Source: an uncultured Thermoplasmata archaeon
GTDB taxonomy: Archaea > Thermoplasmatota > Thermoplasmata > Lutacidiplasmatales > UBA184
Assembly: GCA_963735185.1 (NCBI GenBank)
Contig: CAVTJV010000007.1
Coordinates: 200,566-264,565, forward strand
Direction of reading: 5' to 3'
DNA: 64,000 bases
Below are positions 1-64,000 of the stretch, in pieces. The translations under genes were made by a program, and so were the position numbers. How positions within the stretch are numbered: the first letter of the stretch is position 1; each line of letters begins with the position of its first letter. A model generated the notes under the pieces. That model had not been told where the DNA came from and ran no database searches. It saw only the letters and a list, made by a program, of their open reading frames with translations.

Positions 1-346
1 CCTCTGGGGAAACGGTCGGGTCTACTCCCTCCCCACGACGAGCGCGGCCCAGCCGGTCCGCCGCCTGCTCCTCAACCGCTACTACTTCAAGGTCGCGTAC
101 GACTGGATCGGGACGAAGGGCGTCTACACCATCGCCCGGGCGGCCGACTTCTTCGACCGGTTCGTGATCGACGGGGCGGTCCATGGGTTCGAGCGGATGT
201 TCGCGCTCCTCAGCGACCGTCTCCGGCGCATCCAGACCGGGGTCGTGTCGGACTACGCGGCCTACGTGGTGGCCGGGCTCATCGCGCTGTTCGTGGTCCT
301 GCTGATCGTCGCGCCGTACGTGGTCTCCCGGCTCGGAGGTGGATAG
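1..346 (+). CDS. nuoL: NADH-quinone oxidoreductase-like subunit L, C-terminal part (5' truncated by window)
   Basis: C-terminal IDGAVHG...RRIQTGVVSDYA motif typical of NuoL; directly precedes nuoM and nuoN. Confidence 0.85.
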   Translation, partial: LWGNGRVYSLPTTSAAQPVRRLLLNRYYFKVAYDWIGTKGVYTIARAADFFDRFVIDGAVHGFERMFALLSDRLRRIQTGVVSDYAAYVVAGLIALFVVLLIVAPYVVSRLGGG

Positions 347-350
347 ACCG

Positions 351-1826
351 ATGGTCCCGCTGCTCTCGATCATCGTCGCGAGCCTCGCGGTCGGGACCGT
401 CCTCACGTTCCTCGCGGGCAGCCGCGCCCGGTGGGTCGCGCTCGCGACCACCGTGGTGTTCCTCGCGGAGGTTGCGGTCCTCTTCCTCGCGTACCCCGGC
501 TGGCCCGGCTACAATAGCGCCCTCGTCCCCGGCTTCGCGGACGGGGAGTCGTACAGCTGGATCTCCCTCGCCTGGATGCACATCAACTACACGGTCGGTG
601 TGGACGGGATCTCGCTCGTCCTGATCCTCCTGACCGCGATCCTCCAGCTCGCGACCGTGGTCTACTCCTGGGAGGAGCAGAAGCGCCCGGCGGCCTACTT
701 CGGCCTCGTCCTGCTCACCTGCCTCGGCTGCTTTGGGGTCTTCATCGCGCTGGACGTCCTCCTGTTCTTCCTCTTCTGGGAAGCCGTCCTCATCCCGATG
801 TTCTTCCTCATCGGGTACTGGGGAGGACCCCAACGTCGGTACGCCGCGCTGAAGTTCTTCGTCTACACGCACGTCGCGTCGGTCGTGATGCTGGTCGGCC
901 TGCTCGCGGTCGTCTTCTACTCGGGGGCCGCGTCGTTCGACTTCTCGGCCATGTATGCCTCCGCTCGCGGCCTCTCCACCGTTCTCCAGTCGTTCATGTT
1001 CCTCGCGCTCTTCTTCGGCTTCGGGGTCAAGTTCCCGATCGTCCCGTTCCACACGTGGCTCCCCGACGCCCACGTCGAGGCTCCGACCGGCGGCTCCGTG
1101 CTGCTCGCGGGGCTCCTCCTCAAGCTCGGGGCCTACGGGTTGATCCGGTGGGCCGTGGAGCTCCTCCCGAGCGGCCTCCACACCGTGCAGCCGATCCTCT
1201 ACGTCGTGGCCTTCGTATCGATCATCTGGGGGTCGGTCCTCTCGCTCTCGCAACGCGACCTGAAACGCATGGTTGCGTACTCCTCCATCAACCACATGGG
1301 GATCGTCCTGCTCGCGATCGCCCTCGACTCCTCGCTCGGGCTCCTCGCGGCGGTCCTCCTCATGTTCGCCCACGGCATCGTGAGCGCGCTCCTGTTCATG
1401 GCGTCCGGGAGCGTGCACCACACGTTCGGGACGCGCGACATCCCATCGGTCGGTGGGATCACGCCGACCACCCCGACCTTGTCGACCCTCATCATGGTCG
1501 GGTCGCTCGCGTCCCTCGGTCTGCCGGCGCTCATCAGCTTCCCGGCGGAGTTCACGGCGCTCCTCGCGACGTGGAACACGCTCGCCTACTGGGTCATCGT
1601 GCCGCTCCTCATCCTGGTCGTGACCGCGGGGTTCTACCTGTGGATGATGCAGCGGATGCTCTTCGGCCCGGCGCGAGGGATTCCGTCCACGGCGCACGAC
1701 GTCCCCTGGTACGAGGGCGCGGCGATGGCGATCCTGGTCGCCCTGACGATTCTCTTCGGGATCCTCCCCGGACTTCTCGTGAACGTGATCGTGAACTCGC
1801 CCGTTAAGGGGTTCCCGGGGACCTAG
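351..1826 (+). CDS. nuoM: NADH-quinone oxidoreductase subunit M
   Basis: Polytopic membrane protein with FFLFWE, PFHTWLPDAHVEAP and AYSSINHMG motifs; GGAGG upstream of ATG 351. Confidence 0.95.
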   Translation: MVPLLSIIVASLAVGTVLTFLAGSRARWVALATTVVFLAEVAVLFLAYPGWPGYNSALVPGFADGESYSWISLAWMHINYTVGVDGISLVLILLTAILQLATVVYSWEEQKRPAAYFGLVLLTCLGCFGVFIALDVLLFFLFWEAVLIPMFFLIGYWGGPQRRYAALKFFVYTHVASVVMLVGLLAVVFYSGAASFDFSAMYASARGLSTVLQSFMFLALFFGFGVKFPIVPFHTWLPDAHVEAPTGGSVLLAGLLLKLGAYGLIRWAVELLPSGLHTVQPILYVVAFVSIIWGSVLSLSQRDLKRMVAYSSINHMGIVLLAIALDSSLGLLAAVLLMFAHGIVSALLFMASGSVHHTFGTRDIPSVGGITPTTPTLSTLIMVGSLASLGLPALISFPAEFTALLATWNTLAYWVIVPLLILVVTAGFYLWMMQRMLFGPARGIPSTAHDVPWYEGAAMAILVALTILFGILPGLLVNVIVNSPVKGFPGT

Positions 1827-1830
1827 GACG

Positions 1831-3429
1831 ATGGACCTTTCCTCCTTCGCCGGACCGTTCCTCCCGGAGCTCCTGCTCCTGGCGGGGACGCTGCTCATCT
1901 TCCTCCTGGACGTCCTCGACGTCCGTCGCATCGAGGTCACCGGCGGGATCGCGGTCGGGGCGACGGCCCTCGCCCTCCTCTTCGTCGTCGCCGACCTCGG
2001 CTTCGCCCCCCTCGCCGGGCTCGCCACGGTCCCCTCCGGCCAGATCGACGCGGTCGTGGCCCCCGGCGGTACTCCGCTCTACGCGTTCACGACCCTCGGC
2101 TTCGTCTTCGAGGGGATCTTCCTGCTCGCGGCGTTCCTGGTCTCGCTCGCCTCGATCAGCCGGCCGTCGAAGGAGCGCGGCGCTCCGATCTTCTTCGGGC
2201 TGATCCTGCTCGCCACCCTCGGGATGCTCCTCGTCACGATCGCCTCCGACCTGATCTTCCTCCTCCTCTCGGTCGAGCTCGTCAGCATCTCAACGTACCT
2301 CCTCGTCGCCTACACCCGGAAGGACGAGCGCGCGCTCGAGGCCGCGATGAAGTTCTACATCATCGGGGCGCTCTCCACGACCCTCTCGTTCTTCGGCGCC
2401 TCGCTCCTCTACGGGGCGTACGGGACGACCAACCTCTACGCGATCCGGGCGGTCGCGGGCTCGGTCGGCTACCCGGTCCTCGTCCTGCTCGGCTACGGGT
2501 TCCTCCTCGCGGGGCTCGCGTTCAAGGCGACCCTGGTACCGTTCCACGCGTGGGCGGTGGACGTCTACGACGGGGCCCCGACCGACGTCACCGCCTTCCT
2601 CGCGGGCGGGTCGAAGAAGGTCGGCCTTTTCGCGATCTTCCTCGTGTTCCTCGGACCGGTGCTGTTCGTCGCGCCGGGCGCGGGCGGGAGCCCGTTCTCG
2701 GGCGGGCCGCTCGACCTCGGTCCGATCCTGCAGATCACGCTCGGGCTCCTCGCCGTCCTGACGATGACCGTGGGCAACGTGCTCGCGCTCCTCCAGAAGG
2801 AGATGAAGCGGATGCTCGCCTACTCGTCCATCAGCCAGGCGGGGTACATGCTCATCGGCATCGTGGTCGCCACGTCGCCGGCGATTGCGGGCGCGACCAT
2901 GCAGATGTTCGCGAACGTCTTCATGAAGACCGGGGTGTTCCTCGTCGTCGCGGGGGTCGCCGCCCTGGGGGTCGGTCCCCTCATCGACGACTGGAAAGGC
3001 CTGGGGGCCCGACGGCCGCTCCTCGGGGTCGCCTTCGGCCTGATGCTCCTCTCCCTCGCCGGCGTCCCGCTCACGGTCGGGTTCGTCTCCAAGTTCGTCC
3101 TGTTCAGCTCCGCGGTGCAAGCCCAGGGGTACTTTGTCTGGCTCGCGGTGGCGGGTCTTCTCAACAGCGCCCTTTCGGTCTTCTACTACGCCCGGGTCCT
3201 GAAGGTGATGTTCTTCGACCGGGCCGAGCCGGCCCCGAGCCCGCTACCGGCGGCCGAAGGGGCCGGGAGCTCGGGTCCACCGCGCCTCCCCGCCGGGGGC
3301 CTCGGGTACGCGCGGGCGACCGCGATCGCGCTCATCGCGGTGGCCATCGTCGCGATCGGTATCTACCCGCAGCCCGTGCTGGGCGCCATCTACAGCGCGG
3401 CGCAGCACTTCCTCCGCGTAGGGGCGTGA
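1831..3429 (+). CDS. nuoN: NADH-quinone oxidoreductase subunit N
   Basis: EAAMKFYIIG, PFHAWAVDVYDGAP, KRMLAYSSISQAGY motifs. Confidence 0.95.
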   Translation: MDLSSFAGPFLPELLLLAGTLLIFLLDVLDVRRIEVTGGIAVGATALALLFVVADLGFAPLAGLATVPSGQIDAVVAPGGTPLYAFTTLGFVFEGIFLLAAFLVSLASISRPSKERGAPIFFGLILLATLGMLLVTIASDLIFLLLSVELVSISTYLLVAYTRKDERALEAAMKFYIIGALSTTLSFFGASLLYGAYGTTNLYAIRAVAGSVGYPVLVLLGYGFLLAGLAFKATLVPFHAWAVDVYDGAPTDVTAFLAGGSKKVGLFAIFLVFLGPVLFVAPGAGGSPFSGGPLDLGPILQITLGLLAVLTMTVGNVLALLQKEMKRMLAYSSISQAGYMLIGIVVATSPAIAGATMQMFANVFMKTGVFLVVAGVAALGVGPLIDDWKGLGARRPLLGVAFGLMLLSLAGVPLTVGFVSKFVLFSSAVQAQGYFVWLAVAGLLNSALSVFYYARVLKVMFFDRAEPAPSPLPAAEGAGSSGPPRLPAGGLGYARATAIALIAVAIVAIGIYPQPVLGAIYSAAQHFLRVGA

Positions 3430-3436
3430 GGGGGTA

Positions 3437-4537
3437 GTGGACCGCTACGACGTCGTCGTGGTCGGGGCGGGCCCCGCGGGGTCGCTCGCCGCCCAAGCGG
3501 CCGCCGAGGGAGGCGCGACGACCCTCCTCATCGACCACCGTGACGAGCTCGGGCATCCGGTCCAGTGTGGGGAGTTCGTGCCGGCCGCGCACGAGCTCGC
3601 CGACCTCTTCGGCTGCCGCGAGCTGATCGCGCAGGCGTACGACATCCCCTCGACGACCGTCCTTCGAGAGACCCGCACGATGGCGTGCATCTCCCCGTTC
3701 GGACACGTCTTCCGTTTTCCGCTCGCGGGCGCCACCGTCTCGCGGCGCGCGTTCGACAAGGCCCTCGCGTTCCGGGCCGAGGGCGCCGGCGCGGAACTGA
3801 GGTTCCCCCTCGGGGTGACCGGGGTCCACGACGACGTCGTGGAGACCGCGGGCGAGGGACGGGTCCGCGCGAAGGTCGTGGTAGGGGCGGACGGGCCGAT
3901 CTCCACCGTGGGGCGGTCGGTGGGCTTCGCCCCCCCTCGGGAGCTGTTCCGGATGATCACCGCGACGGTGGACGGGCCTCTCGACGACCAGATCGACGTC
4001 TTCTTCGGTCACGTCGCCCCCGGAGGTTATGCGTGGCGGTTCCCGAGGGCGTACGACGCGAACGTCGGCCTCGGGGTCGCCCAGCTCCCGAGGGGGGCCA
4101 CGCTCGGCGGTCTGCTCGAGCGGTTCCTGGCGGCCGAAGGCCTTGGTCCCGGCCGCGCGAAGACCGCCTGGTGGGTCCCGCTCGGCCCGCCTCCCGCGAG
4201 CCTGGTCCGGGGACGCGCCCTCTTCGCGGGGGACGCGGCGAACCTCGTGATGGCGACGAACGGAGGCGGGATCCCGACCGCGATGCTCAGCGGCTGGCTC
4301 GCCGGCGCGGCGGCGGCCCGCCACGTGCGGTTCGGAGCACCCCTCGGCGAGTATGACGCGGCCTGGAGGGAAGCGCTATATGTCCCGCTCGAACGGGCGG
4401 CACGGATCCAGCGCGTGACCGAACGGTTCGCCCGACCGGACTTCCTCCTAGCCCTAGGCATGCGATATATCGGGGTGTCGGGTCTAGATTCCATGATGCG
4501 GCTGCGCTGGCCCCCGCGCCTCGGGAGGAGCTCCTGA
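3437..4537 (+). CDS. Geranylgeranyl reductase family FAD-dependent oxidoreductase
   Basis: GAGPAG FAD motif, PVQCGE, GGYAWRFP, GDAA...GGGIPTA motifs. Confidence 0.88.
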   Translation: MDRYDVVVVGAGPAGSLAAQAAAEGGATTLLIDHRDELGHPVQCGEFVPAAHELADLFGCRELIAQAYDIPSTTVLRETRTMACISPFGHVFRFPLAGATVSRRAFDKALAFRAEGAGAELRFPLGVTGVHDDVVETAGEGRVRAKVVVGADGPISTVGRSVGFAPPRELFRMITATVDGPLDDQIDVFFGHVAPGGYAWRFPRAYDANVGLGVAQLPRGATLGGLLERFLAAEGLGPGRAKTAWWVPLGPPPASLVRGRALFAGDAANLVMATNGGGIPTAMLSGWLAGAAAARHVRFGAPLGEYDAAWREALYVPLERAARIQRVTERFARPDFLLALGMRYIGVSGLDSMMRLRWPPRLGRSS

Positions 4538-4560
4538 CGACCGCCGGGGCCGACGACCCG

Positions 4561-5589
4561 ATGGAGCCCTCCCTCGAGGCGCTCGTCACGCAGACCCTCG
4601 GCACGGAGACCGCGCTCGAGCTCTCCCCGCTCCTCCCCGTCCTGGTCCGAGACCTCTCGGACATCGACTGGCGGCTGAACCAGGTCCTCGCTTCGACCTT
4701 CGCGCAGCTCACCGAGGCCGCTCGGTACGCCGTGTCGATGGGAGGAAAGCGGGTCCGGCCGCTCCTCATGGCCGCGGTCTTCCGCTCCCTCGGAGCGAGT
4801 TCGACCCGACCGATCCACTCCCTCGCCGCCGCGTTCCAGCTGATCCACACCGCTACGCTCGTCCACGACGACGTCATCGACCACGCCGAGACCCGGCGGG
4901 GACGGCCCTCGATGCCGCGCGCCTTCGGCGTGCCGCTCGCGATCGTCGGAGGGGACTACCTCTTCGTCCGGGCGTTCGAGCTCGCCGCCGAGTACCCGAA
5001 ATCGATCATCCTGCGCTGCGGCGAGGCGTGCGCGGACCTTGTCGAGGGCGAGGTGCTGCAGGACGCGAGCCGATACGACCTCTCGTCCGGCCGGGAGCAC
5101 TACTTCCGGGTGGTGGAGCGCAAGACCGCGGCGATCATCGGCGCCGCGCTCGCCTCCGTGGCCGAGATCGCAGAGGTGCCCCCCGCCACCGTCGATGCCC
5201 TCCAGACGTACGGGAAGGCGGTCGGGATCGCCTTCCAGATCCGGGACGACCTCCTGGACGTCTACGGCGACCCGGACCTCCTCGGAAAGCCGCTCTACAC
5301 CGACCTGCGCGAAGGGAACCCGACCCTCGTCTCGCTCGAGACGTACGCGCGGCTCGACCCGCGGCGGCAGGCCGAGTTCGAGGAGCTGTTCCAGCACCGC
5401 CGCAAGCGGACGAAGCACCTCCTGCGTCTGCGCGAGCTCACCGACCTCGCGGGAACCGATTCCGTGGTCGCCCGGGAGTCGAGGGAGTGGGCCGACCGGG
5501 CAATCCGGGCCTTGGAGCCCGTGCCGAACGGGCCGTACCGCCTGCTCCTGGAACGTCTCGCCCATGGCGCCGTCGAGCGACGGTTCTAG
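4561..5589 (+). CDS. Polyprenyl/geranylgeranyl diphosphate synthase
   Basis: GGKRVRP, LVHDDVID..RRG (FARM) and FQIRDDLLD (SARM) motifs. Confidence 0.92.
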   Translation: MEPSLEALVTQTLGTETALELSPLLPVLVRDLSDIDWRLNQVLASTFAQLTEAARYAVSMGGKRVRPLLMAAVFRSLGASSTRPIHSLAAAFQLIHTATLVHDDVIDHAETRRGRPSMPRAFGVPLAIVGGDYLFVRAFELAAEYPKSIILRCGEACADLVEGEVLQDASRYDLSSGREHYFRVVERKTAAIIGAALASVAEIAEVPPATVDALQTYGKAVGIAFQIRDDLLDVYGDPDLLGKPLYTDLREGNPTLVSLETYARLDPRRQAEFEELFQHRRKRTKHLLRLRELTDLAGTDSVVARESREWADRAIRALEPVPNGPYRLLLERLAHGAVERRF

Positions 5590-5659
5590 CGCCGCGTTTC
5601 GAGCGAAAGGTACATCTTCCCCGCCGGAGCTCGACCGCTCCGAAAGGGGTCCGAGATAG

Positions 5660-6127
5660 ATGGGCAGTTCTTCGACGGTCTCCGCCGGCGCGTCCGCTTC
5701 CGCGGGCGACTCCGGCACGGAGTATGGCCATCTCCCTCCCGCCTGGGAGCCGACCCCGGTGCGGCCGCGCCTGCCGATCGGCGTCGGTCTCGTTTCGGTG
5801 CTCCTCGCCATTTTCGGCGTGGTGATGCTCCTCGCGGGTCTCCTCTTCCTCCTCGCGACCGTGGCCGGTGATGTCGTACCCGCGTCGCTCGAGATCTTCC
5901 AGTCGATCGACCTCTACGGCGCGGCGATCCTCGCCATCCTCGGGGCGGCCCTGATCGGGATCGCCACCTCGCTCTGGCGACAGGAGACCTGGGCGCTCTG
6001 GACGACGCTCGTGCTCGTGTTCGCCACCGCAGCGTACCTGTTCTTCACCGGGTCGATCACCGTCCTCTTCCTCGTCTTCGTGGTCCTGTTCCTGTACCTG
6101 ATTTCCGTGCGTCGCTACTTCTACTGA
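5660..6127 (+). CDS. Hypothetical membrane protein (about 4 TM segments)
   Basis: Hydrophobic helices, host-like codon usage, stop overlaps the next start (TGATG). Confidence 0.7.
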   Translation: MGSSSTVSAGASASAGDSGTEYGHLPPAWEPTPVRPRLPIGVGLVSVLLAIFGVVMLLAGLLFLLATVAGDVVPASLEIFQSIDLYGAAILAILGAALIGIATSLWRQETWALWTTLVLVFATAAYLFFTGSITVLFLVFVVLFLYLISVRRYFY

Positions 6128-6983
6128 TGCGGATCCTGCTCGCCCAGCTCGCCCCGGTGCCGGGCGACCTCGGCCGCAACACCGAACGGCTCGCCGCCGC
6201 GGTCCGCGCAGCCCCATGCGACCTCGCGGTGTTCCCGGAGCTCTACCTCTCGGGGTACCGCATCGGGGACGAGTTCCACCGGATCGCGCTCAGGGAGGGC
6301 GACCGTTCGCTGTCGGCGCTCCGCACCGTCGCTCACGACACGGGGGCGACCATCATCCTGGGAGCCCCATTCGCTTCCCGGGAGCGCTCGGGCGAGGTCC
6401 ACAACGCCGCGCTGGCGGTGGCTCCGAGCGGAGAGCTCCATGTCCAGGTGAAACGATACCTTCCGACGTTCGGGCCGTTCGAGGAGGGGGTCCAGTTCAC
6501 CCCGACGGAGCATAGCGTCCCCGTTCCCCTCGCCGGCGCGTCGGTAGGGCTCGAGGTCTGCTACGACACCTTCTTCCCCGAGGTCTCGCGCCAGCTGGCC
6601 CTGGGCGGAGCCGAGCTCCTCGTCGTTATCTCCGCCTCCCCCGTCACCAGCGTTCGGCTCTTCGAGCGACTGCTCCCGGCCCGCGCGATCGAGAACGCCA
6701 TGCCCGTCGTCTACGTGAACCGGGTCGGGGTGGAGGACGGCATCGTCTTCGGTGGGGGCTCCGCGGGCTGGGACCCCCGGGGGAAAAGGTCGCGACCACC
6801 CCGGTAGCGTTCGCCCCCGCCGCCCCCGAGGAGTCGCTCGCGCTCCTCGAAGTCGACCTGGCCGAGGCGGCCCACTGGAGACCGTTCCGGCCCGTGCTCC
6901 GTGACCTGGCGGGGCGGCCCGGTTCGACCGAGCCTGGCCCACCACCTTCCAGGACGGATTCGATTCCAACGCGGCCCTTATAG
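6127..6983 (+). CDS. Carbon-nitrogen hydrolase (nitrilase family); apparent frameshift near 6781
   Basis: FPEL, KRYLP, VCYD catalytic motifs; adding one G in the G-run near 6781 restores a typical C-terminus (...[22 protein letters not shown]). Confidence 0.8.
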
Positions 6984-7008
6984 GGAAGCCGAACCCCCGG
7001 GGAGGGCG

Positions 7009-9033
7009 GTGTCGCCGCCTCCGACGATCGCCCAGCAGCTCGCGGCCAAACAACGCGAGATCTCGGTCGCCGAGTTCTTCGAACGGAACCGCCAGATCCT
7101 GGGGTTCGACAACCCCCAGCGCGCCCTCCTCACCACGGTGAAAGAAGGCGTCGATAACGGTTTGGACGCTTGTGATGAGGCACGAATCCTACCCGACATT
7201 CTCGTGGAGATCTCTAAAGAGGCGGAAGACCGACTCCGGGTCGCGGTGACTGACACCGGGCCCGGGATCCTCCGACGCGAGATCCCGAACGTGTTCGCCC
7301 GGCTCCTGTACGGCTCTCGCTTCCACTCGAACCGGCAGGCCCGCGGTCAGCAGGGGATCGGGATCTCCGCGGCCGTGCTCTACGCCAACCTCACGACCGC
7401 CCGCCCGGCGCGGGTCACCTCGAAGGTCGAGGAGGAAGAGGCCGCGCACGTCCTCGAGCTCGTCATCGACACTCAGAAGAACCAGCCCCGGGTCGTCTCC
7501 GAGGACGTCACGCTCTGGGACTCCCCCCATGGGACCCGGGTCGAGCTCGTCCTGAAGGCGCGCTACGTCCGCGGCCGCCAGTCGCCGTACGAGTACCTCC
7601 GGGGGACTGCGATCGTCAACCCGCACGCGCGGATCGTCCTGGTCGAGCCCGACGGCACGCGGGTGACGTTCGAGCGGGCCAGCACGGACCTCCCACCCGT
7701 CGCGAAGGAGACCCTTCCGCACCCGTACGGCCTCGAGCTCGGCGAGCTCGGCTACCTTCTCAAGGCCTCGAAACGCAGCGGCCTCGCCGAGTTCCTCACG
7801 AAGGACCTCCAAGGGGTAAGCGCCCGGGCCGCGAGGGAGCTGCTTTCGACCGCGGGGCTGACGTCCAGCGCGGCCCCTGCGTCGGTTTCGGGGGACGACC
7901 AGGACCGACTCCTCCGGGCCCTTCACGATACGCCCCTCATCGCGCCCTCGCCCGAGGGGCTCTCGCCGATCGGTTCGGTCCTCATCAAGCGAGGACTCCG
8001 GAACGTCCTCGGGGAGCTGCGCCCGGAGTTCTACTGTCCCCCCGTGAGCCGTCCCCCGAAGGTCCACGCCGGGTTCCCGTTCATGGTCGAGGTCGGCCTC
8101 GTCTACGGGGGCGGCCTCCCGGCTGACCAGCCTGTCCAGATCCTCCGCTTCGCGAACCGCGTTCCGCTCCTGTTCCAGCAGGGCGCCTGCGCGATCACGA
8201 ACGCGATCGCGAGCCTCGACTGGCGGCGCTACGGCCTCGACCAGAAAGGGGGCTCGGGGGTTCCGAGTGGCCCTGCCCTCATCCTCGTCCACGTCGCGTC
8301 GACGAAGGTGCCGTTCACCAACGAAGCGAAGGAGGCCGTCGCCGAGGACCCCGAGATCGACAAGGAGCTCACGCTCGCCCTTCAGGCGGCTGCCCGGCAT
8401 CTTCGCACGCATATCTCGCGCAAGAGCCGGCGCGACTTCGCGAGCGAGAAGTTCGCCATCATCCAGCGGATCCTGCCGAAGCTCGCCGAGAAGACGAGCC
8501 ATCTCGTCGGGAAGCCGGAACCGGACCTGACGCCCGTCATCACGCGCATCATGGACATCGTGAACGTCGAGGTCCCGTTCGAATCCGACAAGAGCGGGGT
8601 CCGGGCGAAGGTAGAGGTCACGAACTACACGCCTCGGGCCCGGGCGCTCGAGCTGTTCGTCGAGATCCCGCCCGATGTCTTCCCACTCGCCACCTTCGAC
8701 CCCGCCCCGGACGGGGCCGAGGCGTCGCTCGGTCGGGCGTGGTGGACGCTCCCCACGCTCGCGCCGAACGGTCGGACCGCGCTCACGTTCTCGTTCCCGC
8801 CCAAGACGGACGTCGAGGCGAACGACCTGGACTGGTACGTGGCGGGCATCGACGAGGCGCACATTCTGGGGGCCGAGCCGCTCCCCGGGGACTGGGATGT
8901 CCGGCTCCCCCGCACGATCGTCGAGGCGGCGGAAGCGGCGGCCGCGGACGCCGCGGCGAACGGAGCGACCGGGGAAGAGGAGGTGGATTACGATGCCGCC
9001 GAAGCGAGCGCGCACGCCAACGAAGAAGACTGA
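7009..9033 (+). CDS. top6B: DNA topoisomerase VI subunit B
   Basis: [36 protein letters not shown] motifs, RFANRVPLL. Confidence 0.97.
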
Positions 9034-10132
9034 CGACGAACCGGTGACGGTCCGCGCGGACGCTCTCGCACCCACGCTCGGGCTCGCCGAGCAGATCTAC
9101 GACCAGCTCGAGCGGGGCGAAATCCCCCGCATGCGCCTTCCGCTCCGGACGAAGCAGAACATCCTGTTCCAGCCGCGGGACGGGGTCTGGAAGCTCGGTC
9201 GCGCGATGGGCACGCGGAGTGCGCGCAAGCTCGACGGGGCGCTCATGCTCCTGCGGACGTTCTACCTGGTCGATTTCATCAACGAGATGGCCCGCGAGGG
9301 AAAGACCTCGACCTTGCGGGAGCTGTACTACATCAGCGAGGCGTGGGAGGACGCCAAGTTCCACGGGGAGGACGAGTCGAACCTCCTGATCGAGGACCTC
9401 GAGGTGATGTGCGAACGGCTGCGCGAGGACTTCCGCCTGCACCCCGAGGAGAACGGCGCGTCCGTCATCGGCGACCTCACGATCAAGGAGCGGAACCGAA
9501 AGGGCGTCGTGAAGAAGATCAACTGCCGCGACGATGTGGGCGATGGCGGGTACTCGCTGCCGTTCAACGTCGAGAAGGAGAAGATCGAGTTCGTCAGCAC
9601 GAGCGCGAAGTTCCTGATCGCGATCGAGTGCGGCGGCATGGTCGACCGGCTCGCGGAGAACGGGTTCGACGAGCAGCACGACGCGATCCTCCTCCATCTC
9701 AAGGGGCAGCCCGCCCGATCGACACGCCGGTTCCTTCGGCGCGCGTCCGATGAGCTGAAGCTCCCGGTGGTCGTCTTCACCGACGGCGACCCCTGGTCGT
9801 TCCGCATCTTCGCTTCCGTCGCCTACGGGGCGATCAAGACCGCCCACCTCTCGAGCTACCTCGCGACCCCTTCGGCGGAGTTCCTCGGCGTGACCGCCTC
9901 CGACATCGAGAACTACGACCTCCCCCACGACAAGCTCTCCGAGCAGGACATCCGGGCGCTGCAGGCCGAGCTCACCGACCCCCGGTTCGGGACAGCCGAG
10001 TGGCGGGCGGAGATCGAGCTGATGCTCAAGAACGGAAAGAAAGCGGAGCAGCAGTCGCTCGCGAAGTACGGCCTCAATTACGTCACGGAACACTACCTTC
10101 CGGAGAAGCTGACCGAGATGGGGGTCCTCTGA
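8993..10132 (+). CDS. top6A: DNA topoisomerase VI subunit A
   Basis: TLRELYY catalytic Tyr, FTDGDPW TOPRIM, KAEQQS; GGAGGTG before ATG 8993. Confidence 0.96.
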
Positions 10133-10198
10133 GGCCCCGCCCGACCCCTCCACGGCTCCGCCGATAGGTTTTAGAGGGAAATCACCGGTCGGCGGCGC

Positions 10199-10933
10199 AT
10201 GGCTTGGAGTGCGGGCCAGAGGTACCTCGCGGAGTTCGTCGGAACGTTCGGACTGCTGCTCGCGGTCGGCGGCGCGGCGGTCTTCAGCTTGGGGGAGATC
10301 GACCTCACCCGGGTCCTCTTGGTGAGTCTCTCCGTCGGGTTCGGGCTGATCGGGCTGATCTACGCGTTCGGGGACATCTCGGGGGGCCACTTCAACCCGG
10401 CCGTCACGATCGCGGCCTGGGTCGCCGGCAAGTTCCCCGCTCGCGACGTGATCCCGTACATCCTGGCCCAACTGGCGGGGGCCGTGGTGGGCATGGGGGT
10501 CATCGCCGGGATCGCCTACGGCAACTCCTCGTTCTTCCCGACCGCGCAAGCCCACGCGCTCGGCTCGCAGTGCTACTCCGCGGGGTCGACGGCGTGCGGT
10601 GGGTTCAACATGAGCGCGGTGTTCCTCATCGAAGTCGCCTTCACCTTCTTCCTGGTGATGGTGATCCTGTTCTCGACCCGGGCCACGGGCTCGGCCAAGA
10701 ACCTCGCTCCCATCGGCATCGGTCTCACGCTGCTCATGGCGAACCTGGTCGCCATCCCGGTGGACGGTGCGTCGATCAACCCCGCCCGCAGCTTCGCCCC
10801 CGCCGTGCTCTCCTCGATGTGGTCGAGCGGGAACTGGGCCATCGGTCAGGACTGGATCTTCTGGGTGGCCCCGATCGTGGGCGGCCTCTTCGCGGCCGTG
10901 CTCGACCGGGCGCTCCGCGCCCGGGTCCCGTAG
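10199..10933 (+). CDS. Aquaporin (MIP family, AqpZ-like)
   Basis: SGGHFNPAVT and SINPARS NPA motifs. Confidence 0.95.
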   Translation: MAWSAGQRYLAEFVGTFGLLLAVGGAAVFSLGEIDLTRVLLVSLSVGFGLIGLIYAFGDISGGHFNPAVTIAAWVAGKFPARDVIPYILAQLAGAVVGMGVIAGIAYGNSSFFPTAQAHALGSQCYSAGSTACGGFNMSAVFLIEVAFTFFLVMVILFSTRATGSAKNLAPIGIGLTLLMANLVAIPVDGASINPARSFAPAVLSSMWSSGNWAIGQDWIFWVAPIVGGLFAAVLDRALRARVP

Positions 10934-10951
10934 GGTGACCTTCGGTCGCCG

Positions 10952-11368
10952 TTACGGCCCGGCGATACGGGCGAGCCCCTCCGACGAGAGCAGCCGGTCG
11001 GCCATTCCCGCAGGGGCGTAGACCAGGAGCCCGCCCGGTCCTTCGGCGCGGCGCCAGTCGATTCCCTGCTCTTTGAACTCGGTGCGGTCGGCTCGGACCT
11101 CGGTCACCGCTTCGGAGACCCGGGGCGGCAGGGTCGCCCCGTCCTGAGCCAGGAGGAGGACGTCGTTCGGCTCGTCGTAGACGACCCAAGCTCGGGGGAC
11201 GACCACGCGCAGGTGAACGAGGCGAGGCCGGAACTGGCTCTCGCTCTCCGTCTCGGTCCGCGCGAAGACCGCATGTTCGACGCCTCCGACGTCGACCATC
11301 CGCTCGTACTGGAACGAGCGCTGCCGGAACTCGAGGACGTTGATCTCGAGGTCGCTCAGGTCGAGCAT
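10952..11368 (-). CDS. Hypothetical protein
   Basis: ORF from MLDLSDLEINVLEF with host-like codon usage; no recognised motif. Confidence 0.6.
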   Translation of the reverse strand: MLDLSDLEINVLEFRQRSFQYERMVDVGGVEHAVFARTETESESQFRPRLVHLRVVVPRAWVVYDEPNDVLLLAQDGATLPPRVSEAVTEVRADRTEFKEQGIDWRRAEGPGGLLVYAPAGMADRLLSSEGLARIAGP

Positions 11369-11560
11369 GGAGGAGCGACGGAACACCGCCAGATAACGGT
11401 GGGCCGCGGCCGTTTTCGAGCTCGCCCACGGCCCCGGTTCGCCGAAACGACCCGGACCGAGGGGGTCCGGACCCCCCTTCGCCCGCCGGCGGGAGCGGCT
11501 CGGAGCGGGCAACCCTAATAAACGGTCGCCCGTACCGCCGCGCGGTCGGACTGAGAGGGA

Positions 11561-11668
11561 ATGAAACGTTCTTCGCGCGTTTGGAAGAAACGCGGCCACA
11601 TGCGGTGGAAGTGGCGCAAGAAGCGGATGCGCCGGCGCATGAGGGCCCAGAAGATGCGAAAGCAGTAA
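11561..11668 (+). CDS. rpl41e: Ribosomal protein eL41 (L41e/eS32), 35 aa
   Basis: MKRSSRVWKKRGHMRWKWRKKRMRRRMRAQKMRKQ matches the archaeal L41e pattern; GAGGG upstream; below the ORF-track length cutoff. Confidence 0.9.
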   Translation: MKRSSRVWKKRGHMRWKWRKKRMRRRMRAQKMRKQ

Positions 11669-11705
11669 CGGACCCGGGACACCGGGACCGAACCCCTTCC
11701 TGCCC

Positions 11706-11918
11706 CTACCAGGTCACGCGGTCGAGCTTGCGCGCCTGCTTGGTCGCCTTCTTCCACTCTCGGTAGTGGTCTCGGCAGAGCGGCGCCCTTCGGCCCTTCT
11801 CGGGTAGGCTCGAGAACGCTTTCCGAGCTTCGGTGAGCGACAGGTGGCGGACGGACGGCGCGCCACAACCGGGGACGAGGCACGGTTCGCCGTCCGGCGC
11901 GTCCTCGGGGGGCGTCAA
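11706..11918 (-). CDS. Small Cys/His (putative zinc-binding) hypothetical protein
   Basis: CLVPGC...LCRDHYREWKK; start overlaps the sucD stop. Confidence 0.75.
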   Translation of the reverse strand: MTPPEDAPDGEPCLVPGCGAPSVRHLSLTEARKAFSSLPEKGRRAPLCRDHYREWKKATKQARKLDRVTW

Positions 11919-12796
11919 CGGCGGGCGCTCCGGGCTGCCTCAGCGACCATCGCCGGGATCTCGTACGGGAGACGAGCGACCCGCGCCCCGGCCGCCTCGA
12001 GGGCGGCGACCTTGGTCTGGGCCGTGCCCTTCCCGCGGGTGATGATCGCGCCGGCGTGCCCCATCCGCTTCCCCGGAGGGGCGCTCCGTCCCGCGATGTA
12101 GGCGACGACGGGCTTGGTGAAGTGATGTCGGATGTACTCCGCGGCGTCCTCCTCGGCCGTCCCACCGATCTCCCCGACCATCACAAGGGCGTCGGTGTCG
12201 GGGTCGGTTTCGAAGAGAGGGAGCGCGTCGACGAACGTCGTTCCGACGACCGGGTCCCCCCCGAGGCCGATGCACGTGGATTGGCCGAGGCCGGTCTCCT
12301 TGATCCCGTTGACGATCTCGTACGTCAGGGTGCCGCTCCGCGAGATGACGCCGATGCGTCCGGGGCGGAAGACGACGTTCGGGATGATCCCGACCTTCGC
12401 TCCCGTCGGGGAGGCGATCCCCGGGCAGTTCGGGCCGATGATGCGGGCGCCCTTCGCCCGCGCGTAGTGGTACATCACGAGCATGTCGTGGAACGGGACG
12501 TGCTCGGTCACCACCACGCAGAGCCGGATCCCCGCGTCCACCGCCTCGAGCAGCGCGTCCCGCGCGTACGGCGCCGGAACGAAGATGCAGGAAGCGTTCG
12601 CCTGGGTCACCTCCACCGCGTCCCGGACCGAGTCGAAGACGGGGACGCCCTCGACCGCCGTCCCGGCCTTTCCGGGGGTGACCCCGGCGACCACGGCGGT
12701 GCCGAACAGGCGCATCTCGTGGGCGTGGACGGTCCCTTGATGGCCCGTGATCCCCTGGACCACGACCCGCGTGTTCCGGTCCACGAGGACGCTCAT
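11915..12796 (-). CDS. sucD: Succinyl-CoA synthetase alpha subunit
   Basis: [26 protein letters not shown] phospho-His motif. Confidence 0.97.
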
Positions 12797-13926
12797 GCGC
12801 GCCTCCGTGCGGCGTCGACCGCGGATTGAGCGGAGGCGCGGAGGTCGGAGGTCGAGCTGATCCCCGCCGACCGGAGGATCTCCGTCCCCTCGGCTTCGTT
12901 GTTGCCCCGGATCCTCGCGATGAGCGGGAACCGCTCGTTCGGGGGCACTTGGCGCATCGCCTCGACGAGCCCCTTCGCGACCGAGTCGCAGCGGGTGACC
13001 CCGCCGAAGATGTTGAGGAACACGGCGGCCGGCTTGGCCCGGGCCATGAGCAGGAACGCTTCGGTCACCTTCTTCGGGTCGTCGGTGCCGCCGAGGTCGA
13101 GGAACACCCCCGGGGCCCCGCCGAGCTCCTTCAGGACGTCGAGGGTCGCCATCGTAAGGCCCGCGCCGTTGGCGATCACCCCGATGTTGCCGTCCAGCTG
13201 GACGAACGCGATGTCCTTCTCCCGTGCGATCTCTTCGAGCTCCGTGAGGTCGCCGCGCACCTCGGCGTACTCCGGGTGCCGGAACCCGGCGTCGTCCTCG
13301 ATGATCACTTTCGCGTCGAGCGCGACCAGCCCATCGCCCACCACGGCGAGCGGATTGATCTCCACGAGCTCGGCGTCCTCCTGCTGGAACACCTTCCAGA
13401 GAGCGTCGAGAAGACGGTCGAGCGACCTGGCCTGGGTCCCCGTGAGCCCGAGGACCTTGGCGGCGCGCCGCTTCTCGTAGCTGGTGAGCCCCGGGAACGG
13501 GTCGACCGTCTGGCGGTCGATCTCGGTGTCGACGACCGCCTCGATCTCGACGCCGCCCCTCGCGCTCGCGATGAGCAGGGGGAGCCGTTGCGCCCGGTCC
13601 AGGGTCAACGAGACGTAGAGCTCGCGACCAATCGGCAGCCTTTCTTCGAGCAGCAGCTCACGGACCTTCTCTCCCTTGAACTCCATCCCGAGGATCGCCG
13701 TCGCGGCCTCGCGCGCTTCCTCCGCAGTGGTCGCGAACCGGACCGCGCCCCCCTTGCCCCGGCCCCCCGCCAGGACCTGCGCCTTGATGACGCACGGGAG
13801 AGGGACCTTTCCGTCCCGCACCAGTGCCTCGGCCTCGGCCGGCGAACGGGCGACCTCGCCCCGGGGGAGAGGGATTCCGTACTTGCGGAAGACCTTCTTC
13901 CCTTGCCACTCGGCAAGCTTGACCAT
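12793..13926 (-). CDS. sucC: Succinyl-CoA synthetase beta subunit
   Basis: KAQVLAGGRGKGG, EINPL, NGAGLTMATLD, NIFGG. Confidence 0.97.
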   Translation of the reverse strand: MVKLAEWQGKKVFRKYGIPLPRGEVARSPAEAEALVRDGKVPLPCVIKAQVLAGGRGKGGAVRFATTAEEAREAATAILGMEFKGEKVRELLLEERLPIGRELYVSLTLDRAQRLPLLIASARGGVEIEAVVDTEIDRQTVDPFPGLTSYEKRRAAKVLGLTGTQARSLDRLLDALWKVFQQEDAELVEINPLAVVGDGLVALDAKVIIEDDAGFRHPEYAEVRGDLTELEEIAREKDIAFVQLDGNIGVIANGAGLTMATLDVLKELGGAPGVFLDLGGTDDPKKVTEAFLLMARAKPAAVFLNIFGGVTRCDSVAKGLVEAMRQVPPNERFPLIARIRGNNEAEGTEILRSAGISSTSDLRASAQSAVDAARRRA

Positions 13927-14117
13927 AACGACCCTCGGCGCGCGCATGGGGTCGGTCTATTAAGGGCGGCGGTCGGCGAAGGAGCAGGGCGGGTCCCAGC
14001 GGACCGGACCCGCCTCCCGAGAGGGCTCCGCCGAAAGGTTCCCAGGCCATTCGGTGGGACGGGTTCCGCGGAACCGTGGGAGTTAAGTACTCACTTCCCG
14101 ACGGGCCGCCTCAACCG

Positions 14118-14882
14118 ATGGCGAACTTCCCGGAGCTCGTGGCCCTATCGACCGTGATGGGGCTTTCGATCTTCCTCTCGATGCCCGTCGTCCTGCACAA
14201 GCGGATGGCCTCGAGGACGATCACGATCCTCAATTCGGCGGCGATCGGGATCTTGGTGTTCCTGCTCGCGGACATCTTTTCCGACGCCGCACCGGTCATC
14301 TACTCGAACTCGTCGAACATCTTTGTCGCGAACGCGACCTACGCCCTCGCATTCAGCGTCGCCGTGGCCGGGTGCTATCTTGTCCTCTTCGCGACCGAGC
14401 ACCGTTCGCGCGGCACGAAGGCCACCCCGATGTCCCTCGCGCTCATCGTGGCGCTCGCCATCGGGTTCCAGAACCTCACGGAGGGCCTGGTCTTCGGGGC
14501 TTCGTGGGCCGTTGGCGCGGTCGGACTTTCGACCGTCGTGTTCGTGGGGTTCTTCCTCCAGAACGTCACCGAGGGCTTCCCCATCGCAGCACCGTTGCTC
14601 GGCCAGTCCGACCGGCGCTTGGGCGTGCTCGCGATGTTCTTCCTCATCGGAGGACTGCCGACGATCATCGGGGGAGTCGTCGGGTTCTTCTACAGCAGCA
14701 CCCTTTTCGACCTGGTCTTTGACGCCCTCGCGATCGGAGCCATCCTCTACTCGATCCTTCCCATGCTCCGCACCGCGTTCCGCCCCGCGGTACCCCCGGA
14801 GGCGACGTACACCAAGCAGCGGTTGACGTACCTCGGTATCCTTCTCGGATTCCTTGTGGGATTCCTCGTGAACGCCATCTAG
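14118..14882 (+). CDS. ZIP family metal transporter
   Basis: Multiple TMs with QNLTEG and QNVTEG motifs. Confidence 0.8.
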   Translation: MANFPELVALSTVMGLSIFLSMPVVLHKRMASRTITILNSAAIGILVFLLADIFSDAAPVIYSNSSNIFVANATYALAFSVAVAGCYLVLFATEHRSRGTKATPMSLALIVALAIGFQNLTEGLVFGASWAVGAVGLSTVVFVGFFLQNVTEGFPIAAPLLGQSDRRLGVLAMFFLIGGLPTIIGGVVGFFYSSTLFDLVFDALAIGAILYSILPMLRTAFRPAVPPEATYTKQRLTYLGILLGFLVGFLVNAI

Positions 14883-14933
14883 AGACGCGGATGCGCCCGG
14901 GCGGATCGCCACGGGCCCGCTCTCCGTAGGATG

Positions 14934-16232
14934 TCAGCGGCTCGAGGGCCGGTGGCGCCCGGCGCGTCGGGTCCGGTGGGCCGGGGCCGCGGGCGTCGCC
15001 GAGAGGTTCACGAGGTCGCGGCCGATGTCGTCGAGCAGCTTCCCGGCAAACTCCGCCTTGGGTCCTCGGATCCAGAGGCGGCCGCCCGACGCGGGCAGCA
15101 CGAGCGCGTTCGTCTGGGTGGAACCCATGGTGGCGACGTCGTTCGCGACCACCCAATCGGCGCCGGTCTCGCGGGCGAGGCGACGGCCTTCCTCCTCGAG
15201 CCGGGCGGGGGTGGAGCCGGGCTCCAGCTTGAATGCGACGAGACGGGCGGGCGATGGGGCCATGCGACGGAGCTCGGGCAGCACTTTCGGCGCGCGCCGG
15301 AGGGTCAGGGTCAGATTCTCGTTCTCTCGAGAGGAGATCTTGCCGGGGCGCCGCTCGAGCGTGTAATCCGAAAGCGCCGCGGGGACGATCACCGCCGCGA
15401 CGTCTCGAAGCTCGGAGCGGCGACGACGCGCGAGGGCGAGAAGGTCCTCGACGCTCCTCCAGGGACTCACCGGGATCCACGACGGCACAGGGACCTGCAA
15501 CGCGCCGGCCCAGAGCTCGACCTCCGCGCCACGATAGTACGCCTGGTTCGCGAGCGCGACCGCGGTCGTTCCCGAGCTCTCGTTCGTCACCGAACGGACC
15601 TCGTCGATCGACTCCCGGGCGGCCCCTCCGATGATGACCGCCCGCCGGCCCGCCCACGGGCCGGATCCGAGACGGTGGAGTACGGCCGCCGCCACCTCCT
15701 CCGGCGATGCGATCTTCTCCTCGCCCTCGACGGACGCTCCCTGGACGATCCCGACCCCCCACGCGCGCAGCTTCTCGAGGTTCTCCAGGACGGCCGGGTT
15801 CACCCCCATGTGGCTGTGCATCGCGGGGGCGAGCAGCATCGGCACGCCTCCCCCCAGCGCGACGGAGGCGCAGGAGGTGACGGGGGTATCGTCGATGCCA
15901 TGGGCGATCTTCGAGATCGTGTTCGCGGTCGCCGGCGCGATCAAGTAGAGGTCCGCGCGGCCCGGGCCGGGCCCGAGCAGCGTGACGTGCTCGACGTTCC
16001 CGGTCAGCTGGGTGATCGGAGGATGGCCCGTCGCGAACTCGAGCGTCTCGGGCGTGACGAGTCGCATCGCCTCCGGGCTCATCACCGCCTGCACGTCCGC
16101 GCCATGGCGGATCAGCTCCCGGATGACCTTCGGAAGCTCGATGGCGGCGATCGAGCCCGAGACCCCGACCACGACCCGCCGGCCCGCGAGCAACTGGCTG
16201 GAACGGCCTCGGATCACGTGGCTCGGATGCAT
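14934..16232 (-). CDS. coaBC: Phosphopantothenoylcysteine decarboxylase/ligase
   Basis: GVSGSIAA, APATANTISKIA, PAMH, IDEVRSVTNESSG, PAALSDY. Confidence 0.95.
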   Translation of the reverse strand: MHPSHVIRGRSSQLLAGRRVVVGVSGSIAAIELPKVIRELIRHGADVQAVMSPEAMRLVTPETLEFATGHPPITQLTGNVEHVTLLGPGPGRADLYLIAPATANTISKIAHGIDDTPVTSCASVALGGGVPMLLAPAMHSHMGVNPAVLENLEKLRAWGVGIVQGASVEGEEKIASPEEVAAAVLHRLGSGPWAGRRAVIIGGAARESIDEVRSVTNESSGTTAVALANQAYYRGAEVELWAGALQVPVPSWIPVSPWRSVEDLLALARRRRSELRDVAAVIVPAALSDYTLERRPGKISSRENENLTLTLRRAPKVLPELRRMAPSPARLVAFKLEPGSTPARLEEEGRRLARETGADWVVANDVATMGSTQTNALVLPASGGRLWIRGPKAEFAGKLLDDIGRDLVNLSATPAAPAHRTRRAGRHRPSSR

Positions 16233-16334
16233 GGCAATCCTGGCGGGGGGCGCCGTCCGAACGTGAGGCACAGCGCGCTATTAGCCCGACCGTCCGCGGA
16301 CCACCTTAAAGGGGCCGCCGGGCTGGCCGAGCCG

Positions 16335-17204
16335 ATGCCGGGTCCCGAAACCGGTCTACCCGCGGAGGGAAACGCACGGCCCGACGGCGCCTCCGGCCCC
16401 GTCGCGCTCCCAATGGTGTCGGCGACGAGCCAGTTCGCCGAGGTCTCCCGGCCGGTCCACGGTCCCCGGGAGGTCATCGCTCCCCGCGCCGTGGAGCGGG
16501 GCGTGGTCGTCTTCGACCTCGATGGCACGATCCTCGACGACATCTCCCTCATCAGCCTCGTCGCGGCTGACGTGATGGCCCGTGCGTTCGGCACGCCCGA
16601 AGAGGAGGCGCGGGTGCACTACCTTGCGACGACCGGGATGCCGTTCGAGGCGCAGCTGGCCCAGCTCTACCCGGAGGCTCCCCCGGCGTTGCGCGCGAGC
16701 ACGGCCCGGACGTTCCACCAGCGCAAGGTCACCGAAGCGTACTCCAAGGCTAAGCCGTTCCCCGAGGTTCCGAATCTCCTGAAACGGCTGGACCGAGAAC
16801 GCTGGACGCTCACGGTCGCCACGGGGACGGAGACCGAGATGGCCGACCTCGTCCTCGAACGGGAAGGCCTGAGGTTCTGGTTCGACGAGGTCCTGGGGTC
16901 GGGCGACGGAACGAAGCGCGAGCACCTCGCCGAGTACCGGCGGCGGTACCCGGGGGTTCCGATGTTCCTCGTCGGAGACTCCCGGTTCGATATGGAGGCG
17001 GCGCTCTCGGTCCCGGGTGTGACGCCGGTCGCGAGGGCGTCACGGCTTCCCGGCTGGACGCTGACGCCGGCCGACCTCACGAGATGGGGAGCCGCGTGGG
17101 CGGAGTACACGCTTTCGGAACTGCCGGCCGCGCTCACGAAGCTCGCCGCGAAGCCGCGGACGCCGACGACCCGGAAGGGACCGAGTCGGTCACGATGGTC
17201 GTAG
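16335..17204 (+). CDS. HAD family hydrolase (start uncertain, 16335 or 16413)
   Basis: FDLDGT motif I and VGDSRFD motif IV. Confidence 0.85.
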   Translation: MPGPETGLPAEGNARPDGASGPVALPMVSATSQFAEVSRPVHGPREVIAPRAVERGVVVFDLDGTILDDISLISLVAADVMARAFGTPEEEARVHYLATTGMPFEAQLAQLYPEAPPALRASTARTFHQRKVTEAYSKAKPFPEVPNLLKRLDRERWTLTVATGTETEMADLVLEREGLRFWFDEVLGSGDGTKREHLAEYRRRYPGVPMFLVGDSRFDMEAALSVPGVTPVARASRLPGWTLTPADLTRWGAAWAEYTLSELPAALTKLAAKPRTPTTRKGPSRSRWS

Positions 17205-17312
17205 GGCCGGGACCGAGAGTCTCACGATGCGGGGGTGGGCCCCGCGTCGCTTTGAACCCGGGTCGAGGGATCCACAGTCCCCCAGGATAGGCCAAACTAC
17301 CCCATCCCGGCC
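17205..17312 (-). tRNA. tRNA-His(GUG) with encoded G-1 and a 32-nt intron in the T loop (intron 17219-17250)
   Basis: GCCGGGA/TCCCGGC acceptor stem, C73, anticodon loop CTGTGGA, T stem CCGGG/CTCGG; removing the intron gives T loop TTCAAAT; strict BHB at the junctions. Confidence 0.93.
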
Positions 17313-17396
17313 ACGACCGTTGGACGCCGTGGTCGTAAGAAAAGGTTTCCCCGCTCTGCCCGGGCCAACAGAGGACCCCCGCCGGGCTGGTCCGAC

Positions 17397-18101
17397 TTAC
17401 TTGTAGGCCCACACGACGGCCTGACCGAAGAACCGCCAGGGGACGCCGACGTGCGCGAACCCCGCGCGCTCGAGCGCCGCGACCTCAGCCGAGAGGGTCG
17501 CCGGGTGGTCGAATCGTTCGTGGTCGTGCCAGACCACCTGCGGGCTATTCCATCCGGATGCCTTCTTCCGTCCTCCCACCGAAGCGGACGACGCGATCTG
17601 CGCCCACCGGGTGTCGAACGTCGGGTCCTCCGAGAGGTGGTCGTCCGCGTCGCCGAGGTACCCTCCCTTGGGGAGGCATCGATAGACCCGTCGGAAGAGC
17701 CGCCACTTCTCGGGGTCCGTGAGGTGGTGGACCGCGAGCGCCGAGACGACGGCGTCGTACGGCCGCTGCTCGAACTCCCCGAGGTCGCCCGCGACGAGCT
17801 CCACGCGGTCACGGAACGGACGGAGCTTCGCGCGGGCCCGAGCGATCATCTTGGGGGATAGGTCCACCCCGGTCAACCGAGCGTGCGGGAACTCGCTGAG
17901 GACGAGCGAGCTCAGGGTACCGGTCCCGACTCCGAGCTCGAGGACCTGGAACGCGCGGGTAGGAATGTACGGTATTCCCCCGAGCAGGGTCCGGTGGAGG
18001 TCGCTGTATCCCGGCATCGACGCCCGCGCGGTCCGGTCGTAGTCGGGGGCTTCGCGGTCGAATTCCCGTCGGGAGGAGGAGGTTCGCGAGCGCTGGGTCA
18101 T
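17397..18101 (-). CDS. Class I SAM-dependent methyltransferase
   Basis: LELGVGTG, VDLSPKM, DAVVSALAVHH. Confidence 0.9.
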   Translation of the reverse strand: MTQRSRTSSSRREFDREAPDYDRTARASMPGYSDLHRTLLGGIPYIPTRAFQVLELGVGTGTLSSLVLSEFPHARLTGVDLSPKMIARARAKLRPFRDRVELVAGDLGEFEQRPYDAVVSALAVHHLTDPEKWRLFRRVYRCLPKGGYLGDADDHLSEDPTFDTRWAQIASSASVGGRKKASGWNSPQVVWHDHERFDHPATLSAEVAALERAGFAHVGVPWRFFGQAVVWAYK

Positions 18102-18216
18102 CGTCCGGTCAACCGCTCGAGCGCTTAGGCGTTCGGGATGGGCGTGGCGCCCAGGGTGAGGGGACTACCGTTCCCCCGCTCTCGGTTAAATCCCCCCGAT
18201 GGGGTGGGGTCCCCCG

Positions 18217-18783
18217 ATGGCGTTCGCACCGCTCACCTCCGTCGACCGCACGGCGCTTCGATGGCTACGGGGCCCGGACCCTCCGGTCCACTTCTCCCTC
18301 CTATCGGGAGACTCGACTGCAGCCACCCTCGAGTGGGGCGCGAAGGGGGGGTCGCTCGCTACCGCACGCAGCGCGTCGGCCGAATGGACCCTGAAACGTG
18401 GGGGTTTCCTCAACCCCCACATCACGGTGCGCTCGGTGGAGAGCGTCGTGGCCCGTCTCTCCGTCCACCTCAACCACCATCAGATCGACCTCCCCGGCGG
18501 TCGTTCCTACCGGTTCCATCGGGCCGGCATCCTGGTCCCGGCGTGGCAGGTGTCGTCAACGGCCGGGAAAGAGGTCCTCCACGTTGAGCCCGCCCGGGAG
18601 GGGCGTCACCTTCGAGCGGGGGCGGTCCTCGTGGCGCCCGAGGCGACGGAGCTCCCCGAGCTCCTGCTCCTGATCGTGCTCTCCTGGTACTTCATCGTCC
18701 TCGCCTGGTTCGAGGACGAAGCGGTCGAGACCCTCGCACCGCTCGAAGGGCCCGACTCCCCCGAAGCGTTGGGTTCGTCGTAG
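18217..18783 (+). CDS. Hypothetical protein
   Basis: Coherent ORF with a TTAAAT box at 18186; no motif recognised. Confidence 0.6.
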   Translation: MAFAPLTSVDRTALRWLRGPDPPVHFSLLSGDSTAATLEWGAKGGSLATARSASAEWTLKRGGFLNPHITVRSVESVVARLSVHLNHHQIDLPGGRSYRFHRAGILVPAWQVSSTAGKEVLHVEPAREGRHLRAGAVLVAPEATELPELLLLIVLSWYFIVLAWFEDEAVETLAPLEGPDSPEALGSS

Positions 18784-18801
18784 CGAAGCGACGGCGGTGT
18801 C

Positions 18802-18951
18802 CTACCCTCGAGGGATCGCCTGCTTCTTGAGGTCGGCGAAGCACGCCGAGCAGAGGTTGTGCATCTTCGGCCATCCGTCGACCGGGACCGTGCTGACCCG
18901 AGTGATGGGCTTCTGACAGGCGTCGCACACCATCTGGCCGTCGCGTATCAT
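18802..18951 (-). CDS. Small zinc-finger protein (49 aa)
   Basis: MIRDGQMVCDACQKPI...NLCSACF with two CxxC pairs; own ATG. Confidence 0.65.
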   Translation of the reverse strand: MIRDGQMVCDACQKPITRVSTVPVDGWPKMHNLCSACFADLKKQAIPRG

Positions 18952-19027
18952 GCGGTTCCCACTTCCGCCGGGCAGGCGGACCGCTCCCCACCAAGGGCGC
19001 GGGGTACAAAACGGGTGCTGAGCGCGT

Positions 19028-20088
19028 CTAGGGGCCGGGAACCCGAGCGCCGCGAGAAGGCGCGGGATCATGACCTCGTAGCGAGGCCCTCCATCGCCAT
19101 GGACCCCGTCGAACTCCTCGAAGTCGACGCGCGCCCCGGCACGGCGAGCCGCGTGCGCGAAGATGCGGGCTCCGATGTCGAGCGAATACTCGTCCCGGGT
19201 CCCGCCGTCGACGTAGATGTAGGCGAGCTTCCGGGCCGCGTCGCGGTACCGCTCTTCAGAGACCATGCGTACCGGGTCCCAGGCGAGCCACTTGGCCCAC
19301 ACGTCCGGGCGGATCGCTCCGGTCTCGAGGTCGAAGGGAAGGTCGAACCGTCCGGGCTCCGCGTCGATCGGCGAGTAGCACGACGCGTATCCCATCACCT
19401 CGAGGGCCTGGATCTGGGGTTGGCGCGGCCCGAACCCGCTGACCGGCTCATGGAGAAGCTTCTCGAGGAGCTTCTCGGGGCCGCCGGCCCGGCGGATCTC
19501 TCGGAAGGCGACCGGGAAGTCGGGAGGGTAGCGGTACTCGAAGAAGGAGTCCCCAGCGTTCGACCCGGCGGCCCGGAACACATCGGGGTGCCGCAGCGCG
19601 AGCACCAGCGCGCCGTACCCCCCGCTCGAGGTGCCCAGCACGGCCGTGGGCCCCGTCCGGTACCGCTCCCGAACGAACGGCACGACCTCGTTGACGACGT
19701 AGTCCTCGTACCGACCGGTCGCCGAGGAGTTGAGGTACTGGCTTCCCCCGAGGGTGGTGAGAGCGTCCGGCCCCACCATTACGGCCTCGGGCGCGAGCCT
19801 CCGTCGGATCAGTCGGTCGAGACGGCCCGAGATCGTGTTCCCGAGGTACCTCGGTCGCTGGAAGTGCATCCACCCGGCCCCGGTGTAACCGCTGAGGAGA
19901 ACGAGCAGCGGGAGCCCTTCGGTCCGACCAGATGGGGGCACGTACACGGGGAGGTCGCGTTCCACAGGGTCTCCCCAGGGGTTCCCCTGGAGGACCTGGC
20001 TCGTGAACCGGTGGTTCTCCACCTTGCCCAGGAACAAGCTCGGGAACACTCGGTCGCTCTTCGCCTCGGTCGGGACGCGCCAGGACAT
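19028..20088 (-). CDS. Alpha/beta-hydrolase fold esterase (Fes/enterochelin esterase-like); stop probably lost by a 1-nt deletion
   Basis: GTSSGG nucleophile elbow, GGSQYLNS, EFDGVH; TAG at 19030-19028 is one base out of frame. Confidence 0.8.
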
Positions 20089-20153
20089 CGTGAGCCTCGC
20101 CGACGGGAGGCTCGCCGGGTTCAATACAGCGGGGGTCGTCGCCTCCCTCAGCC

Positions 20154-21029
20154 ATGACAGGGAGGTTGTCGCGTCGACGGTCCGATCCACGGGACGAGGT
20201 GTCGGCGGCGTTCGAGCGGATCCGATCCGACCGAAGCCACGGCGCTCGCGCGCTGGCCGAGGAGGCGCTCGGCGCCATCTCGAAACTCGTCGAAGGGTGG
20301 GGCCGCCGGTCGGAGGTGCTGGACCGTTCTCGCATTCGGCGGGTCGCGCGGGCCCTCGAGGAGGCACAGCCCGCTATGGGTCCGTTCCTGCGCTGGGCAG
20401 AGGAATGGCGCGGGATGGCGAGGACAACCGCCTCGACCACGCGGGTCGGCTCGGCTCGTGCGTGGGTCCGAGGCGAACGGTCGCGGATGGAGGAGGAGAC
20501 ACCCCGCCTGATCCGAACGAGCCGGCGACGGTTCCCGAGGGGCGCCTACCACGTCGTTACCCTTAGCCGGAGCCAAACGGTCCTCCTGGCGCTCTCCGCC
20601 CTTTCGCGGTCGAAGCGTCCGGTCCGGGTTTCGGTCCTCGAGAGCCTCCCCGGAGGGGAGGGACGGCTCTTCGCACGCGACCTCCGTCGGGCCGGTCTAC
20701 CAGCTCGGATGGTCCCGGACCGGGCGGGGCCTGCAGTCGTCGCAACCGCGGACCTCGTGGTCATCGGGGCGGACGCCGTGTTCTCCGATCGTTCCGTGGT
20801 CCACAAGGTAGGAACGAAGGACCTCGCGAGAGCGGCCGCAAGGAACGGAGTGCCGGTCGTTGTGGTCGCCGGTCGTTCGAAGTTCACCGGCTTGCCCGCG
20901 CCGCAACGTCCGCTTCCCATGGGGTTCGACCGGACCCCGTCACGGTACATCTCCGAATTCTGGACTGACGCGGGCGTGCGTGTCGGTGGAGCGGCTCGAC
21001 GCCTCCGACCTCACCGCCGTCCTCTTTAG
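20154..21029 (+). CDS. eIF-2B alpha/beta/delta-like protein (initiation factor 2B / R15P isomerase family)
   Basis: DRSHGA, TLSRSQTV, ESLPGGEG, IGADAV..HKVGT motifs. Confidence 0.8.
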   Translation: MTGRLSRRRSDPRDEVSAAFERIRSDRSHGARALAEEALGAISKLVEGWGRRSEVLDRSRIRRVARALEEAQPAMGPFLRWAEEWRGMARTTASTTRVGSARAWVRGERSRMEEETPRLIRTSRRRFPRGAYHVVTLSRSQTVLLALSALSRSKRPVRVSVLESLPGGEGRLFARDLRRAGLPARMVPDRAGPAVVATADLVVIGADAVFSDRSVVHKVGTKDLARAAARNGVPVVVVAGRSKFTGLPAPQRPLPMGFDRTPSRYISEFWTDAGVRVGGAARRLRPHRRPL

Positions 21030-21091
21030 GAGGCCTCGCTTCGACCCGCGGCGCCCTCGACGGAAACGCGAGGGTCACAGGGCGAGGGACG

Positions 21092-21427
21092 ATGGAGAAA
21101 CTCCAGGCCGATGCGTTCGCCAAGGACCGATTGCTCCGAAAGGGGACGTGGGTCGTCGCCTTTCTCGCGGACTGGTGCCCATTCTGCCGGAGGTTCCTGC
21201 CGGAGTTCTCCGCCCTGGAGGGAGGGAACGAGTTCCGAACCGCCGTGGGGGACGTCACGTCGGAGGAGAGTCCTCTGTGGGAGGACTTCCACGTCGACGT
21301 CGTTCCGACGCTGGTCGTGTTCCGAGACGGGCGCCCGGTGTTCCGGGTCGACGGCATCCTCGGGTCCGGCGCTCCTCCCGGGGGCCTCGAGGCGGCCCGC
21401 TCGGCGGCACTCGCAGCGAAAGGGTAG
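21092..21427 (+). CDS. Thioredoxin family protein
   Basis: ADWCPFC and VVPTL motifs. Confidence 0.9.
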   Translation: MEKLQADAFAKDRLLRKGTWVVAFLADWCPFCRRFLPEFSALEGGNEFRTAVGDVTSEESPLWEDFHVDVVPTLVVFRDGRPVFRVDGILGSGAPPGGLEAARSAALAAKG

Positions 21428-21520
21428 TCCCGGGACGACGACCATCGTGGCCCCCGGTCGGCCAGGAACCGATCGGGTCGCCCGGTTAGGCTCTTAAGGG
21501 GCCCGGTTTCCGTCCTCGTT

Positions 21521-22351
21521 GTGACCGCAGGCACTTCCCAACATCCTAGCGCGAGACCGGTCGCACTCATCACGGGCGGAGGGACCGGGATCGGTCGTGC
21601 GATCGGCGTCGCGCTGGCCGACGACGGCTTCAACCTCGTGATCGCCAGCCGTTCGGCGGAGCACTTATCCTCGGGCGCAGGCGAGCTGCGGGGCCACGGC
21701 GCGCGGGTGGTCGAGGTCCCCACCGACGTGAGGGTCCCGGAACAGGTCGACCACCTGATGGGAGTCATCCGCGAGGAGTACGGACGCCTCGACGTGCTGG
21801 TCAACAACGCCGCGGGCAACTTCGTTGTCCCCGCCGAGAAGATCACGACCAACGGCTGGAAGGCGGTGATCGGGGTCGTCCTCGACGGAACGTTCTTCTG
21901 CTCGAAGGCCGCACTTCCTCTCCTGCAGCGGTCCCCGACGCCGGCGATCGTGAACATCGTCGCATCGTACGCCGGCTTGGCGGGTCCGGGCAACGCGCAT
22001 TCCGCCGCGGCCAAGGCGGGGGTGATTGCCCTTACGCGGACCCTCGCGGTCGAGTGGGCTCGCTACGGGATCCGGGTCAATGCGGTCGCTCCTGGGCCAG
22101 TGCACACCGAGGCGGCGGACGAGCGGCTCTGGGTCTCGGAGTCCATCGAGAAGTCCGTGACCGCGGCGGTCCCGCTCGGACGGTTCGGGACCCCCCAAGA
22201 GGTCGCCGAGGCGGTGCGGTTCCTCGCCAGCCCCCGCGCGAGCTACATCACCGGGCAGGTCCTCGCCGTCGACGGCGGCCAATGGCTGGGGAACGCGGTC
22301 GAAGACCCGCGGGCCCCGTTCTTCGGCGGGATCGAACGACCGAAGCGCTGA
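21521..22351 (+). CDS. SDR oxidoreductase, 2,4-dienoyl-CoA reductase-like
   Basis: TGGGTGIG, NNAAGNF, HSAAAKAG, NAVAPG. Confidence 0.9.
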   Translation: MTAGTSQHPSARPVALITGGGTGIGRAIGVALADDGFNLVIASRSAEHLSSGAGELRGHGARVVEVPTDVRVPEQVDHLMGVIREEYGRLDVLVNNAAGNFVVPAEKITTNGWKAVIGVVLDGTFFCSKAALPLLQRSPTPAIVNIVASYAGLAGPGNAHSAAAKAGVIALTRTLAVEWARYGIRVNAVAPGPVHTEAADERLWVSESIEKSVTAAVPLGRFGTPQEVAEAVRFLASPRASYITGQVLAVDGGQWLGNAVEDPRAPFFGGIERPKR

Positions 22352-22359
22352 CCTAGACC
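22264..22359 (+). repeat. Copy 1 of a ~96-bp degenerate direct repeat (3' end of the SDR gene)
   Basis: Aligns by eye with 23368-23466; shared core GTCGAAGACCCGCGGGCCCCG-TCTTCGGCGGGAT. Confidence 0.85.
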
Positions 22360-22553
22360 GCGCGGAGCGGTCCTCTACTCGCGGGCGGGGGTGTGGGGCC
22401 CGACGACCGACAGCCCCCCTTGCTCGCCGGGAAAACGCGTCCACCGTACCGGCTCTCGGGGCTTCCGTACCGGAAAATGGACCCGCGTTACCGTCAGAGA
22501 ATCATCGTTCCCCGGGCATCATTCTAAGAACCCCTTTCGACCATCCTTCCCCC

Positions 22554-23342
22554 ATGCGCGCCCCCACGAGGACGGCTCAGCGACCCGACGGCTGGAAGCC
22601 GATTCCCGACCCAGATGGACGTTACTCAACGGGCATTCCGGACTTCGACCGCCTGCTCGGGGGAGGTTTCCAACGCGGCAGCATGGCGCTCCTCGCAACC
22701 GATGAGACCGTCGGGACCGAGGACCTGGACCTTCTCCTATTCCCGACCTTCCTGAACCTTCTCTATCAGTCTCGCGGGATCATCGCCGTGCTCCCCTCTC
22801 GCGACTCTCCGCACGACTTTCGGGCCCGCCTCACGCGGTTCGTGACGCGCCGACGGTTCGACAGCCGTGTCCGGGTGGTCGACTACGTCGGCGAGGACGA
22901 GGGTCCGCCGTACGTCGTGAACCTCAAGGTCATGCGACAGGACGGAAAGCAGACCCCGACCCGTACGAAGGAACGAGAACGGGCCATGGCGAAGATGGCG
23001 CAGGCCGAACGGGCGGCCCAGGGCAGCCGAAAGAAGTCGTTCCTCGAGTTCCACGCCTTCGAGGTACTCGACATGCTGGTCGGGGGGGACAAGGCGGCAC
23101 AGATGTTCTTCTACGGCGCGAAGCGGGCCCGCCACGTCGGGAACCTCGTGATCGGCCTGCTCGGGCCCGGCCTCCGCTGCGCCGCCGCCGTGCGCCGGAT
23201 GGCGGACACGGAGTTCGAGCTCCATCACGACGAGGTGGGGCTCATCATCCGAGGAATTCGCCCTTCATTTCCCAGCTACGTCGTGACGCGGGACCTCCCC
23301 GCCGGTCGGCCGCACGTCGCGTTCGTTCCCCCACCCACGTAA
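22554..23342 (+). CDS. KaiC/RAD55-like P-loop fold protein with degenerate Walker A (GvpD-like domain)
   Basis: YSTGIPDFDRLLGGGFQRGS N-terminal motif; no GKT/GKS. Confidence 0.65.
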   Translation: MRAPTRTAQRPDGWKPIPDPDGRYSTGIPDFDRLLGGGFQRGSMALLATDETVGTEDLDLLLFPTFLNLLYQSRGIIAVLPSRDSPHDFRARLTRFVTRRRFDSRVRVVDYVGEDEGPPYVVNLKVMRQDGKQTPTRTKERERAMAKMAQAERAAQGSRKKSFLEFHAFEVLDMLVGGDKAAQMFFYGAKRARHVGNLVIGLLGPGLRCAAAVRRMADTEFELHHDEVGLIIRGIRPSFPSYVVTRDLPAGRPHVAFVPPPT

Positions 23343-23367
23343 GGGAGGATTGACCAGGGCGGCGGCA

Positions 23368-23466
23368 CGCCGTCCTCGACGGTGGTCAATGGCGGGGGAC
23401 TGTGGTCGAAGACCCGCGGGCCCCGGTCTTCGGCGGGATGGAACGACCTAGGCGCTGACCTGGACC
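23368..23466 (+). repeat. Copy 2 of the degenerate direct repeat of the SDR 3' end
   Basis: Roughly 85% identical to 22264-22359, with a 3-nt insertion. Confidence 0.85.
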
Positions 23467-23532
23467 CCATCGAACGGCCCACGACCCATCGCCGCGGGGC
23501 CGACGGCCCAGGAAGCGGGACCGAGCCGCGAA

Positions 23533-24112
23533 CTACTTCCCGCCGACGGGAGGTGCCTTCTCGAGGATCTCTCGGAGGAACCACTCCATCTTCTCGTGTA
23601 GCTGGATCGTCCGGGCGAACAGGTCGGCGGTCCCCGGGTCTCCCCGCTGGTCGGCGAGCTCGAAGCCGCTCTTGAGCGTGGTCAGTACGCGACGGTGCGA
23701 AGCGACGAGGTGTTCGACCATCTCCCGGGGGGTCGGGGGAACCTTCGCTTCGACCACGAGGTTCGAGGCCGCCCGCATCGCCTCCAACGTGTACTCGGCG
23801 GGGGCTCCGAGGATCCGCTGGCGTTCGGCGAGCTCATCGATCGTCTCGAAGACCTGGGTCGCGTGATTGTCGAACAAGAGGTGGAGGTCGTGGAACGACG
23901 GGCCGAAGACGTTCCAGTGATACCCCTTGGTACTGAAGGTACAGCTGGACGGCGTTCGCCTGCTCTCGCCGTAGGGTCTCGATGACCGCAGAGGCTTCCT
24001 TTCGGTCCATAGGTCCCCTCAAACGTGAGACCGCTTTGAGCTCGTCGAGGCCCCGCCACGCCGGCCCGTCCAACGGCTCGGCCCGCTTCGGGGAAGGTCG
24101 TGCGACCGACAT
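23533..24112 (-). CDS. dps: Dps/ferritin-like DNA starvation protein; apparent +1 frameshift near 23929
   Basis: Removing one base joins the two ORFs and gives QYKGYHWNVFGPSFHDLHLLFD...IDELAER...DPGTADLF..HEKMEWFL. Confidence 0.88.
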
Positions 24113-24149
24113 GCCCGCCGGTCGGAGGACGCGGGGGGGCAGTTTCGGC

Positions 24150-24344
24150 TCAACCCCGCTGCTTCTTCAGGAACGTCTGGTGCGATGCGCTCCCCAGGAT
24201 GGCCCCGCACCACCCACAGTACACGACGGTGACCCCTCCCATCGCGACCATAGGTGTGTGGTCCCAGAGGATGTCGGTCCGGGGGTCGATGGGATGCTTG
24301 CAGGACGGGCAGAAGGGGGTAGGTGCCGTACCGGGAGCGGCCAT
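24150..24344 (-). CDS. Small zinc-ribbon protein
   Basis: CPSC...YCGWCGAILG. Confidence 0.65.
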   Translation of the reverse strand: MAAPGTAPTPFCPSCKHPIDPRTDILWDHTPMVAMGGVTVVYCGWCGAILGSASHQTFLKKQRG

Positions 24345-24452
24345 CGATCCGGTGAGCACCGCGGTGGGGAAGAGGCTTCCTCTCGGGGAGTTCGTGCGGA
24401 CCGTTCCGTCGAGGAAACGGCGGGAGCTTCTCCGGGAGACCGCGCGACGCTG

Positions 24453-25280
24453 CTAGGTGCTCGGAACGTTCCTCTCCACGAGGAATCCGTGGACGAGCGC
24501 GATGAACTGGTCGGGGTCGCTGAGGTGCGGGACATGGCCGACTCCGGGCAGGGTCCGTAGAGTGGCATTCGGCAGGTGGTCCGCCAAGAGCGCCGTGACC
24601 CGGTGAAGGAATGGGGGACTCCGCTCCCCCGTCGTGAGGAGGACCGGGACCAGTATCTCGGATAGCGCGGCCCGGTCGGGCCGGGTCAGGTCGGGGTCGC
24701 CCAGCTCCTCGACCCAGAGGTCCACCTGGCCCACGAGACCTTGTTGCACGACGGGGCGGAGCCGGTCCCACGCTCCTTCCTCTCCGGAAAGCGCGTCGGC
24801 TTCCTCCCGCAGGGCCTCTTCGGGTTGCCCGGAGCGAACGAGGGACTGCATCGTCTTCGCGGTGGCCCAGAGCCGGTCGGCCTCGGGAGCGGTCGCCGGG
24901 TCATCCTCGAGGAGACCGATGAAGGGCGGCTCATGGAGGTCGAGGCTACGGACCATCTCGGGTCGGTCGGCGGCGAGCCGGAGAGCGACGGCGCCCCCGT
25001 AGGAATGGGCGATGAGGTGCACCGGGAAGAGGTCGATCGCGTCGAGGAGCTCGGCGAGGTCGGCCGCGTCGTTCTGGACCGGGTGGGCCCGGTGTGGACC
25101 GGTGCTCTCGCCGTGACCCCGCCGGTCGTAGGCCAGGACCCGGAGCGATGGGGAGAGCCCCATGCGGACCCGTTCCCACGTGCTGCGGTCGGAGAGAGAA
25201 CCATGGATGAGGACGGTCGGGTCCCCTCGCCCCGAGAGGTCGTAGGCGATCGAAGCGTTGGAAAGCGTAGCGATGGGCAT
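24453..25280 (-). CDS. Alpha/beta hydrolase
   Basis: LIHGS, YDRRGHG, AHSYGG, GHVPH. Confidence 0.9.
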   Translation of the reverse strand: MPIATLSNASIAYDLSGRGDPTVLIHGSLSDRSTWERVRMGLSPSLRVLAYDRRGHGESTGPHRAHPVQNDAADLAELLDAIDLFPVHLIAHSYGGAVALRLAADRPEMVRSLDLHEPPFIGLLEDDPATAPEADRLWATAKTMQSLVRSGQPEEALREEADALSGEEGAWDRLRPVVQQGLVGQVDLWVEELGDPDLTRPDRAALSEILVPVLLTTGERSPPFLHRVTALLADHLPNATLRTLPGVGHVPHLSDPDQFIALVHGFLVERNVPST

Positions 25281-25436
25281 CGGACTCCGTGGCCGTTCCG
25301 CTCGGCCCCGAAGGGACGGCGGGTGGCCCTCGACCAGCCGCGGCCGAGGTCATAGCTTCGGCGGCCGTGAAGGTCATCCTCCTCGCGCCAACGGTTTTGT
25401 AGGCGGCCGCCTCCCGGCAGGACGGCAGGTGCGGTC

Positions 25437-25742
25437 ATGAGCCACCTCTTCCAGCGTCCGCTCTGTGACATGGGACGGGCGTACGACTTCGCGTTCCGGC
25501 CGATCACCGGGGACCCCGAGAGCGAGGATGGGGGCGGGTGTGACGACCGCCCTCACCTCATCGAGCTGTACGCCGCGAGCGCGGACCGGTCCTCCGCCGC
25601 CGACGCCTGGCAGGCGTTTTCCGTATGCCCCGAGCACGAGTCCCAGCTTCGCCGCTACGACGATCGGCTTCGGCAGCGCGGGATTCCTCCTCGCTTCCGC
25701 TCCACCCCCGACGGACCGACCCCCGCCGGCCGCGGACGATAA
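25437..25742 (+). CDS. Hypothetical protein
   Basis: ORF with Cys residues (CDD, CPEH) upstream of the aldo/keto reductase; start may be 25470. Confidence 0.5.
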   Translation: MSHLFQRPLCDMGRAYDFAFRPITGDPESEDGGGCDDRPHLIELYAASADRSSAADAWQAFSVCPEHESQLRRYDDRLRQRGIPPRFRSTPDGPTPAGRGR

Positions 25743-25766
25743 ACGTCCGGGCCCCTCTCCCCGACC

Positions 25767-26618
25767 ATGCCCCTTCCGAGCGGCACCTCGATCGCCTCGC
25801 GCGTCCGACTGAACCAGGGACCCGAGATCCCGTGGCTCGGCCTCGGGGTCTTCCAGACGGAACCCGGCCCGGTCACCCGGGACGCGGTGCGCTACGCCCT
25901 CGAAGCCGGCTATCGCGCGGTCGACACGGCGGCGATGTACCGCAACGAGGCCGATGTGGGGGAGGCGGTACGCGCTAGCGGCCTCGCGCGCGACGACGTG
26001 TTCATCACGACCAAGCTCTGGCACACCGACCACGGCTTCGAGCCCGCGTTGAAGGCCGGTCGCGCGAGCGCTCAGCGGCTCGGTCTCGGCCCCATCGACC
26101 TCTACCTCATCCACTGGCCGCGGGCGAACACCCCGCAGGACCGCATCGACTCCTGGAAGGCCCTCGTCCAGCTCCAGCGGGAGGGGGTCTGCCGGGCGGT
26201 CGGCGTGAGCAACTACACCGTCCGCCACCTCGAGGAGCTGCGGGCGCACTCCGATGTGGTCCCCGCCGTCGACCAGGTCGAGTTCCACCCGTTCGTCTTC
26301 GACCCGGAGCTTCTTTCCTACTGCGAATCGCACGGGATCCGTCTCGAGGCCTGGTCGCCGCTGACCCGTGGGCGGCGGCTCGACGACCCGACGGTCCTCA
26401 CGGTCGCCGCGGCCCACCATCGCACGCCGGCGCAAGTGCTGATCCGCTGGGGGCTCGAGCACGGGGTCATCGAGATCCCGAAATCGGTCCACCGCGAGCG
26501 GATCCGCGAGAACGCCCAGGTCTTCGACTTCTCGCTCTCCGCCACCGAGGTCGCCGCCCTGGACGCCTTGCGGGGGGGTCCTCGGGTCGGGATGTGGAAC
26601 CCGGCCGACATTCCGTGA
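25767..26618 (+). CDS. Aldo/keto reductase
   Basis: GYRAVDTAAMY, DLYLIHWP, GVSNY, IPKS. Confidence 0.95.
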   Translation: MPLPSGTSIASRVRLNQGPEIPWLGLGVFQTEPGPVTRDAVRYALEAGYRAVDTAAMYRNEADVGEAVRASGLARDDVFITTKLWHTDHGFEPALKAGRASAQRLGLGPIDLYLIHWPRANTPQDRIDSWKALVQLQREGVCRAVGVSNYTVRHLEELRAHSDVVPAVDQVEFHPFVFDPELLSYCESHGIRLEAWSPLTRGRRLDDPTVLTVAAAHHRTPAQVLIRWGLEHGVIEIPKSVHRERIRENAQVFDFSLSATEVAALDALRGGPRVGMWNPADIP

Positions 26619-26721
26619 CCGGAGGCGCGTCGCACGCTAGCACACCGACCCGTCAGCGAGTAGCGCTCTCCTTCACGAAATGACTTAATATAATCCGCGT
26701 CGGTGCGAACCCGGGAAATCC

Positions 26722-27000
26722 ATGGTCAGTGTCGAGGTCGCCCATGAGAAGTGCACCGGCTGTACTCACTGCCGGGATGTCTGTCCTGTGACCGTTTTCG
26801 AGATGCAGCCGCGCGAGAACTGGCCGAACGTCGTGGACGACCCCGCGGTCGCCGCGAAGTTCCAGTTCCGGGCGGAGAAGTCGATGGTGATCCACGGACC
26901 GGACTGCATCATGTGCGAGGCGTGCCTCTTCGAATGCGAAGGGGAATGCATCACGATCGTCGACGACGAGGGCACGACCCACCAGTCGACGTACAAGTAG
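26722..27000 (+). CDS. Ferredoxin, 4Fe-4S dicluster
   Basis: CTGCTHCRDVCP and CIMCEACLFEC motifs; TTAATATA box upstream. Confidence 0.9.
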   Translation: MVSVEVAHEKCTGCTHCRDVCPVTVFEMQPRENWPNVVDDPAVAAKFQFRAEKSMVIHGPDCIMCEACLFECEGECITIVDDEGTTHQSTYK

Positions 27001-27063
27001 GGTCCCTCGTTCGTTCCGCTTCGGGCGCCCGCTCGTCCGGACGCTCCTCCGCGTTCGCCGCGC

Positions 27064-28047
27064 TCAGATCGGGTGCTGGACCGGCCGGTAGAACGACGAG
27101 CGCACGTCGGCCGGCCCGCCCTGGGGCGGGAAGCGCACGCGGACCGCCGGCGACCGGCCGAACATCGTGAACTCGAGGGAGTACCAGACGGCGACCCAGG
27201 CCCCGGCGGCCTCCTGGAACGCCTCGCCGAAGTGGTAGGTAGTCTGGAGGACGCGGCTCGCGTGCCGTGCGAGCGGGTACGACCACTCGAGGGCTTCGGT
27301 CGCCGAGGTCGGCGTCCCCGCGTGCGGCACGGGTTCCATCGGTCCTTCGACGCTGCACGGACCTTCCGTGATGCCCCGGCCGAGCCCGTAGCGGGCCCAG
27401 GTGGTGCGCACGCGGTCGTCCTTCACGCTCTCCGAGACGAGCAGCCAGGAGAACGGGTTCCCGGTCGGAACCAGCTCCGCCCGCCCCCCGAGGACGTCGC
27501 GGTGACGCTCGATCGCGGCGCGCCCGGCGAGGCGAATGCCGAAGTAGGCGACGAAGAACGCGGTCAGGACCCAGAGGGTCGCGATGTAGACGCTGAGCGC
27601 GACGTGGTTCCGCTCCACCCCCAGGAGGACGTAGAACCCGATGACGGAGACGACGAGGGTCACCAGGCTGATCGCCCGGTCGGCGTCGAGGTGGACGAGC
27701 TTCTTGGAGAACGGCAAGAGCGGCGGGACGGCGAACTGCGTGAACCCGTCCTGGAGGATGTGGGCGATCCCGCCGAGCTCCATGGCCGCGAAGTACACGA
27801 GGACGGAACCGGGGAGGATCATCGGGGCGATGAACGCCCCCACGACGGCGACCACGCTCACGCCGGTGAGGGAGTGGGTGATCCCGTGGTGGCGGAACAT
27901 CGGGAACCGTTTGGCGAGGGGGAAGAGGAGCGCGTCGGCGTCCGGAAGCCCGCCCGCGAGCGCGCCCGCGGCCAGGTACTGAGGTTGCGGGCCGAACACC
28001 CCGTAAGTCAGCAGGTACGCGACGAGTACGTGCGAGAAGAGGTCCAT
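27064..28047 (-). CDS. Membrane-bound metal-dependent hydrolase (YdjM-like)
   Basis: MDLFSH, LPDAD, HHGITHS, HILQD motifs. Confidence 0.85.
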   Translation of the reverse strand: MDLFSHVLVAYLLTYGVFGPQPQYLAAGALAGGLPDADALLFPLAKRFPMFRHHGITHSLTGVSVVAVVGAFIAPMILPGSVLVYFAAMELGGIAHILQDGFTQFAVPPLLPFSKKLVHLDADRAISLVTLVVSVIGFYVLLGVERNHVALSVYIATLWVLTAFFVAYFGIRLAGRAAIERHRDVLGGRAELVPTGNPFSWLLVSESVKDDRVRTTWARYGLGRGITEGPCSVEGPMEPVPHAGTPTSATEALEWSYPLARHASRVLQTTYHFGEAFQEAAGAWVAVWYSLEFTMFGRSPAVRVRFPPQGGPADVRSSFYRPVQHPI

Positions 28048-28069
28048 GGCCGCCCCGAAGCGGGCTCCT

Positions 28070-28336
28070 CTATAGGAGTCCCTCTTCCATCACTTCGACC
28101 GACTCGACGTGCGGCACCTCGGCGAGCGCTCGCTCGGTCGACTCGAGGACCCCGCCCGTGTCGTTCATGATGACCGCGATGAGGAGGGACCGCAGCCCGA
28201 AGGCGATGTCCTTCGCCTGCATGCCCCGGATCGTGACGCCCTCCGGAAGCGCGGCCCGGACCCCCTTGGCGACCTCGCTGAGGTCGGTCTCCACGCCCTC
28301 CGGCATCACCCGGAACAGGACCGCGACCTGGCCCAT
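28070..28336 (-). CDS. ef1b: Elongation factor 1-beta
   Basis: MGQVAVLFRVMPE...IAFGLRSL pattern. Confidence 0.92.
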   Translation of the reverse strand: MGQVAVLFRVMPEGVETDLSEVAKGVRAALPEGVTIRGMQAKDIAFGLRSLLIAVIMNDTGGVLESTERALAEVPHVESVEVMEEGLL

Positions 28337-28351
28337 GAACGAACGACCCTC

Positions 28352-28525
28352 CTACGGTCCCTCGAAGCCGCACTTCGCGCACCGGTAGATCACGCTCTGG
28401 TCCCGGCAGCGAGCGCAGCGCCCGATGGTCGTCTCCCCGCAGCTCGGGCAGGGGAACTGGGTCGCCCCTTTCGCGGGCACGCTTCGCCCGCAGGAAGAGC
28501 AATGTAGGTCGACTCTGGCCGCCAT
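28352..28525 (-). CDS. Zinc-finger protein, HVO_2753/DUF1610 family (57 aa)
   Basis: CSSC, FPCPSCG, RCARCR, YRCAKCGFEGP; usual position upstream of ef1b; not in the ORF track. Confidence 0.9.
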   Translation of the reverse strand: MAARVDLHCSSCGRSVPAKGATQFPCPSCGETTIGRCARCRDQSVIYRCAKCGFEGP

Positions 28526-28546
28526 CGGATCGAGGTCCTGTGCCGT

Positions 28547-29374
28547 TCAGCGGCGCGCCGCGCCCCGCCGGCGCGCGGCCACCCGGGTGAGGAATATAAA
28601 GATGGCCCCGAAGAACGCCACGATTCCGGCGACATACCACAGCGTGTAGTCCGGTGCGGGCCCGGTCACGTAGACGGTCTGCGAGTACTGGGTCTGTCCG
28701 TTCGCGAAGGTGACGAGGCCGTGCTCCTGGGCGAGCGAGATCGCGAACGTGTGGTCTCCCGTCGACAGGCCGAGGGTCGGGTAATCGAACGTGACCTGGT
28801 AGGTCCCGTTCGGCTGGAGCCCCGGCACGCTCACGTTTCCGATGACCGAACCGTCCAGCGTCACCAGGAGGGTGAACCCGGTCACCCACGTGGAGGAGGC
28901 GACGATCATCGCCGAGACGACGTACGGCTGCACGATGTGGATGGTGTAGGTGAAGTTCGTCGACTCGTTCTGGGTCAGGTAGACGGACGAGACCATCACG
29001 TCGACCGTGAGCGTCTCGCTCGCGTTGCCGGTCGTGAGGGCGAGGCTCTTCGACTGGTTGCTGGTGAACGAGGAGGACGACGGGAGCAAGGTCACGCCGG
29101 TGAGGTTGGACGCGACCAGGGTCGCGTAGAAGGTGATGTTCCCGACGACGGTCCCATTCGTGGCCACCGCCGGTCCCCCGAAACCGTAGACCTGGTACTT
29201 GGTCGTCGACGCCGTGGAGACGAGGGTCGGTCCCGTCAACGAACCGGTCACCGCGGGCGTCCCCGCGGTCGTTCCGGCGGCGCGAGCGGTCGGGGCCAGG
29301 GCGCCCACCGTCACGAGAAGGACCGGGACCAGGAGGAGTGCGAGGACGAGCAGGGCGGCGGGTCGGGCGGTCAT
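28547..29374 (-). CDS. Secreted, C-terminally anchored beta-rich surface protein
   Basis: Signal peptide, Thr/Val-rich body with N-x-S/T sequons, C-terminal TM with basic tail; start overlaps the aglB stop. Confidence 0.8.
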   Translation of the reverse strand: MTARPAALLVLALLLVPVLLVTVGALAPTARAAGTTAGTPAVTGSLTGPTLVSTASTTKYQVYGFGGPAVATNGTVVGNITFYATLVASNLTGVTLLPSSSSFTSNQSKSLALTTGNASETLTVDVMVSSVYLTQNESTNFTYTIHIVQPYVVSAMIVASSTWVTGFTLLVTLDGSVIGNVSVPGLQPNGTYQVTFDYPTLGLSTGDHTFAISLAQEHGLVTFANGQTQYSQTVYVTGPAPDYTLWYVAGIVAFFGAIFIFLTRVAARRRGAARR

Positions 29375-32300
29375 CGGCGGGTCCACCTCCGCCGGCGCCA
29401 CCACCGGTACGTAAGGATTCCCACGACGAGGGCGATCGCGGGCACGAACGATAGGAGCGGAACGAGCCAGTCGGGTGGGAGGTTCGGAGCGGAGCCGAGC
29501 GACGGGCCTGTGACCGTCAGGGGAGGCACCCCGTTCGTGCTGCGCGCGGAGACGGAGCCGATCGGCACCTTCAGCGTCGTGCTCGCCGACACGCTCCCGG
29601 CCGATTCGACCACCCCTAGCGTGACGGTGACGGATCCCGGCGGGACGAAGACCGACGACGTGGCGGTGAGGTTGACGTACAACGTGATGTTGTCACCCGC
29701 GGCGAGCGACCGCTGGACCTGGGCCGGGGTCGCGCCCGACGACACGTTGCTGGACCAGCCGAGGCCCTCGAGCCGGGCGGAGTCCGAGATCGTCGCCACC
29801 ACGGTCTCGGCGACGTTCCCCGTGTTGGTGACGTAGAACGGGACCTCCGCGGTCGACAGGCCCACGCGGACCGGGAGGCCCGAGGGCCCGGCGGCGACCC
29901 CGTAGTACCCGACGACGTTCACGGTCGGCGCCGGACTGACCGAACCGACGACCGTCCCGTTCGCGGCCGCGAACTCGATCGCGACCGTGGGATGCGCGAC
30001 CAGCGTGCCCGCGGGCACCAGGACGCGGACCTCCGCGGAGACGACCGACCCGGACGGTCCCGGAAGCAGCGTCAGGTTCCCGACGCTGAATTCGAAGGTC
30101 CAATACGAGGGGGTTCCCACGGGGTGCACCGTAACGGGGACGTTCCCCGAGTTACGAACGGAGAACGAGAATGTGGCGACTCCTCCGGCCGTGACGGTGG
30201 TCGAGGCGGGACCGACGAGCGTCCCGGTGACCTTCACCACCGATGGGTACACGAGCGAGAGAACCGTTCCCACGTTCCCGTTCAGGATCGTCACGGTCGC
30301 CTGGGCCGAAGCGTTCGTCGTCACGCCTCCGAGGGCCCCGGCAGACTGGGCCCGAACGACGTACGTCCCGATCGGCAGGGCGAGCGCGAGCGGAGACCCC
30401 CACGCTTGGTCCGCGTAGACTGCCCGGGTCCCGAGCGAGTTCGTGACCGTCACCGTGACCGGGCCGAGTCCGCTCACGGTACCGTTCGGAGGAGCGAAGG
30501 AGATCGTGTCGACCCAGGTGGGAGTGAGGGCGATCGAGAGGGGTGAAACGGCCGTGGACGGGAGCGCCAGGAAGCTCGTGAGGGCGGCCAACGTCTGGGC
30601 GGACCCGGACCCGGTCGCGTACAAAGAGTAGGCGCCCGGGAGGAGAGGGGTCGAGAACGTTCCCGTGGAGGTCGTCAGGACCGTGGCGTTCGTGGAGGGG
30701 TACGGACCGACCAATCGCACGGTGCCCGGAACGGTGCCCGGGACCCCCGAAACCACGAGGGTCCCGTTGAGCCAGACCGGCTCGGGAACCCCGACGAGTG
30801 GAATGCTGCAGGAGGCGTTCACGGAGCCGACCGAGCAGGACGCCCCGGCCGCCGCGCTCCACGATTGGACGTAGCTCCCGTTCGCCCCCGCCACGTGGGT
30901 CGTCCCGTTGACGAAGACGGCGTAGGTCGCGCTGGGTCCCACCGGGAGGGAGAACGTCCCGTTGACGGCGTTCGCGACCGCAGCAGCCCCGGCGCGATTG
31001 ACCAGATGCACCGTTCCGCTGAGGAGGAGGGTCGCTCCCGAGGGGTTCACGAGCGTGCCGGAGAGGATGGGACCGGCGCCCGAGAGAACGATCGAGGGGG
31101 TGATGGCCCCATCGGGGGCGATGGTAACGCGGGAGAGGCTTGCGTAGGTGGTCCCGGCCACCGTAGCCGTGGCGTACGCGGAGTACGCTCCGGGAGCGGC
31201 GCGGAAGACGCTCTCGAACACGGCGCCGTTCACGCTCACGTTGAACACTGGGGACGAAAGGGACACCGTGACGCTCCCCGCCGGGACATTGGACGGGAGC
31301 GAAAGGACTCCCGTAGCGTTCACCTCCGGAACGACCACCAGCGTCAACGCGGAGCGGGTCGCGCCGACCGGGATCGTGGTCGAGAGAGGGCCCGAGGGGA
31401 GGTAGACAACCGTCCCCGACCCGATGACCGCGCGTGCCCCGACACCGTACTGTCCCGGCGGTAGCGACAGCGAGAAGGTCGGTCCGCCCGACAGGGTGGC
31501 GTTCACCGCCGTGGAGCTCTCGGCCGTGAAGTTGACCTGCACCGAGGTCCCGGACGGGAGCCCCAGCACGCTCAGCGTCACGGAGACCGGTACGAGCGAG
31601 GCCGGGACCAGTTTGACGGCGGCGAGCCCGCTGGGGGAAAGGTCGCACGTCACGGTCGACACGAACCCAAAGGCGGTGGTCCGAAGACAGTACGAACCCG
31701 CCGATAGCGGGAGCGTGGCCGGGACGTAGAGAGCGACCGACCCGTTGCTGTCCGCGACCGTCGGCACCGCGGGACCGCCCGAACCGGCGCTCACGGAGAC
31801 GGCGGCCCCCGCGGCCGGATAGACGGCGCCTCCGGACAACGGAGCCCCAACCTGGAACTCCGCACGGAGAGCGGTGACGGGAGAGATGGAGAGGGACGTG
31901 GGGGCGGAGAGCGAGACCCCGACGAGCCCCGCCGATACCGACGAGGCATCGTTCGAGGGTCCTTCGAGTGCGAGGAGCGTATAGCTCCCGGCGGGGAGAG
32001 AGAGGGCATACGCGCCTCCCGTCGCCCAGGCCACGAGCTCGTCGCCGCCGGAGGAGTAGGCGATGACCGCGGTCTTGGTCGAACCACCTTGCGGCCCGAC
32101 CGCCGAAACGCTGCCCGAGAGACGGAGGGCAGGGGCGAGCGCCAGCGGTACCGAGGGGGCGATGGTCCCGGCCACGACCGAGGTCGCGCCCAGGCCGACG
32201 TTCGTTTGTCCATCGACCAGTCCACTCGCATAGACCGAGTAGTCACCGGCGGGGAGGACCGCGGTTACCGTGCCGGAGTCCGAGCTGACGAGGACCGTAG

Positions 32301-35300
32301 CGTTCTCGGAAGCTGCCGCCAGCGAGGCGAGCGGGGAGAGCGAGGCGTTGGTGTACGTCGCGATCGGCGTGAACCTCACGGGGATGCCGGCGGCGGGCAC
32401 GCCGTTGGCGGTGAGCACGAACGTCGAGATGCCCGACGGGCGCACGGTGAGGTTCACGCTCAGGTTGGTCGTCCCCGAGGCGATCATGATCGGGACCCCA
32501 GCGGAACGCAGGTTGGAGTTCGCCACCGACGCGTTGACCGTGTAGTTCCCCGGACCGACGCTCCCGAGCTGGAACGCTCCGGAGGTGTTGGTGGTAGAGG
32601 TCGAAAGGACCCCGCTCGGGCCGCCCAGTGTGACGGTCGCGCCGCTCACCGCGTGTCCCAGTGCGTCGGTCACCGAACCGGTCACCGTCGCCGGTCGAAC
32701 GCCCGCGGTCGCGTTCGCGACCGACCCGGGGGTGACCGTGACCGAGGTTTGGCTATAGTTCTGCCCGGCGTAGAGAACGTCATAGTGGTAGAGGCCCGGG
32801 GCCACGTTCGTGAGGTCGAACGAGCCGCTCGCATCGGTCGTCGCGACGTACCGGGTCAGGTTGGGGCCCCAGAGGACCACCTGGGCCCCCGGGATCAGCG
32901 TGTCTCCCGGCGGAGTGTAGCTGGTGGTGTTCCCGTTCTGCCAGTAGACGAAGCCCTGGACCGAACCCGAGCCGACGGTGATCGTCTGGACCAGCGTCGG
33001 CGCATGGAAGCTGAACCCGGTCGCGCTGGGCACGTCGAGGGTCATCGATTTCAGGAGAACGCTACCGGCCTGGGAAAGACCCTGAACCGGGCCCAACGTG
33101 ACGTTCACGGTGTCGTTGCCCGGCGGAAGGATGAGGGAGAACGACCCGTCGGGTGCGGTCACCGCGGTCTGGTGGGGGATCCCCCAACCATCGTAGACCG
33201 TGACCCGCGCCCCGCCCACGGGCGAGCCGTCCGGGAGTTGGACGTCCCCAAGGAGCGGCTGCCCGGCGTAGTACTCGAGCATCGTCTCGCCGCCGCTGAA
33301 GTAACTGTACGGCCGAGTGTCGGCCGAGCCGTTGCTGTGGCTGGCGTCGGCGACCGCGGCGGGCTCATTGGTCGCGGAGCACGAACCGCCGTAGTTGGGT
33401 TGCGAGCAGAGGTAGGCGGTCTTGTAGACGATCTCGAAATGCTGGAGCATCCAGCCGGGCTCGATGGTCGAGTTCATCGTCAGGCCCGGGATCCCAGCGC
33501 TCTGTCCGATGTCCGTGCCGTTGTACCCGATGTAGATCCGGTAGATCATCGAGTCGTAGAACGGGGCGTAATAGTTCACGATCGGTGAACCGGTCGCGGT
33601 GACCCCTGAGGGGAGGTGGCCGTACGGGTAGTAGTTCCCGTCCGAGCCGAGAATACTGAGGTTGAAGAACGTCTCGGGCATCCCCGCCGAATCGATGACA
33701 CGTCCCGTCAGGTCGGCCGGAGCGTAGAAGATACCCGTGTCCGTGCCGCTGAACGGGAAGAGCCGGGAGTCGGCCATCGCGTAGCGGATCGACCAGCCCG
33801 TGTACGACTGCACGTCATTGTAGACCTTCGCGACCCCGCTCAGGGGGAGGGACGAGGCGAGGAAGTAGGTCATCGCGAGGTACATCGCGTTGTCATCGGT
33901 GAGGGTGCTCGGGTTGACCGGAAGGTACCTCTCGGGGTGAGCGACCACGAGCGCGTAGTCCGAGGAAGTGTTGACGAGCAGGTTGTGGAGCTCGTTGACA
34001 TTGAGACCGTCCGCCACCAGGATCTGGTTGAGGGCCGCGGGAAGGTCGGGGACCCCGGTGGAGCGCTGCTCGGCCTGCAGAAGGGTCGTCGTGAGCACCG
34101 CGATCGCCTGGGATTCGTTCTGGGAAAGGAGGAACTGGCCCGCCGGGTCGATCCCGTGCTGGAAGTTGTCCGCGACGCTGGGGTGATCGCCCTGGGCGAT
34201 CGCCTGGAACCCGTAATCCCACCAGCTGACGAAGGCCGGACGCTGGGGAGCTGGTAAGTTGGTGTCCTGCTGCGCGAGCCACGCGTACCCGGCGCTATCG
34301 TACTCGTTCGGCGTGTCGAGCGTGGTCCCCGCGGCTCCGAAGTAGTAGCTCGAGGGGTTCGAAGAATTGAGCTGGAGCCAGGAGGGGATCGAGGCCCCGA
34401 CCTGGGTCGCGTACGTCGACTTCGTGTTCCCGGGAATGCCCGCGTCGATCGCCACCCAGACGTTGGGTAGGATGATCATCAGCACGAGGGCCATGACCAG
34501 CACGTGCCGCGCCTTGAAGGCCTTCCGGAACGCCGAGAACTGGCTCCGGCGGTCCGCGAGAGATGCCGTGGTGCGTCGGAGGTTACCGTACCCCGCGATG
34601 TCGAGCACTCGCCGGATCGCCTCGGCGGGCAGGAGCGCGAAGATCGGCGAGCCGATGAGGAAGAACTTCGCCGCCGAGATGGGGAGGTAGATGGAAAGGA
34701 CTGCGAACACGAGGAAGACGATGTGATGGCGCTTGAATCGGCCCTTTACGAGGAGGTAGACGAAGATGGCGAACCCCACGAACGCGAGGAAGAACGTCAC
34801 GACCCCGTAGCCGATGACCAGCTGGTCGATCGACGGCGCTTGCGCTTCGGCGACGGTCGAGTAGATCAGGTTCTTGACGAAGTACCCCTGCCCTGTGATG
34901 AGGTTGGTGAAGGCGGTCGTGTCCGCGAATGCCAGGAGGCCTACCCCGGCGGCGACGATCGCTGCGAGGAACGGGATCGAGAAGACCCAGGGGATGTCCC
35001 GCATGAGCAAGAACGGCAAGAGGAGTGCGAGCGCGCCGAAGAAGAGCAACAGCGGAAGGTCGAACCACGTCGTGAACTGGCGCTGGACGATGTAATAGGG
35101 CATCGCCATGGGGAAACCGACGACCCCCACGATGGCGGTCGACACGTAGAGGCCGAACGAATCGACACGACGGATCCGCTCGATGACCATCGCGACGACG
35201 AGCGAGATCGCGATGATCACCACCCCGTAGGTGTACCCCTGCCAGGTGAGCGCGAGCGCGCCGAGGGAGACCCCGGTGAACACCGCCCATTTCACGGCGG

Positions 35301-35956
35301 TCCGTTCGCCCCGGGCGAACGCTCGGAGCGCGGGGAGGTACTGCCGAGGGTGGCGGTAGCTCTCCACCCATCGTCGGCTCCCCACCGCCTTCACGGTACG
35401 GATGTACGAGTACACGACGACGAGTACCATGAACGTGTAGAACGAGAGGTAGTTCGCGTAGCCGAAGATCGACGAGTCGATGTTCGCGCTCAGGAACGGG
35501 AAGATCATCGCCGCGATGAGTCCGGTGCGTCGGCCGGCGACCTCGCGGCCGATGAGGTAGACCGGGAACACGCCGAGCGCGGCCCAAAGCGGGGCCTGAA
35601 GGTCGAGGAACCAAGCGCCGGCCGTGACCGCGTTCCCTCCGAAGAACGGGGCGAAGACGATCCCGAGGACTGCGTTCATCCAGTCGAACAGCGGCTCTCG
35701 AGGGTTGATCCCGCCGGTCGGGAAGTTCAAGAGGGGGTCGTAGACCAGGTTCGTGTGGTTCTGGATGATGTAGGTCATCACCCGCGAGTGGTAGTACCGA
35801 GTCCGACCCCCCGGCGTAGGTGAAGAGGGGCCCCCACTGGGAGACGACGGGGTAGGCCCAGATCGAACGGATCGCGAACGCGGTCCCGAAAGCGGAAAGA
35901 AGGATGACCACCGTCCAACCGTGACGGCGCCACCACCCGGAGTTCGTCGATTCCAT
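29371..35956 (-). CDS. aglB: Oligosaccharyltransferase AglB/STT3 with a very long C-terminal repeat region (about 2,190 aa); apparent +1 frameshift at ~35798
   Basis: WWDYG, TVAEAQ, DNFQ; removing one base restores the N-terminal DSYYHSR motif and joins MESTNSGWW to the 2136-aa ORF. Confidence 0.92.
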
Positions 35957-36002
35957 ACGAGGCCGGCGCCCCTTGCCGGCGGCGCGCGAGACCGAGGGGG
36001 TG

Positions 36003-36010
36003 TATAAATA
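36003..36010 (-). promoter_or_regulatory. TATA box upstream of aglB
   Basis: TATTTATA on the minus strand about 47 nt before the ATG, in a GC-rich background. Confidence 0.6.
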
Positions 36011-36399
36011 GCCTACTCAAAGAATTCCGTCAGTAGGGAATCGTCCGAGCTCCGCGAGCTCCCTGCGGGCGACTCGGGGCGTGAGGAGCATCCGGGAAGA
36101 CCGGGGTCCCTCGGTGGGGGTCCGGAGCCGTCCCGGACCGGGCTTTCTCCAGCGCTGCCGGAGGTCGCCCGGGCCGGCTCGGCCGGACCGGACCAACGGC
36201 TCGCGCGCGACCGCAGGTCCGCCCGAATCGACGAGGCCAGGACCGGGCGACCAGCCCGGGTCCGGAGCCGAATGGGATTGGGCCCTCCTCCGGCTCGTTG
36301 GTACGGTCGATGTCGGAATCTTGTTGACTGATTACTTAAATAGCCACCACACCTGAAACACCGAGAACAGGTCGGCAACGACCGGTTCACGGAGATTCA

Positions 36400-38193
36400 A
36401 TGTCCCCCGCGGCCGCCCAAATCGCTCCTCTGCCCGAACAGTCCGGTCCCGTTTCTCCCCGGCCGCCCCTCGAACTCAACGATGTCAGCGTCATGATCGG
36501 AGGGCAGGGAGGTGACGGCACGCTGACCGTCTCCGACCTGCTCGGTCGCTATTTCCGGAAGCGAGGGCTCTACGTCTACACCTCGCGGAACGTGCTCTCG
36601 CGGATCCGAGGGGGCCACGCGGACGCGTCGGTCCGCGCGAGCCAGGACCCGATCGCCGCGGTGAAGGCGCATGTCGATGTGCTGGTCGCCTTCGACAACG
36701 AAGCGGTCGAGATGGGGAAGGCCGAGCTCGCCGCGCACGGGTTCGTCATCTACGATTCCACCACGTTCCACATCGCGGAGCCGCACTCCGCCGGGTTCCC
36801 GTTCGCGACCCTGGTCGGCGGGTCTCTCGGCCAACCGATCTTCAAGAACACCGCGGCGTACGGCGCCCTCTCGGTCCTCTTCGGCTTCGACCCCGCGCAG
36901 ACTCGCGCCGTCATCGAGGAGCGGTTCAAGCGACGGGGAGGAGAGGCGCTCGACAAGAACCTGAAGGCGCTCGAAATCGGGCGGAAAGCCGCCCTCGCGA
37001 TGCCGGGGGTCGAAAACCGCTTCTCGGTCGCGAGCGGTGACGCCCACAATCTGATCCTCACCACGGGGAACCAGGCCGCGGCGCTCGGGTTCATCGTCGG
37101 TGGGGGGCGATTCTTCGCCGGGTACCCGATTACTCCAGCGACGGAGATTCTGGAGAACGTTCAACGCTACCTCCCGGCGTTCGGTGGCGTGGTGCGTCAG
37201 GCGGAGGACGAGCTGGCCGCCATCAACATGCTCATCGGAGCGTCGTACGCGGGCGCCCGCGTGATGACGTCCACGAGCGGTCCGGGCCTGGCGCTGATGA
37301 GCGAAGGGATTTCCCACGCCGGCACCGCGGAGATCCCGCTGGTGATCGCGGACTGCCAACGGGTCGGCCCGTCGACCGGCCAGCCGACGCGCCACGAACA
37401 ATCCGACCTATCGCACCTCGCCAACCTCGGCCACGGCGAGTACCCCCGGTTCATCCTCGCGCCCGCGGACCCCGTCGACTGTTTCGACCTCACCATTGAG
37501 GCGCTCAACCTCGCCGAACGCTGGCGTCTGCCGGTGATCCTCCTCCTCGACCAGGCGCTCTCCCAGAACACCGCGACGAGCCCTCGGTTCGACCTCTCCA
37601 AGGTCCGTGTCGACCGCGGAAAGCGCCTCACTCCCGAGACCGCCGCCAAGCTCGCGCAGTACAAGGTCTACGAGTTTGCATCGGACGGCGTCAGCCCCTA
37701 CACCGCGCCCGGAACTCCGGGCATCTGGGCCGAGGTGACGGGCAACGAGCACGACGAGTGGGGGCACGTCTCCGTCAACCCGGCGAACCGGCTCAAGATG
37801 ATGAAGAAGCGGATGGAGAAGCTGGTGCACGCGCGCTCGGAGCTCCCCCCGTGCCGCCTCTTCGGCCCACCCACCGCGAAGATCGGCCTCATCGGCTTCG
37901 GTAGCACTTCCGGTCCGATTCTCGAAGCGCAGCGGCTGCTCGAGCATCGGGGCGTCGCGACCCGGTACCTGCAGGCCCGTACCGTGTTCCCCGTCCCGGT
38001 GCACGAGATCGACCCGTTCCTGAAGGAGGTCGACGTGGCGTACGTGGTCGAGCACAACTACACGGGTCAGTTGGCCCGTCTCCTACGTGAGACGATGCCC
38101 TGGCATCACGCGAAGCTCCGCTCGATCCTCAAGTACGACGGGTTGACGTTCCGGGCGCCGCAGATCGTCGCCGAGGTCAAGGGGGTGGCGTAG
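36400..38193 (+). CDS. korA: 2-oxoacid:ferredoxin oxidoreductase alpha subunit
   Basis: GGQGGDG, SRIRGGH, AGYPITPATE, TSGPG, GNEHDE. Confidence 0.93.
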   Translation: MSPAAAQIAPLPEQSGPVSPRPPLELNDVSVMIGGQGGDGTLTVSDLLGRYFRKRGLYVYTSRNVLSRIRGGHADASVRASQDPIAAVKAHVDVLVAFDNEAVEMGKAELAAHGFVIYDSTTFHIAEPHSAGFPFATLVGGSLGQPIFKNTAAYGALSVLFGFDPAQTRAVIEERFKRRGGEALDKNLKALEIGRKAALAMPGVENRFSVASGDAHNLILTTGNQAAALGFIVGGGRFFAGYPITPATEILENVQRYLPAFGGVVRQAEDELAAINMLIGASYAGARVMTSTSGPGLALMSEGISHAGTAEIPLVIADCQRVGPSTGQPTRHEQSDLSHLANLGHGEYPRFILAPADPVDCFDLTIEALNLAERWRLPVILLLDQALSQNTATSPRFDLSKVRVDRGKRLTPETAAKLAQYKVYEFASDGVSPYTAPGTPGIWAEVTGNEHDEWGHVSVNPANRLKMMKKRMEKLVHARSELPPCRLFGPPTAKIGLIGFGSTSGPILEAQRLLEHRGVATRYLQARTVFPVPVHEIDPFLKEVDVAYVVEHNYTGQLARLLRETMPWHHAKLRSILKYDGLTFRAPQIVAEVKGVA

Positions 38194-38194
38194 G

Positions 38195-39061
38195 ATGGTC
38201 CAGAACTACAAGCCCGTCCAACCGATCTGGTGCCCAGGCTGCGGCGACTTCGGCGTGCTCGCGGCGGTCAAGCGGGCCGCGGCCGGACTGAGCATTCCGA
38301 CCCACGAGTTCGTGCTCGTCGGCGGCATCGGCTGCTCGGGGTCGATCCACAATTTCATGGAGGTCAACGGGCTCCACGCGCTGCACGGTCGCCTTCTCGC
38401 CCAAGCGGTCGGAGTGAAGCTCGCGAACCCGTCCCTGACGGTCGTCGCGGCGGGCGGCGATGGCGACGGCTACGCCATCGGGATGGGGCATTTCATCCAC
38501 GCGTTCAAGAAGAACGTCTCGATCCTCTACATCGTGATGAACAACGAAACGTACGGGCTGACCAAAGGTCAGGCATCCCCGACGAGCGAGATCGGCTTCG
38601 AGGGGAATGTCGAGCCGCCGTTCATGTCGATCCTCACGGCGCTCTCGATACCCGCGCCGAACTTCATCGCGCGCGCGTTCTCCGGGGACCCGAAGGGGAT
38701 GACGGCGATCCTCACCGAGGCGCTCAAGTTCAACCGCGAGGGCCGCGGGTTCGCGTTCGTCGAGGACCTCTCCCCGTGCGTGACGTACAACGACATGTAC
38801 AAGCTCTGGCGCGAGAAGGTGCTCGACGTCTCGACCCTGGAAGGCTACGACCCCACCGACCGGAAGGCGATGTTCCGCCTCTGTCTCGAGACGACCGAAT
38901 CCGGCCGCATCCCGATCGGCGTGATGCACCGACCGAAGGTCGCCGGCCGGGACGGACTCGAGGTCAAGCTGGTCGGCGACGGACCGGGTCCGGTCCGCAC
39001 GGACATCGGGCTCGAGACGAATCGGGCGGCCTACCAGAAGCTCCTCGCGGGGCTTTCGTAG
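38195..39061 (+). CDS. korB: 2-oxoacid:ferredoxin oxidoreductase beta subunit
   Basis: WCPGCGDF, GIGCS, GDGD, YGLTKGQASPT, SPCVTYN. Confidence 0.93.
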   Translation: MVQNYKPVQPIWCPGCGDFGVLAAVKRAAAGLSIPTHEFVLVGGIGCSGSIHNFMEVNGLHALHGRLLAQAVGVKLANPSLTVVAAGGDGDGYAIGMGHFIHAFKKNVSILYIVMNNETYGLTKGQASPTSEIGFEGNVEPPFMSILTALSIPAPNFIARAFSGDPKGMTAILTEALKFNREGRGFAFVEDLSPCVTYNDMYKLWREKVLDVSTLEGYDPTDRKAMFRLCLETTESGRIPIGVMHRPKVAGRDGLEVKLVGDGPGPVRTDIGLETNRAAYQKLLAGLS

Positions 39062-39104
39062 GCGGCCGGGTCCGTTCGCCCCCGGCGCCATTCACCACGG
39101 CGAG

Positions 39105-40424
39105 GTGAGGGCCATCTGGGTCGGAATCGACGACACGGACAGCCCCCGGGGCGGGTGCACGACCTGGGTCCTCACGGAGCTGCTGACCCTCGCCCGGGAC
39201 GAGGAGGTCGACCTGATCGGGGAGCCCCGACTCGTCCGCCTCAACCCGAACATCCCGTGGAAGACGCGCGGGAACGCCGCGCTCGCGGCCCGCTTCGGCC
39301 GGGGCCGCGGCCGGCGACGGCGGCTGGGCGAGGCCGAAGGGCGGCCGCTCTGGAGCTTCCCCGCAGGAGGACCCCTCCCCCGTTCCCGCGAGGACCAGTT
39401 CCTCGAGCGGGCCTGGGAGCGGGTGCTCGCGAGGTCCCGATTGGGAGAGCCCCGGACCGACCCCGCCCTGGTCGCCGTGCGACGGCGGCTCCCCGCCCGT
39501 CTCTACTACCGGGCAGTACGGGAGATCGTCCCGATCGAGGAGACTCGGCGGTACCTGGAGTCCGTCGGCGCCGTGGTTCGCGCGGAGGGGGACGGGCGAG
39601 GGCTCGTCGGAGCCAGTGCGGCGATCGCCTGGCCCGGTCAAAGGGCTACCTGGGAGCTCATCGCCTATCGGCCCGTCGAGCGCGAAGGGGCCCGCCGGCG
39701 GGTCGACGTGGAGTCGGTCCGAACGACGGCCCGGCGCCATCCGGAGCTGTTCCTCTGCCTGGACCCGCGGACCCGCCGCCTGTTGATCACGCCCCACACT
39801 CCCTGCCCGATCCTCTTCGGCCTTCGGGGAACGCGTCCCTCGTCCCCTCTCCGGGCCCTCGGCGACGTTCGCTCCGAACCGGTCGACCGGTGGGTACTGT
39901 TCCGAACGAACCAAGCGACCGGCGACCACCTCGTACCCCGGCTCGCCCGAGAGGTGGAAGCGTACGGGTCCGGGCGAGTGTCGGCCCAGGTGATGGCGCT
40001 CCCTCACACCTTGCGAGGGGGTCACGTGCGGGTCCGCCTCGAGGACGCGGAGGGGACCGTTCTCGAAACGATCGCCTTCGAGCCGACGAAGACGTTGCCG
40101 CGCATCGTCCGCCACCTCATCCCCGGGGACCAGGTGGAAGTGTGGGGGAGCCGGGGCGCGAGCCCGGTCCTGAAGATGGAAGGCCTCCGCGTGATCTCCC
40201 TGGTGCCCCGATGGACGGAGGGCTCCCCGCCCACGTGCCCGGACTGCCGCCGCGCCACCGGGTCCCTAGGAACCGCTCGAGGGTTCCGGTGTCCTCGATG
40301 CCGACGGCGGTTCCCGCCCGAGGCGGCCCGGCGAACGCGAGCTCCCGCTCCGATCCGACTGGGGGAGTACCATCCCACTCCGTCGGCGCGTCGCCACCTC
40401 GCCCCGCTCGGCCCCGAACCGTGA
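39105..40424 (+). CDS. tiaS: tRNA(Ile2) agmatidine synthetase
   Basis: GIDDTDS..GCTT, LVRLNPNIPWKTRGN, PHTPCPILFGLRG, TNQATGDH, C-terminal zinc ribbon, RRHL. Confidence 0.95.
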   Translation: MRAIWVGIDDTDSPRGGCTTWVLTELLTLARDEEVDLIGEPRLVRLNPNIPWKTRGNAALAARFGRGRGRRRRLGEAEGRPLWSFPAGGPLPRSREDQFLERAWERVLARSRLGEPRTDPALVAVRRRLPARLYYRAVREIVPIEETRRYLESVGAVVRAEGDGRGLVGASAAIAWPGQRATWELIAYRPVEREGARRRVDVESVRTTARRHPELFLCLDPRTRRLLITPHTPCPILFGLRGTRPSSPLRALGDVRSEPVDRWVLFRTNQATGDHLVPRLAREVEAYGSGRVSAQVMALPHTLRGGHVRVRLEDAEGTVLETIAFEPTKTLPRIVRHLIPGDQVEVWGSRGASPVLKMEGLRVISLVPRWTEGSPPTCPDCRRATGSLGTARGFRCPRCRRRFPPEAARRTRAPAPIRLGEYHPTPSARRHLAPLGPEP

Positions 40425-40490
40425 GTGGTTCTTCCCTCCGGACCGAGAGCTTTTGAACCGGGCCCGGGTATTCAGGGTAGGTCCGCTCCG

Positions 40491-41423
40491 ATGGGCGCGC
40501 GCGTCCGAACGGCACTCCTCTTCGCCGTCATCATCGCGCTCTTCGTGGTGATCGGCGGCTTGGTGGGCGAGTTCGTCTTCCAATCGTGGCTCGCAGGGCT
40601 CGTCATCGCGCTCTCGCTCGCCTTCGTTCTGAACCTGGTTTCATACTTCTTCTGCGACCGGATCGTCCTCTGGTCGACCAAGGCGAAGGTGGTGTGCCCG
40701 GCCGAGGCTCCCCGCCTGGCGAAGGTCGTGGACGAGCTCGCTCCCTCGTTCGGCCTCGTCGCCCCGCGGATCGCGATCGTGCCGACGCAGACCCCGAACG
40801 CCTTCGCCACCGGACGGGACGAGCGGCACGCGATCGTCGCCGCGACCGAGGGGATCCTGCGGATGCTCGACGACCGGGAGCTCAAGGGCGTGCTCGCCCA
40901 CGAGCTCGCCCATATCCGGGACCGGGACGTCCTCCTGATGACCTTCGCGGCGACCGTGGCGGGGGCGATCTCCTACGCCGCGCAGATCGCGTTCTTCTCG
41001 ATGTTCTTCGGGGGGTCCAACAATCGCAGCGGCGTCAACCCGATCGTCCTCGTCCTGGCGCTCATCACCGCGCCCATCGCCGCGTTGCTCATCCAGCTCG
41101 CGATCTCGCGGTCGCGCGAGTTCCGGGCCGACGAGGTCGGCGCCCGCACCCTCGGGGACCCGGAAGCCCTCGCGAGCGCGCTCCAGAAGCTCGAGGTGGC
41201 GAACGTCCGACACCCGATGAACGTCGGGTCGCCCGCGCAGTCGAGCCTCTTCATCGTGAACCCGTTCCGCGGTGCCTCCTTCGCGGCGATCTTCTCGACC
41301 CACCCGCCCACCGACGAGCGGGTCCGCCGGCTTCGGGCGATGCGGGCCGACCCCTCCTACCGCCTTCACGTCCGGGGTCCCTCAGTCCAACCCGGCTCGT
41401 CGGGTCATCCCGCGAGGAGCTGA
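40491..41423 (+). CDS. htpX: Zinc metalloprotease HtpX (M48)
   Basis: PNAFATGR, HELAH, SRSREFRAD, STHPP. Confidence 0.93.
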   Translation: MGARVRTALLFAVIIALFVVIGGLVGEFVFQSWLAGLVIALSLAFVLNLVSYFFCDRIVLWSTKAKVVCPAEAPRLAKVVDELAPSFGLVAPRIAIVPTQTPNAFATGRDERHAIVAATEGILRMLDDRELKGVLAHELAHIRDRDVLLMTFAATVAGAISYAAQIAFFSMFFGGSNNRSGVNPIVLVLALITAPIAALLIQLAISRSREFRADEVGARTLGDPEALASALQKLEVANVRHPMNVGSPAQSSLFIVNPFRGASFAAIFSTHPPTDERVRRLRAMRADPSYRLHVRGPSVQPGSSGHPARS

Positions 41424-41432
41424 CGAACCCCC

Positions 41433-42551
41433 ATGCCCGCGTGTCCGGCGTGCGGATGGGAGGTCGCCCCCGAGGCGCCCCAGTGCCCGAAATGCCACCT
41501 TTCGGTGATGCTCTTCGACGCCGTCCGGGAGGCCGCCGGTGCCTCCTCCGACCGGGACCCCACCTACGTCCGCACGATCGGCGAACTGCTCGCGACCATC
41601 GACCTCGTGAAGCCGGTGGTCCCTGCCGGAAGCTCCTCGCAAGGACTCCTGAGCCGACCGAGCCGGTCGGCCGCCTCGGCTCCTCCGCCGAGCGCCCGGA
41701 AACCGGAGGCGAAGCCGATCGCCCCGCTGAAGGACCTACCGAAGCTGCCGGAGGCCAAGAGCGACGCGGAGCTCCGGCGGCGCGTGCAGGAGTACTTCGC
41801 GCTCGGTCGGCGGCTCGGGGTCGATTTCACTGACTTCGAGGCCCGCTCGAGCGCTGCGTCCCTGTCGGGCGACGGGAGCTCGCTCGAGGTCCTCGCCCGG
41901 GAGATGTTCGTACACCTCGTCTCCTCTCTCTCCGAGGAGTTCGAGGCGACCCTCGCTCAGCGGAACGAGATCTCCCAGCTCGTCCCCACCCCGAGCGCGG
42001 ACGTCGAGCTCGACGCCATCCGCGAGTCGATCCGCCTCGGCGACCTCGCGGGCGCGTTGCGCCGGTTGAGCCACGTCCGGGACGAGCTCCTCCGGGTCGA
42101 GGAGGAGTGGGAGGTCGGACGGATCCTCCTCACCGAATGCGACCTGCTCGTCCAGACCATCCGAGAGCTCGGCGGAGACCCCGCTCCCGCCCAGGGTCCC
42201 CTCGAGGAGGGGAGAAAGTCCCTTTCGAAAGGTCAGCGCTCCGACGCCGAGAAGCTACTCGCGCGCGCTGCGGTCGCGCTCTGGACGGTGCTCGAACCCC
42301 GGTTCTTCGAGGAGCTGCGTCGGATCCGGGACCGGATGAACGACGCGCGCAGCGGCGGGGGCGACATCGCGCCCGCCGTCACCGACCTACGGGAAGTGGC
42401 CACCGAGCTCCGCCAGCGCAACTTCGTGGGGATGCTGACGGCATACCACCGACTGAAAGCGTTCGCCGACCAGCTCCTGCCGCTCGGGTCCGCGGAGGTC
42501 GGGGCCGGGGTCCTCGCGTCCGGGACCCGTTCGGACGCGCCGTCCGCATAG
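41433..42551 (+). CDS. Hypothetical protein with an N-terminal zinc ribbon and helical body
   Basis: CPACG...CPKC; host-like codon usage. Confidence 0.75.
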   Translation: MPACPACGWEVAPEAPQCPKCHLSVMLFDAVREAAGASSDRDPTYVRTIGELLATIDLVKPVVPAGSSSQGLLSRPSRSAASAPPPSARKPEAKPIAPLKDLPKLPEAKSDAELRRRVQEYFALGRRLGVDFTDFEARSSAASLSGDGSSLEVLAREMFVHLVSSLSEEFEATLAQRNEISQLVPTPSADVELDAIRESIRLGDLAGALRRLSHVRDELLRVEEEWEVGRILLTECDLLVQTIRELGGDPAPAQGPLEEGRKSLSKGQRSDAEKLLARAAVALWTVLEPRFFEELRRIRDRMNDARSGGGDIAPAVTDLREVATELRQRNFVGMLTAYHRLKAFADQLLPLGSAEVGAGVLASGTRSDAPSA

Positions 42552-42580
42552 ATAATTAGGCGGCCCGGGGTCGACGGGTC

Positions 42581-43882
42581 GTGCCGACCGAGGCGTTGCG
42601 AGGGTTCCGGGACTATCCCCCTCCCGAGGGGGGCGCTCGTTCCGAGATCCGCCGCCGGATGCGCTCCGCGGCGCGCCGGGGGGGCTTTAGCGAGCTCGAG
42701 ACCCCCTGTGTCGAGAGCTTCGAGCTGTACCAGACGAAGAGCGGCGAGGGGATCGCGGCTCAGGCCTGGATGTTCCATGACAAGGGGGACCGCCCGGTCG
42801 CCCTCGCCCCGGAGACGACCCCCTCCCTGGCCCGCGTCTTCGCCGCCCGGGCGAAGTCGGAGCCGCTCCCGGTGAAATGGTTCACCGTGTCGAAGCAATG
42901 GCGCTACGAGGAGCCCCAGGCCGGGAGGACCCGGGAGTTCGTCCAGTTCAACCTCGACATCCTCGGGGTTCCCGGGGTCGAGGCCGAGGCGGACATCCTG
43001 GCGACGACCGCGCTCCTCCTCGACGAGGTCGGAGCCCAGGACCTGTACGCCTTCCGGCTGAGCGACCGCGCGATCGCCGATGGCCTCGGCCGAAGGGCGG
43101 GGGCTCGCGAGACGGGACCGTTCTTCCGCGCGGTCGACCAGTTCCGGAAGATCCCGGACGCGGAGTTCGAGAGCGAACTCGCCGCCGCCGGCGTCCCGCC
43201 CGACCGGGCCGAGTCGCTGCGCTCGTTCTTCGACAGCGTTGGCACCGGGGTTCCTCCCGCGAGCCTGGAGCCGTTCCTGGCCGAGCTCTCGCGCGACGGG
43301 TTCGACGCTCCCGCGAAGGAAGGGGTCGAGCGGGTCCGCAAGCTGTTCGGGTTGCTCGACCGGTCCGGGCTTTCCGACCGGGTCGTCTTCGACCCAACGG
43401 TCGTACGGGGCCTCGCCTACTACACGTCCAGCGTCTTCGAGGGATACGCGAAGAAGGGCGACTCCCGTTCGATCTTCGGGGGCGGTCGGTACGACCACCT
43501 GATCGAGCTGTTCGGGGGCCCTCCGACGCCCGCCGCGGGGATGGCCCTCGGCGACCAGACCCTCGAGATCCTGCTCAAGGACGCCGGGCGGTGGCCCGAA
43601 GGAGAACCGCCGCTCGACACCTTCGTGGCCGTCGCCGACCCGGCTCGGCACGCCGACGCGATCGCGCTCGTCCAAGAGCTGCGACGCGCCGGGCTGAGCG
43701 CGGACTGCGACCTGCTGTCCCGGAACCTCTCGCGCCAGCTCAAGGAGGCGGCGCGCCGCCGGAGCCGTCGTGCCCTGATCCTGGGGCTCCGTGAGGTGGC
43801 GCCGGATGTCCTGGTCGAGCGTGATCTCGCGACGGGTGCGCAACGTGAGGTCGCTCGGAGCGCGGCGGTACGACCGGTGTGA
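42581..43882 (+). CDS. hisS: Histidine--tRNA ligase
   Basis: RGFRD, PETT, WRYEEPQAGRTREFVQ, RGLAYYT, GGGRYD. Confidence 0.96.
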   Translation: MPTEALRGFRDYPPPEGGARSEIRRRMRSAARRGGFSELETPCVESFELYQTKSGEGIAAQAWMFHDKGDRPVALAPETTPSLARVFAARAKSEPLPVKWFTVSKQWRYEEPQAGRTREFVQFNLDILGVPGVEAEADILATTALLLDEVGAQDLYAFRLSDRAIADGLGRRAGARETGPFFRAVDQFRKIPDAEFESELAAAGVPPDRAESLRSFFDSVGTGVPPASLEPFLAELSRDGFDAPAKEGVERVRKLFGLLDRSGLSDRVVFDPTVVRGLAYYTSSVFEGYAKKGDSRSIFGGGRYDHLIELFGGPPTPAAGMALGDQTLEILLKDAGRWPEGEPPLDTFVAVADPARHADAIALVQELRRAGLSADCDLLSRNLSRQLKEAARRRSRRALILGLREVAPDVLVERDLATGAQREVARSAAVRPV

Positions 43883-44624
43883 TCGCCTCGAACGTCTCCC
43901 CGTCCCAGAGCAGGATCCCGGGGGGCGATTCGGCCCCGTCGACGTACCCGTACCAGTAGACGACCGCGCCCTCGCCGAAGATCTGGGTGTACGGCGCGAG
44001 CTGGCGGCGTAGGTTCTTCCGAAGCTCGACGTCGTCCCCGAAGTTCGCCTTCGACTCGATCCACGTGAGCTTCTGCCCGTAGAAGATGATCGGCTCATCG
44101 AGCAAGGCGTCCGGCGTCTTCGCGTACTTGCCGCGGAGCTCCTTCTCGGTCCGGAAGCCGATCCCGTGCTTCTCGAGCCAGGTCTGGAGGCGCTCCTCGC
44201 CCTTTCGGCCGCGCTCCCGCTGGAGCTCCATGCCGTGCGGGGAGTAGATCATGTCCGCCGCAAGGAGCTCCTCGATCTCCTTTCGGAGGCGGGCGTCGGG
44301 GGCCGTCTCGGGGTGCAGGAACGCGCCCCAGACCTTCTTCCGGGGGATCCCAAGCTCTCCGAGCATCTGCTGGCCCATCAGGACCGGGGGGAACTTCCAC
44401 TCTGTTGCGATGTCGAGGATCGAACGTCCGTGCTTCCACTGGGAAACGAGCCGAGGGAGCTGGCGCTTGACGACGTAGAAACGGCGGGTCGCGTCGCGCG
44501 TGACGCGGTGCGTGTGGATGACGAAGAGGAGCTCTTCGTTCCAATGCTCGCTGTGCGCGACCCGATGGACGTCCTCGTAAGTGGCAAGAGCCTCGTAGAG
44601 GCGCTGGTAGGTCGCTCGGTCCAT
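43740..44624 (-). CDS. C15orf41/CDIN1-like PD-(D/E)xK nuclease family protein
   Basis: GEERL..L, TE..LR, KTPD, WIESKANFGD, G.VVYWYGY pattern. Confidence 0.75.
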   Translation of the reverse strand: MDRATYQRLYEALATYEDVHRVAHSEHWNEELLFVIHTHRVTRDATRRFYVVKRQLPRLVSQWKHGRSILDIATEWKFPPVLMGQQMLGELGIPRKKVWGAFLHPETAPDARLRKEIEELLAADMIYSPHGMELQRERGRKGEERLQTWLEKHGIGFRTEKELRGKYAKTPDALLDEPIIFYGQKLTWIESKANFGDDVELRKNLRRQLAPYTQIFGEGAVVYWYGYVDGAESPPGILLWDGETFEAITPVVPPRSERPHVAHPSRDHARPGHPAPPHGAPGSGHDGSGGAPPP

Positions 44625-44716
44625 GGGATACGGTGTTCAGGGGATAGCGTCCCGAGCCGTGGGCGGGTAAAACGTTACGCCGGAGCAGGGCGGGCGGCCG
44701 GCGCGGACTTCCACCG

Positions 44717-45526
44717 TCATTCCCGCCAGTCGATCCCGATGGTCCGCAGCCGCACCTTGGGGACCGGGGGCATCCGTCGCTTGTGGCGGAATTCGATGAC
44801 CCGCTCCGCGACCGAGCGTACGCGTTCGAGGGAAAACCCGGTGATGGTGGCGATCTCCTCCTCGGTGCGCAGCTGCTCGAGGCCGTAGAGGATCTGGTCC
44901 ACGTCCGCGTAGGAGATCCCGAGCTCATCCTCGTCGGTCTGCCCTTCCCACAGCCCCGCCGTCGGGGGTCGCTCCCGGATGGCGGCGGGCAGAGCGAGCT
45001 CCTGCGCGACCGCCCGCACGTCCGTCTTGTAGAGGTCCCCGATGGGGAGCAGGTCGACGCCCCCGTCCCCGTACTTGGTGAAGTACCCGAGCAGGAGCTC
45101 GGACTTGTTCCCTGTGCCCGCGACGAGGAGATGCCGCTCGCGCGCGATGGCGTAGAGAACGGTCATCCGAATCCGGGCCTTCACGTTGCCGAGAGAGACC
45201 GGGTCGGTGAGCTCGGGAAGCAGCGTCCGGTACGCCCTCTCGACCGGCTCGATCCCGATCGTCCGGGACCCGATCCCCAACTCGCGCGCGTACGCTTCGG
45301 TCTCTTCCCGGAGCGGGTCCGGGAACGGGGCGTCGGGCAGGAGCACCCCGAGGACGTGGTCAGCGCCGAGCGCGTCGCGGGCGATCCGCGCCACGAGCGC
45401 GCTATCGATCCCGCCGGAAAGTCCGACCACGACACCGTCCGCGCCGCTCCCGAGCGCGTGGGCCCTCAGGAACTGGCCGATGGTGTCGACCGCGTGCGCC
45501 GGTACCCGAGGGACGAGGCTGGTCAC
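44717..45526 (-). CDS. nadE: NH3-dependent NAD+ synthetase
   Basis: GLSGGIDS, NVKARIRM, GTGNKSE, GYFTKYGDG, PTAGLWEGQTDE. Confidence 0.95.
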   Translation of the reverse strand: MTSLVPRVPAHAVDTIGQFLRAHALGSGADGVVVGLSGGIDSALVARIARDALGADHVLGVLLPDAPFPDPLREETEAYARELGIGSRTIGIEPVERAYRTLLPELTDPVSLGNVKARIRMTVLYAIARERHLLVAGTGNKSELLLGYFTKYGDGGVDLLPIGDLYKTDVRAVAQELALPAAIRERPPTAGLWEGQTDEDELGISYADVDQILYGLEQLRTEEEIATITGFSLERVRSVAERVIEFRHKRRMPPVPKVRLRTIGIDWRE

Positions 45527-46548
45527 GCTTCCACCCCGAGCGGAGCGTAGTCGAGCGACGCCCGCCACGGCGCCCGGCACTCGCAGTCGAGGCCGTCGAG
45601 CGGGCCGAACTCCTGGGCGAGCGACGCCTCCTGGACCGTGGCGAGGACCCGGGCGTCGCAGTTGCCGCAGTTGTGCGGACCCCGCGCGAGCCCTCCCGCG
45701 GTCGGGAAGGAGACGAGACGCGTAGCGGCGCCGCGGACCGCGGCCCCTTCTCGCAGGGCGTCTACGAGCGACCACAGCCACGGGGGTCGGTACCGCCCCC
45801 GGTGGTACAGCCACTCGACCACGGTTCCGTTCTGGATATGCACTGGGTTGACCGAGACCGTATTGAAATGCGGAGCGGCCTCCCGGACCGAACGCACGAC
45901 GTCCGCGACGGCCTCCGACTCCATGAGGTACGGCGGCTTCAGGAGAAGGTAGGCCTTCGTGCGGGCACCGAGCGCGGAGAGGCGGTCGGCCGCCGCGAGG
46001 TACTCCGACGGGGACGACCCTTTGTTGACGAACCGGGCGAGGACGGTCGGGTCGGTCGACTCGAGGCCGAGCGCGCCCTCGAGCTCGCCCGCGAACGCGT
46101 CCTTCAGCGGGCCGATCGTTTCGGGCTGGACGAACTCGGGCAACGTCTCGAAGAGGAACCGCCGCGCCCGGCCCGAGAACGCGGCCACGATGGCGGCTCG
46201 GCTGGCCGGGTCAACCTCCCGGTCGTCGAGGAAGCTTCCCGAGGTGTAGACCTTCACGTACGGCTCGTCATGGTATCGGGAGAGGGCGCGGGCGAGCTGC
46301 TCGGCCAGTTCACCGGGAGTCGCGGAGCGTCCGAGCGTGTCCTTCGAGTAGCCGCACATCGAGCAGCCCTTAACGTCGGCCCAGTAGCATCCCCGGGTCT
46401 TCAGGATCAGGACGAACGCGCGGACCCGCTCGGGCCCGATCGCCTCGTCCTCGACCCACTGGTTGACGTACCGCCGCGCCTCCCCCGAAGGGGCAGGGTC
46501 GGGCCGGCGGCCCCGGGCGACCGACCGACCGATGGATTCCGGCGTCAC
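45523..46548 (-). CDS. Archaeosine biosynthesis radical SAM protein RaSEA (TIGR01210-like)
   Basis: TRGCYW....CSMCGY, YTSGSFLD, YLLLKPP, YRPPWLWS, RGPHNC. Confidence 0.88.
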   Translation of the reverse strand: MTPESIGRSVARGRRPDPAPSGEARRYVNQWVEDEAIGPERVRAFVLILKTRGCYWADVKGCSMCGYSKDTLGRSATPGELAEQLARALSRYHDEPYVKVYTSGSFLDDREVDPASRAAIVAAFSGRARRFLFETLPEFVQPETIGPLKDAFAGELEGALGLESTDPTVLARFVNKGSSPSEYLAAADRLSALGARTKAYLLLKPPYLMESEAVADVVRSVREAAPHFNTVSVNPVHIQNGTVVEWLYHRGRYRPPWLWSLVDALREGAAVRGAATRLVSFPTAGGLARGPHNCGNCDARVLATVQEASLAQEFGPLDGLDCECRAPWRASLDYAPLGVEA

Positions 46549-47249
46549 GATTCCTCGATGGCGACCTGGACGAGGTCGTTGTCCTTGACGTGCAGCGCTT
46601 CCCGGAGACAATCGCGGGCGATGAACTCGATGACGTCCTTGTAGTGACTGCGGTCGGGATGGATGAGGTGGCAGGGATGGCCGTTCATTCGGGCGGGAAA
46701 GCACGTCGCCCCGCCGAACGTCCGTCCGCTCGCGTGGAACCCGTCGATGGGCACGCCGGTCCACTCGGAGACGAGGGAGGCCCGGCGGAGGGCTTCGGGC
46801 CCCACCCGCACGTTGAGCGTTCCGGGATACGGCGAGTATCCAAGCCTCTCGGTGAACTGGATGACGTACCCCGGCTGGCTGAGGTAGTACCTCCCCTCCC
46901 CCAAGCCCGATGCGACCTTCCCCGAGAGCGAGATCTTGGCCGGACCTTCGAAGATCCGGCGATAGCCATGATACTCGGTCCGCAGCAGCTGCATCCCGGC
47001 CGGGGTCAGCAGGAGGCGCTGGCGTCGCTGGGCGAGGGAACGGGTGAGCAGCCCCTTCGCCTCGAGGGCGAGCAGGTATCGGTCGGCAGCCTGCTGGCTG
47101 ACCCCGATCCGTTCGCCGACCTCGCGCGAGGTGAGCACGACCGCGGTGTGGTCGCCGCCCGCGATCGCGAGCAGCTTGAGGACCGCGAGCGCCTCGCCCT
47201 TCGGGCGGGGGCGGCCGTCCTCGAAGCGGGCGCCGGCGGAGGGGCCCAT
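46545..47249 (-). CDS. ribK: CTP-dependent riboflavin kinase with N-terminal winged HTH
   Basis: SQQAA HTH, SGLGEGRYY, PYPGTLN, GRTFG. Confidence 0.92.
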   Translation of the reverse strand: MGPSAGARFEDGRPRPKGEALAVLKLLAIAGGDHTAVVLTSREVGERIGVSQQAADRYLLALEAKGLLTRSLAQRRQRLLLTPAGMQLLRTEYHGYRRIFEGPAKISLSGKVASGLGEGRYYLSQPGYVIQFTERLGYSPYPGTLNVRVGPEALRRASLVSEWTGVPIDGFHASGRTFGGATCFPARMNGHPCHLIHPDRSHYKDVIEFIARDCLREALHVKDNDLVQVAIEES

Positions 47250-47491
47250 CAGGACGGCTTCCCTGCCGCGCCTTGCGGGGCGTTCAGGGTGACGACGTTC
47301 GACCCACGCAGGACGACTCGGCCCAAATGTCGGGTCACCTCGGACGTACGCTCTTCCGCGTCGTCGAGGACAACGTTCATGTGCTCGTCCACGCCGAGGA
47401 GCTTCCCCGTGAGCGTCCGAGAGTCCTTCAGCTCGAGCGTCACCCGCTGCTGAAGGAGGCGTTCCACGACGTACGTTGGGCCGTCGGCCAT
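47249..47491 (-). CDS. Sm-like (Lsm/SmAP) protein
   Basis: GKLLGVDEHMNVVL and VLRGSNVV Sm motifs. Confidence 0.93.
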   Translation of the reverse strand: MADGPTYVVERLLQQRVTLELKDSRTLTGKLLGVDEHMNVVLDDAEERTSEVTRHLGRVVLRGSNVVTLNAPQGAAGKPS

Positions 47492-47573
47492 CGCGAGCAC
47501 GACCGGGGCGTGGCCTTTAGCGTTTTCCGGGCAGGGCGAACGATAATATCTGAGCCGTCGGGTTCCGCCAGCC

Positions 47574-48701
47574 GTGCCGCCGCCCCTGGCTTCGAAGGGA
47601 TTGGACGACGTGGTCGTGGGGAAGTCCCGGGTCTCGTGGGTGGGCGGGACGACCGGCGACCTCACCTACCGCGGGTTCGATGTGCGCGAGCTCGTCCCCG
47701 GCATCCCCTACGAATCGGTCGTCCATCTGCTCCTCTACGGGGACCCTCCCACCTCCGACCCGTCGCCCGAGGTCGTCCTTGCGTTGAAGGCGGCCCGCAC
47801 GCCTCCCGCGGGCGCGGTACGGGTCGTCGACGCGCTGCCGGCGGAACTGCCCCCGCTCGAGGCGCTGCGCACGATCCTTTCGTCGCTCGGAGACGGGACC
47901 TTCGACTACCCACCGAGCCTCGGGGACGGTTTCCGGCTCATCGCCCAGACTCCGGTGCTCCTGGCTCGGTTCGTGCGTCGGTCCCGGGGCGAGAACCCCG
48001 TGGCCTCGGACCCGGAGCTCTCCCACGCGGCGAACTACCTGAGGATGCTCACCGGCACGGAACCGCCGCCCGAACGGGTCCGAGCGCTCGAGGGATACCT
48101 GTGCCTGCTCGCGGACCACGGGATGAGCGCCTCGACGTTCGCGCTGCGCGTGACCATATCGACCCAGTCGGACCTCATCAGCGCGGCCACCGCGGCCCTG
48201 GCCGCGCTCAAGGGCCCGCTCCACGGGGGCGCGCCGAGCCGGGTGTCCGACATGCTGGACGCGGTCGGAACTCCCGACCGCGCGGAGGCCTGGGTCGCCG
48301 AACGCCTCGCTCGGCGGGAACTCCTGTTCGGGTTCGGGCATCGGGCGTACAAGACCGACGACCCGAGGAGTGGGGTCCTTCAGGGGATCGCGCGTTCGGT
48401 CGCCGACCCGGCCCGGTTCGAGCTGGCCGAGGCGGTCGAGCGGGCCGGACTCGCCGCCCTGCGGCGGGCGCGACCGGAGGCGCGGCTGTTCACCAACGTC
48501 GACTTCTACGGCGCGGTCGTCCTCGAGGCCGTCGGGCTCCCCCGCGAGCTGTTCACCCCGACCTTCGCGGTGGCCCGCACGGTCGGCTGGACCGCGCACG
48601 CGCTCGAGCAGGCCGCCGACAACCGGCTCATCCGGCCGGAAGTCGAATATGTCGGGCCGCCGAAGGGCCGCGAGTGGCCTCGGCCGTTCCCTGCCGGGTG
48701 A
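47574..48701 (+). CDS. gltA: Citrate synthase family protein
   Basis: DHGMSAST, LKGPLHGGA, GFGHRAYK..DPR, NVDFY. Confidence 0.9.
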   Translation: MPPPLASKGLDDVVVGKSRVSWVGGTTGDLTYRGFDVRELVPGIPYESVVHLLLYGDPPTSDPSPEVVLALKAARTPPAGAVRVVDALPAELPPLEALRTILSSLGDGTFDYPPSLGDGFRLIAQTPVLLARFVRRSRGENPVASDPELSHAANYLRMLTGTEPPPERVRALEGYLCLLADHGMSASTFALRVTISTQSDLISAATAALAALKGPLHGGAPSRVSDMLDAVGTPDRAEAWVAERLARRELLFGFGHRAYKTDDPRSGVLQGIARSVADPARFELAEAVERAGLAALRRARPEARLFTNVDFYGAVVLEAVGLPRELFTPTFAVARTVGWTAHALEQAADNRLIRPEVEYVGPPKGREWPRPFPAG

Positions 48702-48713
48702 CGGAGAGAACCC

Positions 48714-50618
48714 CTACGGGGGGTTCTTCTCCCCGTTGTTGTCGGAATCGACGACCTTGAAGTCCGCGTCGACGGGTCCCGTCCCGCCCGAAGGCGGCGG
48801 CGTGTCCGTGGGCCCTGCACCGGGCGGAGCCTCGGCGCCGCCCGCACCGGGCGGCGGGGTCGAGGATGACTGGTAGAGCTTCTGGGCCACCGCGTGCAAC
48901 GCCCTCGTCAACTCGTCCGTGCGGTCCCGGATCTCCTGGACCGTCACGTCCTTCTTCTCGATGAGCTCCCGGAGCGCCTTCACCTTCTCCCGGATGGAGT
49001 CGGCCTCGCTGCCGGAGAGCTTCTCCTTCGCATCGGTGAGGACCCGCTCGGCCTCGTACGCGAGGGACTCGGCGGTGTTGCGCGCTTGGATGACCTCGGC
49101 CCGTTCCCGGTCCTTCTCGGCGAACTCCTCCGCCTGATGGACCATCTTGGCAACCTCGTCCTTCGAGAGCTTGTTCGACGCGCTGATCGTGATCCCCTGC
49201 TTGCGGCCCGTAGCGAGGTCCTTCGCGGAGACGCTGAGGATCCCGTTGGCATCGATGTCGAACGAAACCTCGATCTGGGGGACGCCCCGGGGCGCGGGAG
49301 GGATGCCGTTCAGGAGGAAGCTTCCGAGCGGGACGTTGTCCGCCGCGATCGGGCGCTCGCCCTGATAGACCTTGATCTCGACCGTCGACTGGCTGTCCGC
49401 GGCCGTGGTGAAGATCTGGCTCTTCCGGGTCGGGATCGTGGTGTTGCGCTCGATGAGATGGGTAGAGACCCCGCCCAGGGTCTCGAGCCCGAGCGAGAGC
49501 GGCGTCACGTCGAGCAACACCACGTCCTTGACCTCCCCGGCGAGCACGCCGCCCTGGACGGCCGCGCCCATCGCGACGCACTCCATCGGGTCGACGCCGT
49601 GCTCGATCGGACGGCCGATGGTCTGTTCGAGGAACTTCTGCACGATCGGCATCCGGGTCGGACCGCCGACCAGGACGACCCGGCTGATCTGGTCCCGAGT
49701 GATCTTCGCGTCCTTGATGGCCTGCTCGACCGGGGCCCGGCATCGGTCCACGATCGGTCGGACGAGCTCCTCGAGCTTCGCCCGGGTCAACGGGAGCGCG
49801 AGGTGCTTCGGGCCTTCGTTGGTCGCCGTGAGGAACGGGAGGTTGATCTGGGATTCCATGGTCGAGGAGAGCTCGATCTTCGCCTTCTCGGCCGCGTCGC
49901 GCACCCGCTGCATCGCCATCTTGTCGGACCGGATGTTGACGCCCGACTCCTTCTGGAACTCCGCCGCGATCCACTCGGTGATCGCGTTGTCCATGTCAGT
50001 GCCGCCGAGCTGGGTGTCGCCGCTCGTCGACATGACCTCGAAGACCCCTTCGCCGAAGTCCATGAGGGTCACGTCGAGGGTCCCGCCGCCGAGGTCGAAG
50101 ACGAGGATCTTCTGGGCCTTGGTTGCCTTGTCGAGCCCGTACGCGAGCGACGCGGCGGTCGGCTCGTTGATGATACGGATGACCTCCAGGCCGGCGATCG
50201 CGCCCGCGTCCTTCGTCGCCTGACGCTGGTTGTCGTTGAAGTAGGCCGGGACGGTGATGACGGCCTTCTCGACCTTGTCACCGAGGAACGCCTCCGCGTC
50301 CCGCTTGATCTTCTGGAGCAGGAACGCGGACAGCTGCTGCGGCGTGTACTTCTTTCCGTGGAGGGTGTACTGGTAGTCCGTGCCCATCTTCCGCTTGAAC
50401 GCGGTGACGGTCCCTTCCGGGTTCGAGATGGCCTGGCGGCGCGCGGGCTCCCCGACGATCAGCTGACCGTCCTTCGTGAACGCCACGTACGAGGGGAACG
50501 CCTTCCCTCCCCCGACCGTCGTGCCTTCCGAGCTCGGAATGATCACCGGGCGTCCGCCTTCGAGCACGGCCGCCGCGGAATTGCTGGTCCCAAGGTCGAT
50601 CCCTATGATCTTTGACAT
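48714..50618 (-). CDS. dnaK: Chaperone DnaK (Hsp70)
   Basis: [36 protein letters not shown]. Confidence 0.98.
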
Positions 50619-50690
50619 GGTTGTGTTCCCAGGGCCTCCATCGCCTGACGGTGGGTCCGAGGGTTCCTTCGCGATAAGTAAGAAAGCGCT

Positions 50691-50700
50691 CATATAAAAA
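50691..50700 (-). promoter_or_regulatory. dnaK TATA box
   Basis: TTTTTATATG on the minus strand upstream of dnaK. Confidence 0.7.
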
Positions 50701-50705
50701 GACAC

Positions 50706-50714
50706 CTTGACCGC
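50706..50714. repeat. Left target-site duplication CTTGACCGC
   Basis: Identical to 55490-55498; abuts the left inverted repeat. Confidence 0.88.
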
Positions 50715-50736
50715 GGTTCTGCTTTAATTCGTCCGG
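50715..50736 (+). repeat. Left terminal inverted repeat
   Basis: First 10 bp and the inner TCGTCCGG match the right end; a further AATCGTCCGG at 50765-50774. Confidence 0.85.
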
Positions 50737-50813
50737 CGGAGGCCCCATGAATAGGGACAATTCAAATCGTCCGGTGGGTGCCGGTGGGACCACCGACCGA
50801 TTCAAGTCAGGAA

Positions 50814-51825
50814 ATGCCGATGGGTATGGCGATGGGAGCGGGACAGAGACCAATCTATCTGGAGCCCATCCCAGAAATCCGAAGGAGGCTTCAGCTCTAC
50901 TACCTGACCCACCCGAGAGCACGATTCGCAGTTCAGATTGGAGGTACTCGCGGCGGTCTCCTTAGCGGTCCTCGCCTCCCTGTTCTCTGCCGTCCACCTG
51001 CCTCCGAATTACGTTCTTCCGGTGTATGTCGCAGCGGTAACAACGATCGCCCTGGCGGTGACCGTGATTAGCCTATTGGGGCTGAGAGGGCGGTTCACGG
51101 GACTGATCCCGGCGAACGACCCCGGCCACTACAAGCTTCCATACCTTCCAGAAGGGGCCGACCCCTCTAAGGCGGTCATCGGGCGGTTTAGAATACCCGG
51201 ATATCTGGTCTCCGGGACGTACCCAAAAGGCATCGCGGGAGACAACGCGCGGAGGGGGCAGTTCCAGTGGCAGTATCCGCCCGGTCAGAAGCAGACGTTT
51301 AGAACGCTCCAATTCAAATTCGGAGCGATAGCGGTACACGCCACCGGTCGTGATGCAAGGGAAGTCCGGGCCCATGCCAAGATTAGAGTGAGTCACGGGG
51401 TACTTGGGAGCGTTACACCCCATGAGTGGTGCCCTATCGGTCAACTGAACTGGTACTTCGAGTCTTGGGAGGAACGCTTGTGGGGCGATGAGAAACTAGT
51501 CGATGGCGTGCTCACCTACCCCACTCTTGACTACGTCTTCGACTCTCCGAGCCTCGGCTTGAACAAGTTCCTACACAATCCCGAAGTTACGATCCATAGG
51601 GACCAGGGCCACTACCTGCCGCTCTACTACATGCGCGAGGGCTGCTCCGAGGTGTTTCTCTGCGCACAAACCCAATCTCAGATTGCCGGCAGAAGCCCCG
51701 ATGACAACCCAGTTGACTTCGACATCGAACTAGTCATTTCGGCCCTAGATTTTCGGCAGCGGACACTCAAGCTCCACTGCACGGCAAAGTGGGACGTCCT
51801 CACTGTCGAGGTGGGAAAGTGGTAG
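50814..51825 (+). CDS. Transposon cargo: hypothetical protein with two N-terminal TM helices; apparent +1 frameshift at 50943
   Basis: Removing G50943 joins ...RARFAVQIG to VLAAVSLAVLASLF... of the 295-aa ORF; exact start uncertain. Confidence 0.65.
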
Positions 51826-51921
51826 CTTCACTCTGCGGCGGCCCGAATCTCGACCTTAGTCTTTCGACCGCGGGGCTATTCGCTCGCACGATCAACCTCC
51901 GCCGGCGATGAGGCTGTTCTA

Positions 51922-52266
51922 TCATTTCTTGTGATGGCTTCGTTTCTTGCCCTTCGCTGCCTTCGCCTTTTCCTTCTCCGAAACGCGTTTCTTGTAGGCC
52001 TCGGCCCTCTCCTGGGCCTCCCTCAGGGCGGCATCGGGGTCCTCTGTGATGTCAATCACGACCACCCTCTGCCAGCTAGGGTGAACTCGCAAGATACGGC
52101 AGGTCCCCTGGTCGACCAACTTTGGAAACTTCTCGACTCGACCGTACCCCTTCTCAGGGTAATCCCGGGATGCGGTAGTTCGCGCCAAGGCAATCCCGGC
52201 ACAATGAGTGGCCAGATATCTCAATCTGACGACGCGTGGGCCTAATGCGGGATGAACGCGGGCCAT
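51922..52266 (-). CDS. Transposon cargo: hypothetical protein with a Lys-rich C-terminus
   Basis: 114-aa ORF starting next to the repeat array; no motif recognised. Confidence 0.55.
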   Translation of the reverse strand: MARVHPALGPRVVRLRYLATHCAGIALARTTASRDYPEKGYGRVEKFPKLVDQGTCRILRVHPSWQRVVVIDITEDPDAALREAQERAEAYKKRVSEKEKAKAAKGKKRSHHKK

Positions 52267-52282
52267 TCGTCACGGAGGAGTA

Positions 52283-52420
52283 GTGCGCACTGGGTGCGCA
52301 CCAGTTCTCCTTTAACTTGCCAAGGGGTGCACTAAGTGTGCACTGAGTGCGCACTCGGTGCACACCAATTCTTCACGAACTTGCCAAAGGGGTGCACTAA
52401 GTGCGCACTAAGTGCACACA
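52283..52420. repeat. Array of GTGCRCAC-like boxes with 11-bp period inside a ~64-bp tandem duplication
   Basis: About nine GTGCGCAC/GTGCACAC/GTGCAC boxes in groups, separated twice by TTCT..AACTTGCCAA(A)GGG. Confidence 0.9.
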
Positions 52421-52496
52421 AATGTTACGTTTTTCATGGCACTCCATTCTAGCTTATGTACTAGGCGTGGGATTCCATGCCAAAGGTAGGGCCGAA

Positions 52497-52931
52497 GTGA
52501 AAGCGACAATTGGGTCGGTCATAGTCGAGGGCACTCCTCGGGAGGTTGCCGAGCTTGCGCGTGAGCTGGGGTTACATCCTCCGAAGGCCGAGCCCCGGGG
52601 GGACTCACAGGGCGGGGCGACTAACGCTCCCCCTATCGGTGGGGTTACTCCCTTCATACAGTCAACTCTCACGCCGCCCATCAGCATCGAAGCGGTGCTA
52701 AAGCGGATCAAGGCAACCGACCAGGAGGCGGTTGACGCGCTGCTTCGACAGAAGCCGAGTGCCAGCGTCCATGACTTTCTTACCGTCCTCGTTGGCATCG
52801 ACCCCGAGATGGTACTCAGGGGTAGGCGGAACCCGGTCTACACTCGCACCTACAACCGGCTCGCCGCGGCGAGGAGGAAACTCGGGCTCCTAGCACCGAG
52901 CGTTGCCAAGTCCCAGAAGGCGTTACCATGA
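52497..52931 (+). CDS. Transposon cargo: hypothetical protein, possibly DNA-binding
   Basis: GTG start, IVEGTPREVAEL N-terminus, basic helical C-terminus; divergent from 52266 across the repeat array. Confidence 0.65.
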   Translation: MKATIGSVIVEGTPREVAELARELGLHPPKAEPRGDSQGGATNAPPIGGVTPFIQSTLTPPISIEAVLKRIKATDQEAVDALLRQKPSASVHDFLTVLVGIDPEMVLRGRRNPVYTRTYNRLAAARRKLGLLAPSVAKSQKALP

Positions 52932-52942
52932 AGGAGGAATCA

Positions 52943-53062
52943 ATGTTCTCAAACTCGGGAAGGAACAGGAGGGAGAGGCCGCCGCGCCACCGAGAACACT
53001 CACCCCGGCATGGAGTAGAAGTGCACCCAACTGACGCCGCGTCCTCGCCCACTTTGAGATAG
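52943..53062 (+). CDS. Possible 39-aa small ORF
   Basis: AAGGAGG Shine-Dalgarno just before ATG 52943; no other support. Confidence 0.3.
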   Translation: MFSNSGRNRRERPPRHREHSPRHGVEVHPTDAASSPTLR

Positions 53063-53158
53063 GCAGGTTCTACTTAACTCCGACGTTTCCCCGGAACATC
53101 GCGCAAAACGGCCATCTCCACGGCAGGCACGACTTCTAGGGAATGCCGTGCCGGGGTT

Positions 53159-53246
53159 GCGGGGATCGCCTAGACAGGTCAGGGCGACCGGCTTATAACC
53201 GGATGGGTGTGCAAGCACTTCGGGGGTTCAAATCCCCCTCCCCGCG
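53159..53246 (+). tRNA. Class II (Ser-type body) tRNA with UAU anticodon
   Basis: Acceptor GCGGGGA/TCCCCGC with G73; D stem GCCT/GGGC; anticodon arm ACCGG-CTTATAA-CCGGA; variable arm GGGTGT-GCAA-GCACTT; T arm GGGGG-TTCAAAT-CCCCC. Confidence 0.92.
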
Positions 53247-62424: not shown

Positions 62425-62795
62425 TCCGGTAGGGCCGCGAGCGCCGGACGCCAGAGAATGGCGTCGTCCGCGTCGTGACGGGTGAAGCCGGGGAAGGGCA
62501 GGTCGTATAACCAGACTATCGGGAGCGGTCGCCGTTTCCCCTGAATGAGGGGGCATAATCTACCCCTCCCATTCGCCTGGCCCGACCCAGCCCGCTTTCC
62601 TGGCTCCGCCAAACGCCCCGATTCCGGGTCCGACCACGGGGAGAACAGGGGTTCCGTGATCCAGCTCCTTCTCGGGCGATCCAATGCCGTCGGGCCAGAT
62701 TAGGAGTTATTCGTCGTCCTTTTCGGACCAATACGGGTTTATACGTATCGACAACACTGTACTATTGAGACTGGGGAGAACCTGGAGGCAATTCG

Positions 62796-63377
62796 ATGAG
62801 GGCGCGAACGTCTCAACGTACCGTTTACCTGGTGACCGCCGCGATCGTGGCCGCAATGGTCGGAGGGTTCGCCATCGCGAGTATGTCGATCGGCTCGACG
62901 AACACCAGCTACCAGGGTTCGCAGACGACCACGGTGTCGGCGGTGCCGGGCCTCACGTGGCTCAACACCACCTTGTCCGAGATCAACGTCACAGCGCCCG
63001 GATTCACCGACTGCACGACCGCCGGCGCCTGCATTGTCGCGACAGCCCTGGGCACCCCGACCGGCTACACGATCTGTGCGGGGGAATTCCCCGGCTTGGA
63101 CTGTGCGGCCGGAGACTTTGTCGAGCAGGTCGTCATCGCGGTCAGCACCTCGATACCGTTCCCGGCCAGCACCGTGGCGTTGACCGTGTTTCTCACCGGA
63201 ACGCCGGTCGGATTGTCCGAGGGAACATACGCCGGCCCCACCAGCTACTTCTCGGAATTGGGAGCCACCCCTACTCCGCCCTCGACGGCGGTCAATATCG
63301 TTCTCGACTTTGACATCGGTACCACCGTACACGGACCCGGCGGCGTGGCCTCGGTCAGCGTCATCGCCACCACGTAG
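62796..63377 (+). CDS. Secreted or membrane-anchored hypothetical protein
   Basis: Basic N-terminus with hydrophobic helix, Thr-rich beta body, four Cys; TTTATA box at 62738. Confidence 0.75.
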   Translation: MRARTSQRTVYLVTAAIVAAMVGGFAIASMSIGSTNTSYQGSQTTTVSAVPGLTWLNTTLSEINVTAPGFTDCTTAGACIVATALGTPTGYTICAGEFPGLDCAAGDFVEQVVIAVSTSIPFPASTVALTVFLTGTPVGLSEGTYAGPTSYFSELGATPTPPSTAVNIVLDFDIGTTVHGPGGVASVSVIATT

Positions 63378-63522
63378 GGCACCCAGGCTCGGTCTGGCCG
63401 CGAATGACCCGGTCCTCCTCCGCGGAACCGGGGGAGGATTCAATGATGGACGGTCCTTCCACCCCGAGGGGGGATGAGAAGAGGCACGGCGTCTTCGCCA
63501 GGCCAGCGGGTGGTCGTGCTTG

Positions 63523-64000
63523 ATGCCTCGAAGGACCGACAGCTCCGAAGACCTCCTGCGGAGTGTTCATCGCCCCGCCGCTTCAGCTTCGGTTCGTTAT
63601 GCTTCCGCTGGTCGTGCTGACCGAGCTCCCGCCCTCAATCGTAAGCGTCGCAATCTCGAGGGCGCGTTCCCTCTCCTCCTGATTGGGAGCGCACTGCTGG
63701 TCTACTGCGCCATCCTGCGCAACGAGGCGCTCGCATCGAACGGCGCCCACTTTCCCCTGTGGGGCGTAGTGGGGGCGGTCGGAGCGGTAATTGCCGGTGC
63801 CGGGGTCTACTCTGTCTTCCTGGACCCATCCATGTCACCCGAGGAAGCGCCGGAGGGCTTCGTCATGGTGCCCAAGACCGAGTGGGAGGCGGCACGGGCC
63901 GCTCGCCGCGCGAGCGCTCGGTCCACTACCCCAGTGCAGCCGCCTCCGTGGTGGGAAGGGCCGGCGCCCGTTACTGAACCCCCCTCAGTGCGACCGACAC
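63523..64000 (+). CDS. Hypothetical membrane protein, truncated by window end (start uncertain)
   Basis: Open frame with two hydrophobic segments (AFPLLLIGSALLVYCAIL, FPLWGVVGAVGAVIAGAGVYSVFL). Confidence 0.5.
   Translation, partial: MPRRTDSSEDLLRSVHRPAASASVRYASAGRADRAPALNRKRRNLEGAFPLLLIGSALLVYCAILRNEALASNGAHFPLWGVVGAVGAVIAGAGVYSVFLDPSMSPEEAPEGFVMVPKTEWEAARAARRASARSTTPVQPPPWWEGPAPVTEPPSVRPT

What the first reader, a model, noticed from the sequence alone, without database searches (positions are those of the whole stretch)
53159..53246. Transposon-borne tRNA with a serine-type body and an isoleucine (UAU) anticodon: candidate mistranslating tRNA
Seen: a complete 7/5 cloverleaf with anticodon loop CT-TAT-AA, a 6-bp variable arm with a GCAA loop, G73, one A-A mismatch at 27-43 and no encoded CCA. 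Known: in archaea long variable arms mark Ser and Leu tRNAs; G73 with a long arm is serine identity; SerRS ignores the anticodon; Ile tRNAs are class I with A73. Most archaea avoid UAU and read AUA with agmatidine-modified CAU, and tiaS is intact in this window (39105-40424), so the host does not need this tRNA. Inference: it would be serylated (Leu is less likely) and insert the wrong residue at AUA, possibly also AUG. AUA looks rare in these GC-rich host genes, so AT-richer invaders would be hit harder; defence or addiction are plausible roles. It recalls bacterial allo-tRNAs with UAU anticodons but has a canonical 7/5 fold. At least two substitutions separate UAU from any Ser anticodon, so a single read error is unlikely.
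Basis: partly seen in the sequence, partly recalled or inferred. Interest (0 to 1): 0.95.

Follow-up and report, generated by a model that had tools for sequence, protein, structure and literature searches.

The report
Transposon-borne hybrid Ser/Ile tRNA gene
A soil archaeon carries, on a small jumping element, an intact tRNA gene that joins the body of its serine tRNA to the anticodon arm of its isoleucine tRNA, so it could put serine where the code says isoleucine, though nothing yet shows that it is made or used.

Summary
Window 53159-53246 (+) is a well-formed 88-nt class II tRNA gene with anticodon UAU, G73 and no encoded CCA. An independent contig from a second sample has the same sequence.

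New here: it is a hybrid. The acceptor stem, T arm and discriminator match the host tRNA-Ser(GCU) at 32 of 32 positions. The anticodon arm matches host tRNA-Ile2(CAU) and tRNA-Ile1(GAU) at 15 of 17 each, against 6 of 17 for tRNA-Ser(GCU).

It is cargo on a 4.77-kb element with terminal inverted repeats and an IS6-like transposase. Other contigs of the same soil study lack the element precisely.

No homologue was found in 186 genomes of the order, 401 of the phylum, or three public collections.

Serine identity elements are all present, and SerRS ignores the anticodon. So serylation and reading of AUA (probably also AUG and AUU) is the best mechanism. Against function: the upstream promoter motif is weak, no RNA data exist, and the gene is a singleton. 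A DPANN genome suggests that long-arm UAU tRNAs can be true Ile tRNAs.

Verdict: real and unusual; function unproven.

The parts
53159..53246 (+). Hybrid class II tRNA gene (called X in this report). Anticodon UAU at 53194-53196, discriminator G73 at 53246, A27-A43 mismatch, 6-bp variable arm, no encoded CCA.
   Evidence: ARAGORN. Rfam RF00005 53.9 bits. Cloverleaf is the MFE, z -3.25. Segment identities to host tRNAs. Same sequence in an X2 contig.
53144..53262 (.). 11-nt inverted repeat (53144-53154 and 53252-53262, 10 of 11 complementary) bracketing the tRNA. It could form a leader-trailer helix. Meaning unknown.
   Evidence: the repeat finder pair I22. In the MFE of 53110-53275 each flank instead folds on itself.
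50717..55488 (.). 4772-bp mobile element that carries X. G+C is 57-63% against about 67-68% around it. It is absent from the closest relative and from other contigs of the same soil study.
   Evidence: Homology to G168, G142 and G039 breaks at 50700-50707 and resumes at 55591-55594. Contigs in runs X1 and X3 join 50704 to 55489, skipping 4784 nt. Composition. Single copy in the genome.
50717..50736 (+). Left terminal inverted repeat of the element.
   Evidence: Local alignment of the left end with the reverse complement of the right end: 19 matched positions, two gaps.
55467..55487 (-). Right terminal inverted repeat of the element.
50705..50716 (.). Left copy of the 12-nt direct repeat flanking the element (target duplication or recombination core).
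   Evidence: the repeat finder family D19. 12 letters fit either side of the joint.
55489..55500 (.). Right copy of the 12-nt direct repeat.
53606..54778 (+). IS6-like DDE transposase with an N-terminal SWIM/zinc-finger region, 390 aa.
   Evidence: Pfam DDE_Tnp_IS240 1.6e-14 and SWIM. NCBIfam IS6 transposase NF033587 119.3 bits, cut-off 125. Relatives in 56 of 186 genomes of the order.
53307..53507 (-). 66-aa AbrB/MazE-like ORF, divergent from the transposase and convergent with X. Its stop lies 61 nt from the 3' end of X.
   Evidence: PF04014 22.7 bits, E 9.7e-05, below the 24.7 cut-off. 76% nucleotide identity to G127:C5:12706-12993, with changes biased to one codon position (36/19/21).
50938..51825 (+). 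Cargo ORF of 295 aa: two N-terminal hydrophobic helices and a beta-rich domain. Function unknown.
   Evidence: 6 proteins at E <= 0.001, one of them at 99% identity and 5 more distant, none with Pfam. Model pLDDT 64, no fold match at E <= 0.001.
51922..52266 (-). Cargo ORF of 114 aa with a basic C-terminus. Function unknown.
   Evidence: No hit in Pfam, PHROGs, NCBIfam or PADLOC.
52280..52420 (.). Array of iteron- or operator-like repeats of an approximately 11-nt unit, partly palindromic, between the 114-aa and 176-aa ORFs.
   Evidence: the repeat finder families D1-D3 and pairs I1, I4, I5, I7, I10.
52401..52931 (+). Cargo ORF of 176 aa, same strand as X and ending 228 nt upstream of it. Function unknown.
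54782..55441 (+). Cargo ORF of 219 aa, starting 4 nt after the transposase stop. Function unknown.
   Evidence: Only 2 matches in the 5.8-billion-cluster search. No family hit.
39105..40424 (+). Host TiaS-like gene (context only). Together with tRNA-Ile2(CAU) elsewhere in the genome it is the host's own AUA decoding route.
   Evidence: NF040849 265 bits. Genome search. tRNA-Ile2 at G000:C7:1031537-1031612.

Best explanation
X is a genuine, structurally intact hybrid tRNA gene carried as cargo on a 4.77-kb IS6-like transposon.

Its outer parts (acceptor stem, T arm, long variable arm, G73) are those of this lineage's tRNA-Ser(GCU). The 3' end of its D loop and its whole anticodon arm are those of the lineage's tRNA-Ile, with U at position 34.

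If transcribed and processed, the host's bacterial-type SerRS should charge it with serine. SerRS reads G73, the long arm and G30-C40, and does not read the anticodon. By analogy with haloarchaeal U34 mutants of tRNA-Ile, it would then pair with AUA best, and also with AUG and AUU. The result would be serine at isoleucine (and some methionine) codons, in competition with the host's agmatidine tRNA-Ile2.

The weak upstream promoter motif and the A27-A43 mismatch suggest a low dose. The expected effect is therefore low-level statistical mistranslation, not recoding.

Shown: the anatomy, the hybrid origin, the mobile context and the polymorphism. Inferred: transcription, serylation, codon reading and any benefit. 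The confidence given is for the mechanism (expressed, serylated, reads AUA); the anatomy itself I hold at above 0.95.
For: The gene is real and intact and is reproduced in a second sample.

Segment identities:
- To host tRNA-Ser(GCU): acceptor 7/7 + 7/7, T arm 17/17, discriminator 1/1, variable region 10/18.
- Anticodon arm: 15/17 to tRNA-Ile2(CAU), 15/17 to tRNA-Ile1(GAU), 6/17 to tRNA-Ser(GCU).
- BLAST gives 22 of 24 identical between X nt 21-44 and tRNA-Ile2.

Identity rules:
- G73 and G30-C40 are strong identity elements for bacterial-type and archaeal SerRS.
- The size of the extra arm, not its sequence, is decisive.
- G73 is an antideterminant for H. volcanii LeuRS (PMC9976931, passages).
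- X keeps G30-C40 (read). The host SerRS is TIGR00414 at 443.6 bits, above the cut-off.

X lacks three of the bacterial Ile determinants (A73, C4-G69, U12-A23; Table 1 of PMC9976931).

C34U and G34U mutants of haloarchaeal tRNA-Ile are poor substrates of the archaeal IleRS. They bind AUA > AUG > AUU and slow growth (PMC3895270, abstract and passages).

tRNA-Ser with an Ile anticodon is toxic in yeast through Ser insertion (PMC6125640, passages).

AUA is the second-rarest sense codon of the host (430 of 423,905 codons in 1149 crude ORFs), so a low dose is tolerable.
Against: No evidence of transcription:
- The best BRE/TATA-like score upstream of X is 3.8 bits. Only 3 of 32 host tRNAs score as low or lower, and 14% of 3000 random windows score as high or higher.
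- There is no RNA data set.

Singleton. The class II UAU pattern occurs in 1 of 186 genomes of the order (X itself) and in 2 of 401 of the phylum sample. The second of those is not a tRNA by ARAGORN. No full-length BLAST relative exists in the order. So there is no covariation or conservation to show selection.

[quoted passage not shown] This could alter SerRS recognition.

In a Nanohalarchaeota MAG (G186):
- Two long-arm UAU tRNAs with G73 coexist with AUA as 41 of 54 Ile codons of ileS.
- Most of the AUA positions I could read in the printed alignment align with I, L or V of a solved IleRS.
- No TiaS hit was found.
- So such tRNAs may be isoleucylated in some archaea.

The single AUA codon of the transposase sits at a position that is also Ile in a homologue, so the element does not rely on AUA = Ser.
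Confidence: 0.4

Rival explanations
1. X is a silent by-product. A recombinant or gene-converted tRNA copy arose among tRNA genes and was picked up by the transposon. It is not expressed at a meaningful level and has no function, and it has not yet decayed because it is young.
For: Weak promoter score. Singleton in every search. The A27-A43 mismatch sits in an otherwise perfect arm. The element is a low-frequency polymorphism: its depth is 2.5-5.6 against 12.1 for the flank in run X1. Another member of the same transposase family (G113, locus L158) lies 154 nt downstream of a degenerate class II tRNA-like sequence that fails Rfam's tRNA threshold. Mukai et al. likewise concluded that most allo-tRNA(UAU) species may not be used in translation (PMC5389517, passages).
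Against: Every conserved tertiary and stem position is intact. The Rfam score equals that of working host class II tRNAs. The join of the two parents is in register: both halves of the anticodon stem are Ile-type and both halves of the acceptor and T stems are Ser-type. Random decay or a single crossover would not give that. 3 of 32 host tRNAs have promoter scores as low or lower.
Confidence: 0.33
2. X is an isoleucine-accepting, TiaS-independent AUA decoder that the element carries to translate its own AUA-richer genes. This is the usual role of tRNAs on mobile elements. IleRS would recognise the Ile-type anticodon arm despite the serine-type body.
For: The anticodon arm is Ile-type and includes C29-G41, A35, U36, A37 and A38. 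Island ORFs use AUA at 5 per 1199 codons (4.2 per 1000) against 1.0 per 1000 in the host set. In G186 two long-arm UAU/G73 tRNAs, one of them 233 nt from ileS, appear to be the only AUA decoders recovered, in a genome where AUA is the main Ile codon.
Against: X has G73 instead of A73 and lacks C4-G69 and U12-A23. Even with a complete Ile body, U34 mutants are poor substrates of a TiaS-using archaeon's IleRS (PMC3895270). SerRS determinants are complete, so at best charging would be mixed. G186 yielded only 18 tRNAs, so its evidence is weak. The host AUA estimate comes from ORFs chosen for high GC3, which biases it low.
Confidence: 0.17
3. X has a non-translational role tied to the element. It could be an insertion landmark for this IS family, a processing or termination structure, or a decoy or regulator RNA.
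For: Two of 25 loci of this transposase family have a class II tRNA(-like) sequence 360-430 nt upstream of the transposase start. An 11-nt inverted repeat brackets X. The AbrB/MazE-like gene converges on X, so read-through would give antisense X (inference).
Against: In G113 the tRNA-like sequence lies outside the IS end, and the spacer sequences are unrelated. 23 of 25 loci have none. Nothing in the sequence requires such a role.
Confidence: 0.08

Closest known systems
Bacterial allo-tRNA(UAU) (Mukai et al. 2017, PMC5389517; passages read; review PMC7609411)
   Same: Long-arm tRNAs with serine-type features and non-serine anticodons, UAU being the commonest. They are found near transposon-related genes and toxin-antitoxin genes. 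Their authors doubted that the UAU group is used in translation.
   Different: allo-tRNAs are defined by 8/4 or 9/3 acceptor/T stems and are bacterial (mostly acidobacterial). X has a canonical 7/5 fold, is archaeal, and is a hybrid of two identifiable host tRNAs. Supplementary figures of that paper were not seen and could list other forms.
Nematode nev-tRNA-Ile(UAU) and nev-tRNA-Gly(CCC) (PMC3333845, abstract and passages; PMC4300185, abstract only)
   Same: Canonical class II tRNAs whose anticodon (UAU among them) does not match the amino acid dictated by the body. This gives potential code ambiguity at AUA.
   Different: nev-tRNAs have A73 and are leucylated. They are chromosomal, multi-copy and conserved across nematodes. 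X has G73 (serine-type), is single-copy, unconserved and transposon-borne.
Engineered U34 mutants of haloarchaeal tRNA-Ile2 and tRNA-Ile1 (Mandal et al. 2014, PMC3895270; abstract and passages)
   Same: The anticodon arm of X is essentially that of such a mutant: 15 of 17 identical to the host tRNA-Ile2, with the loop differing only at position 34. This is the only experimental guide to its codon reading (AUA > AUG > AUU; cnm5U34).
   Different: Those mutants keep the full Ile body and were made in the laboratory. X has a serine body and is natural.
tRNA-Ser anticodon variants that mistranslate (yeast tS-I(GAU), PMC6125640, passages; human and yeast variants, PMC12993449 and PMC6827378, search listing and abstracts only)
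   Same: The principle is the same: SerRS ignores the anticodon, so a serine body with a foreign anticodon inserts Ser at that codon. Secondary stem mutations are reported to temper toxicity.
   Different: These arise by point mutation of the anticodon. X has a whole foreign anticodon arm and sits on a mobile element in an archaeon.
Long-arm tRNA(UAU) genes found here: two in a Nanohalarchaeota MAG (G186), one in a Thermoproteota SAG (L150), 12 in bacterial genome loci, 8 in phage contig loci
   Same: Canonical-looking class II tRNAs with UAU. The three archaeal ones also have G73, and one shares its acceptor stem with its genome's tRNA-Ser(GGA).
   Different: None is a sequence relative of X. 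In G186 they may be the real Ile decoders.

Membership tests
tRNA (Rfam RF00005) | Covariance-model score at or above the gathering score, with a full-length match | tested here: met
   53.9 bits against 29, model positions 1-71 of 71.
tRNA (Rfam RF00005) | Cloverleaf with 7-bp acceptor and 5-bp T stem, U8, A14, G18-G19, U33, T-loop consensus | tested here: met
   ARAGORN drawing. Cloverleaf is the MFE. Residues read.
tRNA-Ser (substrate of bacterial-type or archaeal SerRS) | Long variable arm (class II) | tested here: met
   18-nt variable region with a 6-bp stem. The number of unpaired bases at its base differs from the host tRNA-Ser.
tRNA-Ser (substrate of bacterial-type or archaeal SerRS) | Discriminator G73 and the G30-C40 pair | tested here: met
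   Both present. Rule taken from PMC9976931.
tRNA-Ser (substrate of bacterial-type or archaeal SerRS) | Acceptor stem and T arm of the organism's tRNA-Ser | tested here: met
   14/14 and 17/17 identical to host tRNA-Ser(GCU).
tRNA-Ser (substrate of bacterial-type or archaeal SerRS) | Serine anticodon (NGA or GCU) | tested here: not met
   The anticodon is UAU, and the anticodon arm is only 6/17 identical to tRNA-Ser(GCU).
tRNA-Ser (substrate of bacterial-type or archaeal SerRS) | Actual serylation | not testable with these tools
   Needs in vitro charging or acid-gel/mass-spectrometry analysis.
tRNA-Ile | Anticodon-branch determinants A35, U36, A37, A38 and C29-G41 | tested here: met
   All present. 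The list is from Table 1 of PMC9976931 for Bacteria. The archaeal set is not known.
tRNA-Ile | A73, C4-G69, U12-A23 and a short (class I) variable loop | tested here: not met
   X has G73, G4-C69, C12-G23 and an 18-nt variable region. Host tRNA-Ile1 and tRNA-Ile2 have all four.
tRNA-Leu (archaeal) | Discriminator A73 | tested here: not met
   X has G73, which is an antideterminant for H. volcanii LeuRS (PMC9976931). The acceptor stem is nevertheless 7/7 + 7/7 identical to host tRNA-Leu(CAG).
allo-tRNA | 12-bp acceptor branch arranged 8/4 or 9/3 | tested here: not met
   X is 7/5. Definition from the abstract of PMC5389517.
nev-tRNA | Class II tRNA with A73 and leucine identity, nematode-specific | tested here: not met
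   X has G73 and is archaeal.
IS6-family transposon | IS6-type DDE transposase | tested here: inconclusive
   NF033587 119.3 bits, just under the 125 cut-off. Pfam DDE_Tnp_IS240 1.6e-14.
IS6-family transposon | Terminal inverted repeats and a short target duplication (8 bp is typical of IS6; recalled, from no call) | tested here: inconclusive
   Imperfect inverted repeats of about 20 nt are present. The flanking direct repeat is 12 nt, not 8.

The most novel reading that the evidence does not exclude
The element carries a deliberately 'toxic' adaptor. X would be a serine-charged tRNA built from host parts to read AUA, AUG and AUU. It would be kept at a low dose by a weak promoter, a stem mismatch and antisense read-through from the converging AbrB/MazE-like gene. 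It would act either as a selfish addiction module or as a weapon against AT-richer invaders. This would be the first natural genetic-code-ambiguity tRNA in Archaea and the first tRNA acting as the toxin of a mobile element.
Probability: 0.12. Interest if true: 0.9.

Novelty: new variant of a known kind. Interest (0 to 1): 0.62.

Why it matters
Natural tRNAs whose body and anticodon disagree are the raw material of genetic-code change and of regulated mistranslation. Known cases are bacterial (allo-tRNAs, with odd folds) or eukaryotic (nev-tRNAs, point-mutant tRNA-Ser).

X would add three things:
- an archaeal, canonical-fold example;
- one whose two parents can both be named in the same genome, which shows that whole-arm exchange between tRNA genes happens in nature;
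- one that travels on a transposon and so can be moved between hosts.

It also offers a clean experimental object. The SerRS, IleRS, tRNA-Ser(GCU) and tRNA-Ile2 genes are all available from the same assembly for charging and reporter tests.

The side finding matters too. A DPANN genome appears to rely on long-arm UAU tRNAs for its main Ile codon. If that holds, the textbook link between class II architecture and Ser/Leu identity in Archaea needs checking.

Tried and rejected
Tried without useful result:
- RNA evidence: the look-up of sequencing runs listed 4 DNA runs of one soil study and no RNA holder. Nothing can be said on expression from reads.
- The sigma-70 promoter/terminator scan found 0 sites, as expected for an archaeon, and is uninformative.
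- Cargo function: Pfam, PHROGs, NCBIfam and PADLOC gave nothing for the 295-, 114-, 176- and 219-aa ORFs.
- The 219-aa ORF has 2 matches. The 295-aa ORF has 6.
- The AlphaFold model of the 295-aa ORF has pLDDT 64.3 and pTM 0.60. It gave 0 PDB matches at E <= 0.001, best TM 0.24.
- DNA of the cargo half (50717-53600) has no relative in the order. The only matches were the AbrB-like block in G127, partial tRNA matches and one 49-nt match in G100.

Considered and rejected:
- X as a mutated tRNA-Leu(UAA), one substitution away. Rejected because of G73, the T arm and the variable arm.
- The variable arm as a non-canonical intron. Rejected because it has no bulge-helix-bulge and is homologous to the tRNA-Ser(GCU) arm.
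- AUA recoded to Ser for the element's own genes. The one AUA of the transposase is at a position that is Ile in a homologue.
- X as an integration (att) remnant. The element has inverted-repeat ends and a DDE transposase, and X lies 2.4 kb inside it.
- Assembly chimera. Shared exact stretches with either parent are shorter than 31 nt, and a second sample gives the same contig.

I call it only an archaeon from soil metagenomes.

Slips and a correction:
- One search was rejected for a badly formed search term and repeated.
- One search had wrong frame coordinates and was repeated as without that ORF.
- The correct count is 8 of 57.

Unpublished genomes: G162, G163 and G164 are among the genomes tallied. 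In some searches they are three of the negatives. In some searches they gave only partial tRNA matches or dnaK matches. Locus L198 (G162) was fetched and not used. No positive claim rests on them.

Supplementary files of the papers were not opened. Those of PMC5389517 and PMC3333845 may list further long-arm UAU tRNAs.
Full report
**1. Is it there?**

Yes. ARAGORN reports a 90-nt tRNA with anticodon tat at 53158-53247. Rfam's tRNA model matches 53159-53246 on the + strand over its full length at 53.9 bits, against a gathering score of 29. This is inside the 43.6-61.8 bit range of the genome's own class II tRNAs.

Folded alone, the 88 nt adopt as their minimum-energy structure a cloverleaf with a fifth arm. 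Energy is -43.8 kcal/mol, z -3.25, and 1 of 200 shuffles folds as well.

- 7/5 acceptor/T stems;
- a 7-nt anticodon loop with UAU at 53194-53196;
- an A27-A43 mismatch;
- a 6-bp variable arm (three of the pairs G-U) closed by a 4-nt loop;
- G73 at 53246;
- no encoded CCA.

A contig from a second sample of the same soil study covers 53115-53288 with no difference. No variant letter is listed inside the gene in any of the four runs laid. Depth is only about 3.

**2. What is it made of?**

The assembly is 2.17 Mb in 9 contigs, 85.8% complete and about 67% G+C. It holds these genes:
- a tRNA-Ser(GCU) with a 32-nt intron inside the T loop (G000:C7:64192-64308);
- a tRNA-Ile(GAU);
- a tRNA(CAU) whose acceptor stem and A73 are those of tRNA-Ile(GAU), that is, tRNA-Ile2;
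- a TiaS-like gene in the window.

I aligned these by reference and counted identities from the stored alignment.

| Segment of X | tRNA-Ser(GCU) | tRNA-Ile2(CAU) | tRNA-Ile1(GAU) |
|---|---|---|---|
| Acceptor stem | 14/14 | 4/14 | 4/14 |
| T arm | 17/17 | 13/17 | 13/17 |
| Discriminator | 1/1 | 0/1 | 0/1 |
| Variable region | 10/18 | 4/18 | 4/18 |
| Anticodon arm | 6/17 | 15/17 | 15/17 |

- BLAST extends the Ile2 likeness into the 3' end of the D loop: 22 of 24 for X nt 21-44.
- The 5' strand of the anticodon stem is that of Ile2 and the 3' strand is that of Ile1. This is what creates the A27-A43 mismatch. Position 34 is U in X, where Ile2 has C and Ile1 has G.
- The core of the variable arm is closer to the intron-less tRNA-Ser(GCU) of the sister genus than to the host's own.

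So X is not a serine tRNA with a mutated anticodon. It is a hybrid: a serine body with an isoleucine anticodon arm, joined in register on both sides.

**3. Where does it sit?**

The closest relative by dnaK (G168, 93% nucleotide identity) has dnaK and PPK2 60 nt apart. In the window, homology breaks at 50700 and resumes at 55591.

Contigs of runs X1 and X3 join 50704 directly to 55489, skipping 4784 nt, with 12 letters common to both sides.
- The X3 contig has 175 nt on the shorter side of the joint. It comes from a related strain: 29 differences in the dnaK part.
- The X1 contig has only 18 nt on one side.

The skipped DNA has these features:
- it is bounded by a 12-nt direct repeat and by imperfect terminal inverted repeats of about 20 nt;
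- its G+C is lower, 57-63%;
- it is single-copy in the assembly.

Its contents, in order:
- a 295-aa membrane-anchored ORF;
- a 114-aa ORF;
- an array of iteron-like repeats;
- a 176-aa ORF;
- X;
- a 66-aa AbrB/MazE-like ORF on the other strand (PF04014 at 22.7 bits, below the cut-off; conserved in G127 with codon-position-biased changes);
- an IS6-like transposase;
- a 219-aa ORF.

'Transposon-borne' is therefore right. The nuance is that X is cargo, lying outside the conserved AbrB-like/transposase core.

The transposase family occurs in 56 of 186 genomes of the order. It also lies beside dnaK in 4 of the 12 relatives whose dnaK flank I fetched.

Of 25 transposase loci scanned, 2 hold a class II tRNA(-like) sequence upstream: X itself and G113. 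The G113 sequence is degenerate (C33; 31.3 bits to the tRNA-Sec model only) and lies outside the IS end.

**4. Is it found elsewhere?**

No close relative was found.
- BLAST with X over 186 genomes of the order gives only partial matches to tRNA-Ser(GCU) and tRNA-Leu(CAG).
- A pattern for 'UAU loop, then 18-30 nt, then T arm' hits 1 of 186 genomes in the order (X itself).
- The same pattern hits 2 of 401 in a sample of the phylum. The second hit is not a tRNA by ARAGORN.

Related patterns in three public collections gave these results:

| Collection | Loci hit | ARAGORN tRNA(UAU) of 84-96 nt |
|---|---|---|
| IMG/VR | 57 | 8 |
| GTDB representative genomes | 76 | 14 (2 archaeal) |
| JGI metagenomes | 7 | 4 |

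None is a sequence relative of X. The patterns fix the T-loop sequence and therefore under-count.

**5. How would it work?**

Shown:
- The host has a bacterial-type SerRS.
- X has every element reported for such enzymes. The reported elements are the long arm (size, not sequence), G73 and G30-C40 (PMC9976931). X also has the very acceptor stem and T arm of a cognate tRNA-Ser.
- G73 blocks archaeal LeuRS (same source).
- X lacks A73, C4-G69 and U12-A23, which are Ile determinants in bacteria.

From experiment on relatives: C34U and G34U mutants of haloarchaeal tRNA-Ile are poor IleRS substrates. They carry cnm5U34, bind AUA > AUG > AUU on ribosomes, and slow growth (PMC3895270).

Inferred: if X is made, it is serylated and inserts Ser mainly at AUA and to some degree at AUG and AUU.

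Codon frequencies in a crude set of 1149 ORFs chosen for GC3 bias, which probably understates AUA:

| Codon | Per 1000 codons |
|---|---|
| AUA | 1.0 |
| AUG | 16.4 |
| AUU | 3.0 |

Dose is probably low. A BRE/TATA-like motif learned from 32 host tRNA upstream regions has a median score of 8.0 bits and lies near -36. Upstream of X it scores 3.8 bits. Three of 32 host tRNAs score as low or lower, and 14% of random windows score as high or higher.

**6. What speaks against this reading?**

There is no transcription evidence and no conservation. [quoted passage not shown]

One counter-example weakens the identity rule. G186 is an Asbonarchaeaceae (Nanohalarchaeota) MAG of 1.1 Mb.
- It holds two long-arm UAU tRNAs with G73.
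- One lies 233 nt from ileS, and its acceptor stem is that of its genome's tRNA-Ser(GGA).
- No TiaS hit was found.
- AUA accounts for 41 of 54 Ile codons of ileS.
- Most of the AUA positions I could read in the printed alignment align with I, L or V of a solved IleRS.

There AUA must mean Ile, so those tRNAs may be isoleucylated. But only 18 tRNAs of that genome were recovered. A missed tRNA-Ile2 and tiaS cannot be excluded.

I therefore give these odds:

| Reading | Probability |
|---|---|
| Serine-charging | 0.40 |
| Silent by-product | 0.33 |
| Isoleucine-accepting AUA helper | 0.17 |
| Non-translational role | 0.08 |

The helper reading fits the island's AUA use, which is four times the host's (5 of 1199 codons).

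**7. Comparison with what is known**

X works like allo-tRNA(UAU) and nev-tRNA-Ile(UAU) but belongs to neither.
- It is 7/5, not 8/4 or 9/3.
- It has G73, not A73.
- It is archaeal.

Its association with a transposase and an antitoxin-like gene echoes what Mukai et al. reported for allo-tRNA(UAU).

The searches I ran were:
- 'allo-tRNA' + 'UAU';
- 'nev-tRNA';
- 'class II tRNA', 'UAU', 'archaea', 'variable arm';
- 'chimeric tRNA', 'mistranslation', 'mobile genetic element';
- 'V-arm-containing' + 'archaea';
- 'tRNASer', 'isoleucine anticodon', 'archaea'.

None turned up a report of an archaeal class II tRNA with a non-Ser/Leu anticodon, or of a natural Ser/Ile hybrid tRNA. I judged this from listings and abstracts, without supplements, so it is not proof of absence.

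**8. Verdict**

I rate it a new variant of a known kind, interest 0.62.

Noticed in passing
L246 (= L079:5366-5455) and L244:1501-1586, genome G186 (Asbonarchaeaceae MAG): Two class-II-like tRNA(UAU) genes with G73 in one DPANN genome, one of them 233 nt from a divergent ileS. No TiaS hit. AUA is 41 of 54 Ile codons in ileS and aligns mostly with I, L or V of a solved IleRS. This is possibly a class-II-like tRNA-Ile, but only 18 tRNAs of the genome were recovered.
   Followed up: partly
L150:1056-1140 (Thermoproteota SAG AM-311-L02, genome G187): An 85-nt class II tRNA with UAU and G73, on a 2.2-kb contig with three ORFs that have no Pfam hit. The genome has a TiaS match (452.7 bits). This is a second case resembling X in a TiaS-bearing archaeon.
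   Followed up: partly
IMG/VR loci such as L022, L029, L032, L036, L043, L045, L076 (of 57 loci): A large family of tRNA-like sequences in phage contigs, by eye about 35 of the 57 loci. They have an acceptor-like stem, a normal T arm and a UAU-type loop, but no normal D arm. ARAGORN does not call them. Eight other loci carry 87-93-nt tRNA(UAU) genes with long variable regions.
   Followed up: no
G000:C7:64192-64308 (outside the window): The host tRNA-Ser(GCU) gene is interrupted by a 32-nt insert inside the T loop, a non-canonical intron position. ARAGORN and Rfam both missed the gene, and BLAST with the sister genus's gene found it.
   Followed up: partly
L158:984-1073 (G113:C28): A 90-nt class II tRNA-like sequence with A73, a Leu-like D arm, the anticodon stem of tRNA-Ser(UGA), and a loop with C33 and 'UCC'. 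It lies 154 nt outside the end of an IS of the same transposase family. It scores 31.3 bits to the tRNA-Sec model only.
   Followed up: partly
window 52280-52420: A dense array of direct and palindromic repeats of an approximately 11-nt unit between two divergent small ORFs of the element. It looks like iterons or an operator, and hints that the cargo derives from a plasmid or virus.
   Followed up: no
window 53508-53605: The 98-nt spacer between the AbrB/MazE-like ORF and the transposase holds a 13-nt motif twice. It is conserved in G127 and is likely an operator for the small DNA-binding protein.
   Followed up: no
window 50700 / 55590 and relatives' loci L209-L220: The dnaK-PPK2 intergenic site is a hot spot. 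It is 60 nt in G168, about 600 nt in G142 and about 2.7 kb in G039. Transposase homologues lie beside dnaK in G184, G161, G074 and G179.
   Followed up: partly
window 17237-17312 (-): ARAGORN calls a tRNA-His(GUG) here, but it does not reach Rfam's gathering score in the window scan.
   Followed up: no
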